The translations under genes and the position numbers were made by a program. A stretch of DNA of 64,000 bases from assembly GCA_035532495.1 (NCBI GenBank), contig DATKQX010000082.1, positions 4,399-68,398 on the forward strand, read 5' to 3'. The number at the start of each line of letters is the position of its first letter. The first letter of the stretch is position 1. Below are positions 1 to 64,000 of this stretch, piece after piece. The notes beneath the pieces are model-generated. The model did no database searches. It was not told the DNA's origin and saw only the letters and a list, made by a program, of their open reading frames with translations. Source of the DNA: Candidatus Saccharimonadales bacterium. Lineage in GTDB: Bacteria; Chloroflexota; Dormibacteria; Aeolococcales; Aeolococcaceae.

Positions 1-655
1 GCAGTGGGTGCGCGGCCCGCTCGGCTGCGGTGGCGCCTGCCTCCTCGAGGGACGCGTCAATCCGGAGCAGGTCGTCAGCGAGGATGCGCACAGCAGCGCG
101 GATGAGGGTGGCGACGTCACCCGCGTGCACAGGTTCCCACCCGGCGTCGGCGGCGATCGGCGGTACCTCGGCAGCGTAACGGACGTCGTCGGGCGCTCCC
201 GCCTGGTACGCCGTGGCCCAGACGTCGCACGCGAGCGACTCCTCGTGGCGCAGGCGCGCTGCAAGGCGCCGGAGGGAGTCGAGCTCGTCGTCGGGGACGT
301 TCATGCGCTCGACGAGCCGAAGCACGAGGAGGCGTTGATATCTGGCCACCCAATGCCGTGACACTCCGGCGGTGAGCAGCCGGGAAAGGCGGACATGGGC
401 GATGCTCACGCGGCGGAGCGACGTCCCTTCAGCGCTCGGGACGAGCACCTCGACGTCGCGGCCGACCTCCCAGACCCCGCCGAGGAGACGGATGATCGAA
501 GTTGGTCGCCAGACTCCCGCGCCTTCGTCCCACCAGTCGACGGGCACGTCGCAGAACGCACGCTCGCAGGTGGTCGTGAGCAGGGCCTGATGCAGATCCT
601 CGCGGGTGCGAGTGGCGAGGACCGACCAGCCGGAGGGGAGTGTTGTGGATGCCAT
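1..655 (-). CDS. hypothetical protein, N-terminal ~218 aa only (gene runs off the left edge)
   Basis: My hand translation of the minus strand from ATG 655-653 (MASTTLPSGWSVLATRTREDLHQALL...) stays open to position 1 and has strong G/C third-position bias. It is absent from the supplied track because there is no stop inside the window. No family recognised. Confidence 0.55.
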   Translation of the reverse strand, partial: MASTTLPSGWSVLATRTREDLHQALLTTTCERAFCDVPVDWWDEGAGVWRPTSIIRLLGGVWEVGRDVEVLVPSAEGTSLRRVSIAHVRLSRLLTAGVSRHWVARYQRLLVLRLVERMNVPDDELDSLRRLAARLRHEESLACDVWATAYQAGAPDDVRYAAEVPPIAADAGWEPVHAGDVATLIRAAVRILADDLLRIDASLEEAGATAAERAAHPL

Positions 656-792
656 TCAGAATGTTGCTGAGACGTTGAGTGGGGCAGTTGCCGAGAGTGG
701 CGCGGCGCCGGAAGTTGGCGTGCAGTATGCCCCCGATTCGGCGATTGCGGTGTACGGTTGCGCACTTACGCGCGCTTGTCCCCTCCGGAAGG

Positions 793-1233
793 CTAGGAAA
801 CCGTCGGCGGCGGGACTCCGCCGGCCGCCCACCAGGGGCCGACCTCACCGCTCCATTCGCGGTCTCGATGGTGCGCGCGCACCACCGTCTTGATGTTGCC
901 CCGGACGTTGAAATCGCCAACCACCTCGCAGTACCGCGGAGCAAGCAATCCGACGAGGTCGTCGAGCACGACGTTGACGACATCCTCGTGATAGACGTTG
1001 CGGTCGCGGAAGCCGTTGATGTACAGCTTCATCGATTTCAACTCGACGCAGCGCGGGCCCGGCACGTAGCGGATGTGCAGCGTCGCGAAATCGGGGAACC
1101 CTGAGATCGGGCACAGGCACGTGAATTCGGGGATGGTGAACTGGATCGTGTACTCGCGGTCGCGCGTGCGGTTGTCGAACGCCACGAGCCTCGCCTCGCG
1201 GATCGCGCGCGTCCCGTGGAGCTCCTCGCTCAC
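793..1233 (-). CDS. queF: NADPH-dependent 7-cyano-7-deazaguanine (preQ0) reductase, type I QueF
   Basis: The 146-aa ORF carries the QueF core ([23 protein letters not shown]...[20 protein letters not shown]). Its GTG start overlaps the upstream gene's stop (GTGA, 1230-1233). Confidence 0.85.
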
Positions 1234-1964
1234 GACTGCGCCCCGCGCACCAGCGAGCGCAACGCGGCAAGCGGGATGGGCGCGAACTTCGTGTCCCGGT
1301 CATATGTATCGACGCCCTCGACCCGCTTGAGCACGGTCACGATCGCGTAGGTGATCGGGGTCGCGATGACCTCGTAGAGCACTTTCACGACCCACACGTC
1401 GCGAATGATGACGATGAGCAACGTCAAGGGCTGCGTCCCCGCGAACGCGAGGGAGATGAAGACGATGCTGTCGACGCCCTGGCCGATCAGCGTCGAGCCG
1501 ATCGTGCGCATCCAGAGCAGCCGGCCGCGGGTTGCGACCTTGAGGCGGGCAAGCACGAAGGCGTTGAGGAACTCGCCGAGCAGGTAGGCGACCAGCGACG
1601 CTGCGACCAACCGCGGCGTGGAGCCGAGGATGCGCGCGTATGCCGCCTGGTCGGTGTAGTGAGTATCGGCCGGAATCGCGATCGCCGCGGCGATGAAGAG
1701 CACCACGACGATGTTGGCGAGGAAGCCGGTCCAGATCACCATGCGCGCAACGCGGTATCCCCACACCTCGGTGAGCACGTCGCCGAAGAGATATGCGAGC
1801 GGGAAGATCACGATCGCCGCCGGAACCGAGAACGGACCAACCGCCGCGATCTTCACGGCAATGATGTTTGACGCGACCAGCGCCGCCACGAAGAGCGCCG
1901 AGACCATGAGGAGCAGCGGGCTCGGGGTGCGGACGGGCGGGTGCTCGGTCATGAGGAGCCGCAC
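1230..1964 (-). CDS. yhhQ: queuosine-precursor transporter, YhhQ/DUF165 (VUT) family
   Basis: Polytopic membrane ORF with the YhhQ-like stretch [17 protein letters not shown]. It is coupled to queF. The start could be ATG 1964 or ATG 1952 (MTEHPP...). Confidence 0.75.
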
Positions 1965-2865
1965 AGCGTAGAAGATCTCCTCGTGAGCAGACGCGGGCTG
2001 GCGCTTTTCATCGCGATGTGCGTGATCTGGGGCATTCCGTATCTGCTCATCAAGGTGACGCTCAGAGGCCTCGGCCCGGTCGACCTCGTGTTCGTGCGTT
2101 TCCTGCTCGGCGCCCTGCTGCTGGTGCCGATCGCGCTCACCCGTGTGCAGGTCCGGCCGATCCTGCGGCGTTGGGGCTGGATCGTGGCCTACACGATCAT
2201 CGAGATGGGTATCCCGTGGGTGTTGCTCTCCGACGCGGAGTTGCGTATCTCGAGCTCGCTGTCCGGGTTGCTCGTCTCAACGGTACCGCTGATCGGCGTC
2301 GTCATCGGCGTGGCGACTCGAAGCGGTGAGCGGCATGGCTGGCGACGCATCCTCGGACTGTGCATCGGTCTCGTCGGGGTCGGCGTGCTCGTCGGTTTCA
2401 ACGTGTCCTCCTCCACCTTCGGCGCCATCGGCGAGGTCATCATCGTCGCGATCTGCTACGCGACCGGACCGTACATCATCAACCGGAAGTTGAGCGACCT
2501 GCCGGCGCTCGGCGTCATCGCCGGCTCACTGCTCCTCGCCGCTGTCGCCTACGCGCCCGCCGCCCTGGTCCAGCTGCCGCACGCGTGGCCGTCGGGCGAG
2601 GTCATCGCGGCGGCCCTGGCGCTGGGCGTCGTCTGCACCGCCATCGCGTTCCTCGTCTTCTTCGCGCTCATCGCCGAGGTCGGCCCTGTGCGGGCGACCG
2701 TGATCACATATGTCAACCCGGCCGTGGCGGTGACCCTCGGCGTTCTGCTCCTCCATGAGCCGCTGACGGGTGGGATCGCGGTGGGGTTCGCGCTCATCCT
2801 CGCCGGCTCGGTGCTCGCGGCTCGCGCCGCTCCGCAGCCGAGCGAAAGCGCGGACCTGACCCGGA

Positions 2866-5502
<2,637 letters not shown>

Positions 5503-5544
5503 GAATCCTTAATACCACCGCCCACGTACGGCTAACCTTGCGCG

Positions 5545-6282
5545 ATGCGACTCACCGTTCTCGGCAGCGGCAGCGCCTTCAGCAGCTGCGGGTGCAACGC
5601 CGGCTACCTCGTTGACGGGCGTGTGCTCGTCGACTGCGGGGCGCCCGTGGCGGCGGTGGTCCGGCGGGCGGAAGCCTCGATCCACGACGTCAGGCTCGTC
5701 CTGATCACGCACTTTCACGCCGACCACACGTTCATGCTCCCCACGGTGCTCGGCGCCCGCGCATATGCGGACACCCCCACACCGGAACCGCTCGTCATCG
5801 CCGGACCCGTGGGAACGCGCGAGTACGTGACCCGGCTGCTTGCGACTGGATACGGCACGCACGTGCTCGGGACCGTCGCGGCCAACGTGCACCTCGAGTA
5901 TGTCGTGCTCCAGGACGGGAGCGACGTCGAGCTCGCCGGGTACCGCGTGCGTTCGCATGCGGTCACGCACAGCATCGGCCCGTCGCTCGCGTACCAGTTG
6001 ACGGACGCCTCCGGCGTGACGATCGGCTTCTCCGGAGACAGCGCTCTCTGCGCCGGCCTGCGCCGCTCCATCGCGGGGTGCCGGCTCTACGTCTGTGAGT
6101 GCACGGGCTGGGACGGACCTGCCGAGGGAGGACACCTCTGGCGCGACGAGGTCGCCGGGCTGATGACCGAGTACCCCGCGACGACATTTCTGCTCAGCCA
6201 CCTCGCCGCCCGGGTGGCGATCCCGGGAGCGCTCGTCGCGCACGACCTGCTCAGCCTGGAGATCTCCCCAGACGCGGCCTAG
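5545..6282 (+). CDS. MBL-fold metallo-hydrolase (RNase Z/BN-like)
   Basis: 245 aa with the HxHxDH motif (LITHFHADHTF) and the typical N-terminus MRLTVLGSGSAF. Confidence 0.75.
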   Translation: MRLTVLGSGSAFSSCGCNAGYLVDGRVLVDCGAPVAAVVRRAEASIHDVRLVLITHFHADHTFMLPTVLGARAYADTPTPEPLVIAGPVGTREYVTRLLATGYGTHVLGTVAANVHLEYVVLQDGSDVELAGYRVRSHAVTHSIGPSLAYQLTDASGVTIGFSGDSALCAGLRRSIAGCRLYVCECTGWDGPAEGGHLWRDEVAGLMTEYPATTFLLSHLAARVAIPGALVAHDLLSLEISPDAA

Positions 6283-8557
6283 CCGCAAAGAGCGCGCGCC
6301 GCCACGTGTGCAGCGCCACTGCGCGCTCCTGCAACGACGCCCCCTCAGGGCTGAACTCTGCGCGTGCGGTCACCGCCGCAAGCTGGCTCAGCGCGTCCCC
6401 GGCACGGGGACGTGCCTTCGCCAACCGCGCCGCGTAGGCACGGTGGGTCTCGGCTCGTCGCCGGTCCATACCCGACATGACGCCGAGGGCTTCGACGCGA
6501 CGCCAGGCCCCGTTGAGCGACCGAGGCAGCGCCAGCCAGAGGAGCGCGGCAACGATCAGGACGAGCGCCCCACCGAGAACGGCGAGCGCTCCGATCACGG
6601 GTGCGGGAATCCCCGGGCGGCTCGTGGGGGTGTTGGTGGCGCCGGGGTCACCGCCGCCGAAGCCGCGCGCCGGCGTCGGGGTGCCCCTGAGGACCGGCGA
6701 GGCGGACGGGATTGGGGGGCCGGAGACCGCTTGCGTGCCGCGCGGCGGGGTCTCGTAGTCGCCCTGTGCCGACGGCGGCGTGGGCTCGAATGGGATCCAT
6801 CCGTACCCTGGAAAGTAGGCCTCGACCCAGCTGTGCGCATCGCTCGTGCTCACCGTCTGCTCCCGCAGCCCCTGGCGTCCGCTCTGGGCCCGCGTCGTGC
6901 CGGGGCCGTAGCCGCTCACGAGCCGGGTCGGGATGCCGAGCGTCCGGAGCATCGTGCCCATCGCCGACGCGAAGTACTGGCAGTACCCGCGGTGGCTGAC
7001 GGTGAGGAAGTACACGACGGGCCAGGTCGATTGGGGCACCGCAGGCGGAGTGAGGGTGTACTGGAAAAAGGCCGGATTGCGAAGATGGTTCTGGATCGCC
7101 GTCGCCTCGTCGAACGGATTGGTCTGGCCGGACGTCCACTGCTTCGCGAGATTGGCAATGGTCGCGATGCTGTGGCTGCCGTCGTCCTTGGTCTCGGTGT
7201 ACGGCGAGGTCCACGACGGGTAATTCAGACCGGCGTTCTCGAGCTGGGTCGCGGTCGCCGTGGAGACGAGCGACGTCGACTGCACCGTCGTGCCGTTGAG
7301 GATGTCCTGGCCGAGCTGGACGTCGTCGACGGACAGGAGCAGATCCGGAGCCGTCGGTGCGACGGCACCGTATGCGGTCCCCGGAAGGTTCACCGCGTAG
7401 GGATCGCCTGCAAACGGCACGAGCGGTTGCTGGCCGGTGGCGCCTTTCTGCATCACGATGGTCGCCTGCACCTGCTGTTGGTCAGCGCCGACGCCACCGT
7501 GGGCCGGATCGGTGTCACGGGGCAACGGCCCACCCGAGAAGGGCACGTCGTTCCACGTGTTCGACGTCGGGCCGTTGATGCCCGTCTGCGGAAACCAGCT
7601 GCCGTCGACGAACTGCGTGTCGTCCTCGACGCGGATGTACGCCGGCACATTGTTGGTCGTCGTGTATGTCAGCTCGAGGTGCGGCTTGCTCACCAGCGGA
7701 CCACCGAGCTCGACCGACGGGTTGAAGCCGATGGTCGCGACGCCGCCGCCGGGCTGGCTACCGCCCTTCCCGGAGTTGCCGATGCCGGCACGCGGGAACA
7801 GACGCGACGAGATATCGGTGTTCGTCAACGGCGGAACGAGCAGCGCGACCACGGTGAGGCCGACAGCCACTGCCGCGGCGCTGCTCCCGAACCGAACGCG
7901 CATCCCTCCGATCGGCGTGATCCGCGCCGCCACCCAGCGGTCGCCGAGCGCACCGAGGTACGCCGCCGCGATGACAGCGAGCGACAGGACGACCGCGACC
8001 GTTTCCGGGAAGGCAATCGGATCCGGGTCCTTCGCGTTGACGACATTGGTGGCAAGAACGGAGAAGACCGGGATGACCGCGAGCACGCCGCGGTGCTCTC
8101 GGAGCGCCACCCAGCCGAGCCAGTATCCGCAGAGGAAGAGGATGGCGCACAGGCCGACGGTGAATTCCCAGTCGGTGGATGCGGCCAGCCCCGTGACGAG
8201 TGCGCGAACGTAGTGCCCGGCGATCGAGCCCACGGTCTGTCCTGCGACCGGTGGCATCGCCGCAAGCGTTGTGGGAACGATCGCGGCGAGCCCGAGAAAC
8301 GGTCCCGCGATGGCAGCCGCGATGCGCGGGGCACGCGCCTGCGCCAGCAGCGCAGCCTCCACCACCGACGTCACGGCCACGACCGCAGCGCCACCGCCGC
8401 CATTCACCCAGCCCGCGGCGAGCACCGCCCACGCGGTCGCGGCGATCAGGGCGACACAGAGCGCCGCGCCGATCTCGAAGGTGTAGTTCCTGATCGGCTC
8501 GGGTTTGGGGTGCGCGCGGTCACGGAGTTGAACGCTACGGTCGACCCAGACTTCCAT
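6251..8557 (-). CDS. transglutaminase-domain membrane protein (TgpA-like)
   Basis: Multi-TM N-terminal half, then the transglutaminase core (GYCQYFASAMGTMLRTLGIPTRLVSGY...DAHSWVEAYFPGYGWIPFEPTP). I place the start at ATG 8557 (MEVWVDRS...), 4 nt after the DUF58 stop. The 172-aa Ser/Arg-rich extension in the track ORF is unlikely to be real. Confidence 0.85.
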   Translation of the reverse strand: MEVWVDRSVQLRDRAHPKPEPIRNYTFEIGAALCVALIAATAWAVLAAGWVNGGGGAAVVAVTSVVEAALLAQARAPRIAAAIAGPFLGLAAIVPTTLAAMPPVAGQTVGSIAGHYVRALVTGLAASTDWEFTVGLCAILFLCGYWLGWVALREHRGVLAVIPVFSVLATNVVNAKDPDPIAFPETVAVVLSLAVIAAAYLGALGDRWVAARITPIGGMRVRFGSSAAAVAVGLTVVALLVPPLTNTDISSRLFPRAGIGNSGKGGSQPGGGVATIGFNPSVELGGPLVSKPHLELTYTTTNNVPAYIRVEDDTQFVDGSWFPQTGINGPTSNTWNDVPFSGGPLPRDTDPAHGGVGADQQQVQATIVMQKGATGQQPLVPFAGDPYAVNLPGTAYGAVAPTAPDLLLSVDDVQLGQDILNGTTVQSTSLVSTATATQLENAGLNYPSWTSPYTETKDDGSHSIATIANLAKQWTSGQTNPFDEATAIQNHLRNPAFFQYTLTPPAVPQSTWPVVYFLTVSHRGYCQYFASAMGTMLRTLGIPTRLVSGYGPGTTRAQSGRQGLREQTVSTSDAHSWVEAYFPGYGWIPFEPTPPSAQGDYETPPRGTQAVSGPPIPSASPVLRGTPTPARGFGGGDPGATNTPTSRPGIPAPVIGALAVLGGALVLIVAALLWLALPRSLNGAWRRVEALGVMSGMDRRRAETHRAYAARLAKARPRAGDALSQLAAVTARAEFSPEGASLQERAVALHTWRRALFAARPRLGRSPG

Positions 8558-8561
8558 CGAA

Positions 8562-9755
8562 TCAGCCGGTTGCCGACGAGCGTTCGCCGGTGCCGAGCAC
8601 GTCGCCGCGGCGGACGACCCACCAGTCCAGCGCGAGCCGCCAGGCGGCGGGGATGCGAAGGGCCTGTCCCTTGGCGCCGAACGACGTCGGCTCGACGAAG
8701 ATGCACAGGTGGCGCTGACCGCGGGTCGCGCTGTCGACGAGCGCCTCAACCCATTCGCTCGACCGGTTGGCCGTGATGACGACCATACCGCCGCGGCCCC
8801 GCCAACCCTCGCCGTGCCGGGTGATCGTCTCGGCGAGGCTGCGCACACCGTCGTCGGTGGCAAGCGCCAGGTAGTCGAGAATTCGGAGCCGCTGTACCTC
8901 GCCGCGTCCGGCGCCGAAACCTGTGCCGCCCTTGCCGTTGGTGACCATTCCGACGGCCTGGCCGCGACGGATGGCGCCGTGCACGACCGAGGCGCAGATC
9001 GAGACCGCGTACTCGACCGACGACTCGATCCCGCTGCCGGCGTGGATGCCGCGCTGAAGGTCGAGAACGACAAGGAGATCCGCGCTCTGGCCGGTGTCGA
9101 ATGTGCGACTGATCAACCGTCCGGTGCGCGCAGTGGATGCCCAGTGAATCCTGCTCAGCCCGTCGGTCGGCGCGTAATCGCGAATCGTCGAGACGTCCGG
9201 AGGCACGTCGACCGGCTGGCCACGACGGGCCTCGGCGACGCCGTTGCCGCTCCACTGCGGCACCACCTGGAGAAGGGCATGGAGCGCCGGATAGACGATG
9301 ACCTCGTTCTCCGGGGCCACCCGGATCCGTTTCGGGAACAGCCCGAACGGGTCGCCGAGGCGCGCCTCGAGCGGCCCGAAGTGATGGATGCCGCGAAGGT
9401 TGAACGCGCCTCGGGCCGTCCACGTGACGCTGCCATTCGCCGCCAGTGAGAAGGCTCGGCCGGGAGCGTAGCCGGGAAGCTTCGTGCCGTCGCGCACCTC
9501 GCAGTACGGGAGGCGCAGGCCGCTCGTGTTCTTGACGGTGAAGGTTTCCTCGAACGGCTCGCCCATCATGAACGACCCCTGCGGCGACTCACGGATGACA
9601 CGCAGCTTGCGCGCGAGGAGCCGCGACCAGACGTATGCGACCGCGAGCAGCAGGATGAGGACGTACGCCAACGTATATGCAAGGTGGATCCCCGTGATCC
9701 CTGCAAAAAAGGCCAGCACCGCGACACACGCGATCAGCGGTACCCGCGCGGTCAC
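8562..9755 (-). CDS. DUF58-domain protein (vWA-like partner of MoxR)
   Basis: 397 aa with an N-terminal TM hairpin and the DUF58 signature region (DYAPTDGLSRIHWASTARTGRLISRTF). It lies between moxR and the transglutaminase gene. Confidence 0.85.
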   Translation of the reverse strand: MTARVPLIACVAVLAFFAGITGIHLAYTLAYVLILLLAVAYVWSRLLARKLRVIRESPQGSFMMGEPFEETFTVKNTSGLRLPYCEVRDGTKLPGYAPGRAFSLAANGSVTWTARGAFNLRGIHHFGPLEARLGDPFGLFPKRIRVAPENEVIVYPALHALLQVVPQWSGNGVAEARRGQPVDVPPDVSTIRDYAPTDGLSRIHWASTARTGRLISRTFDTGQSADLLVVLDLQRGIHAGSGIESSVEYAVSICASVVHGAIRRGQAVGMVTNGKGGTGFGAGRGEVQRLRILDYLALATDDGVRSLAETITRHGEGWRGRGGMVVITANRSSEWVEALVDSATRGQRHLCIFVEPTSFGAKGQALRIPAAWRLALDWWVVRRGDVLGTGERSSATG

Positions 9756-9786
9756 GACGCGCCCACGGTGCGCACCGCGATCGCCG

Positions 9787-10743
9787 TCACGCCAGGCGCC
9801 GGCCCGTCATCGGCACGGACTCGGTCGCCAGGATCTCCTCGAGCACCGCTGCCGCGGTGAGCCCACGCAGCTCGGCGTTCGGACGCAGCACCACGCGATG
9901 CTCCAGCACGTTGGGCGCGATGTCCTTGATGTCGTCCGGCAGCACGAAGTCGCGGCCGCCGAGTGCCGCACGGGCCTGTCCCGCATGGAGCAGACCGAGC
10001 GTGCCGCGTGGCGAGGCTCCGAGCGACACGTCGCGGTGCTCCCGGGTGCGCCGGACGATGCGAACGCAGTAGTCCTTGAGGGTGGCATCGCAGTAGATGT
10101 CGCGGCAGACCTCCTGCGCCGCCTTGATCTCGACTGAGTCGGTCACCGCTTTGAGCGTCCCGAGCGGGCTCCCGGACTGGAATCGGTCGAGCATCGCCAC
10201 CTCCTCGTTCGCGGGCAGGTAGCCCAGCTTCAGCTTCAGGAGAAAGCGGTCGACCTGTGCTTCGGGAAGCGGGAATGTGCCGCCCAGTTCGATCGGGTTC
10301 TGCGTGGCGAGCACCATGAACGGATCGGGCAGTGGATGGCTGGTGCCGTCGACGGTGACCTGCCACTCCTCCATCGCCTCGAGCAATGCCGACTGCGTCT
10401 TCGGCGTCGCACGGTTGATCTCGTCAGCGAGCAGCACCTGGGCGAAGATCGGCCCGCGACGGAATTCGAACGTCTGCTGCTGCGGGTTGTAGACACTCAC
10501 GCCGGTCACGTCGCCGGGGAGCAGGTCCGGGGTGAACTGGACTCGCTCGAAACTGCAGCCGCTGCTGCGGGCGAGTGCCTTGGCGAGCAGGGTCTTGCCG
10601 GTACCCGGGACATCCTCGATGAGCAGGTGGCCCCGACAGAGGAGCCCGACAATACAGAGTTCGATCTCTGCTTCCTTCCCAACGATTACCGTCCCGAGGC
10701 TCTCCTGCAGACGCCGTGCCATTGCCTGGACGTCGACATTCAT
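9787..10743 (-). CDS. MoxR-family AAA+ ATPase
   Basis: 318 aa with Walker A GVPGTGKT, Walker B LLADEINRA and FTPDLLPGDVTG, all typical of MoxR. Confidence 0.9.
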   Translation of the reverse strand: MNVDVQAMARRLQESLGTVIVGKEAEIELCIVGLLCRGHLLIEDVPGTGKTLLAKALARSSGCSFERVQFTPDLLPGDVTGVSVYNPQQQTFEFRRGPIFAQVLLADEINRATPKTQSALLEAMEEWQVTVDGTSHPLPDPFMVLATQNPIELGGTFPLPEAQVDRFLLKLKLGYLPANEEVAMLDRFQSGSPLGTLKAVTDSVEIKAAQEVCRDIYCDATLKDYCVRIVRRTREHRDVSLGASPRGTLGLLHAGQARAALGGRDFVLPDDIKDIAPNVLEHRVVLRPNAELRGLTAAAVLEEILATESVPMTGRRLA

Positions 10744-10932
10744 GGTGAATCCTCGCGCTGTCTCTACCGGCTGGTGAGTGACTGTGAACTCGTCTGGAGT
10801 ATACGTTCGCCAGATACGCTCCCAGCATCACCCAGGAGGGTGATCCACACGCCTACCCCAAAGCGTTGTATAACTGCACCTACGAGGTCCACGTCTGGGT
10901 CTTCGCTGGTCGACGGTCTGGAGGAGGAGGAA

Positions 10933-11190
10933 TTGGCAGAGCGCGAGGAGGAGATCCTCACAACTGGCGAAGCGGCGGCACTCTGCGGTGTGTCCCGTTC
11001 GACGCTGCGCCGCGCCGTCGCTCAGGGGCATTTGCGCGCTTGGCACACGCCGGGGAAGCACCTCCGGTTCACACGCGCCGCATGCCTTGAGTTCGCCCAG
11101 TCGCTCGGCCGGGTAGATCTGATCGGGCAGTCATACCGCGAGGCTCCCGTCTCGGGCCAGCCCGCGCAGGCAGGGGCAGTCGGGGTCTAG
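10933..11190 (+). CDS. small helix-turn-helix DNA-binding protein (excisionase/MerR-like HTH)
   Basis: The C-terminal part of track ORF 10336-11190 reads LTTGEAAALCGVSRSTLRRAVAQGHLRAWHTPGKHLRF. Everything upstream is antisense to moxR. TTG 10933 follows a GGAGGAGGAGGA Shine-Dalgarno run. The start is uncertain (CTG 10906 is possible). Confidence 0.55.
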   Translation: MAEREEEILTTGEAAALCGVSRSTLRRAVAQGHLRAWHTPGKHLRFTRAACLEFAQSLGRVDLIGQSYREAPVSGQPAQAGAVGV

Positions 11191-11233
11191 AACCGAGCAT
11201 CTGCTGGCGAACTGATGCGTGCGCCAGCAGGCT

Positions 11234-11743
11234 TCAGCGTTTGCCGGAGAGCAGTCCGCCGACGGTGCCACCGAACAGTGCGAGCAGGTCGCCGCTGAAG
11301 ACGTTGCCCATGTCCATCGGGCCAAGGTCGATCAGGTGGTGGCTGTTGGTCGCCAGCGACGCCGCGATGATCGACGACTCCTGGAGGAGTTCGAAGAGGG
11401 CGCCGACGGCGATGAACCCGATCGCGACGACGATTCCCTGATACATCCCGGCACGCCCGGCGAGGCGTGCGGCGAGCCAGCCGCCGAAGATGACCGCCAG
11501 CAGCGTCGATACGCCGACGACGCCACCGTCGATCGTCCCCGCGGAGCCAAAGGCAGCGTTGGTGGCGATGAGGCCGACGTTGCTGAGGATCAGGAGGGTT
11601 GCCTCGCCGACGACGAGCCCGAGCAGGCAGTGCCGCCACGAGATCATGTGCTGGCCGCTCACCGCGACCGGAGCAGCGCTTGTGGGCCGCGAACTCGCGC
11701 GCGCCGGCTGACGACGCTTTGGAGAACGGGTCCCGGAGGCCAT
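11234..11743 (-). CDS. small Gly-rich integral membrane protein
   Basis: Four predicted helices with high GC3. I chose ATG 11743 (MASGTRSPKRRQ...), which lies 7 nt downstream of a TATACT -10-like box, so the transcript would be leaderless. No family recognised. Confidence 0.6.
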   Translation of the reverse strand: MASGTRSPKRRQPARASSRPTSAAPVAVSGQHMISWRHCLLGLVVGEATLLILSNVGLIATNAAFGSAGTIDGGVVGVSTLLAVIFGGWLAARLAGRAGMYQGIVVAIGFIAVGALFELLQESSIIAASLATNSHHLIDLGPMDMGNVFSGDLLALFGGTVGGLLSGKR

Positions 11744-11820
11744 CGCGTGGAGTATACGAATCTGTCGCCAGCCGGCAGCGGCCCGTCGCGGAGCCGGGAA
11801 GGCACCTACCCTGCGGTCGA

Positions 11821-13422
11821 ATGGCAACCCTTCTCCGCACGGACCCACCGGTCGTTGCGCCGAATGCTTCCCGACGCAGCAACCGGATCGCGGCGTGGCT
11901 GTCGGAGCCCCGCCACGCGCTCCTGGGCGCCGTCCTGATCCTCGTCGCCGCAGTCGGGCTCGACGCGTTGAGCGATCCCGACGTCTGGTGGCACATCCGG
12001 CTCGGCGACTGGATCATCGCCCACCATCAGATCCCGGCCGGCGAACTGTTCGCCTACACCGCGTTCGGGAATCCACTGGTCGCACATGAGTGGCTGTCGG
12101 AGGCGGTCTTCGCCGCGCTGAGCGCGGTCGGCGGCCTGATGCTCGTGACCGTGCTGATGGGTGCTGTGGCGTGGAGCGGCATGGTCGCGACGCTGCTTCG
12201 CGGACGGATGCGCGGTGCCGGCCCCGTGGTGCTGGCGATCGGCCTCGTGGTCGGAGCTCGTGTCGCGGAGCCGGTGCTGGGGACGCGGCCGCAGGTCTTC
12301 ACCTTCGCGCTGGTCTGCTGGACGCTGTGGATCGCCGAGTCCTCCCTGCGTTCCGGTGGACGCCGGGTGTGGTTGTTGCCTCCGCTCTTCCTGCTCTGGG
12401 CGAATCTCCACGCCGGCTTCATCGCGGGCATCGGGTTCCTCGTCATCGTGCTCATCGCTGAGGTGATCAAGCGCCGCTGGTCACTCGGAACGGTCGCTCC
12501 ACGGCAGCGGATCCTCGGCCTTGCGGGGGCTGTCGGCCTCTCAATGCTCGCGGCGTGCGTGAATCCTTACGGACCGTCGCTTTTCGTGTTCGCCGCTTCG
12601 ACTGGGGCGACCGAGCGGGCGAAGGGCATCATCGAGTGGCAGTCACCAAACTTCGCGGATCCCGCGGAATGGGTGCTGCTCGCACTGCTGCTCACCTTCG
12701 TCGCGCTGACCGTTGCCACGTTCACGCGCCGATCGCGCCGGAGTCGATTCGAGCTTCGTGACTTCGCGCTTGCCGGCGCGGGCGCCGTACTGGCGCTCAC
12801 CTCCGTGCGCAACACCGCCCTGTGCATGGCCGTCATGGTCCCGCCGTGGATGGCGATGGCCGCCGACCTCGCGCGCTCGATCGATGCCAGGCGCATTGCA
12901 CGGAGCGCCGCCGTTCGCGCACGGCCGAAGGCCCCGGTCATGGGGGTTGCGCTGGTCGCGGCGGCCGTCGTCGCAGTCGGCGTTGTCGGCGCGCGTGTGT
13001 ACGCCACAGCGACTCCGCAGGGCATCGCCGCGTCCTATCCGTCGTGTGCGACTGCCGTGCTGGCGAAGAGCCCGACCGCGCAGCGCGTCTTCACCGCATA
13101 TGGGACCGGTGGGTTCGTCATCGACCAGCTCTGGCCGAGAGCGTCGGTATACGAGTATGGGGAATCGATCTCGCTTGGGACCGGGGTCTTCGATGACTAC
13201 GTGCGCATCGCCTCCGACGCGAGGACGGGCCCGACGGCGCTCCAGTTGCTCGCAGCCGGTGACACGACGGCTGTGCTGTATACCCGGGGTCCGCTCACCG
13301 CCGAACTCGATCAGACCCCCGGATGGGCATTGGTGGCCGATGACAACGGGATGCTCCTGTACGTGCGTGGCGATGCGAGTTGGGCGACGCCCAACGCGTG
13401 CCCGCCTCAACCGAACGACTGA
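11821..13422 (+). CDS. polytopic membrane protein (GT-C-like glycosyltransferase fold suspected)
   Basis: ATG 11821 (MATLLRTDPP...). About 12 hydrophobic segments followed by a roughly 130-aa soluble C-terminal region. The function call is weak. Confidence 0.6.
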   Translation: MATLLRTDPPVVAPNASRRSNRIAAWLSEPRHALLGAVLILVAAVGLDALSDPDVWWHIRLGDWIIAHHQIPAGELFAYTAFGNPLVAHEWLSEAVFAALSAVGGLMLVTVLMGAVAWSGMVATLLRGRMRGAGPVVLAIGLVVGARVAEPVLGTRPQVFTFALVCWTLWIAESSLRSGGRRVWLLPPLFLLWANLHAGFIAGIGFLVIVLIAEVIKRRWSLGTVAPRQRILGLAGAVGLSMLAACVNPYGPSLFVFAASTGATERAKGIIEWQSPNFADPAEWVLLALLLTFVALTVATFTRRSRRSRFELRDFALAGAGAVLALTSVRNTALCMAVMVPPWMAMAADLARSIDARRIARSAAVRARPKAPVMGVALVAAAVVAVGVVGARVYATATPQGIAASYPSCATAVLAKSPTAQRVFTAYGTGGFVIDQLWPRASVYEYGESISLGTGVFDDYVRIASDARTGPTALQLLAAGDTTAVLYTRGPLTAELDQTPGWALVADDNGMLLYVRGDASWATPNACPPQPND

Positions 13423-13456
13423 CCGAGCGCGGCACGGCAGGAGTACTTTCAGGCCG

Positions 13457-14059
13457 ATGCGACTGATCGGCCTCACCGGGGGCATCGCAACAGGGAAGAG
13501 CAGCGTCGACACGATGCTTGCGGCCCGCGGCGCCACGGTGATCGACGCTGACGCGCTTGCCCGCGAGGCCGTGCTCCCGGGCGAGCCGACGCTCGAGCGC
13601 GTCGTCCAGCGCTTCGGGGCCGGCGTCCTCCTGCCGGACGGGACCCTCGATCGAAGCCGGCTCGGAGCCATCGTCTTCGCCGACACAGACGCCCGTCGCG
13701 ACCTCGAGCGCATCACGCATCCACGCATCATCGAGTTGAGCCAGCAGCGCATCGCAGCAGGGCTGGCGAGTGACACACCGCTCGTCGCGGTTGACATCCC
13801 GCTGCTGTACGAGGGCGATCGCGAATCGACGTTCGCCGGCGTGCTGGTCGTCTACGCGCCGCGGGAGGTCCAGATCCGGCGGCTGCGCGAGCGGAACGGG
13901 CTCGACGAAGCTGCGGCGCAACAACGACTCGACGCGCAGTTGCCAATCGATGAGAAACGGCGCCGCGCCACATGGGTCATCGACAACAGCGGCGACCTCG
14001 ATGCCACCGAGCGCCAGGTTGATGCGTGGTGGGCGGCCGTCGTCAGCCCGGCCTCGTAG
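13457..14059 (+). CDS. coaE: dephospho-CoA kinase
   Basis: MRLIGLTGGIATGKSS P-loop at the N-terminus and ITHPRI further on. 200 aa from ATG 13457. Confidence 0.9.
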   Translation: MRLIGLTGGIATGKSSVDTMLAARGATVIDADALAREAVLPGEPTLERVVQRFGAGVLLPDGTLDRSRLGAIVFADTDARRDLERITHPRIIELSQQRIAAGLASDTPLVAVDIPLLYEGDRESTFAGVLVVYAPREVQIRRLRERNGLDEAAAQQRLDAQLPIDEKRRRATWVIDNSGDLDATERQVDAWWAAVVSPAS

Positions 14060-14687
14060 GCGAGTGACGCGGCGCGAGGCCCTCGAGGAGGACCTCGAGC
14101 AGCTGTCCCTCGTCGCGCGCGAAGGCCGAGGGATCGTTGCGCCGCAACGTCCCCATGACATAGCCGGTCAGCACCATCTCGGCGGCGCCGAAGACGACGT
14201 AGCTGGCCACCTGGGGATCGATGTGGCGCGAGATCTCGCCACGTGCGCGCGCCTTGCGGATCATCCCCTCGATCGCGTCGAAGGCCGCCATGACGGTGCC
14301 GATGTCGTGCGACTCGAGAAATTCATAGGAGCGAGTCACCTCGTTGATCATCACGGTCATCAGGTCTGGCTCACGGCGGTACACCTCCACCCAGAAATGC
14401 ACGAGCCTGCGCATCTGCTCTCGGAACCCGAGCTCCATGTCGCCCACCTCGTGCAGGTAACCGACGTACTCGGCCCAGCGCTCGGTGAAGATGGCGGCGA
14501 GGATGTCGTCCTTGTTGTGAAAGTAGTGGTAGACAAGGCCGTACGCGATCCCGGCGCGCTCCGCGATGTCGGCCACCTTCGCGCCGTGGAATCCCGACCG
14601 CGCGAAGACCTCGGTTGCAGCGGCGATGATCCGCTCACGGGTCTGTGCGCTGCGAGCCGTCCGCGGTACGCGGGCGGGCTGACTCAA
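14043..14687 (-). CDS. TetR/AcrR-family transcriptional regulator
   Basis: HTH region RERIIAAATEVFARSGFHGAKVADIAERAGIAYGLVYHYF. The TTG start overlaps the stop of the upstream CoA-transferase (TTGA). Confidence 0.8.
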   Translation of the reverse strand: MSQPARVPRTARSAQTRERIIAAATEVFARSGFHGAKVADIAERAGIAYGLVYHYFHNKDDILAAIFTERWAEYVGYLHEVGDMELGFREQMRRLVHFWVEVYRREPDLMTVMINEVTRSYEFLESHDIGTVMAAFDAIEGMIRKARARGEISRHIDPQVASYVVFGAAEMVLTGYVMGTLRRNDPSAFARDEGQLLEVLLEGLAPRHSPTRPG

Positions 14688-15853
14688 CGGATCACCTTGG
14701 CCGCGCGCATCGACGCGAGTGCGGCCGCGTCGTAGCCGGCCTCGATCAACACCTCGTCGGTGTGCTCGCCGTAGCCGGGCGCACCCCGGCGGAAGGACGC
14801 CGGTGAGCCCGTCAGGCGGATGGGAAACCCGGTCTGCGCAGTGGGCCTCCCGGCACCGGCGTCGAGTCGCATCTCGCGGCTTCGCACCTGCGGATGTTCG
14901 AACGTCTCGTCCAGGGCAAGCACCGGCTCGACGCAGACGTCCAGCCCGTCGAACGCCTCGCGCCACTCCGCGCGCGTCCTGCCCATCAGCACCGCCTGGA
15001 CTGCGGCGATCGCGCTCTCGCCTTCTGCTCCCTCTGCGAAGCCGCGATCGGCCACCTCGGGGACACCGATCGCGTGCACGAACGCGTGCCAGAACTTCGG
15101 CTCGAGGGTGCCGACGGACAGGAAGCCGTCGGCGCAGGCGTAGATCCGGTAGCAGGGATAACGACCGGTGAGCATCCCGTTGCCGGGCTCTGGCGCCACT
15201 CCCGTTGCGAAAAGTTGCGATGCATGGACGCTCGCCCAGCTGATCAAGCCGTCGACCATCGAGATGTCGCAGTGCTGGCCCTCGCCAGTGCGGGCTGCGT
15301 GGTGCAGTGCCACCATGATCGCGAGCGCCGCGTGGAGCGCGCCACCACCGAGGTCGCCCACCTGCAGCCCCGGCATCGCGGGCGCGGCATCGACCGTGCC
15401 TCCGAGGAGCAGCACACCGGCGACAGCCGCATAGTTGAGGTCGTGGCCGGCATGGTCGCGATATGGTCCGTCCTGTCCGTAACCGCTGATGCTGCAGAGG
15501 ACCACGCGCGAGCTGCGCTCATGGAGCGCGTCGTAGCCGATCCCGAGACGGTCCATGACGCCGGGCCGGAAGCTCTCGACCACCACGTCGGCGCCGTCCA
15601 CCAGGCGGAGAAACACCTCATGCCCCAAGGGGTTCTTGAGATCGATGGCGAGCGACCGCTTGTTGCGGTTCACGGGATGGAACATTGCCGAGTACTCGCC
15701 GACCACCGGCGCCATCCAGCGCATGTAATCGCCACCCGTGGTGTCCTCGACCTTGATGACGTCGGCGCCGAAGTCCGCCAGCAGCATCGTGCAGAACGGT
15801 CCCGGCAACAACCTCGTGAGGTCGAGGACTCGCACGTCGTCGAGTGCCGGCAT
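14684..15853 (-). CDS. family III CoA-transferase (CaiB/BaiF, alpha-methylacyl-CoA racemase-like)
   Basis: LDDVRVLDLTRLLPGPFCTMLLADFGADVIKVE and ESFRPGVMDRLG motifs. ATG 15853 is preferred. Confidence 0.85.
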   Translation of the reverse strand: MPALDDVRVLDLTRLLPGPFCTMLLADFGADVIKVEDTTGGDYMRWMAPVVGEYSAMFHPVNRNKRSLAIDLKNPLGHEVFLRLVDGADVVVESFRPGVMDRLGIGYDALHERSSRVVLCSISGYGQDGPYRDHAGHDLNYAAVAGVLLLGGTVDAAPAMPGLQVGDLGGGALHAALAIMVALHHAARTGEGQHCDISMVDGLISWASVHASQLFATGVAPEPGNGMLTGRYPCYRIYACADGFLSVGTLEPKFWHAFVHAIGVPEVADRGFAEGAEGESAIAAVQAVLMGRTRAEWREAFDGLDVCVEPVLALDETFEHPQVRSREMRLDAGAGRPTAQTGFPIRLTGSPASFRRGAPGYGEHTDEVLIEAGYDAAALASMRAAKVIR

Positions 15854-15966
15854 GGTCGCGCGAGTGTAGCAATCGTTCGACTCGCCACTTGACCGCAACC
15901 CCTGTGCTAGATTCGATCGCAGGTTGACGTGATGAGCACGATGATCGTCCCGTTCCGTGAGGCTCG

Positions 15967-16497
15967 GTGATGGACGAGCTGGTCATCAAGGTGCCCGCGC
16001 CGTTCAGCGGCATCGATGACCTTGGTTTCTCCGCGCGGTATCCGGCGCAGGACCGCAGTGAGCCGCTCCGCGACATTCCACTCTTCGTCGAAGGACCCCC
16101 CCGGCCGATGCAGCTCCTCATTGAGCGCCTGGCGCTCTTCGCCGACAAGGACAGCATCATCGGCACCATGGCGGACGACGACCAGTACTCATGGACCGCA
16201 CCGGTGCAGCTCACCGACGAGGTGTGCGTCCTCGCATTTCGCGACCGGAGCATCCGCGGGACAGATGCGTTGCTCGAGCCCGCCGAGGCGGCACAGGCAG
16301 TCCGCGGCTACATCTGGAACCTGGTCAGGCCCATGGCCTTCACATTCCTGCGCGACTGCGTTCGCATCGGCGGACTGCGCCTGTCCGAGCAGATCGCGGT
16401 GGTGATCGATACCGGGCATCCGCCCTCGGTCGATATTGAGCTGCAGCGCTCGGCGATCACGCCCGAGAACGGCAGCCGGCTCCTCTTCGCGCTCTGA
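15967..16497 (+). CDS. hypothetical protein
   Basis: 176-aa ORF with good GC3. No motif recognised. Confidence 0.5.
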   Translation: MMDELVIKVPAPFSGIDDLGFSARYPAQDRSEPLRDIPLFVEGPPRPMQLLIERLALFADKDSIIGTMADDDQYSWTAPVQLTDEVCVLAFRDRSIRGTDALLEPAEAAQAVRGYIWNLVRPMAFTFLRDCVRIGGLRLSEQIAVVIDTGHPPSVDIELQRSAITPENGSRLLFAL

Positions 16498-16521
16498 TTT
16501 CCGAGCGGCTGACTTCGGCAG

Positions 16522-16983
16522 CTACCGAGGGGCGGGCGTCGGTGTCGGTGTCGCAGTCGGCAGCGGCGTCGAGTTCGGCGGCACCGTCGGGGTCGGGGTC
16601 GGTGTCGGTGCGATCGTCGGAGATGGTGTCGCCCCGACTGCAGTCGGTGTCGGTGTCGGGCTCGGCGTCGCGGTGGGCGGCAACGGCGGCGTCGGGCAGT
16701 TGGCGAGCGCCGGGTTGAACGCCGTCGGACTCGGCGTGACGGTCGGCACTGCAGTCGCGGTTGGCGACGGCGTCGGCGCGCCGCTTTTGGTCGGTGCCGG
16801 GGTCGCGGTGGGCACCGGGGTCGGGGTGACGACATACGGGGTGTAGGTGGGGCAGGGCAGCGGCGTGCCCGTCGGCGAGCCGTGCGCCGCGGAAACGCCG
16901 AGGGAGATCGCCACCGCGATGGCGCCGATCAGGATGGTCACCACGAAGGTGATCGCCCCCCACTCCCTCCGAAAGACACTCAT
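16522..16983 (-). CDS. membrane-anchored Pro/Thr-rich low-complexity protein
   Basis: One N-terminal TM helix ([21 protein letters not shown]) followed by about 110 aa of (P/T/A) repeats. Its ATG overlaps the galU stop (ATGA, 16980-16983). Confidence 0.65.
16538..16659. repeat. cryptic simple repeat (GTCGGT)n inside the Pro/Thr-rich ORF
   Basis: The 16-mer GTCGGTGTCGGTGTCG occurs at 16538 and 16643, with a near copy around 16596. It encodes (PT)n on the minus strand. Confidence 0.7.
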
Positions 16984-17843
16984 GCGCCGACCATTCCCTG
17001 ACTCTGCGCCACCGCGGCGCTGAACTCCGGATATTGCTTCGCCAGGCGCAGATTCGTCGCCAGCCAGCCGGCGGGAGTGCCGACGTCGAGCAGCTCGCCC
17101 TCGAACTCCACGCCCCAGACCTCGCCCGAGCCGAGGAGCTTGCCGATCGCGTCCGTCAGCTGGATCTCGCCGAGGGCACCGGGCTGGGTATCGCGGATCG
17201 CCGGGAAGATCGCAGGGGTCAGCACATACCGGCCCATGACGGCGAGATCGCTCCTGGCCTCGCCTGGGCGCGGCTTCTCCACAAGACCCACCACACGGTG
17301 GAGCTTGCCACGTGACTCACCGATCTCGGCGCATCCGTATCTGGAGATCTGGTCGCCGGGAACGCGCATCAATGCGAGGATCGAGGTGCCGAGCTGCTCG
17401 TGGGCTGTCCAGAGCTGGCGGAGCAGCGGCGGATCGGCCACCGACAGGTCATCGGGCAGCATGCAGAGGAAGGTGCGGTCCCCGACAGCGTCAGCAGCAC
17501 AGAGCACGGCGTCGCCCAGCCCGCGCGGTGCCGTCTGGCGCGCGACGGTGACCTTGCAGAGATTGCCTGCCTTGCGCACCGCCGCGAGCTCCGCCAGCTT
17601 GCCGCGCTCCTCCAGGAGTCGCTCGAGCGGAAGGTCGGGACGCAGGTGCGCGGCGAGCGCCTCCTTGCCCTCGGCGAGCACGAGAACGATCTCGTCAGCG
17701 CCCGAGGCGACCGCTTCCTCGACAGCCCACTGGATCACCGGGCGATCGAGAACGGGGAGCAGCTCTTTGGGCAGCTCCTTGGTGGCGGGAAGAAAGCGCG
17801 TTCCCAGGCCTGCGGCCGGAATCACGCATGGTCGGGAGTCCAC
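16980..17843 (-). CDS. galU: UTP--glucose-1-phosphate uridylyltransferase
   Basis: [26 protein letters not shown]-terminal signature. 287 aa, GTG start. Confidence 0.9.
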
Positions 17844-17899
17844 GGCGGCGAATTGTCGCCGGTCGGGACGGAGACGCGCTCCCCGCTACCCTTGCGCGG

Positions 17900-19786
17900 A
17901 TGCCTGACACGAGAACGTTGCTCATCCGGGCGGTGCGCGAGGCGCTCGACGTCGCCGGCGTGGAAGCCGGCTTCGAGGTCGTCCTTGAGCGTTCGGCCCG
18001 CCCGGAGTTCGGCGACTGGTCGACCCCGGCGGCACTGGGGCTCGCCCGGGTGCTCCGCCGGGCGCCTGCGGTGATCGCCGCTGACCTCTGCGACCACCTG
18101 AACGAGGCGCAGGTCCCGCTCGTGCGCGTCTGGGAGGTGACCCCGCCGGGGTACGTCAATGCCCGCCTCGCCGACGCGACGTGGGCCGGTGCGGTGCTTG
18201 CCACCGCGCGTGACCTGGAGGAGACAGGTGGGCTGGACCTCCCCACTGAGGCAGCGGCCGCATCGGGCAAGACGCTTGTAGAGCACACCGCGACGAACCC
18301 GAACAAGGCCGCACACATCGGCCACCTCCGCAACGCGTGCATCGGTGACACGGTCGCCCGCGTGCTCCGACGGACCGGCCACGCCGTCGAGATCAACAAC
18401 TACATCGACGACACCGGCGTCCAGGTCGCCGACGTCGTCGTCGGCGTTCGCGAGCTCGGCTTCGAGCAACTGCCCGGTGAGCCGTTCGATCAGTACTGCT
18501 CGCGCGTCTACGTGGAGGTGTCAGGCCGTTATGAGACCGATCCCGCGCTGCTGGAGCGCCGCCGCGCGATCCTCCACGACGTCGAGCAGGGTGGCAATGA
18601 GACGGCGGTATTTGTGAAGGACATCGCCCGGCGCATCGTCAACGCGCACCTCGCGACGATGCGCCGCTTCGACATCGCGTATGACCTCTTGACCTGGGAG
18701 TCGGACATCATCGCGCTGGGCTTCTGGCGTCAGGCCTTCGAGCTGCTGCGTGAGTCCGGCGCGATCGTCCTCGCCGAGTCCGGGAAGCTCGCCGGCTGCT
18801 GGGTGATGCCCGCAGAGGGCGACGACGAGGAAAGTGACGACGACACCAAGGTTCTGGTCAAGTCCGACGGTATCGCGACATACACCGCGAAGGATATCGC
18901 TTACCAGCTCTGGAAATTCGGCCTGCTCGGGCGGGACTTCAACTACCGTTCCTGGGAGGGCGGCGGCTCGCTGATGAGCACCACGACCGAGCCCGAGCCC
19001 GGAGCGCCCGCAGCGCATTTCGGGCATGCGCGACGCGTCATCAATGTGATCGATGCGCGCCAGGCGTACCCGCAGCGTGTCGTGCAACGCGCGCTGCGCC
19101 GGCTGCATCACGAGCGCGAAGCCGATGACTCGATCCACCTCAGCTATGAGGTTGTTGCGTTGACTCCCGCGGCGGCGGCTGAGCTCGGCGTTGCGATCGA
19201 GGAGGGTCACGGCAGCGTCGCGCTCAGCGGCCGGCGCGGCATAGAGGTGCGCGCCGACGATCTCCTCGACCGTGCGATCGCACGCCTCAGCGCGAATGCG
19301 CGTGACCCCGAGAGCGCGCAGCTGGTCGCCGCGGGTGCGGTGCGCTACTACCTCCTCAAGTTCTCGCTGAATCAGATCATCGCCTTTGATTTCGATGAGG
19401 CCCTGCGGGTCACGGGCGATACCGGGGTGTATCTCCAGTACGCGCACGCGCGCGCCGCCGGGATCCTCCGCAAGGTCGACGCCGGCGCAGAGGCGGCCAC
19501 GGCTCCCGAGGCGCTGCATCCAGCAGAACGCGAGCTCCTGCACGCGATCGAGGCGTACCCCCGAGCGCTGACTGAGACTGCACTCGCCCTCTCCCCGTCG
19601 ATCCTGACCACCTACGCATTCGGTCTCGCATCGGCGTTCAGCGACTTCTACGAGCACACCCCGGCGATGGTGCGCGAGGAGGACCCGACGGTCCGTGGAT
19701 TCCGCCGCGCGCTGGTCGCCGCAACTCGGGCGACCCTCGCCGACGCGCTGCACTCGCTCGGCATGGCCGCCCCGGACCAGGTCTGA
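17900..19786 (+). CDS. argS: arginine--tRNA ligase
   Basis: HTATNPNKAAHIGHLRN (HIGH region) with the usual ArgS add-on and anticodon-binding organisation. ATG 17900 (MPDTRTLL...). Confidence 0.85.
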   Translation: MPDTRTLLIRAVREALDVAGVEAGFEVVLERSARPEFGDWSTPAALGLARVLRRAPAVIAADLCDHLNEAQVPLVRVWEVTPPGYVNARLADATWAGAVLATARDLEETGGLDLPTEAAAASGKTLVEHTATNPNKAAHIGHLRNACIGDTVARVLRRTGHAVEINNYIDDTGVQVADVVVGVRELGFEQLPGEPFDQYCSRVYVEVSGRYETDPALLERRRAILHDVEQGGNETAVFVKDIARRIVNAHLATMRRFDIAYDLLTWESDIIALGFWRQAFELLRESGAIVLAESGKLAGCWVMPAEGDDEESDDDTKVLVKSDGIATYTAKDIAYQLWKFGLLGRDFNYRSWEGGGSLMSTTTEPEPGAPAAHFGHARRVINVIDARQAYPQRVVQRALRRLHHEREADDSIHLSYEVVALTPAAAAELGVAIEEGHGSVALSGRRGIEVRADDLLDRAIARLSANARDPESAQLVAAGAVRYYLLKFSLNQIIAFDFDEALRVTGDTGVYLQYAHARAAGILRKVDAGAEAATAPEALHPAERELLHAIEAYPRALTETALALSPSILTTYAFGLASAFSDFYEHTPAMVREEDPTVRGFRRALVAATRATLADALHSLGMAAPDQV

Positions 19787-19828
19787 CCAAGGGTCGGCGA
19801 AGGCGCTGGTATGATCCGGAGCCTCCAG

Positions 19829-19905
19829 GCCCCGTTCGTCTAGAGGCCCAGGACACCGCCCTCTCAAGGCGGAGACCATCGGTTCGAATCCGATACGGGG
19901 TACCA
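19829..19905 (+). tRNA. tRNA-Glu (anticodon CTC), CCA encoded
   Basis: Hand-folded cloverleaf. Acceptor stem GCCCCGT/ACGGGGT, D-stem GTCT/GGAC, anticodon stem CCGCC/GGCGG with loop CTCTCAA, T-arm ATCGG-TTCGAAT-CCGAT, discriminator A plus CCA. Confidence 0.9.
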
Positions 19906-19949
19906 CTGGGCCGCGGACCGGGGGCGGATCGAGCCCCGCTCCACAGTTG

Positions 19950-20711
19950 CTACGAGATCTTGCGGCGGTACATCACCATCGCCATGGCGTACGCGACGAC
20001 GAGGATGCCGACACACCACGCAAGCGCGATCCAGATATCGGCGCCAATCTGCTGCTGCGTGTACAGGTCGCGAATCGTGTTGACGATGGACGTCACGGGC
20101 TGGTGCTCAGCGAACGCACGCACCGGGCCGGGCATGCTGCCGGTGGGGACGAATGCCGAGCTGATGAACGGCAGGAAGATGAGTGGGTAGGAGAACGCGC
20201 TCGCGCCGTCCACGGATTTCGCGGACAGACCGGGGATCACGGCGAGCCACGTCAACGCCAGGGTGAAGAGAATCAGGATGCCGGCGACCGCGAGCCATGC
20301 CGCCACCCCCGCCCCCGAGCGGAAGCCGATCAGCAGGGCGACGAGCACCACGACCACAAGCGAAATCAGATTGGCGACCAGTGATGTCAGCACGTGCGCC
20401 CAGAGCACGGACGACCGTGCGATCGGCATGGACTGGAATCGCTCGAAGATGCCGCTCTGCATATCCAGGAAGAGCCGGAATGCGGTGTACGAGATGCCCG
20501 AGGCAACAGTGATCAGCAGGATGCCGGGCAGCAGGTAGCTCACATACGAATGCGACCCTGTCTTGATCGCGCCGCCGAACACGTAGACGAACAGCAGCAT
20601 GAAGGCGATCGGCATGATCGTCGTGGTGATGATGGTGTCGACGCTGCGCGTGATGTGGCGCAGGGATCGTCCCGTCAGGAAGGCGGTGTCGCCGAAGAAA
20701 TGCTTGGTCAT
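19950..20711 (-). CDS. ABC-2-type exporter permease (DrrB-like)
   Basis: 253 aa with six helices. It lies directly downstream of the ABC ATPase gene. Confidence 0.8.
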   Translation of the reverse strand: MTKHFFGDTAFLTGRSLRHITRSVDTIITTTIMPIAFMLLFVYVFGGAIKTGSHSYVSYLLPGILLITVASGISYTAFRLFLDMQSGIFERFQSMPIARSSVLWAHVLTSLVANLISLVVVVLVALLIGFRSGAGVAAWLAVAGILILFTLALTWLAVIPGLSAKSVDGASAFSYPLIFLPFISSAFVPTGSMPGPVRAFAEHQPVTSIVNTIRDLYTQQQIGADIWIALAWCVGILVVAYAMAMVMYRRKIS

Positions 20712-20720
20712 CGTTCTTCC

Positions 20721-21500
20721 TCACTCACCCTTGCCGTCGTGACCGACGATGGCGAGGAAGACGTCCTCGAGTGTCGGCTGCTTCTCGACGTACTCGACCT
20801 TGGCAGGCGGGATCAGCTGTTTCAGCTCGAGCAGGGTGCCGTTCACGATGATCCGACCCTCGTTGAGGATCGCGATCCGGTCGGCGAGCTGTTCAGCCTC
20901 ATCCAGATAGTGCGTCGTGAGCAGAACCGTCGTGCCGTGCTCGGCGAGTTCCTTGACGGCCTGCCACACCTCGATGCGCGCCTCGGGGTCGAGCCCCGTC
21001 GTCGGCTCGTCGAGGAAGATGACGCGCGGATGAGCGACGAGGCTCATCGCGATGTCGAGGCGCCGGCGCATCCCACCCGAATATGTCGACACCCTCCGCA
21101 CGCCAGCCTCTGTCAGCGAGAAACGATCGAGCAGGCCATCCGCGATCGCTCCCGGGTCCTTGAGGTGCCGCAGATGAGCGACCAGCACGAGGTTCTCCCG
21201 CCCGCTGAGGATCTCGTCCACGGCGGCGAACTGTCCGGTGAGGCTGATGGACTCCCGCACGTCCGCAGCCTCCGTTGCGACATCGAAGCCGTTGACACTG
21301 GCGCTCCCCGCGTCGGCTTTCAGCAGCGTGGACAGGATTTTCACGACTGTGGTTTTGCCTGCTCCGTTCGAGCCGAGCAAGGCGAAGATGCTGCCCCGCG
21401 CCACGTCGAAGTCCACGCCGCGCAACGCCTCCACCTTCTTGTACGACTTCGTCAGACCGTGCACCTGGATCGAGGGCCCCTGGACCTGGTTCGGGGCCAT
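20721..21500 (-). CDS. ABC transporter ATP-binding protein (DrrA-like)
   Basis: Walker A GSNGAGKTT, signature YSGGMRRRL, Walker B VIFLDEPTTGLD. Confidence 0.9.
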   Translation of the reverse strand: MAPNQVQGPSIQVHGLTKSYKKVEALRGVDFDVARGSIFALLGSNGAGKTTVVKILSTLLKADAGSASVNGFDVATEAADVRESISLTGQFAAVDEILSGRENLVLVAHLRHLKDPGAIADGLLDRFSLTEAGVRRVSTYSGGMRRRLDIAMSLVAHPRVIFLDEPTTGLDPEARIEVWQAVKELAEHGTTVLLTTHYLDEAEQLADRIAILNEGRIIVNGTLLELKQLIPPAKVEYVEKQPTLEDVFLAIVGHDGKGE

Positions 21501-22372
21501 CAGGCGATTCCTGCGGCCGCTGCGACGACGCGATGGATCCTGATGTCACCGAACGAGGTGCGTGCGCGGATTTCGACGGAGACTGCGCCCGGCTCAGGCT
21601 TGGCCGCGACGTCAAGGGCGTTGGCCACGTGGCCGAAGGACGTGTTGAGGTCGAGCCAGGCGGGGACACCGCCGAAGATGCCGATGTCGATCGCGCCCAT
21701 CGACGTGTGGGCGAAGATCGCGCCGCGCCTCACCTCGCCGATGCGAATGTCACCGGTTGCAGTCTTTGCGGTCACCGTTGCTCCCGCATGGTCGACGACG
21801 ATCCGGCCGTTGGCAGAGCTCACTCGGAGGTCATCGCTCACGTCGCCGATCCACGTGTCGCCGTTGGAGTTCCGGACCACCGCTGTCCCGGCGATGCTAC
21901 CGATCCGGACACTTCCGGACCCGGTCTTGATGTCCGCGTGGCCGGTCGTGCTGTCGGCGGTGATGTCACCGACACCGGACCTGATTTCGACCCTGTCGGC
22001 CTCTGCGATCTGGACGTCGCCGATGCCGGTGTTGAAGCGGCACTCACCGACGCGGCCTGCGCAGTGCAGCGACCCAACGCCGCATGTGGCGTGCAGCTGC
22101 GACCCGGCAGGCGCGTCGATGAGGATGTCGACCGAGCCGGTACGTTTGCCAGGGCCGAGATATCGCCAGCCAGTCGGTGCCTTGATGAGTAGGGAGCCGT
22201 TCGCATAGTCAACGCGAGTCTGTTCGGCTGCCGCGACGTCCGATGTCTTGCTGGGGTCGGTCGGGCGGACGTCGACGACGGTGTCGTTCCGGTCCGTCGC
22301 GGTGACCCGGAGATCGCCGACGCCGAGTTCAACGGTGACGGAGATCGGTGCGGGGGTGTCAAAGGTGGGCAT
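21500..22372 (-). CDS. DUF4097-family beta-repeat protein
   Basis: ATG 22372 (MPTFDTPAPISVTVELGVGDLRV...). Repeated G-D/S-I/V beta-strand units run throughout. It overlaps the ABC ATPase start by 1 nt. Confidence 0.7.
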   Translation of the reverse strand: MPTFDTPAPISVTVELGVGDLRVTATDRNDTVVDVRPTDPSKTSDVAAAEQTRVDYANGSLLIKAPTGWRYLGPGKRTGSVDILIDAPAGSQLHATCGVGSLHCAGRVGECRFNTGIGDVQIAEADRVEIRSGVGDITADSTTGHADIKTGSGSVRIGSIAGTAVVRNSNGDTWIGDVSDDLRVSSANGRIVVDHAGATVTAKTATGDIRIGEVRRGAIFAHTSMGAIDIGIFGGVPAWLDLNTSFGHVANALDVAAKPEPGAVSVEIRARTSFGDIRIHRVVAAAAGIA

Positions 22373-22406
22373 GGTTGTGGCTCCTCGATGGGCGGGCCCG
22401 CGTGAC

Positions 22407-22946
22407 TCAGCGGACCCATCCTGTGTAGCGATTGCCGCTGTGCGCGGGGCGCGATTCGTTGCGATATCCAGGGTCAGCTCCTTCCACGCGCGCACCGACG
22501 ACGCGGACGAGCCAGGCGTTGACGGACAGCGCCTCGCTGCCTGCCGCACGCTCGATCCGGACCTTCAGCTGCTCAGGGAGCCGGAAATTGATCCGCGACA
22601 TCCCGCCTTCGTCGGCGTCGTCCGCGTCGGAAGATGAGGGGTGCACCGACCACGGGCGGGTGGAGGCGTCGGCAGCGCCCGCGTCTGGTGCGGGCACATC
22701 GGTCGGCGACGGCGTGACGACGAACGCGATGTCGCGACCGCGCAGGCGCAGTTCGACCGAGCCGGGCGCGAGATCCACGGTGATCTCTTCTGAGGCGACA
22801 GTCAGCGCGTCCTGGAGCGCGAGCCGGATCGCCGGGTCGAGTGCCGCCACGAGGCGTTCGGCGAGGGCGCGAGACTCGTCACCCGCGGTTTCGGCTGCTG
22901 CCAGGAGTTGGCGCTGAACGCTTTCGACGTACGGGTGCAGGTCCAT
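22407..22946 (-). CDS. HicB/ribbon-helix-helix-like DNA-binding protein
   Basis: The C-terminal segment RINFRLPEQLKVRIERAAGSEALSVNAWLVRVV is an RHH-type motif. The N-terminal helical domain is unknown. ATG 22946 (MDLHPYVE...). Confidence 0.6.
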   Translation of the reverse strand: MDLHPYVESVQRQLLAAAETAGDESRALAERLVAALDPAIRLALQDALTVASEEITVDLAPGSVELRLRGRDIAFVVTPSPTDVPAPDAGAADASTRPWSVHPSSSDADDADEGGMSRINFRLPEQLKVRIERAAGSEALSVNAWLVRVVGARVEGADPGYRNESRPAHSGNRYTGWVR

Positions 22947-23008
22947 TGGCGCCACTATGGCACCATTATGGCGCAATGTCAAGCGATCACGACGCCCAAA
23001 TGGCGCCA
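22947..23008 (-). promoter_or_regulatory. sigma70-type promoter with flanking TGGCGCCA palindromes, apparently leaderless
   Basis: On the minus strand, TTGACA (22977-22982) is followed by a 17-nt spacer, CATAGT (22954-22959) and then ATG 7 nt later. The perfect palindrome TGGCGCCA occurs at 22947-22954 and 23001-23008, with ATGGCACC/ATGGCGCA variants between them. Confidence 0.55.
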
Positions 23009-23159
23009 CGACACGAGAGTGACTCGGGCCCTTCCCGGGTCACGCCCAGCTTCCACGTCGTAACAAGATGGACGCGCCCCGTTTGGAGAGCGCGCAACCA
23101 CGACTAGGCTGTACTTCGAGGAACGGTACCCCGGGTATCTGGTACCGAGGAGTTGACCA

Positions 23160-23861
23160 TTGGAAATGAAGAAGCCGTGGCAGCGGCTCTCGCGGAAGCA
23201 TTCGGCCGACACCGTTTCGGCGCTCGGCCCTCCTCCCGCGCCCGATCAGAAATGCATGGACGGTGAGTGCCCGAAGCCGGCCAGCTGCCGCTGCACCTAT
23301 GTTGACCGTCGCCAGGTCAAGTGCGGCACCGCCTGGTGCGATGAGCACAGCCGCATCGTCCTCGGCCTTCCGTACTGCCGGCGCCACGCGACTGTCGCGC
23401 CATCACTCTCGAACGGCTTCTTCACGCACATGCTCCCGGACGTCGAGAATCGCGCCCCTTCCCTTGCAACGTGGGTCGGCGCGGAGCTCGATACCGCCGT
23501 CCGCATCGCGCTGACCGCCGACGCACCCCACAAGGACGCCTACGTGGTCAGCGGCGCCGTCCGACCCGTCCGCGTTCCGGGCAGCACGATGCCCGTCTGG
23601 CTCCGGTCATGGACGCTCGTCGACAGTACCGGTGTGCTGCAGCACGTCTCGATCGAGGTCGATGAGGAGGACGATCGCGCCGTGGTCGTTCGCGTCGGCG
23701 GTGAGCCGATGGGCCGTCATCAGCCACCGTGGATCGGCCGCCCCCGCGATCAGACCATCGCGCCGGAGCTCGATGCGGCTGCCCGTCAGGCCTTCCGCAT
23801 CACGATCATGCACGACATCGAGCTCGGGCTCCTCGGCGCCCGCGTGGAGGTCGCCTCCTAA
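23160..23861 (+). CDS. hypothetical protein with Cys/His-rich N-terminal module
   Basis: 233-aa ORF. GAGGAG lies 7 nt before TTG 23160 (ATG 23166 is an alternative start). N-terminal pattern C-x4-C-x5-C-x-C-x9-C-x4-C-x2-H-x9-C-x2-H. No family recognised. Confidence 0.6.
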   Translation: MEMKKPWQRLSRKHSADTVSALGPPPAPDQKCMDGECPKPASCRCTYVDRRQVKCGTAWCDEHSRIVLGLPYCRRHATVAPSLSNGFFTHMLPDVENRAPSLATWVGAELDTAVRIALTADAPHKDAYVVSGAVRPVRVPGSTMPVWLRSWTLVDSTGVLQHVSIEVDEEDDRAVVVRVGGEPMGRHQPPWIGRPRDQTIAPELDAAARQAFRITIMHDIELGLLGARVEVAS

Positions 23862-23875
23862 CCGATCGCGGCCGA

Positions 23876-24208
23876 TCAGGGGGCTTGAGCGAGGAACTCG
23901 TTCTGCGAGCTGGCACTGCACGTGCTTTTCGGCGCGTCGCCGTACACATCCACCTGATACGTGTGGCCGTTTTTGCTGCGGTTGAAGCCGCAGACGTGCG
24001 CGCCCTTCGGCGATGAACCGTCGACGATCGTCAATCCGGACGTCCTGATCGTCGCCTCGAGCGCGGTGACGGCATCGGTATCTGCAGTGATCACGAACGA
24101 GACCGACAGGCCTGAGCCCGTGCCGGTCGCTGTGATGGTCTGCGTGCCACAGCTCGCGAGCAACAGGGTCGTGGCGATGCCGGCCACGATACATGCCACA
24201 GGGCGCAC
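23876..24208 (-). CDS. small lipoprotein
   Basis: GTG 24208 gives VRPVACIVAGIATTLLLASCG, a signal peptide plus lipobox. The mature part is about 90 aa. Confidence 0.6.
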   Translation of the reverse strand: MRPVACIVAGIATTLLLASCGTQTITATGTGSGLSVSFVITADTDAVTALEATIRTSGLTIVDGSSPKGAHVCGFNRSKNGHTYQVDVYGDAPKSTCSASSQNEFLAQAP

Positions 24209-24264
24209 TGGTCTCCCTCCAGGTGCTTGTCGGGGCTCGAACAATACGCGCTCGCTGGTTGCGC

Positions 24265-25851
24265 TCAGGCGACGAGCCGGGCAGCCGCGCTCTCCGCAGC
24301 ACGCCGGTCTGCGGGCACGAGACCCAGCCGTACGCGCCGGTCGAGCAGGTCGTCAAGGGTGCGCGCCCCCTCATGGAGCACGCCGAACAGGATCTCGACA
24401 CCAAGGGCGGCAACTCCTTCGGCGAGCGGGCCGAGCAGCGACGGATCGCCCGCCGCGAGCGACATGACGGCAGGTGCCTCGATGCCGTAGCGGCGTCGCA
24501 GGCGTTCGGGGACATCGAGACCGCGCACCACCGACGGCGGCGCCGCTCCAACAAGTGGCAGTGCCGCAGTCCTGCTCCGCCGGTCCGGAGCGATGCGATC
24601 GACCGTGTCCTGCGCCATCCGTCGATACGTCGTGAGCTTGCCGCCGACGACGGTGACCATCCCGGTGCGCGGATCTTCAACGATCGCGTGGCGCCGGCTC
24701 AGGTCGCGCGTGCTCTCCCCGCCGGCGCTGAGCAGCGGTCGCAGCCCAGCGTACGAGCCGATGACATCCCCATGGTCGAGCGGCACCTCGAGCGCCCGGG
24801 ACAGGGCTTCGAGCAGGTATCGCTCCTCGGCGGGCGTCACTTTCGGCTGCTCGCCGAGAGATCCGTGATACGGCTCGTCGGTGACGCCGATGATCACGTG
24901 ACCGTCGCCCGTCGGCGTCGCCCCCACCCAGCGCGCCGACTCGCCCGCGACGGGCACCACCAGCGACGCGCGCAGGTTGCCGAGCGAGTGAGCCCGCACG
25001 ATGACGTGCGACCCCTTGCTCGGCGCGAGATGCACCCCGGGAGCGAGGCCGTCTGCCCAGACGCCGGTGGCATTGACGATGTGCGTCGTTGCGATCTCGA
25101 ACGTTCGGCCGCTCACGGTGTCGCGGATGGTGACGCGGCCGCGTTCGACATCGATCGCGTCGCAGTAGGTGAGGATCATCGCCCCGTTGGCCGCGGCGGT
25201 CCGCGCCACAGCGATCACGAGGCGCACGTCGTCCTCGAGTTTCCCGTCCCAGAAGAGGATGCCGCCGCGCAGGTCATCGGCGCGCAGGCTGGGGATGAGG
25301 CGCAGCGCCTCATCGGCGCCGATCCGGCGCGGACCTGGGAGGGTGCTGCGCCGCGTCCCGGCCGCTGCACGCATGATATCGCCCACGCGGATGCCGGTCT
25401 CAGCGAATGCGCCGTACGTCGGTCGCATCGCGGCGTCCAGTGGCGCGACAAACGGCATCGGCCGCACCAAGTGCGGGGCTGTCCGCGTCATGAGGATATG
25501 GCGCTCGCGCGCCGACTCCCATGCCACCGCGACCTCACCCTGACGCAAATACCGGAGCCCGCCATGCGCGAGCTTGCTGCTCAGACCGCTCGTGCCGCTG
25601 GCAAGATCCCGCCGTTCGACGAGCGCGACGTGCAGCCCGCGCGTCGCCGCATCGAGCGCAACCCCGGCGCCCGTGATGCCGCCGCCGATAACGACGAGGT
25701 CGACCGCTTCGCCACCGTCGAGGCGATCGATCTCGGCGGTGCGCCGACCGTCGTTGAGCGATGATGAACGCGTTCTGGTCACGTGCTCAATGTCGTGCCC
25801 GAGCGGCTGCGCGGCCGCGCGTTGAGTATGCTTCGGGTTGCATGTTCGCAA
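24265..25851 (-). CDS. glpD: FAD-dependent glycerol-3-phosphate dehydrogenase
   Basis: DLVVIGGGITGAGVALDAATRG dinucleotide fold, GTSGLSSKLAHGGLRYL, and a GlpD C-terminal helical domain. The true start may be GTG 25782. Confidence 0.85.
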   Translation of the reverse strand: MRTCNPKHTQRAAAQPLGHDIEHVTRTRSSSLNDGRRTAEIDRLDGGEAVDLVVIGGGITGAGVALDAATRGLHVALVERRDLASGTSGLSSKLAHGGLRYLRQGEVAVAWESARERHILMTRTAPHLVRPMPFVAPLDAAMRPTYGAFAETGIRVGDIMRAAAGTRRSTLPGPRRIGADEALRLIPSLRADDLRGGILFWDGKLEDDVRLVIAVARTAAANGAMILTYCDAIDVERGRVTIRDTVSGRTFEIATTHIVNATGVWADGLAPGVHLAPSKGSHVIVRAHSLGNLRASLVVPVAGESARWVGATPTGDGHVIIGVTDEPYHGSLGEQPKVTPAEERYLLEALSRALEVPLDHGDVIGSYAGLRPLLSAGGESTRDLSRRHAIVEDPRTGMVTVVGGKLTTYRRMAQDTVDRIAPDRRSRTAALPLVGAAPPSVVRGLDVPERLRRRYGIEAPAVMSLAAGDPSLLGPLAEGVAALGVEILFGVLHEGARTLDDLLDRRVRLGLVPADRRAAESAAARLVA

Positions 25852-25961
25852 CCGTCGTACCGGGCCTGCTCGAGGTAATCGGCATCCCCGTCGCCTTCGT
25901 CGTGATCTCCATAGCTGTGCTCACCGGGCTCTATGTCCTCTGGATGCGGGCGAGGTCCTGA
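25842..25961 (+). CDS. possible 39-aa single-pass membrane peptide
   Basis: ATG 25842 gives MFATVVPGLLEVIGIPVAFVVISIAVLTGLYVLWMRARS. Codon bias is acceptable. It overlaps the 5' end of the long glpD ORF version. Confidence 0.3.
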   Translation: MFATVVPGLLEVIGIPVAFVVISIAVLTGLYVLWMRARS

Positions 25962-25978
25962 CCGCCGGCCTGACAGGC

Positions 25979-26509
25979 TCAGCTGATCGACACCAGCTCC
26001 ACATCGACGACGAGCGTGGCGTTGGCCGGGACGCCGGCTGACGAGTTGCCGGCGGTTCCGAACCCGAGCGCCGGCGGAACGACGAGCTCTCGCGTGCCGC
26101 CCACGCGCATGCCGGGGACGCCAAGCCGCCAGAACTGCAGAGTCGACGGATCGCCGAGCTGCAGTGGATTGGTGGCCGCACCGGCCGCCCGCGTCGTGAT
26201 GATCTGCTTCCCGTCCGCAAGCCACACGGTGAATTGAACGTTCACAGTGCCGGTCGCGGTTGCCACCTTGCCGCAGCCGACGGAGATGTCACCGAGCTGC
26301 AGGCCCGAGGCGCCTTGCTGGAGGGTCACGGGCGTGGTGAAGGAATCGATCGCGGCGCCCGGCCGTGGGGTGGCGCAGTTGGGCGGCGGCGGGGTGATCT
26401 GACTGCTCACGGTCACGAGGCTCCCGCACCCGCCCACGGCCAGAACGCAGAGCGCCACAGCGGTCAGCGTCGCGATGCGAGGGCGGAGCGGGCCGAGATG
26501 GCGGGACAT
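25979..26509 (-). CDS. FKBP-type peptidyl-prolyl isomerase lipoprotein
   Basis: ATG 26509 gives MSRHLGPLRPRIATLTAVALCVLAVGGCGS (lipobox). The C-terminal FKBP core reads FWRLGVPGMRVGGTRELVVPPALGFG...ATLVVDVELV. Confidence 0.8.
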   Translation of the reverse strand: MSRHLGPLRPRIATLTAVALCVLAVGGCGSLVTVSSQITPPPPNCATPRPGAAIDSFTTPVTLQQGASGLQLGDISVGCGKVATATGTVNVQFTVWLADGKQIITTRAAGAATNPLQLGDPSTLQFWRLGVPGMRVGGTRELVVPPALGFGTAGNSSAGVPANATLVVDVELVSIS

Positions 26510-26578
26510 CGGCGCCGAATCGTACCCCGACGCCGCGTACAATCGATCTAGAGACAGTTCTAAGGAGCCCCAGCCACC

Positions 26579-26776
26579 ATGGCAAACACGATCAAGGAAT
26601 CCAAGGGTGTCGCCTCGCAGCGCGACATTCTGACGCACGTCCGCTGCCCGATCTGCAACAACCTGATGCGCCAGAACGAGATCGGCGTCGAGATCGCATT
26701 CCGGCATAGCCGCCGCCCAGGCGAGCCCCGCCGCGAGCGCATCGTCAAGCACACCAAGAACTGCAAAGCCGCCTAG
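26579..26776 (+). CDS. small basic Cys/His protein (65 aa), unknown function
   Basis: AAGGAG lies 9 nt upstream of the ATG and a TACAAT -10-like box lies upstream at about 26538. Contains CPIC...H-x3-C. Codon choice resembles well-expressed genes. Confidence 0.6.
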   Translation: MANTIKESKGVASQRDILTHVRCPICNNLMRQNEIGVEIAFRHSRRPGEPRRERIVKHTKNCKAA

Positions 26777-26798
26777 TACGCCTCGTATCGGAGCGCGC

Positions 26799-27452
26799 TT
26801 GATGGCCGTTGAGGTCCCTTTGCTGCCGCTCGGATCGGTGCTCTTCCCGCACATGCCGATGTCGCTGCACATCTTCGAGGCGCGCTACCGGACGATGATG
26901 CGTGACTGCCGCTCGGCGTCCACCACGTTCGGCATCGTGGCGATCCGCGAGGGCCACGAGGTCGGCGCGACTGCGACGCCGTACGAGGTGGGCACCCTGG
27001 CGCAGCTTGACGAGATCGAGGAGCTGCCGGATGGGCGCTACAACCTCGGCATCATCGGTGCCTCGCGATTTCGGATCGAGTCGATCTCCCACCAGCGTCC
27101 CTACCTGGTCGCGTCGGTGCACTACCTCGAGGACATCCCCGCACCGGCCGACGATACCGATCGCCTTGCGGCCGCGGTGACCACTGCCTTTCGCGGCTAC
27201 GCCACCCAGCTTCGCGGTGTCGGCCAGGGCGACCCACTCGAGTTCGGGATGCCGTCCGATCCCGAGCTCCTTTCGTACCTCGTCGCTGCTGCTTTGCAGG
27301 TTGAGGTCGCGCAGCGCCAGCGGCTCCTCGAGATCGACGGCACCGCGGAGCGTCTTTCGGCGGTGCTCCGCCTGCTCCGACGCGAGGCAGCGCTCCTCGA
27401 CCGGATGCTGGTCCGATCCAAGGACCACGCCGCGACGTCCGGGCTGAATTGA
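26799..27452 (+). CDS. LON substrate-binding (Lon N-terminal) domain protein
   Basis: LPLLPLGSVLFPHMPMSLHIFEARYRTMM...GRYNLGIIGASRFRI, typical of stand-alone LON-domain proteins. Confidence 0.8.
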   Translation: MMAVEVPLLPLGSVLFPHMPMSLHIFEARYRTMMRDCRSASTTFGIVAIREGHEVGATATPYEVGTLAQLDEIEELPDGRYNLGIIGASRFRIESISHQRPYLVASVHYLEDIPAPADDTDRLAAAVTTAFRGYATQLRGVGQGDPLEFGMPSDPELLSYLVAAALQVEVAQRQRLLEIDGTAERLSAVLRLLRREAALLDRMLVRSKDHAATSGLN

Positions 27453-28216
27453 CCGTCGCTGAGCGGTTCGCGCTCGACGGGAAGGTCGCGCTCATCACCG
27501 GAGGGAGCCGCGGCATCGGGCGCGCCATCGCGACCGCGCTCGCCGAGGCCGGTGCAACAGTCGCGATCAACGCGCGTCATGCCGACGCTTGTGAGGAGGC
27601 GGCCGCGCAGATCGTTGCCGCGGGTGGTACCGCGCTCGCAGTGCCGGGCCACGCCGGCGACGCGCAGGCATGCGAGAGCGTCGTCGCTGATGTGATGCGC
27701 CAGGCGGGCCGGCTCGACGTGCTCGTCAACAACGCCGCAACGAATCCGCAGTTCGGCCCCATCCTCGACGCCGACGAGGGCGCGATCAACAAGATCTGGG
27801 ACGTCAACGTCATGGGACCGCTGCGTTTCACGCGACACGCCGTGGCTGCCTGGATGCGCGATCACGGCGGGAGTGTCATCAACATGTCCTCCGTCGCTGG
27901 GATCCGGCCAGAACCGCTCACCGGGGCATACAACGCGAGCAAGGCCGCGCTCATCACGCTCACGCGCACACTCGCACGCGAGCTCGGGCCGCTCCGCATC
28001 CGCGTCAACGCGATCGCCCCGGGTCTCGTCGAGACGAAGCTCGCGCGCTACCTCGTCGAGACGCCCGACGTCCACGACCAGATCATTGGTCAGACCGCCC
28101 TCGGCCGCCATGCCGTCCCGGACGAGATCGCAGGCGCAGCCCTCTTCCTCGCGTCCGACGCGGCGTCCTTCGTCACCGGCTCGGTGCTGGTGGTGGATGG
28201 GGGCTGGTCCGCGTAG
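27449..28216 (+). CDS. SDR-family oxidoreductase (FabG-like)
   Basis: VALITGGSRGIGRAIA, NNAA, and YNASKAAL catalytic Y-x3-K. The TTG start overlaps the upstream stop (TTGA). Confidence 0.85.
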   Translation: MTVAERFALDGKVALITGGSRGIGRAIATALAEAGATVAINARHADACEEAAAQIVAAGGTALAVPGHAGDAQACESVVADVMRQAGRLDVLVNNAATNPQFGPILDADEGAINKIWDVNVMGPLRFTRHAVAAWMRDHGGSVINMSSVAGIRPEPLTGAYNASKAALITLTRTLARELGPLRIRVNAIAPGLVETKLARYLVETPDVHDQIIGQTALGRHAVPDEIAGAALFLASDAASFVTGSVLVVDGGWSA

Positions 28217-28286
28217 CGCAAACATTCCCCCTCCACGAATGGGAGAATCGCGATGAGGCGAAGAGGGCACTCGGAGGGCCACTGCT

Positions 28287-29864
28287 ATGGCGAACGACCA
28301 GGGACTCGGGTTCACGCTCAGCCGGCGCGCCCAGCTCAATCCGGACAACACCGCCCTCATCTTCCGCGAGGAGCGCTGGACGTATGCGGAGCTCAACCGG
28401 CTCACCAACAAGTTCGCGCACGGACTTCACGCATTGGGCGTCAACCCTGGCGATCGTGTCGGCTTCCTGGGTCTCAACCATCCACGCTTCTTCTTCACCT
28501 TGTTCGCCGCGGCGAAGCTCGACGCGATCTTCGTGCCGCTCAACTTCCGCCTGACGGGACCCGAGCTCAGCTTCATCATTCGCGACGCAGGGCTGCACAC
28601 GCTTGTGTACGAGGAGGCATTCGCCTCGATCGTCGATTCAATTCGTGCCGACCTGAGCGTGCGCCAGTACGTCTGTGCTGTCGAACAGAGCGGCTCACGC
28701 GGCTTCGACTCACTGCTGCATGATCAGCGCGACAGCGACCTCGATTATCCGGTCGCGATGAGTGATGTCGCCCTGATCATGTACACGTCAGGGACGACCG
28801 GACGCCCGAAGGGCGCGATGCTCACCCACGGCAACATCATCTGGAACAACATCAATGCGGGTCTCGCGGACGATGGAACGTCCCAGGAGATCTCGCTCGT
28901 CGTTGCGCCGCTCTTCCACATCGGCGGTCTCAACGTGACGCCGCTCATGTCGTTCATGAAGGGCGCGACCGTCGTGATGGAGCAGATGTTTGAGCCCGGC
29001 ATGGTGCTCGAGAACATCGAGAAGTTCCGTATCACGTCGATGTTCGGTGTCCCCGCCATGTACCTCTTCATGGCGCAGCATCCCGATTTCGCGACGCGCG
29101 ATCTGAGCAGTGTTCGCGTCCTGTCGTGCGGCGGCGCGCCGGTGCCGGAAGCGCTCATCCAGCTCTATGCCGCGCGCGGACTTCCATTCAACCAGGGATA
29201 CGGCCTCACCGAGACGGCTCCATTCGCGTCCTTCCTTCCGTCATCGATGGCCACGAAGAAGCTCGGATCGGCCGGCATCGCGCCGTTCTTCACCGACGTC
29301 AAGGTCGTCGACGACGATGGGCACGACGTGCCCGACGGCGAGCGCGGTGAGATCGTCGTGCGTGGGCCGAATGTGATGAAGGGCTACTGGAACCGGCCCG
29401 ACGCCACGGCCGAAGTGTTGATCGACGGGTGGTTCCACACGGGCGATGTCGGCATTCGCGACTCCGACGGATATTTCTTCATTGTCGATCGCAAGAAGGA
29501 CATGATCATCAGCGGGGGCGAGAACGTGTACCCGGCAGAGGTTGAGGATGCGCTGTATCAGCATCCCGGCATCAAGGAGGTCGCTGTCATCGGCGTGCAG
29601 CATCCGCGCTGGGGCGAGACCGTGCGCGCGGTCGTCGTTCCCAAGGACGGTGCGGCACTCACCGAAGACGAGGTGATCAGGTTCTCGCAGGACAAGCTGG
29701 CTCGATACAAGCAACCGAAGTCGGTGGTGTTCATCGATGTCCTGCCCCGCAACCCCGCCGGCAAGGTGCTGAAGTTCGACCTGCGTGAGAAGCACGGTCA
29801 GCCGATCACCGAAGCCGAGGCGCCGGCAGCACCAGAGGGCGCGACGACCACCACCGCGAGTTGA
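28287..29864 (+). CDS. AMP-dependent acyl-CoA synthetase/ligase (FadD-like)
   Basis: MYTSGTTGRPKGAMLTH AMP-binding motif, GYGLTET, and GWFHTGDVG...DRKKDMIISGGENVYP. Confidence 0.9.
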   Translation: MANDQGLGFTLSRRAQLNPDNTALIFREERWTYAELNRLTNKFAHGLHALGVNPGDRVGFLGLNHPRFFFTLFAAAKLDAIFVPLNFRLTGPELSFIIRDAGLHTLVYEEAFASIVDSIRADLSVRQYVCAVEQSGSRGFDSLLHDQRDSDLDYPVAMSDVALIMYTSGTTGRPKGAMLTHGNIIWNNINAGLADDGTSQEISLVVAPLFHIGGLNVTPLMSFMKGATVVMEQMFEPGMVLENIEKFRITSMFGVPAMYLFMAQHPDFATRDLSSVRVLSCGGAPVPEALIQLYAARGLPFNQGYGLTETAPFASFLPSSMATKKLGSAGIAPFFTDVKVVDDDGHDVPDGERGEIVVRGPNVMKGYWNRPDATAEVLIDGWFHTGDVGIRDSDGYFFIVDRKKDMIISGGENVYPAEVEDALYQHPGIKEVAVIGVQHPRWGETVRAVVVPKDGAALTEDEVIRFSQDKLARYKQPKSVVFIDVLPRNPAGKVLKFDLREKHGQPITEAEAPAAPEGATTTTAS

Positions 29865-29880
29865 CTCGCGGCGTCACGGG

Positions 29881-31842
29881 CTACGTGATGTCGATGACGA
29901 GACGGGCGCCGGACAGGTAGTACGCATCGAAGGGTGCGTTCTTGCGCAGCGTTATCTTGAAGACCAGCCGGTTGGTATTGCGCGCCATGGGCAGCGGCGT
30001 CACGGACACGACCACCTGACCGGGCGGCATCGACTGGATCGGCGACGTCCCCACGACGCCGGTGAACTCGACGTACAGCGTGGTCGGACCGTCGTAGCCG
30101 ATGACGGTCGTCGGCGCGCCGGTGACCGTGCTGGGGAACGCGAGATCGAAGACGAGACGGAAGTCATTCGGGTGCTGGCCGATACGCAGGTCGGCAACCG
30201 AGAAGCCACTTGACCCGGTGCCGATGGTGTGACTCCCGGTGAGCTGCCCCGGTGCGGGCGCCGCCGGACCCGTCGCCACCGCCGGGGCCGGGGTTGCAAC
30301 CGGGAGCGGCGCGACCGTCGGAACCGCGGTGGCTTGCGCGGTGGGATGGGGCCTCGTGGCATGCGCAGCTGCATGCGGGGCCGTCTGCGTCACGGTCCTG
30401 CCGATCAGCAGCCCGAGCACCAGGATCACCGCGGTCACCGCAGCGAAGATCCAGAGCCCGCGATCCCGATCTGCAGCCGCCACCGCGGGACCGCCGATGG
30501 GGAGCACGTGCCGGCCCGTCCTGGGCTGCGCCGGATTCCAGGAACGCCGGTCCGACGTCTGCGACTTCAGCCGTCGAACGTGTCGACCCGGCATGGCCGG
30601 CGCCGACGGGGCCGGCGGCTGGGTGTCATGACGGAAGGCGTCGGGGGAGACCATCGCATCGACGGCTGCCAGCTGCTCGCCCGGGATATCCGCGTCCATC
30701 GGCTCATCGACGAGCTCTGGCAACTTCTCGGGAATCGCGAGCGGCGCCACCATCGGCCCCTTGTGGCCGTTGCGGACGGGCTTGACGCGGGCGGGCGAGG
30801 GTGTGCTGCTGCGGCCGAGTGGGGCGGCAAGGGAGGCCACTTCGCCCAGGACGTCGGCAAGCTCGGGAGTGGCCAGTTCAGCGGCGGACGGCTCGCTGAC
30901 AGCGGCCTCGTCGGTCGCCGGCTCACGCGCCGTCTTCGCGACGGGTGCCTGCCGGTCCAGGGCCGGTGCTGCGGTTTCCGGCTCCGGCACCGGCTGCACG
31001 ACCGGCGGTGGCACCGGCTGCTCGAGCGCAGGGGGCTCCGGTGCGACGACGACGGGCGGGCTCTCGCTCCATGCCTTGGGATGCGCGCGCTGGTTCCAGG
31101 ATGGCGCGCCTGCGCCGCTGACGATTTCCACGTTCGACTCGAGGTGCGAGCCGGCGCCACGCCAGAGCGCGAACCGGACCGCGACCGCGTCGCGCATCCG
31201 CTGGAACGCGTTGGGCGCGCCTCCGGTGTGCGGTTGTGGTGGCTGCCGCTCCGCGTCGCCGATCGCCGGGGGCTGTGGCCCTGCGACGACGTCAGGCGGT
31301 TGGGGCGACGCGACGAGTGCCTCGGGCGCTCGCGGCATCTCCATCACCGGTTTCAGGAGGGCTTGCACCGGCGGCGGAGCCGGCATGGTCGAGGTGACGA
31401 TCTGATCCATCGGCTCTTCCCAGAGAAAGAGCTCAGGCGGCTCCGCCACAGCGACTCTCGGCGTCCGTCCGCCGATGAGTTCCCGCCGTTCGCTGCGGTT
31501 CGACTCGTAGCCGCCGCGAGGAGCCCACGGCAACGCCCTGCCTCGCTCGGCACTGAACCACGGCGGGGCCTCCACCGTCGTCGGGCGGTCGCGGTGCGGC
31601 GGACCCACAGGGAGTGCGTCGCCTTCCTCGATCAGGCCGATCTGGCTGAAGAGCTCCTGGACCGCGCCATCGGGAATGTGGACGCGGGCAAGGGCGCCGA
31701 TCCGTTCGGATTCCTCGCGAAGGTGTTCGATGGCGGTCCTGCAGCGATCGCAGGCGAGGAGATGTGCCTCGAGCTCGCCCGTTTGCGCAACCTCGAGCTC
31801 AGCGTCGAGATAGCTGCTCAGCGCGAGGAGGCTGCACCTCAT
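29881..31842 (-). CDS. anti-sigma factor (zf-HC2 N-terminus, TM, AMIN-like C-terminal domain)
   Basis: ATG 31842 overlaps the sigma gene stop (ATGA). The N-terminus has H-x3-C-x2-C (EAHLLACDRCRT). A Pro/Ala-rich region of about 400 aa follows, then one TM helix (LWIFAAVTAVILVLGLLIG) and a C-terminal beta domain with RLVFDL...LYVEFTGV...RLVIDI. Confidence 0.75.
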   Translation of the reverse strand: MRCSLLALSSYLDAELEVAQTGELEAHLLACDRCRTAIEHLREESERIGALARVHIPDGAVQELFSQIGLIEEGDALPVGPPHRDRPTTVEAPPWFSAERGRALPWAPRGGYESNRSERRELIGGRTPRVAVAEPPELFLWEEPMDQIVTSTMPAPPPVQALLKPVMEMPRAPEALVASPQPPDVVAGPQPPAIGDAERQPPQPHTGGAPNAFQRMRDAVAVRFALWRGAGSHLESNVEIVSGAGAPSWNQRAHPKAWSESPPVVVAPEPPALEQPVPPPVVQPVPEPETAAPALDRQAPVAKTAREPATDEAAVSEPSAAELATPELADVLGEVASLAAPLGRSSTPSPARVKPVRNGHKGPMVAPLAIPEKLPELVDEPMDADIPGEQLAAVDAMVSPDAFRHDTQPPAPSAPAMPGRHVRRLKSQTSDRRSWNPAQPRTGRHVLPIGGPAVAAADRDRGLWIFAAVTAVILVLGLLIGRTVTQTAPHAAAHATRPHPTAQATAVPTVAPLPVATPAPAVATGPAAPAPGQLTGSHTIGTGSSGFSVADLRIGQHPNDFRLVFDLAFPSTVTGAPTTVIGYDGPTTLYVEFTGVVGTSPIQSMPPGQVVVSVTPLPMARNTNRLVFKITLRKNAPFDAYYLSGARLVIDIT

Positions 31843-32360
31843 AGCGCGATCTCGCGGTAAATCGAGCCGAACTCGCGGCGCGCCGCCGCCACCAGGCGTG
31901 CTGCTGCTTCCGGCGAGCATTCAAGCGCGCGTGCCATCTCGTGGTAGTCGAGACCGCAGAGGTCACGCAGCAGCAGCGCCGCGCGACGATCGAAACCGAG
32001 CATTGCCATGGCGCGCTTGACGGTGTTGATCCGGCCGGCGTCGACGGTGTCGACCTCGACCTGTACGGAGGTGACGCTGCGCCGGAACATGCGACCGATG
32101 CCGGCGGGCCTCGGTGGGAAGCGCTGGCCGTGCCGGCACGCACGCGTCACGGCCCGGTAGAGGGCGGCTCGCCCGTCGACGCGAAGGCGCGTGGGTGGGT
32201 AACGGCTCGCGTGGTGGATGCCGCCGGCGACGAATGCCACCGCATCAGCCTGATGGTTGACCAGGTGCGTGGCGTACGTGACTAGATCATCGAGCTGCTC
32301 GCGTACGGTTGCGGCAAGCTCGCGCGCCTCGGGAGCGATATGTGCTGAGACGTTGATCAT
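31839..32360 (-). CDS. divergent ECF-like RNA polymerase sigma factor
   Basis: Region-4 HTH RAALLLRDLCGLDYHEMARALECSPEAAARLVAAARREF. Region 2 is atypical. Upstream on the minus strand lie TTGACC, 18 nt, TATTCT. Confidence 0.65.
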   Translation of the reverse strand: MINVSAHIAPEARELAATVREQLDDLVTYATHLVNHQADAVAFVAGGIHHASRYPPTRLRVDGRAALYRAVTRACRHGQRFPPRPAGIGRMFRRSVTSVQVEVDTVDAGRINTVKRAMAMLGFDRRAALLLRDLCGLDYHEMARALECSPEAAARLVAAARREFGSIYREIAL

Positions 32361-32432
32361 GACGTTTGCGCTGACGGCGCGAGTAAGACGGTTGAAGAAT
32401 ACTGTGGAGTCCGCCCTGCGGTCAAGGGGAGA

Positions 32433-33170
32433 TCAGGACGAAGTGTGCACCAACTGCCCCCCTTTGACGCCCGGAGGCTGGATGAGACCGGCTCGCTTCC
32501 ATGCGGCGGCCGGCATACCGATGTCGGCGACCCATACCGCGCCCGCGTAGGCGGAGGCGCCGCTGCTTTGCAGACCCCGCTTCATTCCTGTCAGCGTGCA
32601 TGTGAGCGTGGCGCGGACGCAGGGATCGAAGGCTTCGCCGCTGGTTGCGTCGAGACCGCTCGGGACATCGACACTCAGTATCGGACGGCCGGCGCAGTTG
32701 AGAACGCGGATCGCACGTGCCTGGGGATCGCGCGGCGCGCTGCGCAGTCCGGTGCCGAGCACTGCGTCGATGAGCAGCGCAGCGCCGGCGACCACCGCGA
32801 TCGCCTCCGGATCCGTGGCGATGCGCACGTCCACGCCGCATGCGCGCGCCGCGGCGACATGATCGAGAACGACTCCCCTGACACGCGACTCCTCGGCAAC
32901 CACCACGGCTTGCACAGAGCATCCCCAGGTCGCAAGGTGGCGCGCAGCGACGAGGCCGTCCCCACCGTTGTTGCCATGTCCGGCGACAACGCCGATATCG
33001 TTCGGGCGGTTGCCAAGGTGGCGCCACGCGCAGCGCGCGACCTGCCAGCCCGCCAGCTCCATGAGCTGCAGCGTGGTCACACCGCATTCGAGCGCCGCAG
33101 CGTCGAGGCGGGCCACCTGCTCCGAGGTGAGCTGCCCGAGCGCATCCGGGCTGTCGATGCCTTCGGTCAT
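32433..33170 (-). CDS. nnrE: NAD(P)H-hydrate epimerase (YjeF N-terminal domain)
   Basis: GVVAGHGNNGGDGLVAARHL and LIDAVLGTGL...SVDVPSGLD motifs. Confidence 0.8.
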   Translation of the reverse strand: MTEGIDSPDALGQLTSEQVARLDAAALECGVTTLQLMELAGWQVARCAWRHLGNRPNDIGVVAGHGNNGGDGLVAARHLATWGCSVQAVVVAEESRVRGVVLDHVAAARACGVDVRIATDPEAIAVVAGAALLIDAVLGTGLRSAPRDPQARAIRVLNCAGRPILSVDVPSGLDATSGEAFDPCVRATLTCTLTGMKRGLQSSGASAYAGAVWVADIGMPAAAWKRAGLIQPPGVKGGQLVHTSS

Positions 33171-33934
33171 GCGAGTTCCACGATGACGGTGTCGCCGAGT
33201 TTCGGGCCGCCGACGGCCGCCACCGGCACGCCGTGCGCAGCCACCTCGATGTGACCGGCGCCGCCGATCAGCGCCGCGGCGCCCTGATGGATCTCGGCGT
33301 ACGTCGTGACGAGACCGGCGCAGGCGCCCCCCTGCCAGCTCACTGAGCGCACGGTCGCCGGACCGATGTCTGCATTCCGGATGGTGGTGACCGCATTGCC
33401 GAAGTGATCGACGACACAGACGCGCCCACGGAGCCCCGTTCCCATGCGCTCCGCGAAGGCTTCGATCAGAACGATCGGGTCGTCGATGGCGTCACCGGCG
33501 GTGTCGAGCCGCCCTCCCGAGGCCAGCTGGGCGGCGGCTGGCGCGAAGACGTCGCGGCCATGGAAGGTGCATGAGGCGTCGAGCGGGACCTCGAGGGCGA
33601 CCGCGCTTCGGAGCGACGCCGCTTCGTCCCAGAGATAGGAGATCAGCCCGTTGTCGGGCGCCACGCAACGGATCCTGCCGACGTCGATCGCGATCGCCCT
33701 TCGGTCGGTGCCGACGCCGGGATCGACCACGGCGCAGAAGACGGCACCTTCGGAGAAGGCAAGCGCAAGCGCCTTCAGGTGGTACGCCCCCGCGAGCACA
33801 TCCCCGGGTGGGATGCCGTGCGTGCCGTCGACGCAGAGCGCGTGGGGATCGACACGCCAGGCGGCGCCGGTCAGCGACGCCGCATAGGAGTCGTCGCGGC
33901 CGTAGTCGGTGACAAAGACGATCGGCTGCCGCAC
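33167..33934 (-). CDS. SAM hydroxide adenosyltransferase / SAM hydrolase (DUF62) family protein
   Basis: IVFVTDYGRDDSYAASLTG...VVDPGVGTDRRAIA...APDNGLISY. GTG 33934 gives a typical 255-aa length. Overlaps nnrE by 4 nt. Confidence 0.8.
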   Translation of the reverse strand: MRQPIVFVTDYGRDDSYAASLTGAAWRVDPHALCVDGTHGIPPGDVLAGAYHLKALALAFSEGAVFCAVVDPGVGTDRRAIAIDVGRIRCVAPDNGLISYLWDEAASLRSAVALEVPLDASCTFHGRDVFAPAAAQLASGGRLDTAGDAIDDPIVLIEAFAERMGTGLRGRVCVVDHFGNAVTTIRNADIGPATVRSVSWQGGACAGLVTTYAEIHQGAAALIGGAGHIEVAAHGVPVAAVGGPKLGDTVIVELA

Positions 33935-33958
33935 GGCATTCGGTACCGTAGCAGTGCC

Positions 33959-34357
33959 GTGGAGACTCCGCAGACAGCCCCCGAGCAGGCGCCGCGGGAT
34001 GAGGCGATCCGGACGGATGCTCCGGTGCGGAAGCAGCGTCCCGTGTGGAGCGTGCCGGTGCTGGTGGTTTCCATCATCGCGATCCTGGCCCTGTTCGTCG
34101 TCGGATTTACCGGTCTCTTCGCCAACCCCGTGAAGTCGGTGAACGGCGACGGCACCACGACGCTGTCCGGAACCTTCGAGCCGTACGTATGCAACAGCAC
34201 GTCCTGTGATGGCTACGTGTCTGCCGGTGCGCGAAGCGTCTTCGTCGTGTTCCCGCAGCATTGCGCGCCACCCCAACGCGGCGCGAACATCACCGTCGAC
34301 GGCCGACTGGCGCCCGACCTCGGCAGCGCGTCGTACCGCGCCGCCGCGTGCGCCTGA
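33959..34357 (+). CDS. membrane-anchored hypothetical protein
   Basis: GTG 33959. One TM helix (VLVVSIIAILALFVVGFTGLF) and then a Cys-containing domain of about 85 aa. The start is uncertain. Confidence 0.45.
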   Translation: METPQTAPEQAPRDEAIRTDAPVRKQRPVWSVPVLVVSIIAILALFVVGFTGLFANPVKSVNGDGTTTLSGTFEPYVCNSTSCDGYVSAGARSVFVVFPQHCAPPQRGANITVDGRLAPDLGSASYRAAACA

Positions 34358-34400
34358 GCATTACTCGCGGCGCCAGGGCGTCGACCGGCCCGAAGGGTCC

Positions 34401-34946
34401 CTAGGCGGCGGCTGCGATCCGCGCGAGACGCCAGCCGCGATGGGCGACGGTCCAACCGCCGTCGGCGACCTCGTGCTGCTCGTCATCGGCACTCGCGTCG
34501 CCACCTGGATCGCGCTCGAACGTCCAGTCCTGGGTTTCGGGCGCGGCATCTCCGATGATCGCGAACCGGACCACCGCGCGTTCGACCCCGCCGACGACTG
34601 TCGCGGCAGTGACCTCTGCCGACGAGATGTCCGCATCGAGCGACGGCGCTCCCTGAGTCTTCGCATCCTGCATGACCCTGAACGTGTCCCGTGCGATCAG
34701 CAGGAAAGCGTCCGCGCTGAATTCCGGATCCACCTCGGTGACTGCAGTGAGATCGAGACCCGGGACTACCTCCTCGCCGCGCTCGTGGAACTCGCGATCG
34801 AAGTCGGTGAGCATCCTGTCGTCGATCGCGTCCAGCTGCTCCTCGGCGACTTCACGTTTGGCAAGCCGGCTCCCGATCCCTGTGACGTGCAGGAAACCTT
34901 CGCCAACGGACTCCTCGAAGGAATGGCCGGGCGCGACGTTGCTCAT
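34401..34946 (-). CDS. hypothetical acidic protein (Tim44/SnoaL-like fold suspected)
   Basis: 181-aa ORF with good GC3. The C-terminal W..AHRGWRLARI is reminiscent of Tim44-like domains. The family call is weak. Confidence 0.5.
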   Translation of the reverse strand: MSNVAPGHSFEESVGEGFLHVTGIGSRLAKREVAEEQLDAIDDRMLTDFDREFHERGEEVVPGLDLTAVTEVDPEFSADAFLLIARDTFRVMQDAKTQGAPSLDADISSAEVTAATVVGGVERAVVRFAIIGDAAPETQDWTFERDPGGDASADDEQHEVADGGWTVAHRGWRLARIAAAA

Positions 34947-35070
34947 TGAGATACCTCGATTGGGGTGGGCGGACCGAATCTAGCCGCTCTGCCGTCGCGG
35001 CGATCCGTCTGTCGCCGGGTTGTTGCGGATCGTTGATCCGGTCATACAAACGCCCGCCCCCGTCACGGGC

Positions 35071-35101
35071 AAAAAGAAAGAGCGGCCGAGGCTCTCGCCC
35101 G
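35071..35101 (-). terminator. intrinsic terminator downstream of groEL
   Basis: The minus-strand RNA reads CGGGCGAG-AGC-CUCGGCCG (7 bp plus one mismatch) followed by CUCUUUCUUUUU. It lies about 30 nt after the groEL stop. Confidence 0.55.
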
Positions 35102-35133
35102 GACCGCCCTTTCGAGATTCGATCAGTTGCTGA

Positions 35134-36744
35134 TCAGTACTCCGGCATCGGCGGAGCCGCCGACCCGCCCTTCTTCTCAGGGATGTCGGTGATCAGCGCC
35201 TCGGTGGTGAGCAGCAGCGCGGCGATCGACGCCGCGTTCTGGACAGCCGACCGGGTGACCTTGGTGGGGTCGATGATCCCGGCCTTGACCATGTCAACGT
35301 ACTCGCCCTTCGCGGCGTCAAAGCCCTGACCCTTGGGAAGGGACTTGACCTTGTCGACCACGACGGAGCCTTCCATACCGGCGTTCTGCGCGATCTGGCG
35401 GAGGGGCTCTTCGAGCGCACGGCGGAGGATGTTGACGCCGGTGAGCACATCGCCCTCGGCCTTCACGCTGTCGAGTGCGGGGATCGCGTTCACGAGCACG
35501 ACCCCACCACCGGGCACGATGCCCTCTTCGACGGCTGCGCGCGTGGCGGACACGGCGTCCTCCATGCGGTGCTTCTTCTCCTTGAGCTCGGTCTCGGTCG
35601 GAGCGCCGACCTTGATCACGGCAACGCCACCGCTGAGCTTCGCGAGACGCTCCTGGAGCTTCTCCTTGTCCCAGTCGCTGGTGGACTTGTCGATCTCGGC
35701 CTTGATCTGCTCGATGCGGCCCTTGATCGCGTCCTTGCTGCCGTTACCCTCGACGACCGTGGTGTCGTCCTTGGTGATGCTCACGCTGCGGGCGCGGCCC
35801 AGCGAGGTGAGTTGCGCGGAGTCGAGCTTGAGGCCGACCTCCTCGCTGATGACCTGGCCGCCGGTGAGGATCGCGATGTCCTGCAGCATCGCCTTGCGAC
35901 GATCACCGAATCCTGGGGCCTTCACCGCGACTGCGTTGAAGGTGCCGCGGAGCTTGTTGACGATGAGGGTGGCAAGGGCCTCGCCCTCGACGTCCTCGGC
36001 GATCACCACGAGCGGCTTGCCACTCTGGACGACCTTCTCGAGGATCGGGAGGAGATCCGCGATCGCGGAGATCTTCTTGTCGGTGATAAGGATGTAGGGG
36101 TCCTCGAGCACGGCCTCCATGCGCTGGGCATTGGTGACCATGTACGCGGAAATGTAGCCCTTGTCGAACTGCATGCCCTCGACGAGCTCCAGTTCGGTCT
36201 CCAGGCCCTTCGACTCCTCGACGGTGATGACGCCGTCCTTGCCGACCTTCTCCATCGCATCTGCGACGGTCTCGCCGATCGTGGGATCAGCGGCGGAGAT
36301 CGACGCGACCTGCGCGATCTTCTCGCGCTCGGAGATCGGGATCGACTGCTCCTTGATGGCTTTGACGATCGCCTCGACGCCGAGCTCGATGCCCTTCTTG
36401 AGCTGGATCGGGTTGGCGCCGGCGGCCACGTTCTGCAGGCCGGCTGCGATCAGCGCCTGCGCAAGAACGGTGGCGGTGGTGGTCCCATCACCGGCAATGT
36501 CGTTGGTCTTGCTCGCCACTTCCTTGACCAGCTGGGCGCCCATGTTCTCGAAGGGCTCCTCGAGCTCGATCTCCTTGGCGATCGTGACTCCATCGTTGGT
36601 GATGGTCGGCGAGCCGAACTTCTTGTCCAGCACGACGTTCCGGCCCTTGGGGCCGATGGTGATCTTCACGGCGTCCGCGACCCGATCGACCCCTCGTTTG
36701 AGATGGGCGCGAGCCTCGACGTCGAACAGCAATTGCTTGGCCAT
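35134..36744 (-). CDS. groEL: chaperonin GroEL (stand-alone, no adjacent groES)
   Basis: 536 aa. [39 protein letters not shown]...[14 protein letters not shown] and a C-terminal Gly/Pro/Met tail. AGGAGG lies upstream of the ATG. Confidence 0.97.
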
Positions 36745-36789
36745 GGTTCCTCCTGGTATGTCCTCTAGCCTTGGGTTCCAGGGGTTAGT

Positions 36790-36839
36790 TTAGCACTCGG
36801 CTCGGCAGACTGCTAGCGGGTGGCGGCGGCGAGTGCTAA
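36790..36839. promoter_or_regulatory. CIRCE (HrcA operator) with atypical geometry
   Basis: TTAGCACTC sits at 36790-36798. After 9 nt comes GACTGCTAG (36808-36816, 7/9 match to GAGTGCTAA). A perfect GAGTGCTAA follows at 36831-36839, giving a 32-nt spacing. The element lies 46-95 nt upstream of groEL. Confidence 0.8.
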
Positions 36840-36901
36840 GGCGCTGGGGCACGCGGAGCGACAATGGAGTCAGCAGCCGTGGCCGCTACCGTCTCGTCAG
36901 C

Positions 36902-37324
36902 GTGACGTCTTCCGTGATCCGATACGGAGAACTGCCAGGCGTGCCGGTGGGTTCTGTCTTTTCAAGCCGACAAGCGCCTCGGGAAGCCGGCATGCATCGG
37001 CCTCTTCAGGCCGGCATCGACTTCGCCGCCGGCCAGGCCGCGTCGTCAGTCGTCATGTCCGGTGTCTACCCAGATGACGATCAAGGCGATGTCGTCATCT
37101 ACACAGGTCAGGGTGGGCTCCAGCCCGGAACGTCCAGGGCGATCGCGGATCAGAAGCCGATTCTCGGAAACGCGGGTTTGATTCGCTCCCGACACTTTGG
37201 CGTTCCGGTTCGGCTTGTCCGCAAGGTCGGGCTCACCGTGCAGCGTGAACGGCGCGCATCCCGATGGCGCGTTGCCCGCGGGCGCCTGCGGCACATGGCT
37301 GTCGCGGTCTTCGAGGAGGTCGAG
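36902..37324 (+). pseudogene. SRA/YDG (5-methylcytosine-reader) domain ORF, apparently truncated with no effector domain
   Basis: From GTG 36902: IRYGELPGVPVGSVFSSRQAPREAGMHRPLQAGIDF...SVVMSGVYPDDDQGDVVIYTGQGG...DQKPILGNAGLIRSRHFGVPVRLVRK matches SRA motif blocks 1-2. The YDG-type third block is absent. The frame has no stop until 37789, but beyond about 37325 it is antisense to a better-supported minus-strand gene. About one third of third positions are A/T (hand count over roughly 108 codons). Confidence 0.55.
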
Positions 37325-37720
37325 TCACATCTTGACCTTGCCGCGCAGACGCTCCACTGCCTCCGCAAGGTCCCACACCGTCTCGAGCGCACGGTTCAAC
37401 TCGGACGCCGTCGGCGGCAACTCATAGACGCGATGGTGGCAGGCACTGGAAAGGGAGTTCCACGTCAGCATCGCGCGCCCGCCCAGCTCTCGGTCGTTGA
37501 GCATGTCGCCGACGCACAGCAATTGACAGCGCGTCGAGGTTCGTTCCAGCCCGGGTGCGGTGGCCTGCCACAGCCGCACCATGGCAAGCTCCAGCCCCTG
37601 GCGCGCAAGCAGTGCCGCGGCTCGAGGCCACAGCCCTGCGGTCGTCGCATCGTCATCACGGATAAGATCACGCGCTGCGGACACGAGCGCATGCGCGTCC
37701 ACCACCGGCGCACCACGCAT
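37325..37720 (-). CDS. 131-aa all-helical protein, putative paralog of the ATPase C-terminal domain (HEPN/DUF4145-like features)
   Basis: Its ATG shares one nt with the ATPase stop (TGATG). Minus-frame third positions are much more G/C-rich than the overlapping plus frame. Motifs R40-Q-G-L-E44 and ACHH (94-96). Confidence 0.7.
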   Translation of the reverse strand: MRGAPVVDAHALVSAARDLIRDDDATTAGLWPRAAALLARQGLELAMVRLWQATAPGLERTSTRCQLLCVGDMLNDRELGGRAMLTWNSLSSACHHRVYELPPTASELNRALETVWDLAEAVERLRGKVKM

Positions 37721-40158
37721 CAGTGCGCCTCAAGCATCTTCGTGGTCAGCTGCTCGACGCTGCGGATGAACTCGCGCATGTCCCCGTAGACCTTCCCGCT
37801 GTGCGTCCCGCGGTTGCACTCCTTGACTGCATCGACGGCCCACGGGTGGTGCTTGAATAGATACGCCGCGACATCCCCGGCTCGGTCAGCATCGTGCAAC
37901 AACGCGAGCGCCAGCCACATGTTCAGCGTGGTCGGCTTCTGGAGCGTCGCCTCGACCTCGGCGTACGACCTGCCCTGACGCAGCAGATGCCGCGTCGCGG
38001 CACGTGACGAGGCCGCCTCGAGCGCCAGCCTACAGAACCCCGGCACGACACGGAGCGCCTCCGCGGGTAGATCTCTGCTGTTCGCAACAGCGAACGCATC
38101 GTCGATGTAGCGCTGCACGGGATCCTGGATCCGCCGCAGCTCCACGACCGATTGGTCACGCCGCACCACTTCGATCACCGTTGCCGCAATATCGAGCGCA
38201 CTCATCGCATCGGCCAGGCGCGTGTCATGTGTGAGGACGATCACCTGGCGCTCCTTCGCGGCGCGAGCGAGCACCTGCGCGAGCCCCGCGACCTTGGCCG
38301 GGTCCATCGCCTGTACCGGGTCGTCGATGACCACGAAGCGAAACGGCGACTCCGGCATCGACGCGCGCGGCAGAAACAGCGACAGAGCAAGGCAGTTGAG
38401 CTCACCCTGGCTCATGACGCCGAGCGCGGATCCATCCTCGCCATCGACCTTGACGTCGAGCGACAGACGGCGCTGTGTTTGCGCGCCGCGCAGGCGCAAC
38501 TCTCCAAGCGAGACGTTGCTGTCCTGGCGCAACTGCGTCCAGTTCTCCTGCACCGCGCGGGCGATGGGACGGAAACGCTCGTCGCGCAACTCGTCGTGCG
38601 CATCCTTCAGCCAGCGCTCGGCGTCCTTGAGTCGAGTGACCTCGTGCTCGGCCCCCTGCGCACGGCGTCCAAGCGGCAACCACAACGCAATGGCGTCCGC
38701 AGCGGGCCGCCAGGCTCGCTCCAATCGCTCGAGCTCGGCGGCTGCGGCGCGGCGAAGGTCGCCGACCGCTGCGATGAGCGGTGGTCCATACGTTTCGAGA
38801 TGGCTGGCCAAAGCGAGCGCGTCATCGTCCGCGGCCACGCCGGACCACTGCTCCCAGACCCGGACCGCTGGGTCGATGTCGATCCCCGCCCCCGCGCTGT
38901 CGCGAAGTGTTCGCAGCGGTGCGGTCACGAGCTGCCTCGCCTGCCGCATTGCGTTGTCGAGCATGGTGTGGGCCTTGCGCACCGCTTCGGCGTCCGCTCG
39001 GAGCGCCACCATCTCGTCGCGCGCCCGCACACGCCACTGATAGGTGAGGACCCCTTCGGAGCCGCAAACGGGGCACCGTTCACTCTCCGCGTGCGCATGC
39101 ATGTCGAGCGCCTGCTGGAGCAGCGACGCCACGTCGTGCGCTCGTCCCGCATCGGTGCTGCGCAATCGCTCAGCGGCGCCGTGCGCGTCGCGCAGCTCAG
39201 TGATCGCAATGTTGACGCGCTCGCGGTCCAGCACGGGCAGGCCGGCGAGGTCCCGGAGCTTGCGGAGAACGATGCTCTCGTCACTCTGTGCGTCACCACC
39301 GACGGTGCTCGCAACCACGCCCAGGTCCCACGCCTTGGACGCGAGCGCCGCGCGAACCACGTCGGCACGTTCATCTGTTGTCCGCTCGAGCAGCCCGCGC
39401 AGCTGCGGTACCGCATCGCGCGCCGCCTTGATATCGTGCTCGCGATCCAGGCGAGCCTTCTGCAACACCTGCTGCGCCGCAGCGAGATCACCGAGCCCCA
39501 GGATGCCGGCGACCGCGTCATAGAGCTTCGACTGCTCGCGGTCGAGCGCATGCTCGAGCTCGTTATGCGAAAGGAGCGGCGGGTAGCCCGCGAGTTGTTG
39601 CGTCCACCCGAGGGAATCCGGTGACGCCACCTTGCCGTCGACGGTCAGCGTCGAACCCTCGACGCCGTCGCCATCTTTCCAGACTCGCGCCACGTCGAGC
39701 GCCTGCCTGCGTCCGTCGATGGCGAAGCGCGCGGCCACCCGCGTATGCCGGTGATGCAGGTTCTGCCATCCGTCGCGCCACACCTTGACGCGCTGTTCCC
39801 AGCGCTGGTTGGTGCCCAGCAACACCATTTCGAGCGCTTCGGAGAACGACGACTTCCCCGAACCGTTGCGGCCGACGACCAATGTCAGTCCGGGTCCCGG
39901 ATCGATGTGCAGTGTCGCCGGTGGCCCGACGCCCCGAAAGCCCTCGACCTCGATGGCGGTGAGGTACGCCGCCGACGGCGCGGCCGCCGCGGCGATCTGC
40001 GTTGCGGACGCCGCCGCCGAACCCTCCTCACCCCGCAACGCCGCATCGACGGATGACGCACCCTGGAAGGCGGCGATGATGAGGTCGGCCGCGCCGGGCG
40101 CCGGTGGATCTGAGTCGATGCGGTCGACGACGAGGGCGAGCAGCGCGGTATCAGGCAT
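37720..40158 (-). CDS. SbcC/Rad50/RloC-like ABC ATPase with CxxC zinc hook and extra C-terminal helical domain
   Basis: 812 aa. Walker A GRNGSGKSS (aa 96-104), long helical insert with CPVCGS (aa 362-367), signature SQGELNCLALSLFL, Walker B FRFVVIDDP, H-loop VLTHD, then a helical tail of about 130 aa (aa ~683-812). Confidence 0.85.
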   Translation of the reverse strand: MPDTALLALVVDRIDSDPPAPGAADLIIAAFQGASSVDAALRGEEGSAAASATQIAAAAAPSAAYLTAIEVEGFRGVGPPATLHIDPGPGLTLVVGRNGSGKSSFSEALEMVLLGTNQRWEQRVKVWRDGWQNLHHRHTRVAARFAIDGRRQALDVARVWKDGDGVEGSTLTVDGKVASPDSLGWTQQLAGYPPLLSHNELEHALDREQSKLYDAVAGILGLGDLAAAQQVLQKARLDREHDIKAARDAVPQLRGLLERTTDERADVVRAALASKAWDLGVVASTVGGDAQSDESIVLRKLRDLAGLPVLDRERVNIAITELRDAHGAAERLRSTDAGRAHDVASLLQQALDMHAHAESERCPVCGSEGVLTYQWRVRARDEMVALRADAEAVRKAHTMLDNAMRQARQLVTAPLRTLRDSAGAGIDIDPAVRVWEQWSGVAADDDALALASHLETYGPPLIAAVGDLRRAAAAELERLERAWRPAADAIALWLPLGRRAQGAEHEVTRLKDAERWLKDAHDELRDERFRPIARAVQENWTQLRQDSNVSLGELRLRGAQTQRRLSLDVKVDGEDGSALGVMSQGELNCLALSLFLPRASMPESPFRFVVIDDPVQAMDPAKVAGLAQVLARAAKERQVIVLTHDTRLADAMSALDIAATVIEVVRRDQSVVELRRIQDPVQRYIDDAFAVANSRDLPAEALRVVPGFCRLALEAASSRAATRHLLRQGRSYAEVEATLQKPTTLNMWLALALLHDADRAGDVAAYLFKHHPWAVDAVKECNRGTHSGKVYGDMREFIRSVEQLTTKMLEAH

Positions 40159-40633
40159 CGGGCATCGTCGGTGAGCTGGTCACGCGTTTCAAGACGATTT
40201 CATCAGGTGTCCTGCCGTGGTCGACGAAGTACGTCGCACGTGTCCCGTCCTTCTCGAGATGCACCAGCGAACCGACCTTGAACGTGTCCGCGGGCACCGT
40301 GAGCGGCGGTTTGCGCGGCGGCGTCTGAACCGGCGGGTCAGGCGGTGCGGGCGTCGCCGTGGGCGCGGTGGACATGGCCGCACGCTCGCGCCGCACGTGG
40401 TGGCGGTGGACGGTAACGCCGACGGCGATCGCCGTCAGCACCAGGACGGGGACGCTGATGTACCAGTACGCGATGCTCAACGCGAGCACGACCGCAAGCA
40501 CGATGTATCCGACGCAGCCGATGCCACCTGTGGCTCGGGCTGCCTGCCGGGCGGCATGGTGGGGACGCCTGGCGTAGGTCGACAACCCCGCCCAAAACCC
40601 TCCCGGAAGTCGATGGCCCAGAGAGAAGCGCAC
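40151..40633 (-). CDS. two-TM membrane protein with Pro-rich linker and small C-terminal globular domain
   Basis: Its stop overlaps the ATPase ATG by 8 nt. TM hairpin GCVGYIVLAVVLALSIAYWYISVPVLVLTAIAVGV, then TPAPPDPPVQTPPRKPP, then FKVGSLVHLEKDGTRATYFVDHGRTPDEIVLKRV. The start is GTG 40633 or TTG 40585. The track ORF start at 40876 would be antisense to the HD gene. Confidence 0.65.
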   Translation of the reverse strand: MRFSLGHRLPGGFWAGLSTYARRPHHAARQAARATGGIGCVGYIVLAVVLALSIAYWYISVPVLVLTAIAVGVTVHRHHVRRERAAMSTAPTATPAPPDPPVQTPPRKPPLTVPADTFKVGSLVHLEKDGTRATYFVDHGRTPDEIVLKRVTSSPTMPDA

Positions 40634-40698
40634 GCGCCATTCTGGCGCGCCCGGCGGCGACTCTTCGCGCGGCACCCGGCACAACCGACAATGAGGCT

Positions 40699-41307
40699 GT
40701 GCCCGAACGCGACACCGCCGCTCCACCACTGACCCGCCGCTTCGCCACGGCGTTCGCGCTCGCCTGGGCCGTCCATGGGGATCAGTTCCGCAAGAAGACC
40801 GGCATTCCCTACATGGCGCACGTGATGTCGGTCTGCGCGCTCGCCATGGAGCACGGCGCCGACGAGGACGTCGCAATCGCCGCGCTCCTCCACGACACCG
40901 TCGAGGACTCCGATGACGGCGCCGCCACCCTCAGCGTCATTGAGGACCAGTTCGGGGAACGGGTCGCACGCATCGTGCTGGCGTGCAGCGATGCTGTCGC
41001 CGTTCCTGATCAACCCAAGCCCGACTGGCGCGAGCGGAAGGACCAATACCTCCATCATCTCGACGTCGACGCAGATGACGACGTCCTGCTCGTCTCGGCG
41101 TGCGACAAGGTCCACAACTCGAGCGCGATCCTCGGGGACCTCCGCAGCGAGGGCGACATCGTTTGGCAACGCTTCACGGTCTCGGACCCGGACCAGCAAC
41201 TCTGGTACTACACGCGCGTCGCGGAGATCCTGCAACGCAGACTGCCGGGACCGCTGACCGACGATCTCGGCCGCATCGTCGGAGCGATCGCCGCACTCGT
41301 TCCCTGA
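40699..41307 (+). CDS. stand-alone RelA/SpoT-type HD hydrolase (small alarmone hydrolase-like)
   Basis: AVHGDQFRKKTGIPYMAHVMSVCALAMEHGADEDVAIAALLHDTVEDS...FGERVARIV matches the (p)ppGpp-hydrolase HD domain. 202 aa with no synthetase domain. Confidence 0.75.
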   Translation: MPERDTAAPPLTRRFATAFALAWAVHGDQFRKKTGIPYMAHVMSVCALAMEHGADEDVAIAALLHDTVEDSDDGAATLSVIEDQFGERVARIVLACSDAVAVPDQPKPDWRERKDQYLHHLDVDADDDVLLVSACDKVHNSSAILGDLRSEGDIVWQRFTVSDPDQQLWYYTRVAEILQRRLPGPLTDDLGRIVGAIAALVP

Positions 41308-41366
41308 ACGGATCAGATCGAGTCGACAATCCGCCGGCGCAGCCGAGGCGCATATGATGCGCGCCG

Positions 41367-42212
41367 ATGAGTGCCTCTCGTCCACTCGAACAGCGCGTCG
41401 CGATCGTCACTGGATCGAGCCGCGGCATAGGTCGCGCCATGGCACTTCGCCTTGCCAGTGAAGGCGCATCCGTCGTCATCACGGGCAAGTCCGAGACGGG
41501 GACCGACAAGCTCCCCGGAAGCATCCACACCGTTGTCGCGGAGATCGAGGCAGCCGGAGGCGCCGCGCTCGCAGTGCGCGTTGACGTGCGTCACGAGGAC
41601 GAGGTCAAAGCGATGGTGAACGCGACGATCGAACACTTCGGGCGTCTCGACATTCTTGTCAATAACGCCGGCGCACTGTGGTGGCAACCGGTGCTCGACA
41701 CGCCGCCCAAACGCTACGACCTGATGTGGGAGATCAACGTCCGTGCGGCATATCTCTGCTCGTACTACGCGCTGCCTCACATGGTCGAGCGCCACTGGGG
41801 TCACATCATCATGTGCTCCCCACCGATCAGCACCACGCCAAGCCCGGGGCACGTTGCTTACATGACCACCAAGATGGGCATGACCCGTATGGCCATCGGG
41901 ATCGCCGCCGAGCTCGAATCCGACGGGGTCGCGTGCAACTCGCTCTGGCCGGTGACCATCATCGAAAGCCTCGCCAGCATCAACTGGGGCCTCGGCGACC
42001 GCAGCCAGTGGCGGTCGCCGGAGATCCTCTGCGACGCGATGATGGAGATCGTCGGGACCGCGCCACCCACGCTCACCGGGCAGCAGATTCTCGATGAGCC
42101 GTTTCTCCGCGAGCGGGGATGGACGGACGCTCGCCTCGACGCGTACTGGCTCGAAGGCAAGCCCCCTGAGCATCCGGTCTACATCGACGGGCGGTCAGGC
42201 TCCTCCATGTAG
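41367..42212 (+). CDS. SDR-family oxidoreductase
   Basis: VAIVTGSSRGIGRAMALRLA, NNAGAL, and Y-x3-K (YMTTKMG). Confidence 0.85.
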   Translation: MSASRPLEQRVAIVTGSSRGIGRAMALRLASEGASVVITGKSETGTDKLPGSIHTVVAEIEAAGGAALAVRVDVRHEDEVKAMVNATIEHFGRLDILVNNAGALWWQPVLDTPPKRYDLMWEINVRAAYLCSYYALPHMVERHWGHIIMCSPPISTTPSPGHVAYMTTKMGMTRMAIGIAAELESDGVACNSLWPVTIIESLASINWGLGDRSQWRSPEILCDAMMEIVGTAPPTLTGQQILDEPFLRERGWTDARLDAYWLEGKPPEHPVYIDGRSGSSM

Positions 42213-42250
42213 TGCCGGGGTCTGCGAGCGGTCACCCGTATGATCGAAGC

Positions 42251-43372
42251 ATGAGCCCGACAACTCGATCAGACGTCGTACGCCGGGCGCTCACGGTTGG
42301 GGCCGTCGGCGCCGGCGCCGTCATCTCGGCCAGGGTGCTCCTCCGTCCGCAGGTCAAAACCCAGCGTCGCCTCGTCGATTGGGAGGACGTTCGGCGCATC
42401 GCGGTGTCGCGAACCGGGGTTGCCCAAGGGCGCAGCATCGACCGGCCGGCACTCGAGGCCGCCTACACGGAGATGGCCGCACGGGTGGCGCCGATGATGA
42501 CGGAGATCTCTCAGGTGCCCCTGACGTCCTACCCGCGATTCGTCGCGCTGGACCGCGCGGGGTTCATCGACGCGAACCTCGTGATGGTCCAGCGTCTGCT
42601 CGCGCCGGTGGAGCGGCTGCGTGCCCGCGTGCCCGAGTCGATCGCAACCGGGATGAGCCGGCGAATGCTCGACCGCTACGTCGGCGAGCTGTTCGGCCTC
42701 ATGTCGCGGCGGGTGCTCGGCCAGTACGACCCGGTGCTCTCCCTGGTCGACGACCCCGGCGCCGTCGAGCAGCCGAGCGCGCTCTACCTGGTGGAGCCCA
42801 ACATCGCCGGGATCGAGCGCGACCTCTCACTCGGCGACACCGATCTCCGCCCCTGGCTGATCCTCCACGAGCTGACGCACGCGTGGCAGTTCGAGCTCCA
42901 TCCCTGGCTGGGTAAGCACCTGCAGGACCTCATGCGCGGTCTCATGATCGACGCCCTCTCGGCGGACGGCGAGACTCTGCTGCCGTCACGCGATATGGTC
43001 CGCAAGCTTCCCGACACCGTCCGCGGACAACTGCGCGCGATCAGTCATGTCCAGGCGGTGATGAGCGTGCTCGAGGGGTACAGCAACTTCCTCATGCACC
43101 GAGCCGGGCGGAAGGCGATTCGCGGCGCCGACAAGCTCGAGGCCGCCATGCAGCGCCGCCGCCGCCAGCGCGGTCCCATGGAGCGTCTCATCCTCACCAT
43201 CACCGGGCTCGAGATCAAGATGCGCCAATACGAGGTTGGCGAGCAGTTCGCCGTCGCTGTTTTCGATCGCGCCGGGCTGACCGCGCTCAATCGCGTGTGG
43301 GAATCCGCGGAGATGATGCCGTCGCTCGACGAGTTGCGACATCCGGACCTCTGGCTCCGGCGGGTGGGCTGA
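42251..43372 (+). CDS. zinc-dependent metalloprotease, DUF2342 family
   Basis: HELTHAWQF (HExxH), with length and layout typical of the actinobacterial DUF2342/F420-associated hydrolase family. ATG 42251 is preferred. Confidence 0.7.
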   Translation: MSPTTRSDVVRRALTVGAVGAGAVISARVLLRPQVKTQRRLVDWEDVRRIAVSRTGVAQGRSIDRPALEAAYTEMAARVAPMMTEISQVPLTSYPRFVALDRAGFIDANLVMVQRLLAPVERLRARVPESIATGMSRRMLDRYVGELFGLMSRRVLGQYDPVLSLVDDPGAVEQPSALYLVEPNIAGIERDLSLGDTDLRPWLILHELTHAWQFELHPWLGKHLQDLMRGLMIDALSADGETLLPSRDMVRKLPDTVRGQLRAISHVQAVMSVLEGYSNFLMHRAGRKAIRGADKLEAAMQRRRRQRGPMERLILTITGLEIKMRQYEVGEQFAVAVFDRAGLTALNRVWESAEMMPSLDELRHPDLWLRRVG

Positions 43373-43375
43373 CTC

Positions 43376-43819
43376 ATGGCCGTCTCCGCGACAACGAGCG
43401 TCGCCGACCGGCTTGCCGCGCAGGGACACCGCCTCACCCTGCAACGGATGATCGTTGCCGGGGCGCTGGCCCGGGCCGCGCATACGGTCAGCGCCCAGGA
43501 GCTGTACGAAACACTGCACGCCGAGCACCCTCAGCTGGGGCGCGCGACCGTGTTCCGGACCCTCGACTTCCTGGTCGATGCAGGGCTGGCGCAGCGTTTT
43601 GAGGCTGAAGGCCACATCCATGTCTACACGTCGTGCGCCGACAACCATCACCATCACCTGGTCTGCCGCCATTGCGGATCGACGACCGAGATCGACGACA
43701 CCGCCGTCAACCAGCTCATCGACGCGGTGCTCGGCGGGTATGGATTCGCGCTCGACCACGCGGCGCTTGATTTCTACGGCACCTGCGCGGCGTGCGCCGC
43801 GGCGCGCACCGCCCCCTGA
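43376..43819 (+). CDS. Fur-family metalloregulator (Zur/Fur-like)
   Basis: Winged-helix N-terminus, HHHHLVCRHCG and C-terminal CAAC metal sites. 147 aa. Confidence 0.85.
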   Translation: MAVSATTSVADRLAAQGHRLTLQRMIVAGALARAAHTVSAQELYETLHAEHPQLGRATVFRTLDFLVDAGLAQRFEAEGHIHVYTSCADNHHHHLVCRHCGSTTEIDDTAVNQLIDAVLGGYGFALDHAALDFYGTCAACAAARTAP

Positions 43820-44943
43820 GCGCGACGCCCGTCGCGGTCTGCGCGCCGAACGCGTTCAAAGGAACGCTCAGCGCCCGAGCCGCCGCGAAAGCGCTGGCCC
43901 TTGGCGTGCGCGACTCGGGCGCGCGCGCCGTCGAGTTGCCCGTGGCGGACGGCGGCGACGGAACGCTCGACGTCCTGCTCGCGGCGCGCCCTGCATCGAA
44001 GGTGAGCCGGCACCCTGTGACCGGTCCGGCCGGGCGGCCTGTGACCGCCCGACTTGGTCTCCTCGATGCGGCCACTGCGGTGGTTGAGCTCGCCGAGGCA
44101 TCAGGGCTGCGGCTCGTGGGACCCACGCGTATGGATGCGCTGCACGCGACGTCGCGCGGCACGGGCGAGCTGATCCGTCGAGCACTCGATGCGGGGACCA
44201 CGCGGATCGTCGTCGGCATGGGCGGCAGCGCCTGCACCGACGGTGGGTCCGGCATGCTGCAGGCGCTCGGCGTCCGGCTCACCGATGCTCGCGGCGCGGA
44301 CATCGGCCCGGGCGGCGCCGGCCTCGAGGACCTGACCGCGATCGACCTCTCCGACGTCCATCCGGCGCTGGCGCGCTGCTCGATCGACGTGGCATGCGAC
44401 ATCCGTAGCCCGCTCCTCGGTGCGGAGGGTGCCGCCCGCATGTTCGCGGCGCAGAAGGGCGCGTCTCCGGCAGAGGTGGAGCGACTGGAGCGCGCGCTCG
44501 ACCATCTCGCGGGTGTGGCTCGCGGGCTTCCTGCCGGCGATGTCGCCGGCTTGCCCGGCGCCGGCGCGGCTGGCGGATGCGGATTCGGGCTGGCGCTGAT
44601 CGGGGCGCGGCTGCTGCCCGGCGCCGCGCTCGTCTGCGACGTTGTCGGGCTCGACGCCGCACTCTCGGCCGCGTCGTTCGCCCTCACCGGCGAGGGTCGG
44701 CTGGACGTCCAAACAAGGGTCGGCAAGGCTCCTGCGGAGGTCGCTGCACGCGCGAAACGATGGGGTGTCCCGTGCGTCGCGGTGTGCGGAACGGTCGCCG
44801 ACCGTCTGCCTGAGCTGTTCGACCGTGCCATCGCACTCGACGAGTTGGGCGCCGCAACCGACCCGATCCGGCAGACGCGGGCGCTCCTCCGCCGGGCGGC
44901 AGCGCAGGTGATCCGGGAGACGTTCCCGGCTCTGTCTCAGTAG
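43792..44943 (+). CDS. glycerate kinase
   Basis: VAVCAPNAFKGTLSA...LPVADGGDGTLDVL N-terminal signature and a C-terminal GEGRLDVQT motif. The GTG start overlaps fur by 28 nt. Confidence 0.8.
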   Translation: MRRGAHRPLSATPVAVCAPNAFKGTLSARAAAKALALGVRDSGARAVELPVADGGDGTLDVLLAARPASKVSRHPVTGPAGRPVTARLGLLDAATAVVELAEASGLRLVGPTRMDALHATSRGTGELIRRALDAGTTRIVVGMGGSACTDGGSGMLQALGVRLTDARGADIGPGGAGLEDLTAIDLSDVHPALARCSIDVACDIRSPLLGAEGAARMFAAQKGASPAEVERLERALDHLAGVARGLPAGDVAGLPGAGAAGGCGFGLALIGARLLPGAALVCDVVGLDAALSAASFALTGEGRLDVQTRVGKAPAEVAARAKRWGVPCVAVCGTVADRLPELFDRAIALDELGAATDPIRQTRALLRRAAAQVIRETFPALSQ

Positions 44944-45896
44944 ACTGGCGTCAGCCAGGCCGCGTATTTCGGATCGCGACCCGTCACGACCTTGTGGTAC
45001 GTGTCCTGGACGCGCATCGTCAGCGGGCCGGGCTCGCCGTCGCCGATACGCCGGCGGTCGATCTCGATGACGGGCGCCACCTGGGCGCCGGTCCCGACCA
45101 TGAACACCTCATCGGAGATGTAGAGCTCGGAGCGGTCGATGGTGCGCTCGCGGACCTCGAGGCCGAGTTCCTCGCGGAGCACGTGGATGACCGTCGCCCG
45201 TGTGATGCCCTCGAGAATGCTGTCCGACGGTGGCGGGGTGAGCACCTCACCGCGGCGGACGATGAAGATGTTCTCAGCGCTGCCCTCGGAGACATGACCA
45301 CCGCTCGTCAGCATGATCGCCTCATCAAATCCGCCTTGCAGCGCTTCGCTTTTCGCCAGTGCCGAGTTGACGTACAGGCCGGTGCACTTGGTCCTGACCG
45401 GGGCCATCGAGTCATCGATGCGGCGCCAGGACGAGACCATGCAACGGATCCCACCGTTGCCGACGTACAGCCCCATCGGCGCAGTCACGATCGCGAAGCT
45501 GTCGGGGACATCGTGAAGCTTGACCCCGATGATCTCGGCGGCCTTGAACGAGAGCGGCCGGATGTAGACGTCCTCTCGATACTCGTTGCGCCGGAGGAGG
45601 TCGAGTGTCGCTGCGATCAGTTCCTCGACGCTCCAGGGGATCGTCATCTGCAGCACGCGGGTGTTCTGCCGCATGCGCTCGAAGTGCTGCGGGAGCGACA
45701 GCGCATACAGCTGCTCGCGATCGGCGTTCCAGTAGGCGCGGATGCCCTCGAACACGCCGGTGCCGTAGTTGAGGCCGTGCGTCAGCAGGCCGACCTTGGC
45801 ATCCGCGTAGCGAACGATTTCGCCGTTGAAGAAGACCCAGGACTTCTCGCGAAGTGAGGTGGCCTCAGCGATCGGAGCCGGTGCGGTTTGAGTCAT
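44937..45896 (-). CDS. ilvE: branched-chain-amino-acid aminotransferase
   Basis: GLNYGTGVFEGIRAY...DVYIRPL...EGSAENIFIV, fold-type IV PLP enzyme. ATG 45896 (MTQTAPAP...). Confidence 0.85.
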   Translation of the reverse strand: MTQTAPAPIAEATSLREKSWVFFNGEIVRYADAKVGLLTHGLNYGTGVFEGIRAYWNADREQLYALSLPQHFERMRQNTRVLQMTIPWSVEELIAATLDLLRRNEYREDVYIRPLSFKAAEIIGVKLHDVPDSFAIVTAPMGLYVGNGGIRCMVSSWRRIDDSMAPVRTKCTGLYVNSALAKSEALQGGFDEAIMLTSGGHVSEGSAENIFIVRRGEVLTPPPSDSILEGITRATVIHVLREELGLEVRERTIDRSELYISDEVFMVGTGAQVAPVIEIDRRRIGDGEPGPLTMRVQDTYHKVVTGRDPKYAAWLTPVY

Positions 45897-46060
45897 CAGC
45901 GACAGCCTACAACCATATGAGGCGGAGACCGGCCCAATCGGCCCACGCGCGAGACCCTTTGCTATGCTCGCGAGGTCCGGAAACACCTGGCTGGAAAGAC
46001 GAACCTGGACGAGCGGGGGGACACGCCGCCACGGAATCCGCCAGGGAAATTGGAGGAGTC

Positions 46061-47620
46061 ATGACCGACGTCATCAAGACCCATGCGAGCAACCTGCCCG
46101 CAGCTCGCAACATCCGCTGGAACCCGTCGCCCGCGGAGTTGCGCGAGTTGACGTCGCGCATGCCCAACGCGAGCCACACCGAGTACGACAACTACAACGT
46201 GCAGACCCGGGTCGTCTCGCGCAGCAAGGCCAGCACATACGTGGTCACCGATCGACCCGAGGAGCACTCCGATCAGACCATGAGCCGAGCCGACGGACAG
46301 AAGATCGCCGATCGCCAGGATGCGTACATCCGTGACCAGGACATGCTCGTCATCGACGGCTACATCGGTAACGACACCCAGCATCGTGTGGGAGCCCGTC
46401 TCTTCATCGAAGCAGCCAACGCGAACATCGCGGGCATGCAGCGCTGGCTCTACTTCGATGCTGAGAACCCGGGTTCGGACTTCAACCCACTGCTGACCGT
46501 GATCTACACGCCCAACCTCGACGCGCCCGGCTATCCGAATGATCGCGTGATCGCCGTCGACCTGGAGGCAGGTGTGACGCGCGTCCTCAACAGCGACTAC
46601 TTCGGTGAGTCCAAGAAAGGCGGACTCCGCATGTGGAACAAGCTCACGTACGACCAGGGTGGGCTCTCGCTGCACGCCGGCTGCAAAGTCGTGCCGACTG
46701 CTCGCGGGGATCAGGCGCTGCTGATCATCGGATTGTCGGGAACGGGCAAGACCACCACGACCTTCACGCGTCAGAACGACAGCAAACCCGTGCAGGACGA
46801 CTTCGTTGCGCTGTATCCGGCGGGACGCATCGTGGCAACCGAGAACGGCTGCTTCGCGAAGACGTTCGCGCTCGATCCGGCTGACGAACCGACCATCTAC
46901 GGTGCCGTCTGCAAGTCGGAGACGTACCTTGAGAACGTGTCGCAGGATGAGGCCGGCGTTGTCGACTTCTTCGATACGTCCTATACGCCCAATGGTCGCG
47001 CCGTCTTTCAGATGGACGCCCTCGGATGGCACACGGACGCGCGCGAGGTCAGCGCGGTCGATCATTTCCTCATCCTCAACCGCAACGAGAACCTCATTCC
47101 GGGTGTGGCGCGGCTGAACCGTGAGCAGGCTGCGCTGTACTTCATGCTCGGCGAGACGCGCGGTACATCTGCCGGTGGCGCGGAAGAGGCTGGTAAGTTC
47201 CTGCGTGTTCCCGGCACCAACCCGTTCTTCCCCCTTCGCCACGAGCAGCAGGGAAATCGCTTCCTCGAGCTCATGGACAGCGGCAATTTCGCGGTCTACC
47301 TGCTCAACACCGGTCGCGTCGGTGGCGGAGATGACGACGAGCGAGGCAAGAAGATCTCGATCACGTACTCGAGCGCGATGGTCAAGGGCATCGCCGAGGG
47401 CACGATCGAATGGGAGACGGACCCGGACTTCGGCTATGAGGTCGCCACGTCGGTCCCGGGGATCGACGACCCCGAGATTCTTCAGCCGCGCAAGCTGTAT
47501 GAGCGTCAGGGCCGGATCGATGGGTACCGCGCCCTGGTCGAGCAGTTGAAGAAGGACCGCCGCGAGTATCTTGCGTCCTTTCCAGGTCTGCGTCCGGAGA
47601 TCATCAACGCCGTCGCTTAG
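46061..47620 (+). CDS. pckA: phosphoenolpyruvate carboxykinase (ATP)
   Basis: GLSGTGKTTTTF kinase-1a motif and NTGRVGGG. ATG 46061 is preceded by GGAGGAG. Confidence 0.9.
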   Translation: MTDVIKTHASNLPAARNIRWNPSPAELRELTSRMPNASHTEYDNYNVQTRVVSRSKASTYVVTDRPEEHSDQTMSRADGQKIADRQDAYIRDQDMLVIDGYIGNDTQHRVGARLFIEAANANIAGMQRWLYFDAENPGSDFNPLLTVIYTPNLDAPGYPNDRVIAVDLEAGVTRVLNSDYFGESKKGGLRMWNKLTYDQGGLSLHAGCKVVPTARGDQALLIIGLSGTGKTTTTFTRQNDSKPVQDDFVALYPAGRIVATENGCFAKTFALDPADEPTIYGAVCKSETYLENVSQDEAGVVDFFDTSYTPNGRAVFQMDALGWHTDAREVSAVDHFLILNRNENLIPGVARLNREQAALYFMLGETRGTSAGGAEEAGKFLRVPGTNPFFPLRHEQQGNRFLELMDSGNFAVYLLNTGRVGGGDDDERGKKISITYSSAMVKGIAEGTIEWETDPDFGYEVATSVPGIDDPEILQPRKLYERQGRIDGYRALVEQLKKDRREYLASFPGLRPEIINAVA

Positions 47621-47709
47621 TTGAGGGGATCTCGACCGGATCCGCTGGACGGGACCAATTCGGGACGGCTGGGGAGTGGGTGCCGAGGCTGGCGCCATGC
47701 GTACGGTTG

Positions 47710-47730
47710 CGAACATATGTTTGGTATAGT
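47710..47730 (+). promoter_or_regulatory. Cheo/LexA-type SOS box abutting a -10 box of a leaderless promoter
   Basis: CGAACATATGTTTG (47710-47723) matches CGAACRNRYGTTYC at 13 of 14 positions. TATAGT (47725-47730) lies 6 nt before GTG 47737. Confidence 0.6.
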
Positions 47731-47736
47731 ATTCGC

Positions 47737-49053
47737 GTGAGCAAAACCATCAGCGAGGATGTCGGCCACCGCATCGAGGAGCTCTCGGCGCAGATCCATG
47801 CCGCCACCGCAGAGCTCGTGCAGTTGAGTGCCGAGTACGACGATGTCGGCGGCTGGCTCGGTGTCGGCCTTCGATCCTGCGCGCACTGGCTCTCGATTCA
47901 CGCCGGCGTCGATGTCGGAACCGGAGCGGAGATGGTTCGCACCGGGCACGCGCTCGAGGCGTTGCCGCAGATCGCAGAGGCGTTCGCCGAGGGCCGGCTG
48001 TCCTTTGACAAGGTTCGGAAGGTCACGCGCGTCGCCGTCCCCGAGGACGAGCAGGTCTGGCTCGATGTCGCGCTCAACGCTTCGGGTGGTCAACTGAGCA
48101 GGATCTGTCGTGCGGTCGCAAGCGCACTCGATGCTGCCGACCCGCTCCTCGCCGGGCACGCGCTCCAGCTGCGCAGCCTGCGGATGTGGTGGCGCGACGA
48201 CGGGATGCTCCAGGTGATGGCGGCGCTTCCCCGGGAGGACGGTGCGGTCTTCCAGGCAGCGGTCGAGGCAGCTGCCGCCGCGCTCGTCTCCGAGCTGCGT
48301 TCAGCGCCCCGTGCGGTCGATGGGGTCGACGATCCCACCGAGTTGACGTGCGACGTGCTCCGCAGCGATGCGCTCGTTCGCGTGTGCGAGGAGTGGGTCG
48401 CCAGCGTCTCGAAGACGCCAACTCCCGCGCCGACACGCCAGGTCGTCGTCCACGTTGATCAGACGGCGCTCGTCACGCGCGACCCGGCCGCGCGCTGCCA
48501 CATCGAAGACGGGCCCTGGCTCCCGTTCGATGCTGCGCAATGGCTCAGCTGCGACTCCGATGTCGTGTCCGTTCTCGAGCGCGACGGCAAGGTGCTGGAT
48601 GTCAGTCGAGTACATCGCGTGCTCTCGTCGCGTCTGCGTCTTGCGTTGCAAGCTCGTGACCGAGGGTGCCGGTTTCCGGGATGCAGCGTTCCTCCGCCGC
48701 GGGCCGAAGGACACCACATCAAGCACTGGGCTCATGGCGGTCGCACCGACATGGACAATCTCGTATCGCTCTGCCGGTTCCACCACCGGCGTCACCACGA
48801 GGGAGCGTTCGAGATCCGCGCCGTGAGCGGCGAGCCCATCCGGTTCGAGCTGTCGGACGGGACCGTGTTGCGGCCTGTCGTCGCACTCCCCAGTCCGGGA
48901 CTGACGTCGAACCCGAATGTGGCCGCCGATGCGGCGATCGCACTTGGTCGCGGCGAGTATTTCGATCGGGACCACGCTGTCAGCGTCATCGCTGACGCCT
49001 GTTGGACGAGACGCGCGGTGGTACGTGAGTTGGATCGCGGCGGGGGCGACTAG
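47737..49053 (+). CDS. DUF222-domain HNH endonuclease (13E12-repeat-like family)
   Basis: N-terminal DUF222-like helical region and C-terminal HNH (GCRFPGCSVPPPRAEGHHIKHWAHGGRTDMDNLVSLCRFHHRRHH). Confidence 0.85.
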   Translation: MSKTISEDVGHRIEELSAQIHAATAELVQLSAEYDDVGGWLGVGLRSCAHWLSIHAGVDVGTGAEMVRTGHALEALPQIAEAFAEGRLSFDKVRKVTRVAVPEDEQVWLDVALNASGGQLSRICRAVASALDAADPLLAGHALQLRSLRMWWRDDGMLQVMAALPREDGAVFQAAVEAAAAALVSELRSAPRAVDGVDDPTELTCDVLRSDALVRVCEEWVASVSKTPTPAPTRQVVVHVDQTALVTRDPAARCHIEDGPWLPFDAAQWLSCDSDVVSVLERDGKVLDVSRVHRVLSSRLRLALQARDRGCRFPGCSVPPPRAEGHHIKHWAHGGRTDMDNLVSLCRFHHRRHHEGAFEIRAVSGEPIRFELSDGTVLRPVVALPSPGLTSNPNVAADAAIALGRGEYFDRDHAVSVIADACWTRRAVVRELDRGGGD

Positions 49054-49063
49054 GGTCCGTCTC

Positions 49064-49711
49064 TCAGGAAGCGTCGTGGCAGAAGTGGATCTTCTCCGGC
49101 TGTCGCGCACGGAGACTCGCGAGAGTCTGGTGCCAGGAATCCGTATCGGCGGCTTGGCCCGACGGCAGCTTTGACGACACACTGGCGTGGTCCCAGATCG
49201 CGCGCGTGTATGCGGCATCGCCGATGAACAATTCGGTCCCGGACGGCGTCGTCGCGATGACCGACTGATGTCCCGACGTGTGGCCCGGTGTCGTGATGAT
49301 GCGCAGATCCTCCGCGAGCTGGACGTCCCCGTCGATCAGCTCAAACCGCATGCCGGACGCCTCGATCCAGTCGGTCACCTCGTCGCGCTCACGAAAGATA
49401 CGCTCGTGTTCCGACCGCTGGACCACCAATGGCGCATGATCGAACGCCGGGTTCTGCCCGCAGTGATCGAAATGCAGGTGCGTGTTGATCACCATGTTCA
49501 CATCGATCGGAGCGAGATCGTGCTCCCCGAGTGCCTGCGCAACGGTTCGGTTGACGACGGAGTAGTACCGCATGACCTCGTCCGGGCCGCCGCAGCCGGT
49601 GTCGACGAGGATCGTCCCGAGCTGATCATGCAGGATCACGTAGCCGTGCACCGGCCACTGACTCCTTTCAATGAAGAGGTGCCCGAGGTCGAGGCGCTTG
49701 ATCTGCATCAT
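49064..49711 (-). CDS. MBL-fold hydrolase (N-acyl-homoserine-lactonase-like)
   Basis: INTHLHFDHCG motif. ATG 49711 shares one nt with the tam stop. Confidence 0.75.
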   Translation of the reverse strand: MMQIKRLDLGHLFIERSQWPVHGYVILHDQLGTILVDTGCGGPDEVMRYYSVVNRTVAQALGEHDLAPIDVNMVINTHLHFDHCGQNPAFDHAPLVVQRSEHERIFRERDEVTDWIEASGMRFELIDGDVQLAEDLRIITTPGHTSGHQSVIATTPSGTELFIGDAAYTRAIWDHASVSSKLPSGQAADTDSWHQTLASLRARQPEKIHFCHDAS

Positions 49712-50496
49712 CACGCGCCGGCCAACCGGCCCCACAACAGAATCCGCTTGAACGCGTAGAAATACGGGCGTTGCTCCCCGAGCGCAGCGTTCAGACGTTC
49801 GCGATAGCGCGCAACGAACTCCTCGTGCAATGACTCGGGCATGCGCGCCTCGTAATCGGTGAGCAGTGTGCCCTTCACCCACTCCACCACCGCGTCGGCG
49901 GACTCGAGCACGTGCCCGTACACCTGCAAGCGCACGGATTGCGCGGCATAGCCGAGTTCGTGGAGGAGGGTCGAGTATGCCTCAGGTGCGAGCACGGAGT
50001 ACGTGCGTGTGTACCCATGCATGGCGCTGGCGAACGGTTCCTCACGAGCGACCTCGGTAGCGAGCATGTGCGACACGTGATCGAAGTTGGCCGGCACCTG
50101 CACTGCAAGCTCGCCACCGGCCACCAGCATCCGCGTCAATCGCGCAAGGAGCCGCGGATGGTCGGGCAACCAATGCAGCGCCGCGTTGGAGAAGACGACG
50201 TTGAAGGGTGCGTCCGGCTCCCACTCGCCCATGTCGGCATGCAGGAACGACAGCCCGGAAACTTCGAGGCTCCGCGCGCGTTCGAGCATCGCATCCGAAG
50301 AGTCAACCCCGATCGTCGTCGTCGCATCGAGCTCGCGGTGCAGCGCCGCGGTGAGCATGCCGGTGCCGCAACCCAGGTCGACCACGTGACCCGCCGGCCG
50401 TCTCGTGATGAGTGCCGCGAGGTCGTGGAAGGGCTGTTCACGTTCGCTGCGAAAGCGCTCGTACTGGGTCGGGTCCCAGGTATCGCGATCGGTCAT
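49711..50496 (-). CDS. tam: trans-aconitate 2-methyltransferase
   Basis: WDPTQYERFRSEREQPFHDL...VVDLGCGTGMLT...VVFSNAALHWLPDH. Confidence 0.85.
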   Translation of the reverse strand: MTDRDTWDPTQYERFRSEREQPFHDLAALITRRPAGHVVDLGCGTGMLTAALHRELDATTTIGVDSSDAMLERARSLEVSGLSFLHADMGEWEPDAPFNVVFSNAALHWLPDHPRLLARLTRMLVAGGELAVQVPANFDHVSHMLATEVAREEPFASAMHGYTRTYSVLAPEAYSTLLHELGYAAQSVRLQVYGHVLESADAVVEWVKGTLLTDYEARMPESLHEEFVARYRERLNAALGEQRPYFYAFKRILLWGRLAGA

Positions 50497-50568
50497 GGCG
50501 CACCAATCGGGAACGCGAGCCGCCTGCGCATCGGCGGACAGGATAGCGTTGCCCCGGTGCTACCCAGA

Positions 50569-52077
50569 GTGTGGACGCGCTTCGCGCTCGTGGCGGCGGT
50601 CTGCGCCGCAGCCGGGTGCAGCCCGAGCCCAGCGGCACCGACGCCGCCGCCCACCGATGAACCGACACTGGGGACGCTCGCCCTCCCGGTGCCGCCGCCC
50701 TTGACGCTCCCGGCCGTGCTGCGGCTTCGCTTCCGCCCATGCTCGGGTGCCGTCGGTCTGCAGTGCGCGACGATGACGGTGCCGCTCGACTACGCCGATC
50801 CGTCAGGGACAACCATCTCGATCGCCGTCGCGCGGCTCCCCGCCGTCAATGCAGCAAGCGGGTCGATCGTCGTCAATCCGGGTGGTCCAGGCGAGTCGGG
50901 GATCGACTACCTGAACGAGGCGGCCAGCCGGTTCAGCCGCCTGCGCGCGTCGTACAACATCGTGTCGTTCGACCCGCGAGGAACAGGACGGAGCGAGCCC
51001 GCACACTGCCTCCCCGGTGCAGACCTCGACGAGTACTACTCCGCCGATCCGATCGGCAACACCGCGCAGAGTGAAGCGACACTCGTCGCGCTGTCGCAGC
51101 GCTTCGCTGCCGGGTGTCTCGCCAGGACCGGGCGGACGCTCCTCTTTCTTGGAACTCAGTACACGGCCCGCGACCTCGAGGAATTGCGCCGCGCTCTCGG
51201 TGGAGCGCCGCTCACGTATCTCGGGCTGAGCTACGGGACCTTCCTTGGTGAAACGTATGCGTCGCTGTACCCGGACAAGGTGCGCGCGATGGTCCTTGAC
51301 GGAGTCGAGAACCCGACGATTCCGCTGCTCCCCGCGTCCGACGACCAGGCGACCGCGTTCGAGCATGACCTCACCGACTTCGAGGCGGGCTGCGCGCAGG
51401 GATGCGGCTTCAGCCGACCACCTGCTGCGACGATCGCGGGCGTGCTCGCGCAGGCAGATCGAGCACCGCTCATCGTGAACGGCCGGCCGTTGACACGCGC
51501 CGAAGCGATCACCGGCATCCTCACGTACCTCTACGAGCCGGCGGAGGATCGCAACCTGGAGCAGGCGCTGGCCAATGCGATCAATCAGGCTGCGTCCGGC
51601 AACGGCGACCTCCTGCTCGGCTCCGCTGACGACTACGTCGGACGACACAGCGACGGCACGTACGCTCCGCTCGCCGAGGCCAACATCGCGATTGCGTGCG
51701 CGGACAACTCGGTCCCCACGACGTTGTCGACATACGTTTCCGAGGGGCAGCGCATGAATGCCATCGATCCACACTTCGGCGCCGCCATGGTGTGGGGCGA
51801 TCTGGCCTGCGCGTACTGGCCGTTCCATGCGCCGCCGGCGCCGTTCCGCACCGTCGAAACGGCACCGTTGCTCTTCGTCGGCGCAACCGGTGATCCTGCC
51901 ACGCCGTACAGATGGGCGCTCGGCGCGATCCCGTTCTTTCCGGGCTCCGTCCTGCTGACCCGTGACGGCGATGGGCACGTCTCGTTCGGCAAGAGCACGT
52001 GCGCCGACTCCTACGAGCAAACGTACCTCGTCAGGCTCACGCTCCCACCGTCGGGGACGACGTGCCCGACGAACTGA
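50569..52077 (+). CDS. secreted alpha/beta hydrolase lipoprotein (tripeptidyl-aminopeptidase-like)
   Basis: GTG 50569 gives VWTRFALVAAVCAAAGC (lipobox). Nucleophile elbow GLSYGT and a TAP-like C-terminal region. Confidence 0.75.
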   Translation: MWTRFALVAAVCAAAGCSPSPAAPTPPPTDEPTLGTLALPVPPPLTLPAVLRLRFRPCSGAVGLQCATMTVPLDYADPSGTTISIAVARLPAVNAASGSIVVNPGGPGESGIDYLNEAASRFSRLRASYNIVSFDPRGTGRSEPAHCLPGADLDEYYSADPIGNTAQSEATLVALSQRFAAGCLARTGRTLLFLGTQYTARDLEELRRALGGAPLTYLGLSYGTFLGETYASLYPDKVRAMVLDGVENPTIPLLPASDDQATAFEHDLTDFEAGCAQGCGFSRPPAATIAGVLAQADRAPLIVNGRPLTRAEAITGILTYLYEPAEDRNLEQALANAINQAASGNGDLLLGSADDYVGRHSDGTYAPLAEANIAIACADNSVPTTLSTYVSEGQRMNAIDPHFGAAMVWGDLACAYWPFHAPPAPFRTVETAPLLFVGATGDPATPYRWALGAIPFFPGSVLLTRDGDGHVSFGKSTCADSYEQTYLVRLTLPPSGTTCPTN

Positions 52078-52136
52078 CTCCGCCGGCGCCCGATGGACCG
52101 GGTCTGGAACCGGCGCCTCCGCCGACTCGCAGGCCG

Positions 52137-53375
52137 ATGGCCGGTCGGGTGGTCCGCTCCATGGCGGTCGACGCCCGCGCGCTACGGGAGTCGCGACCGT
52201 TCCGCCGGCTCTTCATCGGCCAGCTCATCTCGCTCATCGGGCGGCAGATCACGCTGGTCGCAGTCCCATTCCAGGTGTACGCGCTGACAAAGTCCGCGCT
52301 GGACGTCGGCTTACTCGGCGTCGTACAGGCGGTCCCGCTCATCGCCGGGTCCCTCGGCGGCGGAGCGATCGCCGACCGCTTCGATCGCAGGCGGGTGCTG
52401 CTCGTCACCCAGCTCTGCCTCACTTTGTGCTCGGGGCTGCTCGCACTGGGTGCGTTCACGGGCAACCCACCGCTCCTGGCGCTGTACGGCGTCGTCGCGT
52501 TCGCGGCACTGGTCGGCGCCGTCGATGCGCCGACGCGCACGGCGATCCTCCCGAACCTCGTCGGCGGCGACCAGCTCCCTGGAGCGCTCTCGCTCAACAT
52601 CGTGCTGTTCCAGACGACGCTCGTCGCCGGTCCCGCGATCGGTGGCCTCGTCATCGCGCACTTCGGGCTCGCCGAGGCGTACTCGGTGGACGTGGTCACC
52701 TTCAGCGCAGCACTCGTCGCCGTCATCCTGTTGCCGCCGCAGGGGCACTCGCCCACCCGGCGGGAGCGGCCTCTGGCGGCGATCCTGCGCGGCATCGACT
52801 TCACCCGCAAGCAGCCCATCCTCCTTGGCACCTTCGCGATGGACCTCGCGGCAATGATTTTCGGGTTGCCGCGCGCGGTCTTTCCGGTGCTGGCCGCGAA
52901 CACGTTCCACGCCGGCGCGCAGGGCCTCGGATTCCTCTATTCCGCGCCGGGTTTCGGCGCGGTGGTGGCGGCCCTGATCAGCGGACCGACAGCGCGCTCC
53001 AGGCGCCTCGGCCGGATCATTGTGGTCTCGATCGCGGCGTGGGGTGTCGCGGTCGTCGCCTTCGGGTTCGCGCGGAGCCTCTGGGTCGCCCTGCTCCTGC
53101 TCGCCGTTGCCGGCGGAGCCGACAGCTTCAGCGCCGTGTGCCGCACGACGATCATGCAGCGGATCGCACCGAACGAATTGCGCGGACGCCTGACCTCGCT
53201 CTACTTCATGGTCGTTGCAGGCGGCCCGTACCTCGGCGACGTGGAGACCGGCGTCGTCGCCAACGCCTTCGGCGCGGAGGTGGCGATCGTCACCGGAGGC
53301 GTGCTCTGCCTGGTCGGTCTCGGCGCGGCGGCGGCGGCATTTCCGTTGGTGTGGCGGTATCGACCGGGTCCGTAA
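52137..53375 (+). CDS. MFS transporter (EntS/YbdA-like)
   Basis: 12-helix profile with FRRLFIGQLISLIGRQITLVAVPFQVY typical of this MFS subgroup. ATG 52137 is preferred. Confidence 0.75.
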   Translation: MAGRVVRSMAVDARALRESRPFRRLFIGQLISLIGRQITLVAVPFQVYALTKSALDVGLLGVVQAVPLIAGSLGGGAIADRFDRRRVLLVTQLCLTLCSGLLALGAFTGNPPLLALYGVVAFAALVGAVDAPTRTAILPNLVGGDQLPGALSLNIVLFQTTLVAGPAIGGLVIAHFGLAEAYSVDVVTFSAALVAVILLPPQGHSPTRRERPLAAILRGIDFTRKQPILLGTFAMDLAAMIFGLPRAVFPVLAANTFHAGAQGLGFLYSAPGFGAVVAALISGPTARSRRLGRIIVVSIAAWGVAVVAFGFARSLWVALLLLAVAGGADSFSAVCRTTIMQRIAPNELRGRLTSLYFMVVAGGPYLGDVETGVVANAFGAEVAIVTGGVLCLVGLGAAAAAFPLVWRYRPGP

Positions 53376-53642
53376 GATTCGCCCCTCGTGAGTCGATTGC
53401 TCGTGGTGCGCCTCGCGTGTTGCTCGGTCTCGCCGCCTGCACCTCGCAGATACCTTCGACGCATCGGGGCGCGCAAGGCGTCGCGGCAACCCACGGGAGC
53501 ACAACACTCGTTGCCGAGATGTGGTGCGAGACGGACACCAGCGGCGATGCGCCGTTCTACATCGCCACGGGCCCGTCGTTCGACTACGTGCTCACCAACC
53601 TGCACTTCCAGGGAAGCTGACGGGCGTTGAAAGGCCGCCCCC

Positions 53643-54902
53643 GTGTATCGTCCGAGCGACATGCCGAGCCCGGATTCGACTGATGTCGGGACGATGCCGT
53701 CGCTCGGCGACGTGCCCGAGCACATGCATGCGTCGCTGATCCGTCCGGAGCGGTACGGCGATCCGCAGACGGCATTCGAGGTGGAGACGGTTGCGACTCC
53801 GACGCCGGGTCGGGGCGAGGCGCTCGTCTATGTGATGGCGGCGGGTGTCAATTACAACAACGTCTGGGCAGCCCTCGGTCGTCCGGTCGACGTCATCGCG
53901 GCGCGCCTGAAAGCCGGCGCGCACGAGCCGTTTCACATCGGAGGCAGCGATGCCTCCGGGATCGTGTGGGCGGTCGGCGAGGGAGTCGACAGCGTCGCGG
54001 TCGGCGACCACGTCGTCGCCCATTGCGGCATGTGGGATCCCGCCGACCCGTGGATTGTCGGGGGCGGCGATCCGATCATCGCCCCGAGCGCGCGGATCTG
54101 GGGGTACGAGACGAATTGGGGGAGCTTTGCGCAGTACACACTCGTGCAGGCACATCAGTTGCTCCGCAAGCCGCCGCAGTTGAGCTGGGCTGCCGCGGCC
54201 GCGGGCACGCTGGTCGGTGCCACCGCATACCGGATGCTCTGCTCGTGGCACCCGCACACGGTTCGCGAGGGCGACGTGGTGCTCATCTGGGGCGGATCGG
54301 GGGGTCTCGGTTCGCAGGCGATCCAGATCGCCAAGGCCAAGGGCGCGATCCCGGTCGCCGTCACGTCGGGGCCCGAACGCGGCCGGTACTGCATCGACCT
54401 CGGCGCGCGCGGCTACATCGACCGGCGCGACTTTTCGCACTGGGGCGTCATCCCGGATTGGCGCGACGATGCGGCGTTCAGCGAGTGGACCGCGGGCGCG
54501 CGCGCCTTCGGCAAGGCGCTCTGGGATGTCGTCGGCGAGCGGCGCAACCCGCGCATCGTCTTCGAGCATCCGGGCGAGGCCACGATTCCAACGTCGATGT
54601 TCGTGTGTGAGAACGGCGGGATGGTGGTCATCTGCGCCGGCACCACCGGCTATCACGCAGCGGTGGATCTTCGTTATCTCTGGATGCGTCAGAAGCGGCT
54701 GCAGGGCTCGCACTTCGCGAACGATCAGGAGGCAGCCGCCTTCAACGACATGGTCATCAGCGGCGAGGTTGACCCGTGCCTGTCACGCACGTTCGTATTC
54801 GATGAGGTCGGCGTCGCCCATCAGCTGATGCGCGAGAACCTGCATCCGATGGGCAACATGGCCGTGCTCGTCGGCGCCCACGACGCGCAGGAGCGGGACT
54901 GA
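53643..54902 (+). CDS. ccr: crotonyl-CoA carboxylase/reductase
   Basis: MDR-family enzyme with Ccr-type segments ([43 protein letters not shown]). The start may be ATG 53661. Confidence 0.75.
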
Positions 54903-54903
54903 C

Positions 54904-55569
54904 CTACTGCTGCGCGGCGAGGTAGACGAGCGCAGCTTTCACGCGGCGGTGCACGTCGGGTTCCTCGGACAAGTCGAGCTTGGAGAAGATCGCGTTGATG
55001 TGCTTCTCCACCGCCCGTTCTGTGAGGAACAACGCGGCGGCGATGCCCGCGTTGTTGCGACCCATCGCGACCTGTTGCAGCACGTCCAGCTCGCGCGGCG
55101 TCAGCTGGGCGATCGGCGAGTTGCGGGCCGCGCTCCGTGCGGCAACGAGCGTCTCGACGACACGCGGATCGATCACCGAGCCGCCGCGCGAGACCTCGCG
55201 CACCGCCCCCACGAGCTGGTCGATGTCGGAGACACGCTCCTTGAGGAGATAGGCTCGGCCGCTCGCACCTTTCTCGAGCAACGCGAGCGCGTACTCGGGT
55301 TCCGCGTACTGGCTGAGAACGACGACACCGACCTCGGGTCGCTCGATGCGCAGCCGTTCGGCGGCGCGCAACCCCTCGTCGGTGCCTGTCGGTGGCATGC
55401 GGATGTCGGTGATGACCACCGCCGGGCTGTGCTCCTCGATCGCCCGCTCCAGCTCTGGGAGGTCGGCGCAGGATGCGCGCAACTCGATCTCGTCGGACGC
55501 TTCGAGCAGCTGACGGATGCCTTCGCGGAGAAGGTAGTTGTCCTCCGCGAGGACCACACGGATCGGCAC
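54904..55569 (-). CDS. NarL/FixJ-family response regulator (REC + LuxR HTH)
   Basis: REC (VVITDIRMPP) plus LuxR HTH (LTPRELDVLQQVAMGRNNAGIAAALFLTERAVEKHINAIFSKL). Confidence 0.9.
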   Translation of the reverse strand: MPIRVVLAEDNYLLREGIRQLLEASDEIELRASCADLPELERAIEEHSPAVVITDIRMPPTGTDEGLRAAERLRIERPEVGVVVLSQYAEPEYALALLEKGASGRAYLLKERVSDIDQLVGAVREVSRGGSVIDPRVVETLVAARSAARNSPIAQLTPRELDVLQQVAMGRNNAGIAAALFLTERAVEKHINAIFSKLDLSEEPDVHRRVKAALVYLAAQQ

Positions 55570-55608
55570 GCGATGAGAATAGGCGAGCCGGTTGCGGTCC
55601 GGGTGCCT

Positions 55609-55629
55609 GCATCACCCACCAAGTGATGC
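55609..55629. promoter_or_regulatory. perfect 7-bp inverted repeat in the divergent RR/REC intergenic region
   Basis: GCATCAC-ccaccaa-GTGATGC. It lies 40 nt upstream of the LuxR-type RR start and 58 nt upstream of the REC gene. Confidence 0.4.
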
Positions 55630-55686
55630 GTGCATGGTTGCCGCGGCGACACGGGAGGGATACCGTGGCAGCATGGGACACCTCAG

Positions 55687-56067
55687 ATGAGCGTCCGGGT
55701 GTTGATCGTCGACGACCAGGCACCGTTCCGCGACGTGGCTCGAACGGTCGTGGAGCTCACCGACGGATTCGAGGTGGTGGGAGAGGTCGAAACCGGTGAG
55801 GACTCGGTCAACTCCGCGCGCGAGCTGCATCCCGATCTCGTCTTGATGGACGTGAACCTGCCCGGGATGAGCGGGCTCGACGCGACCAGGGAGATCCTCG
55901 CCGGAGTCGAGGCTACGCGACCGGTCGTGGTCCTCGTGCTGTCGACGTATGAAGCCGATGAATACGGCCCACGCGCGGCCGAGGCGGGAGCGGCAGGGTT
56001 CATCTCGAAGTCGGAGTTCAGCCCCGACCGGCTGATCGAAGCCTGGGCCGCTGCATCGGCGGGGTAG
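55687..56067 (+). CDS. single-domain response regulator (REC only)
   Basis: MSVRVLIVDDQAPFR...DLVLMDVNLPGMSGLD...FISKS. 126 aa. Confidence 0.85.
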   Translation: MSVRVLIVDDQAPFRDVARTVVELTDGFEVVGEVETGEDSVNSARELHPDLVLMDVNLPGMSGLDATREILAGVEATRPVVVLVLSTYEADEYGPRAAEAGAAGFISKSEFSPDRLIEAWAAASAG

Positions 56068-56073
56068 AACGCG

Positions 56074-58212
56074 TCAGACCGCGACCGGGTCGCGAGCCGG
56101 AGCCGGCAACCCGCCACGAACCGTGGTCCCTGCGCCGGGACGTGAGGTGACCTCCACGGTGCCGCCGAGTGCGTCGATGCGGTCGGCCATATTGGTCAGG
56201 CCCGCGCCCTTCTTGGCGATGGCTGAGTCGAAGCCGGTCCCGTCGTCGGTGACGCTGAAGGTGAGCGTTCCACCGTCGGCACGCACACGAACGACGACGT
56301 GCGTCGCCATCGCATACTTCTGCACGTTCTGCAGCGCCTCGAGAACGCAGAAGTACACCGTCGCCTCGACGTCCTGCGAGTAGCGGGCAACGCCTTCGGC
56401 TTCGACCGTTACCGGCACCGTTGCTTTGCGAGCCTGCGATTCCAGCGCGACGCGAAGTCCTTTGTCGGCGAGCAACGGTGGGTAGATTCCGCGAGCGAGA
56501 TCTCGCAGCGTCTCGAGTGCCTCATCCGCATCAGCCTTGAGCTGTTGCAGGGTCGCCGCGGCTTTCGCCGGGTCGCGGCCGACGAGCAGCCCGGCGAGCC
56601 CGAGCTTCACCTTCAGTGCAACCAGGTGTTGCTGTGCGCCGTCGTGGAGGTTGCGTTCCAGACGCCGGCGCTCCAGGTCCTGTGCGCTCACCAACCGCTG
56701 CCGTGACGCGCGCAGCTCAACGAGCCGGGCCTGCAGGTCGGCGCTCAGTCCGACGTTCTTGAGCACGAGCCCGGCTTGCTGCGCAAGGTCGTCGATGAGC
56801 TTGTCCTCGATGGGCGTCAAGGCTTCGCCCCTGCGCTTGCTGACGCTCAGTGCGCCGAGCACTTCACCCTGGTGACGCACTTCCACCGCCCGCGTCGCGG
56901 GCGGCAGCGTCGGCAGTGATCCGTTGCTCAGGGGCAGCGACTGGTGTGCAGCGGCTCCGTCTGGATATGTCGCCGCAGGACGAAGTTCGGCCATCCCGCG
57001 CAACCAAACGGTCGCCGACTCCGCGCCCGTTCCTTCCTGCAACACCCTCGCCATGCGCGGCAGCACTTCGTCGGCAGCGTACGCCTCCGCCACCCGCCCC
57101 GAGAACTCGCTCAACACCTCGTATGGTGTCGCACGTTTCCCATAGACGAGCCGGTTCGCGATTCTCTGGAGGCGCTCGCGCACAGGCTGGAACCCGATGG
57201 CGACGATCGCGGTGGCCAGGATCGACAGCGCAAGGTTCGGCTTGCCTCCACTGCCTATCAGCGTCCCGATCCCCACCGCGATGCCCACATACACCGCCGT
57301 GATGAATACCGCAAGTGAGCCGTACACCAGCGTCCGGCTGATGATGATGTCAATGTCGTAGAGGCGATACTTCAGCACGGCGATGCCGATTGCGATGGGG
57401 AGGCCAACCGCAAACCCGAGGATGTTGACGACCAGCAAGGCGTCGTCCGTAACGAAGCTCGCCTGCGGTGCCGCGAGAGAGCCGAGGCTGACCGCTAGGG
57501 TCGCCAAAACAGTGGTCACCACGACATACGCAATCCACTTCAACTGCTCCCGTTCCTCGCCCTGTGCCCGTCGAAGCCGCACCAGCGGCGCCGTTCCGGC
57601 CACGAGCAGGAGGGCGGTCCCAACAATCCACAGATATCCGAGCGGCCCATCCGCGAGGGTGACGAGTGTCCTGATGGCAACCGGGTTGGGGAATTGCGGC
57701 TGATTGTCAGGACCGTCCAGCGGTGTTGCACCCAGAGCCCCGAGCACAATCGCGATCAGCAACGTGGTGATCACGGCGACCGGGATCATCGGGCGCCACC
57801 GGCTGGAAGGGAGGCGCCCGTCGGGAATCAACAGCAGCGTCACGGTGGCGCCGCCTGCCGGATACACGAACAGCTCCGAGAAACTCGACCACCACAGGGA
57901 CCATTGCGCCCCTCCGGCGCCGGGATACGTGTAGACCGCGAAGCGGGCGTACTGCGCGGCTACTCCGCCCCCGCCCATGACGACCGCCATGAACAGAAAG
58001 AGCCACCCCACCGAATTGCACGGCCGTTTCGACGCGATCAAGCCGCCGACGAGCGCAAAGGTCAGCGACATCACTATCTCGAGCGGGTTGGCGGCTCCGA
58101 AACTGTGGATGGACCCGCGGTTCGCCACGGCCAGCGCGGCCGTGCCGGCACCAAGAGCGACTCCGAGTGACGCGATGCTCCACGCAAGTCGCGACACGGT
58201 GCGTGTGCTCAC
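56074..58212 (-). CDS. sensor histidine kinase (multi-TM, GAF-like, HisKA_3, HATPase_c)
   Basis: About 8 N-terminal TM helices, a GAF-like segment, the H-box NLHDGAQQHLVAL, and the G-boxes TDDGTGFD and GLTNMADRIDALGG. Confidence 0.9.
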   Translation of the reverse strand: MSTRTVSRLAWSIASLGVALGAGTAALAVANRGSIHSFGAANPLEIVMSLTFALVGGLIASKRPCNSVGWLFLFMAVVMGGGGVAAQYARFAVYTYPGAGGAQWSLWWSSFSELFVYPAGGATVTLLLIPDGRLPSSRWRPMIPVAVITTLLIAIVLGALGATPLDGPDNQPQFPNPVAIRTLVTLADGPLGYLWIVGTALLLVAGTAPLVRLRRAQGEEREQLKWIAYVVVTTVLATLAVSLGSLAAPQASFVTDDALLVVNILGFAVGLPIAIGIAVLKYRLYDIDIIISRTLVYGSLAVFITAVYVGIAVGIGTLIGSGGKPNLALSILATAIVAIGFQPVRERLQRIANRLVYGKRATPYEVLSEFSGRVAEAYAADEVLPRMARVLQEGTGAESATVWLRGMAELRPAATYPDGAAAHQSLPLSNGSLPTLPPATRAVEVRHQGEVLGALSVSKRRGEALTPIEDKLIDDLAQQAGLVLKNVGLSADLQARLVELRASRQRLVSAQDLERRRLERNLHDGAQQHLVALKVKLGLAGLLVGRDPAKAAATLQQLKADADEALETLRDLARGIYPPLLADKGLRVALESQARKATVPVTVEAEGVARYSQDVEATVYFCVLEALQNVQKYAMATHVVVRVRADGGTLTFSVTDDGTGFDSAIAKKGAGLTNMADRIDALGGTVEVTSRPGAGTTVRGGLPAPARDPVAV

Positions 58213-59525
58213 GCCGTCGCCATCCCGATGCGGTACGCGCCCACCGGCGTGTGACGTCCTTTGACCAGCGCCGGCTCGATGCGCTCTGCAGCCGGCTTCT
58301 CCACCAGCGCGTCGTACGTCGGCTCACTGAGCACCGTCTGTCCGCCCTCGCCCCATTGTTGCAACCGCTGCGCGAGGTTCACGGCGTCGCCCACGACCGA
58401 GTATTCGAGGCGCTCCTCCGACCCGAGCAGTGCGGCAGCGACGTCTCCCGTGGACAGCCCGATGCCGATGTGGAATGGCGGCAAGCCTTGTGCCGCCCAT
58501 CGCTCGTTGACGCGGTCCTGCGCGGCATGCATCGCCAGCGCGGCGGCCAGGGAACGCTGTGCGTGATCCGCCTGCGGCAACGGCGCGCCGAAGACCGCCA
58601 TCACCGCATCACCGACGAACTGCATGACCGTGCCGCCCTCGTCCAACACCGCACGATTCATCGCGGCGCGATGCTCGTTGAGCTGACCTGCAAGCACCGA
58701 GGGATCCGACGCCTCGGCGATGGTTGAGTACGCGCGAATATCGGACATGAGCACGGTTACGGTGAGACGCTCCGTCCGTCCCGGTTCCACGCCGCGCTCG
58801 CGCATCTGCTCGGCGACGCCGCCCGGCAGCATGCGACTCAGACTCTCGCCCTGCTCCTCGCGATCGACGATGACCTTGTGGAGCAACCGCAACCGGTCGA
58901 GTGCACCCTGCGTACCGGCGCTGGCCTGTTGCGCGAGCTTGAGGAAGAGCTGCTCGACGTCGTCGCCGACCGAGGTCGGCGTTGCGTGCAGGGAGGCGGC
59001 GATCGCCTTGATCGGCTTGCCTTCGGCGACCATGCGCAGCAGGCGCTCCTCGGGGCCGCTGAGCCCACCCGCTTCGCTCACGGGTTTGGTCAGCGCATCA
59101 ACGATGCGAGGGTCGAGCATCGAACCACCGGTGCTCACCTCGCGCACTGCTCGCGCGAGCTGATCGCCGTCGCCGACACGGTCCTTGAGGAGGTACGCGT
59201 AGCCGGCTGCCCCTTCGCTGAGCAGCGCGATGGCGTATTCGGGCTCGTCGTACTGCGACAGGATGACGACCCCCGTGCCGGGATTGCGCATGCGCACGAT
59301 GCGCGCCGCGCGGATGCCCTCGTCCGTGAAGTCCGGTGGCATGCGGATATCGGTGACGACCACCTGCGGCACGTGCTCGGCAGCGCCCGCGAGCAGTTCG
59401 TCGTAATCGCCGGCGACGCCGACGACCTCGAGGTCCCCCGCGATGGAGAGCAGCGCTCGAACGCCTTCCCGGACGATGAGATTGTCGTCCGCGAGGACGA
59501 CGCGGATCATTGCTTCCGAGGGCAT
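58209..59525 (-). CDS. response regulator fused to LuxR-type HTH and class III adenylyl/guanylyl cyclase domain
   Basis: REC (VVVTDIRMPP), HTH (LSGPEERLLRMVAEGKPIKAIAASLHATPTSVGDDVEQLFLKL), and cyclase (VTVLMSDIRAYSTIAE...VMQFVGDAVMAVFGAP...IGIGLSTGDV...EYSVVGDAVNLAQRL). Overlaps the kinase gene by 4 nt. Confidence 0.85.
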   Translation of the reverse strand: MPSEAMIRVVLADDNLIVREGVRALLSIAGDLEVVGVAGDYDELLAGAAEHVPQVVVTDIRMPPDFTDEGIRAARIVRMRNPGTGVVILSQYDEPEYAIALLSEGAAGYAYLLKDRVGDGDQLARAVREVSTGGSMLDPRIVDALTKPVSEAGGLSGPEERLLRMVAEGKPIKAIAASLHATPTSVGDDVEQLFLKLAQQASAGTQGALDRLRLLHKVIVDREEQGESLSRMLPGGVAEQMRERGVEPGRTERLTVTVLMSDIRAYSTIAEASDPSVLAGQLNEHRAAMNRAVLDEGGTVMQFVGDAVMAVFGAPLPQADHAQRSLAAALAMHAAQDRVNERWAAQGLPPFHIGIGLSTGDVAAALLGSEERLEYSVVGDAVNLAQRLQQWGEGGQTVLSEPTYDALVEKPAAERIEPALVKGRHTPVGAYRIGMATA

Positions 59526-59643
59526 TGGCCCACTCTAGTCAGCCCGGTGCAGGATGAAATGGGGCTGCCACCACGATCCCCGGGTGCGGTCCTCACCGTC
59601 GGCTGTGGTCCGTGCACCCTCGACGCCGGTTCGGGCGGGGGCG

Positions 59644-60672
59644 ATGATCACGACCACGGAGGACATCAGCATGCGTATCCAGTCATCGGTGACGTCAATT
59701 TCGTGGATCCCCTCTGAAGCAATTGAAGGGATGACAAGACTGCCGTTCGAGATGGGTGTGGCCCACTACGACGACCCGCCGCCGGACCACATCGACGCGC
59801 TCGACGCCCTTCGCGAGGCGGATCGGTTCCGCTTCGCCAATGAGTTGAGCGCATGGATCGAGGTGGACGGCGGGCGCATCACAGACTGTGGACAGTCAGG
59901 CGGCGGCCACATCGGCGCGACCACGCTCCGCCTCGGTGGTCGCGGCATGACGTTCGCCGCCGTGGCGTTTCCCGACCGGCGGCAGGAGCCCGTCACGGGT
60001 GACGGCTGGGTCCGTTTCACGCAGACGGCGGGTGGACGCACGGGCGTTCCGGCGCCCCGCCGCGTGAGCCACCCTCCGTTCGTCCAGGTGACCGCTCCGC
60101 TGGCGTGGACGACGCTGTCCCTCACGATCTTCGCTGACGGGTCCTCCACACACGAGGTCACCGGCGCAAGCCCGTTTCCACGTCACTGGATCTACGACCG
60201 CGAGCGGAACCTCGTCATGAAGTCCGGCCTCGTCGATTTCAAGCGCTGGTCGCACCATGCGTTCGGCGATCACACGCCCTGGGGCGATGAGGACTCGCCG
60301 GCGCTCGTGACCGCGGTCGAGACCGCGCTCGAGCGCGAGCTCTCGCTGCGACTCATGCGCGGGTCCGCGAAACCGCGCATCGAGACGGTCAAAGCGGGCC
60401 AGGCTCTTGTCGAGCAGGGCCAGCCCGGGAATGAGATGTACGTGCTACTCGACGGCGTGCTCTCGGTCGATGTCGACGGCGCCCCGGTCGCGCAGGTCGG
60501 TCCGGGTGCTGTGGTCGGGGAGCGAGCGCTGCTCGAGGAGGGCCGTCGCACAGCGACCCTTCGCGCGGAGACCGCATGCAAGGTGGCCGCGGTGTCGGGC
60601 GCCGAGGTCGACCCTGAGCTCCTCAGCCGGCTGGCTGCCGACCATCGCCGGGAGGCGGATCAACCCGTCTGA
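59644..60672 (+). CDS. cyclic-nucleotide-binding-domain protein with uncharacterised ~250-aa N-terminal domain
   Basis: C-terminal cNMP-binding beta-roll (VKAGQALVEQGQPGNEMYVLLDGVLSVDVDG...VVGERALLEEGRRTATLRA). The N-terminal region was not recognised. The start is ATG 59644 or 59671. Confidence 0.75.
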   Translation: MITTTEDISMRIQSSVTSISWIPSEAIEGMTRLPFEMGVAHYDDPPPDHIDALDALREADRFRFANELSAWIEVDGGRITDCGQSGGGHIGATTLRLGGRGMTFAAVAFPDRRQEPVTGDGWVRFTQTAGGRTGVPAPRRVSHPPFVQVTAPLAWTTLSLTIFADGSSTHEVTGASPFPRHWIYDRERNLVMKSGLVDFKRWSHHAFGDHTPWGDEDSPALVTAVETALERELSLRLMRGSAKPRIETVKAGQALVEQGQPGNEMYVLLDGVLSVDVDGAPVAQVGPGAVVGERALLEEGRRTATLRAETACKVAAVSGAEVDPELLSRLAADHRREADQPV

Positions 60673-61471
60673 CCGCAGCGAGCACGTGATCCATCGCGAC
60701 CTCCGGCGTCAGCGTCGCGACCTCCACCCTGCGCCCGCTGAGCAGCCAGTCGATCTCGTCGGGGCGCAACAGCGAGCTGAGGTCTCGCGGCAGGCGCGCC
60801 GGCGCTCCCTCGATGACCTGATGCGACGGACCATCGACATCCGACGGGCGCAGCCCTGCGTCCTCGACGGCGATGCCCTCGTCGCGGAGGTTGAGCACCA
60901 GCGCGCACCCACGCGGGGATGCGTCGTGCAGGACGATCGCTTTGCCGTCGGGCGCCGCGGCGCTGCCATCCTTCGCGGCAACCACGGCGACGACGCCGAG
61001 ATCCACGTGCGCGAGATTTGCCGCGACCATGCTTGCGGTGTCCGGCGTGTCGCAGATGACGGTCGTCTGGTCCGCGCTGCTCGGATCGGGCGCCGCCAGC
61101 GTTGCGTCCGGATCGATGAGTCCGTCAGGCCTGAGGTCGCCGAACCGGGTCCTGAACTCGTCGAAGGAGACAGCGAGCACGCGTCCGATGAGCACCGGCC
61201 GCCGCAGCCGTCCGATGACGCCGGTGAGCAGGAGCGCAACGCCAAGTGAGACGAGCAACACGAACGCGACCTTGATGCCGATGAGGATGAGTCCAACGAG
61301 AATCAAGAGGACGCCGAGCCCGATCTCCCCAGTGGACGCGGCGTTCGAGGTGGGTGTTTCAGCGCGCGCGCAGGTCGCGTAGTAGAGCTGACGCTGCGTG
61401 TACCGCCAGCCGCCGGACGCAAGCGCCGCGGCCGCGTCTTCGACGAGCAGTGGGGTGACCGGAAGCGCCAT
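60623..61471 (-). CDS. hypothetical membrane protein with Spo11/TopoVI-A-like Tyr motif and degenerate Toprim-like C-terminal region
   Basis: ATG 61471 (MALPVTPLL...). GGWRYTQRQLYY, then two TM helices, then TTVICDTPDTASMVAANL, VLHDASPRGCAL and RRVEVATLTP. The family assignment is speculative. Confidence 0.5.
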   Translation of the reverse strand: MALPVTPLLVEDAAAALASGGWRYTQRQLYYATCARAETPTSNAASTGEIGLGVLLILVGLILIGIKVAFVLLVSLGVALLLTGVIGRLRRPVLIGRVLAVSFDEFRTRFGDLRPDGLIDPDATLAAPDPSSADQTTVICDTPDTASMVAANLAHVDLGVVAVVAAKDGSAAAPDGKAIVLHDASPRGCALVLNLRDEGIAVEDAGLRPSDVDGPSHQVIEGAPARLPRDLSSLLRPDEIDWLLSGRRVEVATLTPEVAMDHVLAAVRRVDPPPGDGRQPAG

Positions 61472-61496
61472 CGCGGGGAGTGTATATGCTGCTTTG

Positions 61497-63104
61497 ATGG
61501 CGCACGCTGAGCGAAAGGATCTTTTCGAGACCGGCAGCGGCATCCCTGTCGCGCCGCTGTACACCGCGAAGGATCTCCCCGGCCATGACGCGATGCGCGA
61601 CGAGGGCCTCCCCGGTCAGCCTCCCTTCACGCGTGGTATCCAGCCGACGATGTACCGGGGGCGTCTCTGGAGCATCCGCCAGTACGCGGGTTTCGGAACT
61701 GCCACCGATGCCAACGCGCGTTTTCGCTACCTGCTCGCGCAGGGACAGCCGGGACTCTCGGTGGCCTTCGACCTGCCGACTCAGATGGGTCTCGACAGCG
61801 ACGATCCACGCAGCGCCGGCGAGGTGGGCCAGGTGGGTGTCGCCATCGACTCGGTGCGCGACATGCAGGATCTCTTCACGGACATCCCGCTCAGCGACGT
61901 GAGCACATCGATGACCATCAACGCTCCGGCGCCGGTGCTCGTTGCGATGTACGTCGTCGTCGCCGAACGTCAGGGCGTCGATGCCCGGTCTGTCATGGGC
62001 ACGGTTCAGAACGACGTCCTCAAGGAGTACATCGCCCGCGGAACGTTCATCTATCCGCCGCGACCGTCATTGCGGCTGGCCGCCGACCTCATCGCGTGGT
62101 GCACGGTGCACGCACCGAAATTCAATCCGATCTCGCTGTCCGGGTATCACATCCGCGAGGCGGGGAGCACCGCAGTGCAGGAGATGGCGTTTGCGATCGC
62201 CAACGCGATCGCGTACGTCGAAGCGTCGGTTGCGCGCGGTGTCGGCATTGACGACTTCGCGCCGAAGCTCTCGTGGATCTTCAACACGCACATCGATTTC
62301 TTCGAAGAGATCGCCAAGTACCGCGCGCTGCGACGCATGTGGGCGAGGGTGATGGCGGAGCGCTTCGGCGCGCGCGATCCGAGGTCGCTGATGTTGCGGA
62401 CTCATACGCAGACCGGTGGATCAACGCTGACTGCGCAACAGCCCGAGAACAACATCGTGCGGGCCGCGATCGAGGCGCTCGCGGCGGTGCTGGGCGGCGT
62501 CCAGTCGCTCGCGCTCTCCTGTTACGACGAGGCCCTTTCGATACCGACGGAGAAGGCTCAACGCATCGCGGTACGCACGCAGCAGATCATCGCGGAGGAG
62601 ACGGGAGTCACAAACACGGTGGACCCGCTTGCGGGCTCCTACCACGTCGAGTGGCTCACCGATGAGTTGGAGCGACGCGCGCTGGCACTGCTTGCGGAGG
62701 TTGATGCTCGCGGCGGCGCGGTCGCCTGCATCGAGTCGGGCTGGATGCAGCAACTCATCCAGGACGAGGCGTACCGCACCGAGCGTGCCGTCGCCAGCGG
62801 CGACAAGGTGATCGTCGGCGTAAATCGCCACACCGAGACTGAGGAGGAGGGTGCCCCGCTCCTCTTCAGACCCGATGAGCGGGTCATGGCGGACCAGGCG
62901 CGCCGGCTCGCAGCACACCGCTCACTGAGGGATGCCGCGGGGGTCGACGCGTCGCTGACGGCCATCCACGAAGCGGCAACGAGCCCCGACGCCTCGCTCA
63001 TGCCGCGCATCCTCGACGCTGTTCGTGCGGAGGCGACGTTGGGCGAGATATGTGGGTCGCTAGGTGCCGTGTTCGGTGAGTATCACCCGCCGGCAACGAT
63101 CTGA
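61497..63104 (+). CDS. acyl-CoA (methylmalonyl-CoA-type) mutase large/catalytic subunit, no B12-binding domain
   Basis: PGQPPFTRGIQPTMYRGRLWSIRQYAGFG...GLSVAFDLPTQMGLDSD...TIN, TIM-barrel mutase motifs. It ends before any DxHxxG cobalamin-binding domain. Confidence 0.85.
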   Translation: MAHAERKDLFETGSGIPVAPLYTAKDLPGHDAMRDEGLPGQPPFTRGIQPTMYRGRLWSIRQYAGFGTATDANARFRYLLAQGQPGLSVAFDLPTQMGLDSDDPRSAGEVGQVGVAIDSVRDMQDLFTDIPLSDVSTSMTINAPAPVLVAMYVVVAERQGVDARSVMGTVQNDVLKEYIARGTFIYPPRPSLRLAADLIAWCTVHAPKFNPISLSGYHIREAGSTAVQEMAFAIANAIAYVEASVARGVGIDDFAPKLSWIFNTHIDFFEEIAKYRALRRMWARVMAERFGARDPRSLMLRTHTQTGGSTLTAQQPENNIVRAAIEALAAVLGGVQSLALSCYDEALSIPTEKAQRIAVRTQQIIAEETGVTNTVDPLAGSYHVEWLTDELERRALALLAEVDARGGAVACIESGWMQQLIQDEAYRTERAVASGDKVIVGVNRHTETEEEGAPLLFRPDERVMADQARRLAAHRSLRDAAGVDASLTAIHEAATSPDASLMPRILDAVRAEATLGEICGSLGAVFGEYHPPATI

Positions 63105-63167
63105 GAGGGCGTCATCGCAGGCATCAGGCGCTGGATCCAGGGCAATCCGCGGATCGTCTTCCTCGTT

Positions 63168-63590
63168 GTGGCGGGTGCCGTCCTCCTCGGGTTGTTCCTC
63201 GGGGTGATCGCTCCACTGTTTGCGACCTCCGGGAATCCGATGGCGGACCTCAGCGGCGTGATCCCTGCCGCGGCGCCGGCGGGCAAGCAGCTCGAGATCG
63301 ACGTCTCGATCGACAACACCGGCTTCTCCGTTGTCAGCCGGCTCTGCGTCAGCGCCGTGGTCAAGGGGCCACTGACACCGGTGGACGCGATCTTCCAGAA
63401 CATCGACAGAGAGCCGTTCGTGGACGGGGCGGCCTGCGGGGGCGAGCTGACGAGCCAGTCGAGCGCGCCGGTGCAACTCTTCTTCAAGGCTGGGGACGCC
63501 GGGAACGCCCAATTGGTGCTGTCCCCGATGGACGGGAAGCGGACGATCGGCGCCGCGCTCACCGGGACTGTCTCGGTGGCGGGTTCCTGA
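63168..63590 (+). CDS. hypothetical N-terminally anchored/secreted protein
   Basis: 140-aa ORF with a hydrophobic N-terminus (AGAVLLGLFLGVIAPLF) and then a beta-rich region. The frame is open from 63105, so the start is uncertain. Confidence 0.5.
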   Translation: MAGAVLLGLFLGVIAPLFATSGNPMADLSGVIPAAAPAGKQLEIDVSIDNTGFSVVSRLCVSAVVKGPLTPVDAIFQNIDREPFVDGAACGGELTSQSSAPVQLFFKAGDAGNAQLVLSPMDGKRTIGAALTGTVSVAGS

Positions 63591-63670
63591 TCACCGAGAA
63601 ATTCGACACAAGCCCGTAACGCGTCAATCCTACCGGACGCTTCCGAATACGCTGGGCACCCGAGAGGGTT

Positions 63671-64000
63671 ATGCATACGGAAAGCGCCGCCCGGCGCTGG
63701 CTGCCGATACTCGCGACAGGCGTGCTGCTCGGAATAACCGGGTGGCAGCTGGTCGATTCCGCGCTGCCCCCGCGCGTGATGCTCGTCGAGATCGAAGTCG
63801 TGGTCGTCGCGGCCGTCATGCTCGAGATCACGATCCGGTTGCGTCGTGCTGCCCGCGTCAGTTTGTCGACAGCAGCGCTCGTGCAGGGACTGACGAGTGT
63901 CGCGCTGTGCACGATCATCCTGGGCTTGGCGGAGCCGCGCCTGGAACACCCCGTGCCGCTCATCGTGCTCGGCTTCGTCGCAGTGCTGCTGACCGTCAAC
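63671..64000 (+). CDS. membrane protein, N-terminal part (runs off the right edge)
   Basis: My hand translation from ATG 63671 gives MHTESAARRWLPILATGVLLGITGW...VVVVAAVMLEITIRLRR...LIVLGFVAVLLTVN. There are several TM helices and high GC3. It is not in the track because it has no stop. Confidence 0.5.
   Translation, partial: MHTESAARRWLPILATGVLLGITGWQLVDSALPPRVMLVEIEVVVVAAVMLEITIRLRRAARVSLSTAALVQGLTSVALCTIILGLAEPRLEHPVPLIVLGFVAVLLTVN

Follow-up and report, generated by a model that had tools for sequence, protein, structure and literature searches.

A probable remnant of a TagI-like SRA-HNH restriction gene in the variable gap beside groEL of a Candidatus Dormibacteraeota genome

Introduction

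What is an open reading frame that begins as an SRA domain and ends antisense to another gene? The question is raised by one continuous plus-strand frame in the stretch of 64,000 nucleotides analysed here as a whole (the window), which lies beside a minus-strand pair of genes encoding an ATPase and a 131-aa protein. A sequence-only reading of this DNA had left two answers standing: a remnant of a methyl-directed restriction gene, disrupted when the ATPase genes arrived as a cassette, or a short SRA-only sensor converging on that cassette. The SRA-HNH family, with TagI, ScoA3IV and TbiR51I, consists of restriction enzymes dependent on 5mC or 5hmC (PMC6212794).

We consider it highly probable that positions 36902-37230 are a pseudogene, made up of the first 110 codons of a TagI-like type IV SRA-HNH gene and shaped by two deletions at microhomologies. 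Such a remnant belongs to a known enzyme family and implies no new mechanism; its interest is that of a small and clean example of how type IV restriction genes come and go in the uncultured phylum Candidatus Dormibacteraeota.

Domain content and composition of the open frame

The frame 36833/36902-37789 (plus strand) is a single open one, with its first listed start at 36833 and its stop codon at 37787-37789, and GTG 36902 is the start supported by homologs, the same start position being used in P0002 and P0045. A profile search of the 318-aa frame, proposed earlier as a means of defining where homology ends, returned Pfam SAD_SRA (E=1e-25, 90.6 bits) over residues 31-132 (nt 36923-37228), not over the whole frame. 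The match covers profile positions 2-106 of 148, so that the window copy holds an incomplete SAD/SRA domain (PF02182, 148 positions), and the Pfam search of the 318-aa frame found no further domain, neither HNH nor another nuclease; the C-terminal HNH domain (beta-beta-alpha-Me; HNH_2, PF13391) is absent. The previous description of an SRA frame devoid of its YDG block and of a nuclease is borne out by the alignment itself: where intact homologs read ...FGVPVRLIRKVG-R.FRYDG.Y.V..., the window reads ...FGVPVRLVRKVG-LTVQRERR... (PVRLIRKVG-R.FRYDG versus PVRLVRKVG-LTVQRERR), with FRYDG lost.

The frame at 36902 is the only SRA match in the entire 3.3-Mb assembly, and the missing part is not to be found nearby, as residues 111-289 of P0002 and P0003 (the C-terminal 179) gave no significant match near the locus in a search of all frames. 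The segment 36849-36901 (plus strand) is upstream DNA native to the SRA-HNH gene, collinear with the sequence that precedes the intact genes in L074, L075, L059 and L060. A scan of 36650-37900 for promoters and terminators returned nothing informative, and an exact look-up in the protein collection found no record of the ORF product, although the start residue and the stop may have spoiled this comparison.

The base composition of the fragment had been noted before as unusual, with about one third of third codon positions being A/T, and this is indeed the case: A/T occupies 33% of them, and GC3 of codons 1-111 is 0.667, below the neighbouring genes (GroEL 0.894, ATPase 0.815, HD_4 0.833, 131-aa gene 0.765) and below the 48 long ORFs of the window (0.81±0.04, minimum 0.70). 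Two causes had been offered, horizontal origin and relaxed selection. Since GC3 is low in the intact SRA-HNH copies too (0.71-0.73, and 0.78 in L082, with 0.80-0.92 in their neighbours), the low value is a trait of the SRA-HNH gene family, which it marks as compositionally foreign, and not a sign of decay. The composition is consistent with the first of the two causes, in the form of a horizontally moving defence gene.

Intact and broken relatives

When the SRA part was compared with 5.8 billion proteins, the 43 best matches were all SAD_SRA+HNH_2 proteins, mostly 287-290 aa long. The SAD_SRA match, an amino acid identity of 72-91% to 289-aa relatives of this architecture and nucleotide homology to seven copies together identify 36902-37230 (plus strand) as SRA-HNH codons 1-110, or about two thirds of the SRA domain. 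Intact P0002 covers SAD_SRA profile positions 1-146 and carries HNH_2, and its residues 8-279 align with TagI (6GHS), the closest solved structure, at E=3e-55. An AlphaFold2 model of P0002 from an alignment of 13 sequences had a mean pLDDT of 39.8, too low to be of use; the Pfam profile and the TagI alignment were relied on instead.

The intact orthologs of the fragment are like TagI in aligning over both domains and in carrying SAD_SRA and HNH_2, whereas the window copy ends at about TagI residue 112 and has neither the final third of the SRA domain nor a linker nor any of the HNH nuclease. What it does keep is the N-terminal part, in which the predicted base-flipping residues of TagI are located, namely Gln35 of the thumb, Ile38, and Tyr55, Asp58 and Tyr67 of the pocket (PMC6212794): through the P0002-TagI alignment these correspond to Q36, I39, Y56, D59 and Y67 of the window, all retained. 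The intact relatives also match the SRA chains of UHRF1 and SUVH5 (E=1e-17 to 4e-20), which belong to the same fold family. These eukaryotic SRA/YDG domains are complete stand-alone readers within larger regulators, in contrast to the incomplete barrel of the window, which has no partner domain.

Orthology is indicated by position as well as by sequence, with intact position-matched copies in L059, L074, L077 and L082. In related Candidatus Dormibacteraeota DNA an intact SRA-HNH gene occupies the same site, divergent from groEL. The 132.9-kb ENA contig L059 reads groEL (-), SRA-HNH (+), DUF222, a PIN/Phd pair with other genes, the 131-aa gene, the ATPase and HD_4; G052 (L077) has groEL, an intact SRA-HNH (93% to P0002), DUF222-HNH, the 131-aa gene and the ATPase. 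The 5' end of groEL is followed in L074 by an SRA-HNH gene whose SRA part is 91% identical to the window, then by a 226-aa gene (-) and a 423-aa gene (-), while SRA-HNH is directly convergent on the 423-aa gene in L075 and adjoins groEL in L082, a more distant Dormibacteraeota MAG. The comparison of related genomes suggested by the sequence-only reading shows both the intact gene (L059, L074, L075 and G052) and a near-empty gap (G019, 170 bp).

The related SRA-HNH copies seen comprise four intact and four broken ones. Those of L058 and L076 are frameshifted, and in the metagenome contig L057 (2140-2192) an internal deletion joins ...VIRK out of frame to the HNH motif PNDHVLFDFGAIT, its left break lying about 5 nt from that of the window; the resulting SRA-only ORF is P0044, of 150 aa.

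Structure of the junctions

Alignment to full-length homologs, likewise proposed before, places the break precisely. Nucleotide homology to L059, L060, L074, L075, L076 and L058 stops at 37230, and that to L057 at 37226. The ORF had been taken to end exactly where the ATPase cassette begins, the single point of fact on which the earlier description needs correction; its SRA homology ends at 37230, not at 37324, and the 94 nt in between consist of two pieces of different origin. The first, 37231-37279 (minus strand, 49 nt), is an internal scrap of the 423-aa gene, about codons 301-317. It shows 88-92% nucleotide identity, in antisense, to the interior of that gene in at least nine relatives; its minus-strand translation, AGNAPSGCAPFTLHGE, corresponds to about residues 301-317 of the copy at L046 4797-6068; and a search of the window's own genome (G000) with the 423-aa protein recovered this scrap only (aa 298-321, E=9e-5). 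The second piece, 37280-37324 (minus strand), is the native 3' flank of the 131-aa gene: from about 37280-37288 homology resumes with L046 6124-6166 and with L071/L051, through the spacer between the 131-aa and 423-aa genes and then into the 131-aa gene itself.

The bases shared at both junctions amount to 1-3 nt only. Microhomology of this length is typical of illegitimate recombination. The first deletion measures 1549 bp by comparison with L074 and 860 bp by comparison with L075, and the second 963 bp by comparison with G004. Given the limits of homology and the native flank, two microhomology deletions (of about 0.9-1.5 kb and 1.0 kb) explain the structure.

A likeness of the tail to the intact protein, QRERRAS..RWR resembling FRERPASDGFLRWR, was considered and rejected as due to chance. 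Nucleotide homology ends at 37230 in seven of seven comparisons, the C-terminal query alone has no match there, and the same 49 nt match the 423-aa gene at 88-92%.

The remainder of the frame, 37231-37789 (plus strand), is a non-homologous tail, codon-aligned in antisense to the 131-aa gene. That the frame stays open to 37789 while running antisense to this gene had been observed correctly, and the reason is simple: TTA, CTA and TCA are not used as codons in the 131-aa gene, and the antisense frame thus meets no stop. In G004, which lacks the SRA gene, this antisense frame is likewise open (L046 6110-6610). The frame to 37789 is a shadow ORF.

Proposed history of the locus

How could such an arrangement have arisen? 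We infer the number and order of the events. The ancestral layout, which persists in close relatives, is groEL (-), SRA-HNH (+) and then, all on the minus strand, an optional 226-aa gene and the 423-aa, 131-aa and ATPase genes. A first deletion, starting at codon 111 of SRA-HNH and reaching about codon 317 of the 423-aa gene that converges on it, would have left SRA-HNH without the final third of its SRA barrel, without linker and HNH nuclease, and without a stop codon. A second would have taken 60 nt of leader from the 423-aa gene along with its codons 1 to about 300. Each would be the product of illegitimate recombination at 1-3 nt of microhomology, the 49-nt island of the 423-aa gene surviving between the two junctions. 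With its stop codon lost, the SRA frame would run by chance into the antisense frame of the GC-rich 131-aa gene, and so end at 37789.

Because the nuclease is absent and the barrel incomplete, the remnant would be without restriction function; for want of the nuclease domain, cleavage of 5mC- or 5hmC-containing DNA by the window copy is not expected. The 296/318-aa ORF should thus be annotated as a pseudogene fragment rather than as an 'SRA domain protein'.

The retained 110 codons contain no stop and no frameshift and preserve all of the predicted base-flipping residues, which counts against the pseudogene reading. With L059 as outgroup, the window copy has seven unique amino acid replacements and L074 has two, an excess that is not significant (chi-square about 2.8); two of the seven, L26P and L52M, fall in columns conserved to at least 95% in 40 homologs, and the excess may be a weak sign of relaxed constraint. 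Pairwise dN/dS against intact copies is low as well (0.05-0.08), a further point against decay that mostly reflects the history before the deletion, and these values make it probable that the deletion is young compared with the split from L074. The notion that loss of SRA-HNH was driven by a C5 cytosine methyltransferase found no support in a search of five genomes for PF00145, which was not found in G000 (86% complete) and was present in G004 only.

Alternative explanations

Could the truncated copy still be a working protein? A functional short SRA-only protein, acting as a 5mC/5hmC sensor, decoy or regulator and kept for its surviving base-flipping pocket, thumb and finger, seems to us very improbable. 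Since every TagI pocket residue is retained in the fragment, as are those of the thumb (PMC6212794), the pocket furnishes no argument against function; the profile, however, ends at position 106 of 148, and the two long C-terminal beta-strands (FRYDG... and RWRYELR) of the distorted barrel are missing. The frame is intact and its native upstream region is kept, but its 185-aa tail derives from antisense sequence, and the invariant positions at L26P and L52M have been replaced. An independent deletion, that of L057, does yield another SRA-only product in P0044, yet this ORF runs out of frame into HNH-coding DNA and so is a pseudogene too. Nor is there a family of such proteins to which the window copy could belong: among 5.8 billion proteins, restricted to lengths of 78-247 aa, no natural stand-alone SRA family of about 140 aa was found, and the four matches are all pieces of broken SRA-HNH genes, namely P0044 (internal deletion), P0045 (frameshift), and P0041 and P0042 (N-terminally cut). 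The earlier suggestion of a short SRA-only sensor is not supported on these grounds.

The proximity of the window and L057 breaks raises the prospect that the truncation was not random. Both fall just after ...VRK(VG), and both copies keep the complete base-flipping pocket and lose the nuclease. The coincidence could mean that nuclease-less SRA stubs are selected, for instance as 5mC-binding decoys or regulators, or that this codon is a hotspot of deletion, although we give such a non-random origin only a slim chance. The L057 break, some 5 nt away, may be either coincidence or the mark of a deletion hotspot; if stubs were selected, this might have happened once the restriction activity had turned harmful.

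A further concern is the assembly itself, a MAG of 169 contigs and 86% completeness, which might have collapsed or chimerised strains in a contig whose real genome carries an intact gene. No second assembly with the same junction was found in two metagenome scans with junction-spanning patterns, which returned nothing or chance matches of 21-24 nt. However, the two junctions are clean, each sharing 1-3 nt of microhomology, and enclose a 49-nt island; the contig around them exceeds 64 kb and is syntenic with relatives on both flanks, no repeats able to drive a collapse are present at the junctions, and comparable scraps of the 423-aa gene occur in five other genomes, near-closed ones included. 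An artefact is accordingly hard to believe in, and two deletions in a real genome remain the preferred explanation.

The gap between groEL and the ATPase gene pair

The deletions in the window affect a region that varies throughout the genus. Its left anchor is groEL (35134-36744, minus strand, 536 aa), which is 98-100% identical at the amino acid level to the copies of relatives, followed by the conserved groEL upstream region (36745-36848, no strand assigned), which includes a CIRCE-like operator (36790-36839) and is conserved even in the 'empty' gap of G019. Positions 36600-36848 show 96% nucleotide identity to G004 (L046), and this homology ends at 36848. The right anchor is the conserved 131-aa gene (37325-37720, minus strand), with 79-94% amino acid identity in 12 of 12 relatives examined, beyond which lies the gene of an 812-aa SMC/ABC-type ATPase (37720-40158, minus strand; Pfam SMC_N, AAA_21 and AAA_23).

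The ATPase is present in all 42 genomes of the genus (73-88% amino acid identity), always beside the HD_4 gene, and the 131-aa gene follows it in 12 of the 12 loci inspected. As the two genes occur in synteny in 42 of 42 genomes, they are ancestral in the genus and not arriving. The idea that an intact SRA-nuclease gene was split by the insertion of an incoming ATPase cassette, suggested by the SRA frame abutting the 3' end of the minus-strand ATPase/131-aa operon, is practically untenable, given that the syntenic pair accompanies both intact SRA-HNH genes (G052, L059) and the near-empty gap of G019, that the remnant is separated from the 131-aa gene by a scrap of that gene's usual downstream neighbour, the 423-aa gene, and that searches of the assembly and of the window did not find the 3' half of SRA-HNH beyond the cassette. 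The first of the two original answers is thereby divided: the methyl-directed restriction remnant stands, on the evidence of position-matched 289-aa orthologs, whereas its disruption by the arrival of a cassette gives way to deletion. The local history is corrected to one in which the ATPase/131-aa pair is old and genus-wide, and it is the ground up to groEL that turns over.

The extent of this turnover is seen in the distance from groEL to the 131-aa gene: it is 580 bp in the window, against 170 bp in G019 and about 950 bp in G043, seven others have 2.9-5.9 kb, and in three it exceeds 5.5 kb. About 20 of the 42 genomes carry an intact 423-aa gene, whereas in G008, G010, G013, G044 and G045, as in G000, short scraps of it are left; deletion at this gap is therefore recurrent. 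Depending on the species, the gap holds SRA-HNH, another HNH_2 protein, DUF222-HNH, a PIN/Phd toxin-antitoxin pair, PLD+ResIII or almost nothing, and further cargo includes an ADP-ribosylglycohydrolase-phosphatase fusion, the 226-aa and 423-aa genes, TetR, SDR and an ABC permease. Hotspots of variable defence and mobile genes between conserved core genes are a general concept. The present gap is like them in carrying different cargo in different species, and unlike them in that no integrase, tRNA or att repeats were seen and in that housekeeping-like genes (TetR, SDR, ABC permease) occupy it in some species, so that it is not purely a defence island.

Several other features of the region deserve mention. 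The CIRCE-like operator upstream of groEL combines a perfect left arm, TTAGCACTC, with a degenerate right arm, GACTGCTAG, at 9-nt spacing, and a perfect right arm, GAGTGCTAA, follows 14 nt further on. This split arrangement is conserved in G019, G004 and L074, and is thus a trait of the lineage rather than a recent insertion. Matches of the ATPase to PADLOC are partial only (mads3 1e-24, LmuB 2e-21). The 423-aa gene has no Pfam, PADLOC or PDB match, and a putative PD-(D/E)xK-like motif (GDF...VEAKSG) was recognised in it by eye; the TY-Chap3-like 226-aa gene comes next after it (L046 4117-6068 region). The ATPase, 131-aa, 423-aa and 226-aa genes could form a four-gene operon, the two distal members of which are often lost.

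The slot from the CIRCE region to the stop of the 226-aa gene is filled by SRA-HNH in L074 (279-1118), and the same slot holds a 488-aa fusion of ADP-ribosylglycohydrolase and dual-specificity phosphatase in G004 (L046 2639-4105), G014, G024 and G054. From the orientation and borders that the two genes share, the exchange looks like a cassette-like swap. A weak HNH-motif match to the nuclease part of SRA-HNH at 48667-48840 of the window (E=0.003-0.05) belongs to a DUF222-HNH region and is unrelated to the remnant. In G014 the gap also carries a restriction-like gene for a PLD-like nuclease and ResIII helicase (L045 5328-6500), cut off where the sequence examined at that locus ends. Finally, at least five genomes (G003, at L049 1955-3013, and G013, G020, G051 and G055) have in this gap the other HNH_2 endonuclease, of about 311-398 aa, whose N-terminal domain of about 220 aa is unrecognised and of which the HNH part alone resembles SRA-HNH/TagI, at 35% identity; it may represent a further nuclease dependent on modification, equipped with a new reader domain.

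Follow-up and report, generated by a model that had tools for sequence, protein, structure and literature searches.

The window, a 64,000-nucleotide stretch of DNA, carries on its minus strand a conserved unit in which a Rad50-like ABC ATPase with a zinc-hook insert (gene 2) is followed by its obligate partner, a small helical protein (gene 3). The module is without a name in Pfam, NCBIfam, and PADLOC. Its closest resemblance is to the anticodon nuclease RloC, and it may reasonably be regarded as a candidate defense or stress system. By analogy, we infer that it represents a two-component version of the ABC-HEPN (RloC-like) architecture. An initial annotation had read three overlapping minus-strand open reading frames (ORFs) as one system. 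Direct reading of the sequence and arithmetic on its translation reproduced the ORFs, their overlaps, and every listed motif (Table 1), but the conserved unit consists of two genes, ATPase and partner, and not three.

Table 1. Features of the module and its flanks (positions in the window)
Feature	Position	Strand	Description or basis
SRA-HNH remnant (type IV restriction-like)	36902..37240	(+)	Pfam SAD_SRA 1e-25, aa 31-132
Gene 3	37325..37720	(-)	131-aa stand-alone helical protein, HEPN-like predicted fold, distant paralogue of ATPase tail
Gene 2	37720..40158	(-)	812-aa Rad50/SMC-like ABC ATPase, coiled-coil/zinc-hook insert, C-terminal helical domain; module core gene
ATPase C-terminal all-helical domain (tail), aa 672-812	37723..38145	(-)	HEPN-like; AF2 model and conservation
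Tail N782-R-G-x-H786	37801-37815	(-)	Conserved residues
Tail R710-x3-E714	38017-38031	(-)	Conserved residues
H-loop THD, aa 643-645	38224..38232	(-)	Translation
Walker B/D-loop FVVIDD(P), aa 608-613	38320..38337	(-)	Translation and homologue conservation
ABC signature SQGEL, aa 583-587	38398..38412	(-)	Translation and homologue conservation
Zinc-hook CPVC, aa 362-365	39064..39075	(-)	Mid-insert; translation
Walker A/P-loop GRNGSGKSS, aa 96-104, K102	39847..39873	(-)	Translation
Gene 1	40151..40633	(-)	2-TM protein, Pro-rich linker, conserved ~55-aa C-terminal domain; ORF open to 40876
HD_4 gene (RelA/SpoT-hydrolase-like), divergent	40699..41307	(+)	Pfam HD_4 9.4e-20

A hook ATPase and its partner occur as a pair

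Gene 2 is a Rad50-like ABC ATPase. Pfam recognizes its split ABC head through SMC_N (2.6e-18), AAA_21, and AAA_23, the two halves of the head being parted by a helical insert of ~480 aa between Walker A and the ABC signature. Across 69 diverse homologues, Walker A (G96 to S104), the hook (C362, P363, V364, and C365), SQGEL, FVVIDD, and the H-loop (T643, H644, and D645) are all at least 97% conserved, and the motifs are therefore not chance occurrences. Its ABC head, the insert with the CxxC hook, and the additional helical domain at its C terminus give the protein the RloC-type architecture that had been attributed to it.

A partner of ~125 aa lies directly downstream of an ~815-aa ATPase in 80 of 84 loci, the other four being contig ends. 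Co-occurrence across genomes thus holds for the ATPase and its partner and fails for gene 1, which has homologues in only 24 of the 84, all of them closely related Dormibacteria. The gap between ATPase and partner is -22 to +7 nt in 68 of 71 loci, with a mode of -4, and the start/stop overlap is conserved across loci; in the window, the stop of gene 2 and the start of gene 3 share TGATG. The two genes are translationally coupled. Pairwise identities of the two proteins are correlated (r = 0.93). The ATPase of the window shares 41 to 49% identity with full-length homologues from other phyla and 52 to 92% with those within Dormibacteria, where the corresponding partners share 60 to 93%, indicating strong purifying selection on the partner.

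Tail and partner are distantly related helical domains

The ATPase tail is modeled by AF2 as seven helices over ~140 aa (pLDDT 89.3), and the partner model has a pLDDT of 93.4. In the 69 diverse sequences, R710 and E714 of the tail are conserved at 97% or more and H786, which sits 71 residues past the Glu, at 90% or more. The conserved residues of the partner are R33, R40-x3-E44, Q66, H95, Y99, and E107, among which R40-x3-E44-x50-H95 fits the RloC/PrrC triad pattern.

That the small protein is a copy of the ATPase tail was proposed in the initial annotation. Neither BLASTP nor hhalign with shallow alignments detected kinship between the two. With deeper alignments, hhalign gives a score of 29.8 (P = 4e-4), as against 11.0 for the reversed control and, over 120 shuffles, maxima of 18 for column shuffles and 22.3 for block shuffles. 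These comparisons support the partner as a distant paralogue of the tail, as judged from sequence profiles.

The predicted fold of both domains points to HEPN proteins. Among the top 16 Foldseek matches of the tail in the PDB, where HepT/HEPN entries are enriched, 11 are HEPN toxins or domains (E ≥ 0.3, TM 0.24 to 0.44). For the partner, the structures with the highest TM values are all HEPN crystal structures, namely 1wwp (0.54/0.58), 2hsb (0.59/0.61), and 2q00 (0.63/0.68), with Foldseek probabilities of 0.98 to 0.99 but E values of at least 0.15, which are not significant. Four- and five-helix bundles are generic folds, and no sequence or structure tie of either domain to HEPN or RloC reaches significance (Foldseek E ≥ 0.15). 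The proteins of the window lack an intact canonical HEPN Rx4-6H motif. Many partner relatives outside Dormibacteria carry the R-x4-H-x-Y-like string RACHHHxY, the Arg and second His of which are not conserved in the clade of the window.

The absence of a named system, also proposed earlier, is borne out by the databases. Pfam and PADLOC searches of the tail and partner returned nothing at E values up to 10, PDB profile searches gave no matches, and Pfam, NCBIfam (June 2026), and PADLOC v2 hold no model for either domain. At 90% identity, the partner family falls into at least 2,327 clusters, and no Pfam domain occurs in any of them. Over its full length, the ATPase is not matched by any Pfam, NCBIfam, or PADLOC model at that model's curated cutoff, which only the generic ABC-head families named above pass. 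The best PADLOC matches of the ATPase (E values of 1e-24 to 1e-12) all fall on the ABC head. In RefSeq, the ATPase is labeled "AAA family ATPase" and the partner "hypothetical protein."

The module is patchily distributed and accessory in several lineages

ATPase-partner loci span at least five phyla, Dormibacterota, Actinomycetota, Acidobacteriota, Gemmatimonadota, and Chloroflexota, with a patchy distribution in soil bacteria that amounts to a few hundred loci among 185,579 species genomes. Streptomyces plasmids are among the carriers, one of which, pM92, has the overlapping pair under the same two generic labels. No homologues were found in 50,697 phage records. GmrSD lies directly upstream in seven Streptomyces loci and one Vicinamibacterales locus, and other neighbors outside Dormibacteria include PglZ, HIT-PLD-ResIII-DUF3427, SNF2, MAD3-like ATPases, flanking transposases, and NikA. 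GmrSD, PglZ, helicase-nucleases, and transposases are frequent there. Many other neighbors outside Dormibacteria are housekeeping genes (GlmS, UvrA-like proteins, and P-type ATPases). The patchy occurrence, the plasmid copies, and the adjoining GmrSD, PglZ, and transposase genes in several lineages support the view that the module is accessory and mobile across lineages.

The accessory context claimed for the window itself is not supported. In Dormibacteria, the cassette is vertically inherited, its place in the order HD_4 ... groEL is syntenic, and its GC content is normal; combined with the purifying selection seen for the partner, the pattern is closer to that of a cellular function retained over time than to that of a defense gene with rapid turnover. 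On the gene 3 side, the ORF described as a decayed SRA gene is, from its alignment, a real but truncated SRA-HNH gene of which the SRA domain alone is left. BLASTP against the intact 289-aa protein of another locus (L001), which has SAD_SRA and HNH_2 domains, covers only aa 24 to 136 of the 318-aa ORF; the remainder, which lies antisense across gene 3, shows no homology.

Relationship to known systems

The defining features of RloC (PMC2610378) are its ABC motifs, its coiled-coil/CxxC insert, and, in the C-domain, an Arg-X3-Glu-X36-52-His triad, and its nuclease is switched by its own hook and DNA-dependent ATPase (PMC3458546). The module ATPase is of similar size (~800 aa) and has the same order of Walker A, long helical hook (CxxC) insert, ABC signature, Walker B, H-loop, and ~140-aa helical C-domain with a conserved Arg-x3-Glu and a downstream His; lateral spread, patchiness, and occasionally adjoining restriction genes are also shared. 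However, RloC acts alone, whereas the module has an obligatory second gene, a free paralogue of the C-domain, and the distance from Glu to His in its tail exceeds the RloC range. In Pfam, the RloC/PrrC family AAA_13 matches the ATPase only over the Walker B region of the head, and its 31.6 bits fall under the 36-bit cutoff. RloC is found mainly in Proteobacteria, Bacteroidetes, and Firmicutes, as opposed to soil Dormibacterota, Actinomycetota, and Acidobacteriota, and it is an anticodon nuclease, while nuclease activity of the module is a prediction.

The fusion of an ABC ATPase to a HEPN domain is an architecture known from conflict systems (PMC3710099). Like PrrC and the fusions APECO1_4465 and ERFG_01251 (PMC3710099), the module joins an ABC ATPase regulator to a C-terminal helical putative effector and has restriction-enzyme neighbors in some lineages (GmrSD and SRA-HNH). 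PrrC, in contrast, lacks a coiled-coil/hook insert and relies on a linked type I restriction-modification system, no small paralogue encoded as a separate subunit is described for any of these families, and the module has no profile match to any HEPN family. Minimal HEPN proteins and HEPN-MNT (HepT-MntA) offer the best superpositions of the partner fold (1wwp, 2hsb, 2q00, and 7bxo; TM 0.51 to 0.68) without a sequence-profile match; there is no nucleotidyltransferase in the module, where the companion is an ABC ATPase.

The CxxC hook principle is common to Rad50, SbcC, and RloC (PMC2610378). With Rad50/SbcC, the module ATPase shares a split ABC head, an antiparallel coiled-coil arm, and a CPVCG-type zinc hook, but its arm is much shorter and it has the extra C-terminal domain. 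Its best PADLOC matches are Lamassu LmuB, MADS MAD3, HEC-01A, PDC-S06, Gabija GajA, and PARIS AriA, and they extend no further than the regions of Walker A or of the signature/Walker B. The genes that accompany these SMC-like defense ATPases in their own systems (LmuA/C, TOPRIM, and methylases) are absent from the module loci.

A proposed mode of action and its alternatives

The reading we favor, which we hold at about an even chance of being right, is that the two-gene operon is a nucleic-acid-sensing conflict or stress module working like RloC. The ATPase would dimerize via its heads and hook, as in Rad50 and RloC, and sense DNA ends, damage, or foreign DNA. An ATP- and hook-dependent rearrangement would then control a HEPN-like effector to which the tail and the small paralogue both contribute. 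The paralogue would either combine with the tail into a composite, heterodimeric RNase site or cap the tail until activation. The expected output would be cleavage of RNA (tRNA, rRNA, or mRNA) and arrest of translation.

An unlikely alternative is a non-nucleolytic SMC/Rad50-like complex for DNA maintenance or repair, in which the hook ATPase tethers or scans DNA and the tail and partner are structural or regulatory, kleisin- or MukE-like and non-enzymatic. The ATPase heads are closest by sequence to SMC and Rad50 structures, the hook is of the Rad50 type, RefSeq attaches the GO term double-strand break repair, the Dormibacteria locus is stable across the divergence given above, and repair genes lie nearby in three loci: UvrA-like in L044, SbcC in L061, and UvrD-like on pM92. 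The cassette in L061, however, lies next to this canonical SbcC and is therefore a system in addition to it. None of the 84 loci has a nuclease partner, whether of the Mre11/SbcD type or another, and the NCBIfam models of Rad50, SMC, and RecF score far under their cutoffs. The patchy distribution and plasmid copies also argue against a repair complex, as do the invariant residues of the tail and partner, which are polar (Arg, Glu, His, and Tyr) and look like an active site rather than a scaffold.

We consider it quite unlikely that the pair is instead a toxin-antitoxin-like addiction or stress module for mobile-DNA stabilization or dormancy, rather than phage sensing, with the ATPase and tail as toxin and the small paralogue as a decoy antitoxin at the tail dimer interface. 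Such a role would suit the tightly coupled operon with its small, highly conserved second gene, the plasmid carriage, and the variable segment with Phd/PIN and DUF222-HNH elements that adjoins the cassette in Dormibacteria; HEPN toxins are, moreover, commonly neutralized by a same-operon partner (PMC3710099; PDB entries). Yet the small gene follows the large one, the reverse of most type II systems, and simple addiction would hardly call for a sensor as elaborate as an 815-aa hook ATPase. A decoy and nothing more would have no use for the conserved Arg/Glu/His/Tyr cluster that the partner retains, and the cassette is chromosomal and syntenic across long evolutionary distances.

Gene 1 is a clade-specific upstream gene

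Gene 1 lies outside the widely conserved module. Its stop overlaps the start of gene 2 by 8 nt (ATGCCTGA), and residues upstream of its TM hairpin are conserved in relatives, so that it is at least ~160 aa long, with an uncertain start. It has no significant family match in Pfam, NCBIfam, or PADLOC. Under the RloC-like reading, the 2-TM protein would have been added upstream in this Dormibacteria clade and co-translated, the family at large not requiring it. A three-gene system in which gene 1 serves the complex of ATPase and small protein as a membrane-embedded effector or anchor is very unlikely. In its favor are the overlap, which the clade retains (among the 24 loci that carry gene 1, its ORF ends at +8 from the ATPase start in 20), and the strongly conserved C-terminal domain of gene 1, but gene 1 is absent from all of at least 48 loci outside the close clade and from distant Dormibacteria such as L003, and an HD_4 gene intervenes between gene 1 and the ATPase in two loci (L002 and L023).

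The neighboring hydrolase gene noted at first is a genuine HD_4 gene and a syntenic neighbor in Dormibacteria. It also lies near the cassette in two distant lineages (L058, at +1, and L082, at +4), and any link to the module is hypothetical. Gene 1 always travels with HD_4 and thus may simply belong to the HD_4 syntenic block.

A conserved two-gene module

Three minus-strand ORFs make up the cassette (see the table below), and direct reading of the window sequence bears out the chain of overlaps described in the initial annotation. The TGA of gene 1, which encodes a 2-TM protein, overlaps the ATG of gene 2 by 8 nt (ATGCCTGA), and the TGA of gene 2 has one A in common with the ATG of gene 3 (TGATG). 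Every motif coordinate first assigned to gene 2, a zinc-hook ABC ATPase, also proved correct on its translation. Promoter, terminator, and Rfam scans of the cassette region returned nothing informative. Long ORFs of up to 490 aa also run antisense to gene 2, e.g., 38152-39624 (+); such ORFs commonly accompany high GC, and these lack support as genes.

Features of the cassette and its neighbours (window positions, or residues of gene 2 where marked aa)
Feature	Position	Strand	Remark
Gene 1, 2-TM protein	40151-40633, open to 40876	-	ORF call
C-terminal ~55 residues of gene 1	40151-40330	-	
Gene 2, 812-aa ATPase	37720-40158	-	ORF call
Walker A GRNGSGKSS	aa 96-104		
Zinc hook CPVC	aa 362-365		
ABC signature SQGEL	aa 583-587		
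Walker B/D-loop FVVIDD(P)	aa 608-613		
Switch His/H-loop THD	aa 643-645		
Gene 3, 131-aa partner	37325-37720	-	ORF call
Truncated SRA-HNH gene (type IV restriction-like), 318-aa ORF	36833-37789	+	aa 24-136 homologous to a relative's intact 289-aa protein
Small HD_4 gene (RelA/SpoT-hydrolase-like)	40699-41307	+	Syntenic upstream neighbour in Dormibacteria

A scan for the ATPase, with one genome per GTDB species, yielded at least 578 loci, 80 of which were retained for analysis. Full-length homologues (~810 to 818 aa, 52 to 92% identity) occur in Candidatus Dormibacterota, almost certainly the phylum from which the window comes, and the other groups among the retained loci show 41 to 49% identity over the whole length of the protein. 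These include Actinomycetota (seven Streptomyces among them), Acidobacteriota (Vicinamibacteria), Gemmatimonadota, Chloroflexota (Dehalococcoidia and Limnocylindrales), and Thermoleophilia. The distribution is patchy and mobile; tblastn against 50,697 phage records gave no match to the ATPase. In one metagenome-assembled genome (MAG), MFD01188.bin.2.123, the pair is present twice, on separate contigs (loci L034 and L035), which may reflect either true paralogues or a mixture of strains in the bin.

To what extent the three genes are co-conserved depends on the gene. Gene 2 keeps gene 3 across lineages: a gene 3 homologue lies immediately 3' of the ATPase in 80 of 84 homologous cassette loci, the other four being contigs that end at the ATPase. 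In 68 of 71 loci the partner begins between -22 and +7 nt relative to the ATPase stop (mode, -4), and the pairwise identities of the two proteins are correlated (r=0.93). Gene 1, by contrast, has homologues at only 24 loci, all from close Dormibacteria, and in L002 and L023 an HD_4 gene stands between it and the ATPase, which speaks against the three-gene unit first proposed. All-against-all BLAST of four called genes on each side recovered no conserved third gene beyond lineage-specific neighbours. As the partner adjoins the ATPase in nearly all loci, gene 1 is clade limited, and no other gene is conserved, the conserved module consists of two genes, ATPase and partner. Gene 1 is a clade-specific addition, with its 8-nt overlap nonetheless retained inside the clade. 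Its C-terminal ~55 residues (PPLTVPADTFKVGSLVHLEKDGTRATYFVDHGRTPDEIVLKRVT) are near-invariant across 22 relatives, in contrast to the freely varying Pro-rich linker; the protein matches no family, Pfam included.

The arrangement varies at one Acidimicrobiaceae locus (L059), where the partner gene is inverted and 5' of the ATPase (partner, 7459-7941, minus strand; ATPase, 7950-10940, plus strand) and the ATPase ORF has ~170 additional C-terminal residues.

The ATPase has an RloC-like architecture

Three features define RloC, namely ABC motifs, an insert with a coiled-coil/CxxC hook, and a C-domain Arg-X3-Glu-X36-52-His (PMC2610378), the triad in GkaRloC being R692, E696, and H737 (PMC2610378). 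GkaRloC is an anticodon nuclease switched by its hook and DNA-dependent ATPase (PMC3458546). The RloC-type architecture initially suggested for gene 2 holds up, as its ABC motifs, CPVC-bearing insert, and C-terminal helical domain with R-x3-E follow in an identical order. Across 69 diverse ATPases, the ABC motifs (GRNGSGKSS, SQGEL, FVVIDDP, and THD) and C362-P-V-C365 are at least 97% conserved, as are D687, A688, C709, R710, E714, A715, and G729 within the last 140 aa; H786 is conserved in at least 90%. The CPVC hook is central, near the midpoint of a ~480-aa insert between Walker A and the signature, which from its architecture would form an antiparallel coiled coil. R710 and E714 lie at nearly the RloC positions, whereas H786, the sole conserved His of the C-terminal domain, lies 71 residues past E714 rather than 36 to 52. 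In the free partner, R40-x3-E44-x50-H95 fits the RloC triad spacing.

With the Pfam profile for RloC/PrrC, AAA_13, gene 2 reaches 31.6 bits, short of the 36-bit cut-off, aligning residues 576 to 648 (Walker B region) to profile positions 493 to 573 of 713 and leaving the C-domain unaligned. Gene 2 resembles RloC on paper, judged by RloC's published description, and membership in the RloC family is not established. That the module has a two-gene RloC-like architecture we consider highly probable.

Beyond RloC, only the generic head of gene 2 finds relatives. Pfam recognizes a split ABC head (SMC_N, 2.6e-18; AAA_21; AAA_23), and sequence comparison relates the head to SMC and Rad50 structures. 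NCBIfam and PADLOC models match the head alone and always partially, most strongly mad3 (profile positions 191 to 332 of 374 only), LmuB (75 bits), HEC-01A, and PDC-S06. NCBIfam Rad50 models give 15 to 22 bits against cut-offs of 450 to 1087, and no Mre11/SbcD phosphoesterase neighbour is conserved in the 84 loci, in contrast to Rad50/SbcC-Mre11/SbcD. The partner genes of Lamassu, MADS, and other PADLOC ATPase systems are likewise absent, and gene 3 is unmatched. SbcC, RecN, SMC, Lamassu, MADS, Gabija, and PARIS were each rejected, as gene 2 matches them in the generic head alone and their partner genes do not accompany it. The initial view of the cassette as uncharacterised is supported: profile searches place the ATPase in neither a Rad50/SMC repair family nor a named PADLOC defence family.

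Beyond RloC/PrrC and broad accounts of ABC-HEPN proteins, the literature searched yielded no named system of this architecture. PrrC and RloC C-domains have been placed in the HEPN superfamily, which includes several described ABC-HEPN fusions (PMC3710099). While ABC-HEPN and RloC-like systems are already known, the literature searched does not describe a version in these phyla whose effector domain has an obligatory free paralogue.

Partner and ATPase tail are distant paralogues

Gene 3 had been proposed to be a small copy of the ATPase tail (aa 672 to 812). BLASTP gives no alignment between the two, and hhalign of shallow, Dormibacteria-only alignments was not significant (E=0.095 to 0.16). 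With 77 partners and 80 tails drawn from all loci, hhalign reached a local score of 29.8 (P=4e-4) over 94 columns, pairing partner R-Q-A-L-E with tail C-R-x-A-L-E-A and setting the partner C-H-H region beside tail C-N-R-G-x-H. Controls scored lower: 11.0 for the reversed alignment, a mean of 11.8 (maximum, 18) for sixty column shuffles, and a mean of 17.8 (maximum, 22.3) for sixty 8-column block shuffles. Only the deep alignments gave a signal above shuffles. Structural models of the two have a common helix order, with helices at 9 to 21 and 30 to 55 in each and the penultimate long helix ending in a His. The deep hhalign score and common helix order therefore support the proposal, indicating distant paralogy between the partner and the C-terminal domain.

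HEPN domains are four-helix up-and-down bundles of ~110 to 140 aa. The partner model, built from 60 sequences (pLDDT, 93.4; five helices), has its highest Foldseek TM scores with HEPN-domain crystal structures throughout: 2q00 (0.63/0.68; rmsd, 3.9 Å), 2hsb (0.59/0.61), 1wwp (0.54/0.58), HepT 7bxo (0.51), and Sacsin HEPN (0.45). The first three of these have Foldseek probabilities of 0.98 to 0.99 and E-values of 0.15 to 0.66, the E-values of the matches extending to 0.9, and lower scores (~0.35 to 0.4) go to cytochrome b562 and other generic four-helix bundles. For the tail model, from 30 sequences (mean pLDDT, 89.3; seven helices), 11 of the 16 top PDB entries are HEPN toxins or domains (TM, 0.24 to 0.44; E of at least 0.3), none significant. 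The predicted partner fold is probably HEPN-like, with the assignments of both tail and partner based on non-significant structural matches.

Partner residues W31, P32, R33, R40, (Q41), E44, Q66, C69, W87, H95, Y99, and E107 are conserved across phyla. The HEPN Rx4-6H motif is not intact: the window partner has SACHHRVY, in which the Arg and distal His of the RACHHH of other phyla are replaced, and the tail string C-N-R-G-x-H also differs in spacing from the canonical motif. No curated HEPN profile in Pfam, NCBIfam, or PADLOC matched tail or partner at E up to 10, and Pfam/PADLOC scans to the same limit with the isolated tail, partner, and coiled-coil region gave nothing usable; gene 3 itself has no Pfam match, and one homologue has a faint match to DUF4145 (E=0.18). 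Profiles of the tail (A3) and partner (A1 and A6) found nothing meaningful in the PDB, nor did the partner model match viral structures (Foldseek, BFVD).

The partner family is large, clustering at 90% and 50% identity giving at least 2327 and at least 1315 clusters, respectively, yet no current model in Pfam, NCBIfam, or PADLOC detects it. All of the 120 and 150 best matches are stand-alone proteins of ~90 to 230 aa, mostly 115 to 150, and no Pfam domain appears among the listed relatives with precomputed Pfam annotation. Tail and partner both lie beyond the coverage of Pfam, NCBIfam (June 2026), and PADLOC v2, and in RefSeq the two proteins are annotated as 'AAA family ATPase' and 'hypothetical protein'.

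Genomic context

In Dormibacteria the position of the cassette is conserved, with HD_4 upstream, then gene 1 in the close clade, and downstream a short variable segment followed by groEL. Depending on the genome, this segment holds a 424-aa protein without Pfam match, DUF222-HNH, Phd/PIN, DUF6036, ADP-ribosylglycohydrolase, or an intact SRA-HNH gene. The ~424-aa protein is conserved and is at position +1 (directly downstream) of the partner in 14 Dormibacteria loci (e.g., L002:10892-12199); the window, with its shortened segment before groEL, lacks it. Here only the decayed SRA ORF noted initially remains, its homology confined to part of its length; the HNH part is lost, and the remainder runs by chance antisense through gene 3. 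The accessory context first ascribed to the cassette in the window is not borne out, given the conserved position, a GC content close to that of the flanks, and the lack of a dense defence island. Rather, the Dormibacteria cassette is vertically inherited at a modestly variable site.

Outside Dormibacteria, neighbours are heterogeneous and often conflict or mobility related. They include PglZ at +1 (L068), HIT-PLD-ResIII-DUF3427 (L051), an SNF2 helicase (L057), MAD3-like ATPases (three loci), transposases on both sides (L040), and NikA (L072). Streptomyces plasmid pM92 carries a copy adjoining NB-ARC/TPR and UvrD-like genes. Housekeeping neighbours occur too (GlmS, a UvrA-like protein, and P-type ATPases).

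The type IV restriction endonuclease GmrSD is directly 5' of the ATPase in seven Streptomyces (L066, L072, L075, L076, L078, L079, and L080) and one gene away (-2) in a Vicinamibacterales locus of the Acidobacteriota (L038), an adjacency reminiscent of the linkage of PrrC to restriction. Six Actinomycetota MAGs (L037, L039, L043, L046, L050, and L055) have at +1 a cyclase (adenylate/guanylate)-AAA_16-TPR protein of ~880 to 990 aa.

Proposed function

Taken as a whole, the pair is best read as a two-component RloC-like sensor-effector module with a defence or stress role, a reading we put at about even. Architecture, conservation, gene coupling, paralogy, and patchy, mobile spread are shown. 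Beyond these, the ATPase would dimerise via its heads and hook and sense DNA, and the tail-partner pair would form or gate a HEPN-type RNase in the service of defence or stress. Of the separate parts, a conflict function appears somewhat favoured, and RNase chemistry falls slightly short of an even chance. A bolder version, which we regard as rather unlikely, is a widespread two-component immune system of soil bacteria in which the hook ATPase senses phage or broken DNA and then puts together, or uncovers, a heterodimeric HEPN-type RNase composed of the ATPase tail and the free paralogue; the system may back up type IV restriction (GmrSD, SRA-HNH) as PrrC does type I.

The pair could instead be a nuclease-free Rad50-like maintenance complex, a reading favoured by the stable synteny in Dormibacteria, and would then represent a new accessory Rad50-like machine in repair or maintenance that lacks a nuclease partner. 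Against this, canonical SbcC adjoins the cassette in L061, which shows that the two are distinct. A further alternative is a toxin-antitoxin-like module in which the partner serves as decoy; compared with HEPN-MNT, which has an adjacent minimal nucleotidyltransferase (MNT) gene, the gene upstream of the partner always encodes an ~815-aa ATPase, and no MNT family is found among the neighbours. The three-gene system of the initial annotation would apply within one clade only.

If the sensor-effector reading is right, the RloC/PrrC principle of a DNA-sensing ABC ATPase gating a suicidal RNase would extend to a two-subunit design with the effector domain duplicated into a free subunit. It would also reach Dormibacterota, Actinomycetota, Acidobacteriota, Gemmatimonadota, and Chloroflexota, which are poorly charted for defence. 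The cassette is a solid candidate for the function we infer, and because the module is 3 kb and carried by cultured Streptomyces, one on a sequenced plasmid, it is directly testable.

HD_4 genes are also found at +1 in Vicinamibacterales (L058:4652-5332) and at +4 in Thermoleophilia (L082:13829-14443); this recurring nearness may be chance or a hint of a nucleotide-signal link.

Follow-up and report, generated by a model that had tools for sequence, protein, structure and literature searches.

A widely conserved response-regulator cyclase of uncultured soil bacteria, with a degenerate LuxR-type module between its receiver and a class III cyclase domain

The window analysed here, a 64,000-nucleotide stretch of a contig from Candidatus Saccharimonadales bacterium, holds a gene whose product we call the RR-cyclase. 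Along this protein a NarL-type receiver is followed by a LuxR/GerE-derived helical module, a coiled coil with a cyclase transducer element (CTE) and a class IIIb cyclase domain. It is a real signalling enzyme, widely conserved, of uncultured soil bacteria. The gene, its parts and its neighbours are the following.

58209..59525, (-) strand: response-regulator cyclase gene, 438 aa (open reading frame with ATG start, Pfam domains, homologues)
59133..59507, (-) strand: receiver (REC) of the NarL/FixJ subfamily, aa 7-131 (Response_reg match, invariant residues, AF2 model)
59349-59351, (-) strand: codon of the phospho-acceptor Asp59, within the REC domain
58914..59063, (-) strand: degenerate LuxR/GerE-type HTH relic, aa 155-204 (sub-threshold GerE, alignment to the paralogue, AF2 helices)
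58791..58913, (-) strand: signalling helix and CTE, aa 205-245 (invariant columns, AF2, Foldseek)
58227..58775, (-) strand: class III (IIIb-like) cyclase homology domain, aa 251-433 (Guanylate_cyc match, solved relatives)
58620-58622, (-) strand: Gln302 codon, within the cyclase domain
56074..58212, (-) strand: sensor histidine kinase, 712 aa (Pfam; GTG start overlapping the cyclase stop), with a multi-TM sensor at aa ~12-344, a divergent GAF at ~345-490, HisKA_3 at 514-579 and HATPase_c at 617-704
55687..56067, (+) strand: stand-alone (solo) receiver, convergent with the kinase gene (Response_reg E 2.4e-23)
54904..55569, (-) strand: NarL-type response regulator with an intact GerE HTH, paralogue of the fusion (Response_reg and GerE, E 1.7e-12)
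59526..59670, no strand: divergent intergenic region of 145 bp between the cyclase gene and the CNB gene (sequence)
59671..60672, (+) strand: cyclic-nucleotide-binding (CNB) partner, 333 aa (cNMP_binding E 1.2e-16, homologues)
59671-60375, (+) strand: all-beta, unannotated N-domain of the CNB partner, aa 1-235, preceding the C-terminal CNB domain

The receiver matches Pfam Response_reg over aa 9-109 (E 1.4e-14, 54.6 bits against a gathering cut-off of 30.2), as do all 41 aligned orthologues. Residues D13, D14, D59, S90 and K114 are invariant among 81 orthologues; the acidic pocket, the phospho-acceptor Asp, the switch Ser/Thr and the Lys of a receiver are thus all in place, and the AF2 model of the domain has the (beta-alpha)5 order.

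Stop codon (cyclase) and GTG start (kinase) share the letters GTGA, the 4-nt overlap described in an earlier sequence-only reading of this DNA, and the two genes are translationally coupled. The same reading called the downstream protein a multi-TM GAF histidine kinase; the multi-TM part stands, with some 9-10 hydrophobic segments between aa 12 and 344, whereas the GAF domain of this copy stays below threshold (E 0.015-0.05) but is detected in 11 of 16 kinase orthologues and paralogues (best E 5.2e-5). Of 64 loci, 39 have a HisKA_3 kinase directly downstream on the same strand, and 41 of the 43 well-flanked loci encode one at some position. Moreover, homology (hhalign 98.3%, E 1.4e-14) links aa 42-240 of the sensor to the N-terminus of Gln-type one-component cyclases of ~600 aa, whose catalytic domains share 55-69% identity with that of the RR-cyclase and all carry Gln and Ser/Thr; this sensor and this output are thus also found united in one protein. 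From the GTGA overlap, the synteny and this natural sensor-cyclase fusion we infer that the kinase would transfer phosphate to the receiver.

The cyclase domain is complete, as had been claimed. Pfam Guanylate_cyc matches aa 255-426 (E 1e-22, 81.1 bits against a gathering cut-off of 21.9), the top matches among solved structures are Cya2 (2w01; E 2.8e-31, 33% identity), CyaB (3r5g) and CyaC (1wc0), and Foldseek superposes the domain on 2w01, 1wc0 and 3r5g at TM 0.82-0.89, as expected of a class III fold. Catalytic positions, assigned by alignment to Cya2, CyaB and CyaC, are conserved among the 81 orthologues: D262, D306, N383 and R387 are invariant, and R372 is found in 80. The two metal-binding Asp, the phosphate-binding Arg and the transition-state Asn and Arg are accordingly present, and the loss of catalytic residues that could have undone the assignment is not observed on alignment.

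The residues that select between ATP and GTP, to which the sequence-only reading had pointed as predictors of the substrate, could be located without conforming to either established rule. At the base-selecting (Lys/Glu) position Gln302 occurs in 81/81 orthologues, unlike the Lys of the adenylate cyclase pair (Lys with Asp/Thr) and unlike the Glu of the guanylate cyclase pair (Glu with Cys/Ser/Gly), which no orthologue has (0/81); the second specificity position, 376, is Ser in 53 and Thr in 28, as in class IIIb. Since Gln fits neither rule, the product may be cAMP, cGMP or both.

It could thus be hypothesized that the wiring is as we propose below while the messenger is a different one, the invariant Gln marking a guanylate cyclase, an enzyme that truly makes both cAMP and cGMP, or one that produces another cNMP, with the CNB protein as its dedicated receptor in a private circuit. 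Gln is shared with all 16 related membrane cyclases, and more distant members of the RR-cyclase architecture have the canonical Lys/Thr, so that Gln is a derived, selected state. Rv0386 of Mycobacterium tuberculosis, in which Castro et al. 2005 (ref 41 of PMC3466318) are reported to have found Gln at the Lys position, reportedly has a guanylate cyclase side activity of ~20% with its Gln-Asn pair. The Arg-Thr cassette of the CNB receptor is likewise that of the cGMP-selective PKG and CNG channels, and is also carried by the cAMP-preferring HCN channels. Finally, in the alignment to the guanylate cyclase Cya2, the top-scoring solved relative, Gln302 falls on Glu488, and replacement of this Glu by Lys converts that enzyme to an adenylate cyclase (PMC5995499). 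However, Gln is not Glu, class IIIb adenylate cyclases such as CyaB and CyaC typically have Ser/Thr as the second residue of the pair, the nearest relatives outside the clade are adenylate cyclase types with Lys/Thr, and the match to the pyrimidine cyclase 7r65 is weak (E 8e-4 versus 2.8e-31 for Cya2). We also know of no characterised guanylate cyclase that uses Gln, and on balance a different messenger seems to us rather unlikely.

Upstream of the catalytic core, L212, L215, I219, R222, G226, L229 and L233 are invariant at a spacing of 3-4 residues. The AF2 model has a helix at 206-231, a loop and a short helix at 237-243, and in Foldseek some 50 residues N-terminal to the core align with the linker and CTE of 6fht. 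The CTE of class IIIa/b cyclases has an FGRY motif, whose counterpart here is LSRMLP, with the invariant R231 matching its Arg; the CTE motif, its Arg and the role of the element are described in PMC5995499. Because the AF2 model is a monomer, with pLDDT < 50 at aa 219-235 of the signalling helix, the dimer mechanism proposed below is drawn by analogy.

Between receiver and signalling helix lies the stretch for which our results depart most from the sequence-only reading, which had seen in the first ~210 residues a paralogue of the regulator at 54904-55569 and in their last part a LuxR HTH. The paralogy is real and far beyond chance, as aa 7-197 of the fusion share 51% identity (99/196) with that regulator, E 7e-57 by BLASTP, HTH stretch included. 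Descent from a GerE domain is thereby confirmed, the alignment to the GerE domain of the paralogue being continuous up to aa 197, but the Pfam assignment is not. GerE is not called on the whole RR-cyclase, and for the excised aa 126-224 its score of 17.9 bits (E 0.0024) falls short of the cut-off of 23.5 bits. Of 41 orthologues, only 9 match at E <= 0.01, and the NCBIfam full-length NarL, UhpA, MctR and MadR models align to aa ~200, all under their cut-offs.

Two lines of evidence suggest that this module no longer binds DNA. First, R158 and the DNA-contact residues R184, K188, H189 and N191 of the paralogue, invariant in 43/43 of its orthologues, are all replaced in the RR-cyclases (R158 by Ala/Asp, R184 by Ala/Thr, K188 and H189 by Asp, N191 by Glu). 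The recognition helix, which reads TERAVEKHIN without variation in the 43 paralogue orthologues, is the least conserved part of the entire RR-cyclase, with a mean net charge of -1.8 in the fusions versus +1.5 in the paralogue. Secondly, a clade of short orthologues (359-361 aa) has lost aa ~150-227 in frame, and with them the whole HTH module, and has since diverged to 82-91% identity, yet synteny and catalytic residues are kept. What remains in the long forms is a scaffold: AF2 places helices at 157-167, 172-178 and 183-202, where GerE would have its fourth and last helix an unbroken helix extends into the cyclase, and the HTH scaffold residues L162, L163, A167, G169, I175, A176 and F194 are conserved in RR-cyclases. 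Since the scaffold is kept and also has family-specific invariant residues (E168, P171, K173, E191, A198 and G204), it retains some selected function. As judged from sequence, the module is a decayed relic that probably does not bind DNA.

These results disfavor the proposal, made in the sequence-only reading, that a single phosphorylation would control both DNA binding and cNMP synthesis. In its support, the segment shares ancestry with a functional GerE domain, GerE is still detectable in some orthologues, the fold with its three helices persists, and cyclases that share a polypeptide with a LuxR-type HTH occur in Mycobacterium (PMC3466318). The lost contacts, the acidic and variable helix, the exchanged fourth helix and the clade that is maintained without the module argue against it, as does the region upstream of the gene itself, where no copy of the palindrome of the paralogue (55609-55629) was found in 59526..59670. 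Given the sub-threshold score, the lost contacts and the module-free clade, joint control is unlikely, and we assign a bifunctional regulator only a small probability. It is more plausibly through the separate paralogue at 54904-55569 that the pathway acts on DNA.

Across the intergenic region, in which no sigma-70-like consensus was found, the divergent cNMP-binding gene noticed earlier is confirmed. Its ATG at 59671 is preceded by GGAGGA at 7 nt, and the start is fixed by homologues of 333 aa. The canonical phosphate-binding cassette GERALLE..RRTATLRA has the invariant Arg-Thr; the N-domain has no Pfam or PDB match. The CNB gene is divergently adjacent to the RR-cyclase gene in 59 of 74 loci and co-occurs with it in 41 of the 42 genomes of the class that have an RR-cyclase. 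In 7 of 48 genomes it is kept although no full-length RR-cyclase was detected there, so that the pairing of receptor and cyclase is not obligatory; one of the seven (G131) carries the short form.

The adjacency of cyclase and CNB genes, together with a putative effector domain of unassigned family, also recalls Pycsar, an anti-phage system in which the cyclase would make a cNMP alarm and the CNB effector would kill or arrest the cell. PADLOC PycC models do match the cyclase domain (best E 9.5e-23) and the PycTIR and Effector models the CNB domain of the partner (E 5e-12). These matches, however, are limited to the generic cyclase and CNB domains, and instead of a PycC-clade cyclase with a TIR or TM effector bearing an N-terminal CNB domain we find a cyclase far nearer to Cya2, CyaB and CyaC than to 7r65, and a partner with a C-terminal CNB domain and neither a TIR nor a TM effector. 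Furthermore, the cyclase is wired to a two-component kinase, the genes keep one conserved chromosomal site, between ccr and acyl-CoA mutase, in many relatives, and the RR-cyclase tree mostly tracks taxonomy. A defence role is therefore extremely improbable.

The RR-cyclase, its divergent CNB receptor, one or more HisKA_3 kinases, the solo receiver (35 of 43 well-flanked loci) and the NarL paralogue (30 of 43) form a conserved module. A second natural fusion, in which a homologue of the solo receiver is joined to the C-terminus of an RR-cyclase (P0241), supports the wiring of this module along with that of kinase sensor and Gln-type cyclase. The single-gene fusion of receiver, LuxR-derived module and complete class III cyclase stands as first described, but not its supposed rarity: 42 of the 101 genomes sampled from the same class have it, and it occurs in Acidimicrobiia and Nitriliruptoria as well. 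That two genes, one for a NarL-type regulator and one for a cyclase, were merged by a sequencing or assembly frameshift, for which one might cite the fragmented metagenome-assembled source (169 contigs, 86% complete) and a genome of the same genus (G180) in which the gene is broken into two frames, is excluded by more than 100 full-length homologues (73-97% identity) on independent contigs and relatives in at least 508 species genomes, by the same architecture and length in more than 100 protein clusters (JGI, ENA, NCBI and Logan assemblies) and in 80/80 fetched loci from two phyla, and by the junction at aa 205-250 being among the best-conserved stretches of the protein.

We consider it likely that the RR-cyclase is a phosphorylation-controlled nucleotide cyclase, the enzymatic output of a two-component pathway. 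The multi-TM/GAF HisKA_3 kinase would detect a membrane or envelope-associated signal, as two kinase paralogues elsewhere in the genome may do, and would phosphorylate Asp59. The change in the receiver would be relayed through the LuxR-derived module, now a linker or packing module, to a dimeric signalling helix and the CTE, and the two cyclase domains would be repositioned such that both active sites of a symmetric homodimer form; on this reading phosphorylation would activate rather than inhibit. With Gln in place of Lys or Glu, the product would most likely be cAMP, possibly with appreciable cGMP. It would be read locally by the divergent CNB protein, with the N-terminal domain as a putative effector. 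Kinases of the same family probably signal to the NarL paralogue and the solo receiver as well, so that the pathway would branch into a transcriptional and a second-messenger arm.

We found no biochemical data on any member of the family in the literature searched, and the closest known systems each share only part of this design. CyaC of Spirulina and Anabaena, a class IIIb cyclase, is activated by receiver phosphorylation (PMC3009899). The CyaC proteins of Spirulina platensis and Anabaena likewise have a receiver upstream of a class IIIb-type catalytic domain, and this domain is close to that of the RR-cyclase (1wc0, E 2.1e-23, TM about 0.85), with Ser/Thr at the second specificity position. 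CyaC, however, is a hybrid that carries a histidine kinase of its own as well as GAF domains and two receivers; its base-selecting residue is the canonical Lys, and it lacks a LuxR-derived module. The kinase of the RR-cyclase, by contrast, is a separate membrane protein, and the RR-cyclase has a NarL-type receiver. Cya2 of Synechocystis (2w01; E488K form 6fht) is the top match in sequence and fold for the catalytic domain and also has a coiled-coil linker and CTE ahead of the core (PMC5995499), but its specificity pair is Glu/Gly as opposed to Gln and Ser/Thr, and its input is a CHASE2 membrane sensor instead of a receiver.

Rv0386, Rv1358 and Rv2488c of M. tuberculosis are cyclase-ATPase-LuxR proteins (PMC3466318). 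Rv0386 resembles the RR-cyclase in uniting a class III cyclase and a LuxR-type HTH in a single polypeptide; the order is reversed, with the cyclase first, an AAA/NB-ARC ATPase between and no receiver, its HTH is regarded as intact, and its second specificity residue is Asn. The RR-cyclase, with Ser/Thr, no ATPase and the order receiver, HTH relic, cyclase, is not of this type. To NarL/FixJ regulators it is homologous over the first ~200 residues and similar in having a HisKA_3-type partner kinase, and it differs from them in lacking the DNA-contact residues and in having, in place of the last GerE helix, a signalling helix that connects to an enzyme domain. In the Rec-GGDEF diguanylate cyclases PleD, WspR and DgcR, receiver phosphorylation is reported to set a productive dimer via a helical linker (PMC8041772); the control logic matches, although the catalytic domain is GGDEF, not a class III domain, and makes a dinucleotide, and the linkers differ. 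In conclusion, the enzyme joins the receiver-controlled class III cyclases, as one in which a LuxR-derived relic sits between receiver and cyclase.

The gene under study encodes a protein in which a receiver, a module derived from a LuxR/GerE helix-turn-helix (HTH), a coiled coil with a cyclase transducer element and a class III cyclase domain follow one another in a single chain. It sits in a compact signalling island:

54904-55569, minus strand: NarL-type regulator with an intact GerE HTH (the NarL paralogue)
55687-56067, plus strand: solo receiver
56074-58212, minus strand: HisKA_3 sensor kinase
58209-59525, minus strand: receiver cyclase, a 438-aa open reading frame (ORF call and Pfam)
59671-60672, plus strand: CNB protein of 333 aa (the partner), divergent from the cyclase gene

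Pfam places the receiver domain of the 438-aa product at aa 9-109 (E 1.4e-14) and its class III cyclase domain at aa 255-426 (E 1e-22). The sequence-only reading had regarded the N-terminal part as a close paralogue of the NarL-type regulator at 54904-55569, and BLASTP bears this out with 51% identity over aa 7-197 (E 7e-57), the HTH stretch included. The gene layout it described also holds, insofar as the cyclase TGA stop and the GTG start of the 712-aa kinase overlap in the sequence GTGA, and the divergent neighbour does contain a cNMP-binding domain. A merger of two genes by a frameshift is ruled out on comparative grounds: more than 100 protein clusters from independent assemblies, with 73-97% identity, share its length and domain pair, and the domain junction region is among the best-conserved stretches of the protein. 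Relatives were found in at least 508 genomes in a scan with one genome per species, and the best 80 loci of that scan are all full length, with 65-94% identity, from Dormibacterota and Actinomycetota (Acidimicrobiia, Nitriliruptoria, Egibacteraceae and Euzebyaceae). One single-contig genome of the same genus (G180, C1:2514643-2515948) has the cyclase in two frames that overlap, corresponding to query aa 1-155 and 151-435, with one TAG, which reflects either breakage of this copy or an error of assembly.

Both ends of the protein carry the residues expected of working domains. To assign catalytic positions, the protein was aligned with Cya2, CyaB and CyaC, whose structures are solved. Across 81 orthologues the receiver residues D13, D14, D59, S90 and K114 are invariant, as are the cyclase metal aspartates D262 and D306 and the transition-state residues Asn383 and Arg387; the phosphate-binding Arg372 is kept in 80 of the 81. 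Loss of catalytic residues, which would have undermined the original proposal, was thus not found, and on this alignment we rule out an inactive pseudo-cyclase. An AF2 model (mean pLDDT 77) gives a (beta-alpha)5 receiver, three short helices (157-167, 172-178 and 183-202), a long helix (206-231), a short helix (237-243) and then the cyclase core. In Foldseek searches the core superposes on Cya2, CyaC and CyaB (TM 0.82-0.89), and the alignment takes in the approximately 50 residues ahead of it, which correspond to the 6fht linker and transducer element. Invariant L212, L215, I219, R222, G226, L229 and L233 are spaced in the 3-4 pattern expected for the core of a coiled coil, and the motif LSRMLP with its invariant Arg231 matches the FGRY motif and conserved Arg that characterize the cyclase transducer element (PMC5995499).

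The segment between receiver and coiled coil had been read as a LuxR-type HTH. Its GerE origin stands, but it probably no longer binds DNA. Pfam makes no GerE call on the whole protein, the excised segment reaches 17.9 bits where the cut-off is 23.5, and GerE is detected at E <= 0.01 in only 9 of 41 orthologues, so that we regard the segment as GerE-derived but degenerate. When 81 fusions were aligned with 43 orthologues of the NarL paralogue, the paralogue's R158, R184, K188, H189 and N191 proved invariant in the latter (recognition helix TERAVEKHIN), whereas the fusions carry Ala/Asp, Ala/Thr, Asp, Asp and Glu at these respective positions. Mean net charge of the recognition helix is -1.8 in the fusions versus +1.5 in the paralogue. 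The hydrophobic scaffold is nevertheless retained, and E168, P171, K173, E191, A198 and G204 are conserved specifically in the fusions; the module is therefore likely to be selected for something other than DNA contact. Judged from these alignments, the fusion HTH is a relic that has lost its DNA contacts.

A deletion that has arisen in nature agrees with this reading of the HTH as a relic, and amounts to a natural experiment:

L082, 6850-7935 (genome G131): short syntenic cyclase orthologue of 361 aa, residue ~149 joined directly to LSRMLP

Here the relic and the long helix are gone through in-frame loss of about 77 residues, and the receiver, the Gln and Ser of the specificity positions and every catalytic residue are kept. 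Since the 359-361-aa form occurs in seven protein clusters on independent contigs that have diverged to 82-91% identity, it is evidently maintained. The HTH is degenerate also in the distant full-length members P0250 and P0253 (45-48% identity), which makes the relic ancestral and the short form derived. With its DNA contacts apparently lost and an HTH-less clade in existence, the suggestion that one phosphorylation input controls both DNA binding and cNMP synthesis finds no support.

Gene neighbourhoods were counted over 80 loci, in subsets set by the available flank. In 59 of the 74 loci with enough flank the CNB-protein gene lies next to the cyclase gene and divergent from it, and in eight more it lies elsewhere in the locus; a HisKA_3 kinase follows downstream on the cyclase strand in 39 of 64. 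Where at least 5 kb was available on both sides (43 loci), the HisKA_3 kinase is present in 41, the solo receiver in 35 and the NarL paralogue in 30. In a sample of 101 genomes from the same GTDB class, the cyclase occurs in 42 and the partner's N-domain in 48, and 41 of the 42 cyclase genomes have both; none was found among 108 sampled genomes from the rest of the phylum. The genome to which the window belongs holds three full-length kinase paralogues, eight CNB proteins and three cyclases of class III; two of the kinase paralogues are encoded on contigs C62 and C157. It also has a second cyclase/receptor cluster, in which a 628-aa CNB-domain ORF adjoins a pair of ~1200-aa ORFs that carry class III cyclase domains (contig C124, 69361-77928). 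A crotonyl-CoA reductase-like gene (53643-54902) and an acyl-CoA mutase large-subunit gene (61398-63104) flank the signalling island, and these flanks recur in many Dormibacterota loci. In DNA of such high GC content, scans for promoter and terminator consensus sequences gave no useful signal.

The wiring is supported by two fusions found in nature. First, the membrane sensor of the kinase (aa 42-240, with the motif FPDGRLPS.RWR) is homologous to the N-terminus of Gln-type membrane cyclases, a relationship that is clear only by profile-profile comparison (probability 98.3%, E 1.4e-14) and weak in plain BLASTP (E 0.004 and 0.68). Sensor and output are thus also found joined in a single chain that bypasses the phosphotransfer step. 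Secondly, in P0241 (561 aa) a receiver cyclase continues at its C-terminus into a solo-receiver homologue. The membrane cyclases (P0266, P0276, P0293, P0303, P0305 and others, ~570-630 aa) combine a Gln-type catalytic domain with a multi-TM N-terminus homologous to the kinase sensor; P0276 gives a weak HisKA_7TM match.

A further element lies between the genes for the NarL paralogue and the solo receiver:

55609-55629: perfect inverted repeat GCATCAC-N7-GTGATGC, in the promoter region of the NarL paralogue

The repeat occurs in perfect form just once in the window, and it may serve the NarL paralogue as an operator. No perfect copy lies near the cyclase gene, and matches with up to three mismatches occur at chance level (11 versus 6.4 +/- 2.5).

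Homologues set the start of the partner at ATG 59671, giving 333 aa with GGAGGA upstream. Its cassette GERALLE..RRTATLRA is a canonical phosphate-binding cassette with invariant Arg-Thr. The 235-aa N-domain is all-beta and has many invariant polar residues (e.g. E16, H32, D34, R54, N57, R123, R171, H172 and K184). It had no match in Pfam (E <= 10) or NCBIfam, where the CNB domain alone was matched; a profile search of PDB sequences returned only a chance antibody match (E 1.1), and Foldseek with the full model found CNB domains only. At two loci (L081 in G162, L084 in G172) the partner gene is kept without an adjacent receiver cyclase, with just a solo-receiver fragment left nearby in L081 and a large unrelated ORF upstream in L084. 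The last ~50 nt of the CNB gene are shared with a minus-strand ORF (60623-61564), whose conservation is confined to close Dormibacterota relatives (55-85% identity) and which matches nothing in Pfam or PADLOC. A Pycsar-like defence function is unsupported, the PADLOC matches being at domain level only.

The product is a matter of real uncertainty. At the position occupied by Glu488 in Cya2 and by Lys in CyaB and CyaC, all 81 orthologues have Gln (Gln302), and the second specificity position is Ser or Thr. In Cya2, Glu488 determines base specificity, and E488K turns the enzyme into an adenylate cyclase (PMC5995499). The ~600-aa membrane cyclases carry Gln with Ser/Thr in 16 of 16 cases, their catalytic domains being 55-69% identical. 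P0250 and P0253 have Lys/Thr at this pair, and Gln is thus a derived, fixed state that the membrane cyclases share; on the tree the receiver cyclases with Gln group tightly in a single clade, a long branch apart from the Lys/Thr forms. To our knowledge, Rv0386 (Gln-Asn) is the only characterised Gln-bearing class III cyclase, and it is reportedly an adenylate cyclase with guanylate side activity. Based on this comparison we predict cAMP as the main product. A bolder, rather improbable reading takes Gln to mark a distinct class III clade, coupled to receivers and membrane sensors, whose messenger is not plain cAMP and is read by an orphan CNB receptor with a new effector fold in its N-domain, in a private circuit shared by Dormibacteria and some Actinomycetota. 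The messenger could then be cGMP, a balanced cAMP/cGMP mix made by an amide-switch mechanism, or another cNMP.

The observed domain content, site conservation, synteny and fusions can be assembled into a proposed circuit. The sensor kinase would phosphorylate Asp59 of the receiver, and the resulting change would pass via the relic module and the signalling helix with its transducer element to yield a productive cyclase homodimer, whose cNMP product would be read by the CNB partner. The intact NarL paralogue would provide a parallel DNA-binding arm. Receiver-activated class IIIb cyclases have a precedent in CyaC of Spirulina and Anabaena (PMC3009899).

CyaC resembles the fusion as a receiver-controlled class IIIb cyclase, Cya2 is the best match to its catalytic domain, and ordinary NarL regulators are also among the closest known systems. 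Rv0386 shares the Gln at the Lys position and a LuxR HTH in the same chain, but its domain order is opposite and an ATPase is present. A 2012 census of actinobacterial LuxR proteins listed cyclase plus LuxR for Mycobacterium only (PMC3466318), and our literature search found no paper on this receiver-relic-cyclase family. On the tree, Dormibacterota and Actinomycetota separate largely, not wholly: inter-phylum branches are short, and one Dormibacter group lies beside Actinomycetota. Taken with the inter-phylum identity of 65-70%, this pattern points to transfer of the module between these soil lineages, with the reservation that MAG labels are unreliable. Near-identical modules at five loci (L001, L003, L036, L042 and L077) were binned as Acidobacteriota, Saccharimonadota, Binatota or Gammaproteobacteria, but on the tree they fall within Dormibacterota or Actinomycetota sequences, and the bins are probably mislabelled or mixed.

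Only a few cases of class III cyclases under receiver control are known, from cyanobacteria, myxobacteria and amoebae; the present family is a compact, soluble, single-receiver version, and ~40% of the genomes sampled from this uncultured soil class encode it. Reuse of a DNA-binding domain as an interdomain linker is seen here in a clear natural example, with the deletion clade as a built-in control. The invariant Gln could inform how class III cyclases choose their purine, and the conserved partner, with a domain that has no known relative, offers a tractable entry to what cyclic nucleotides control in these bacteria.
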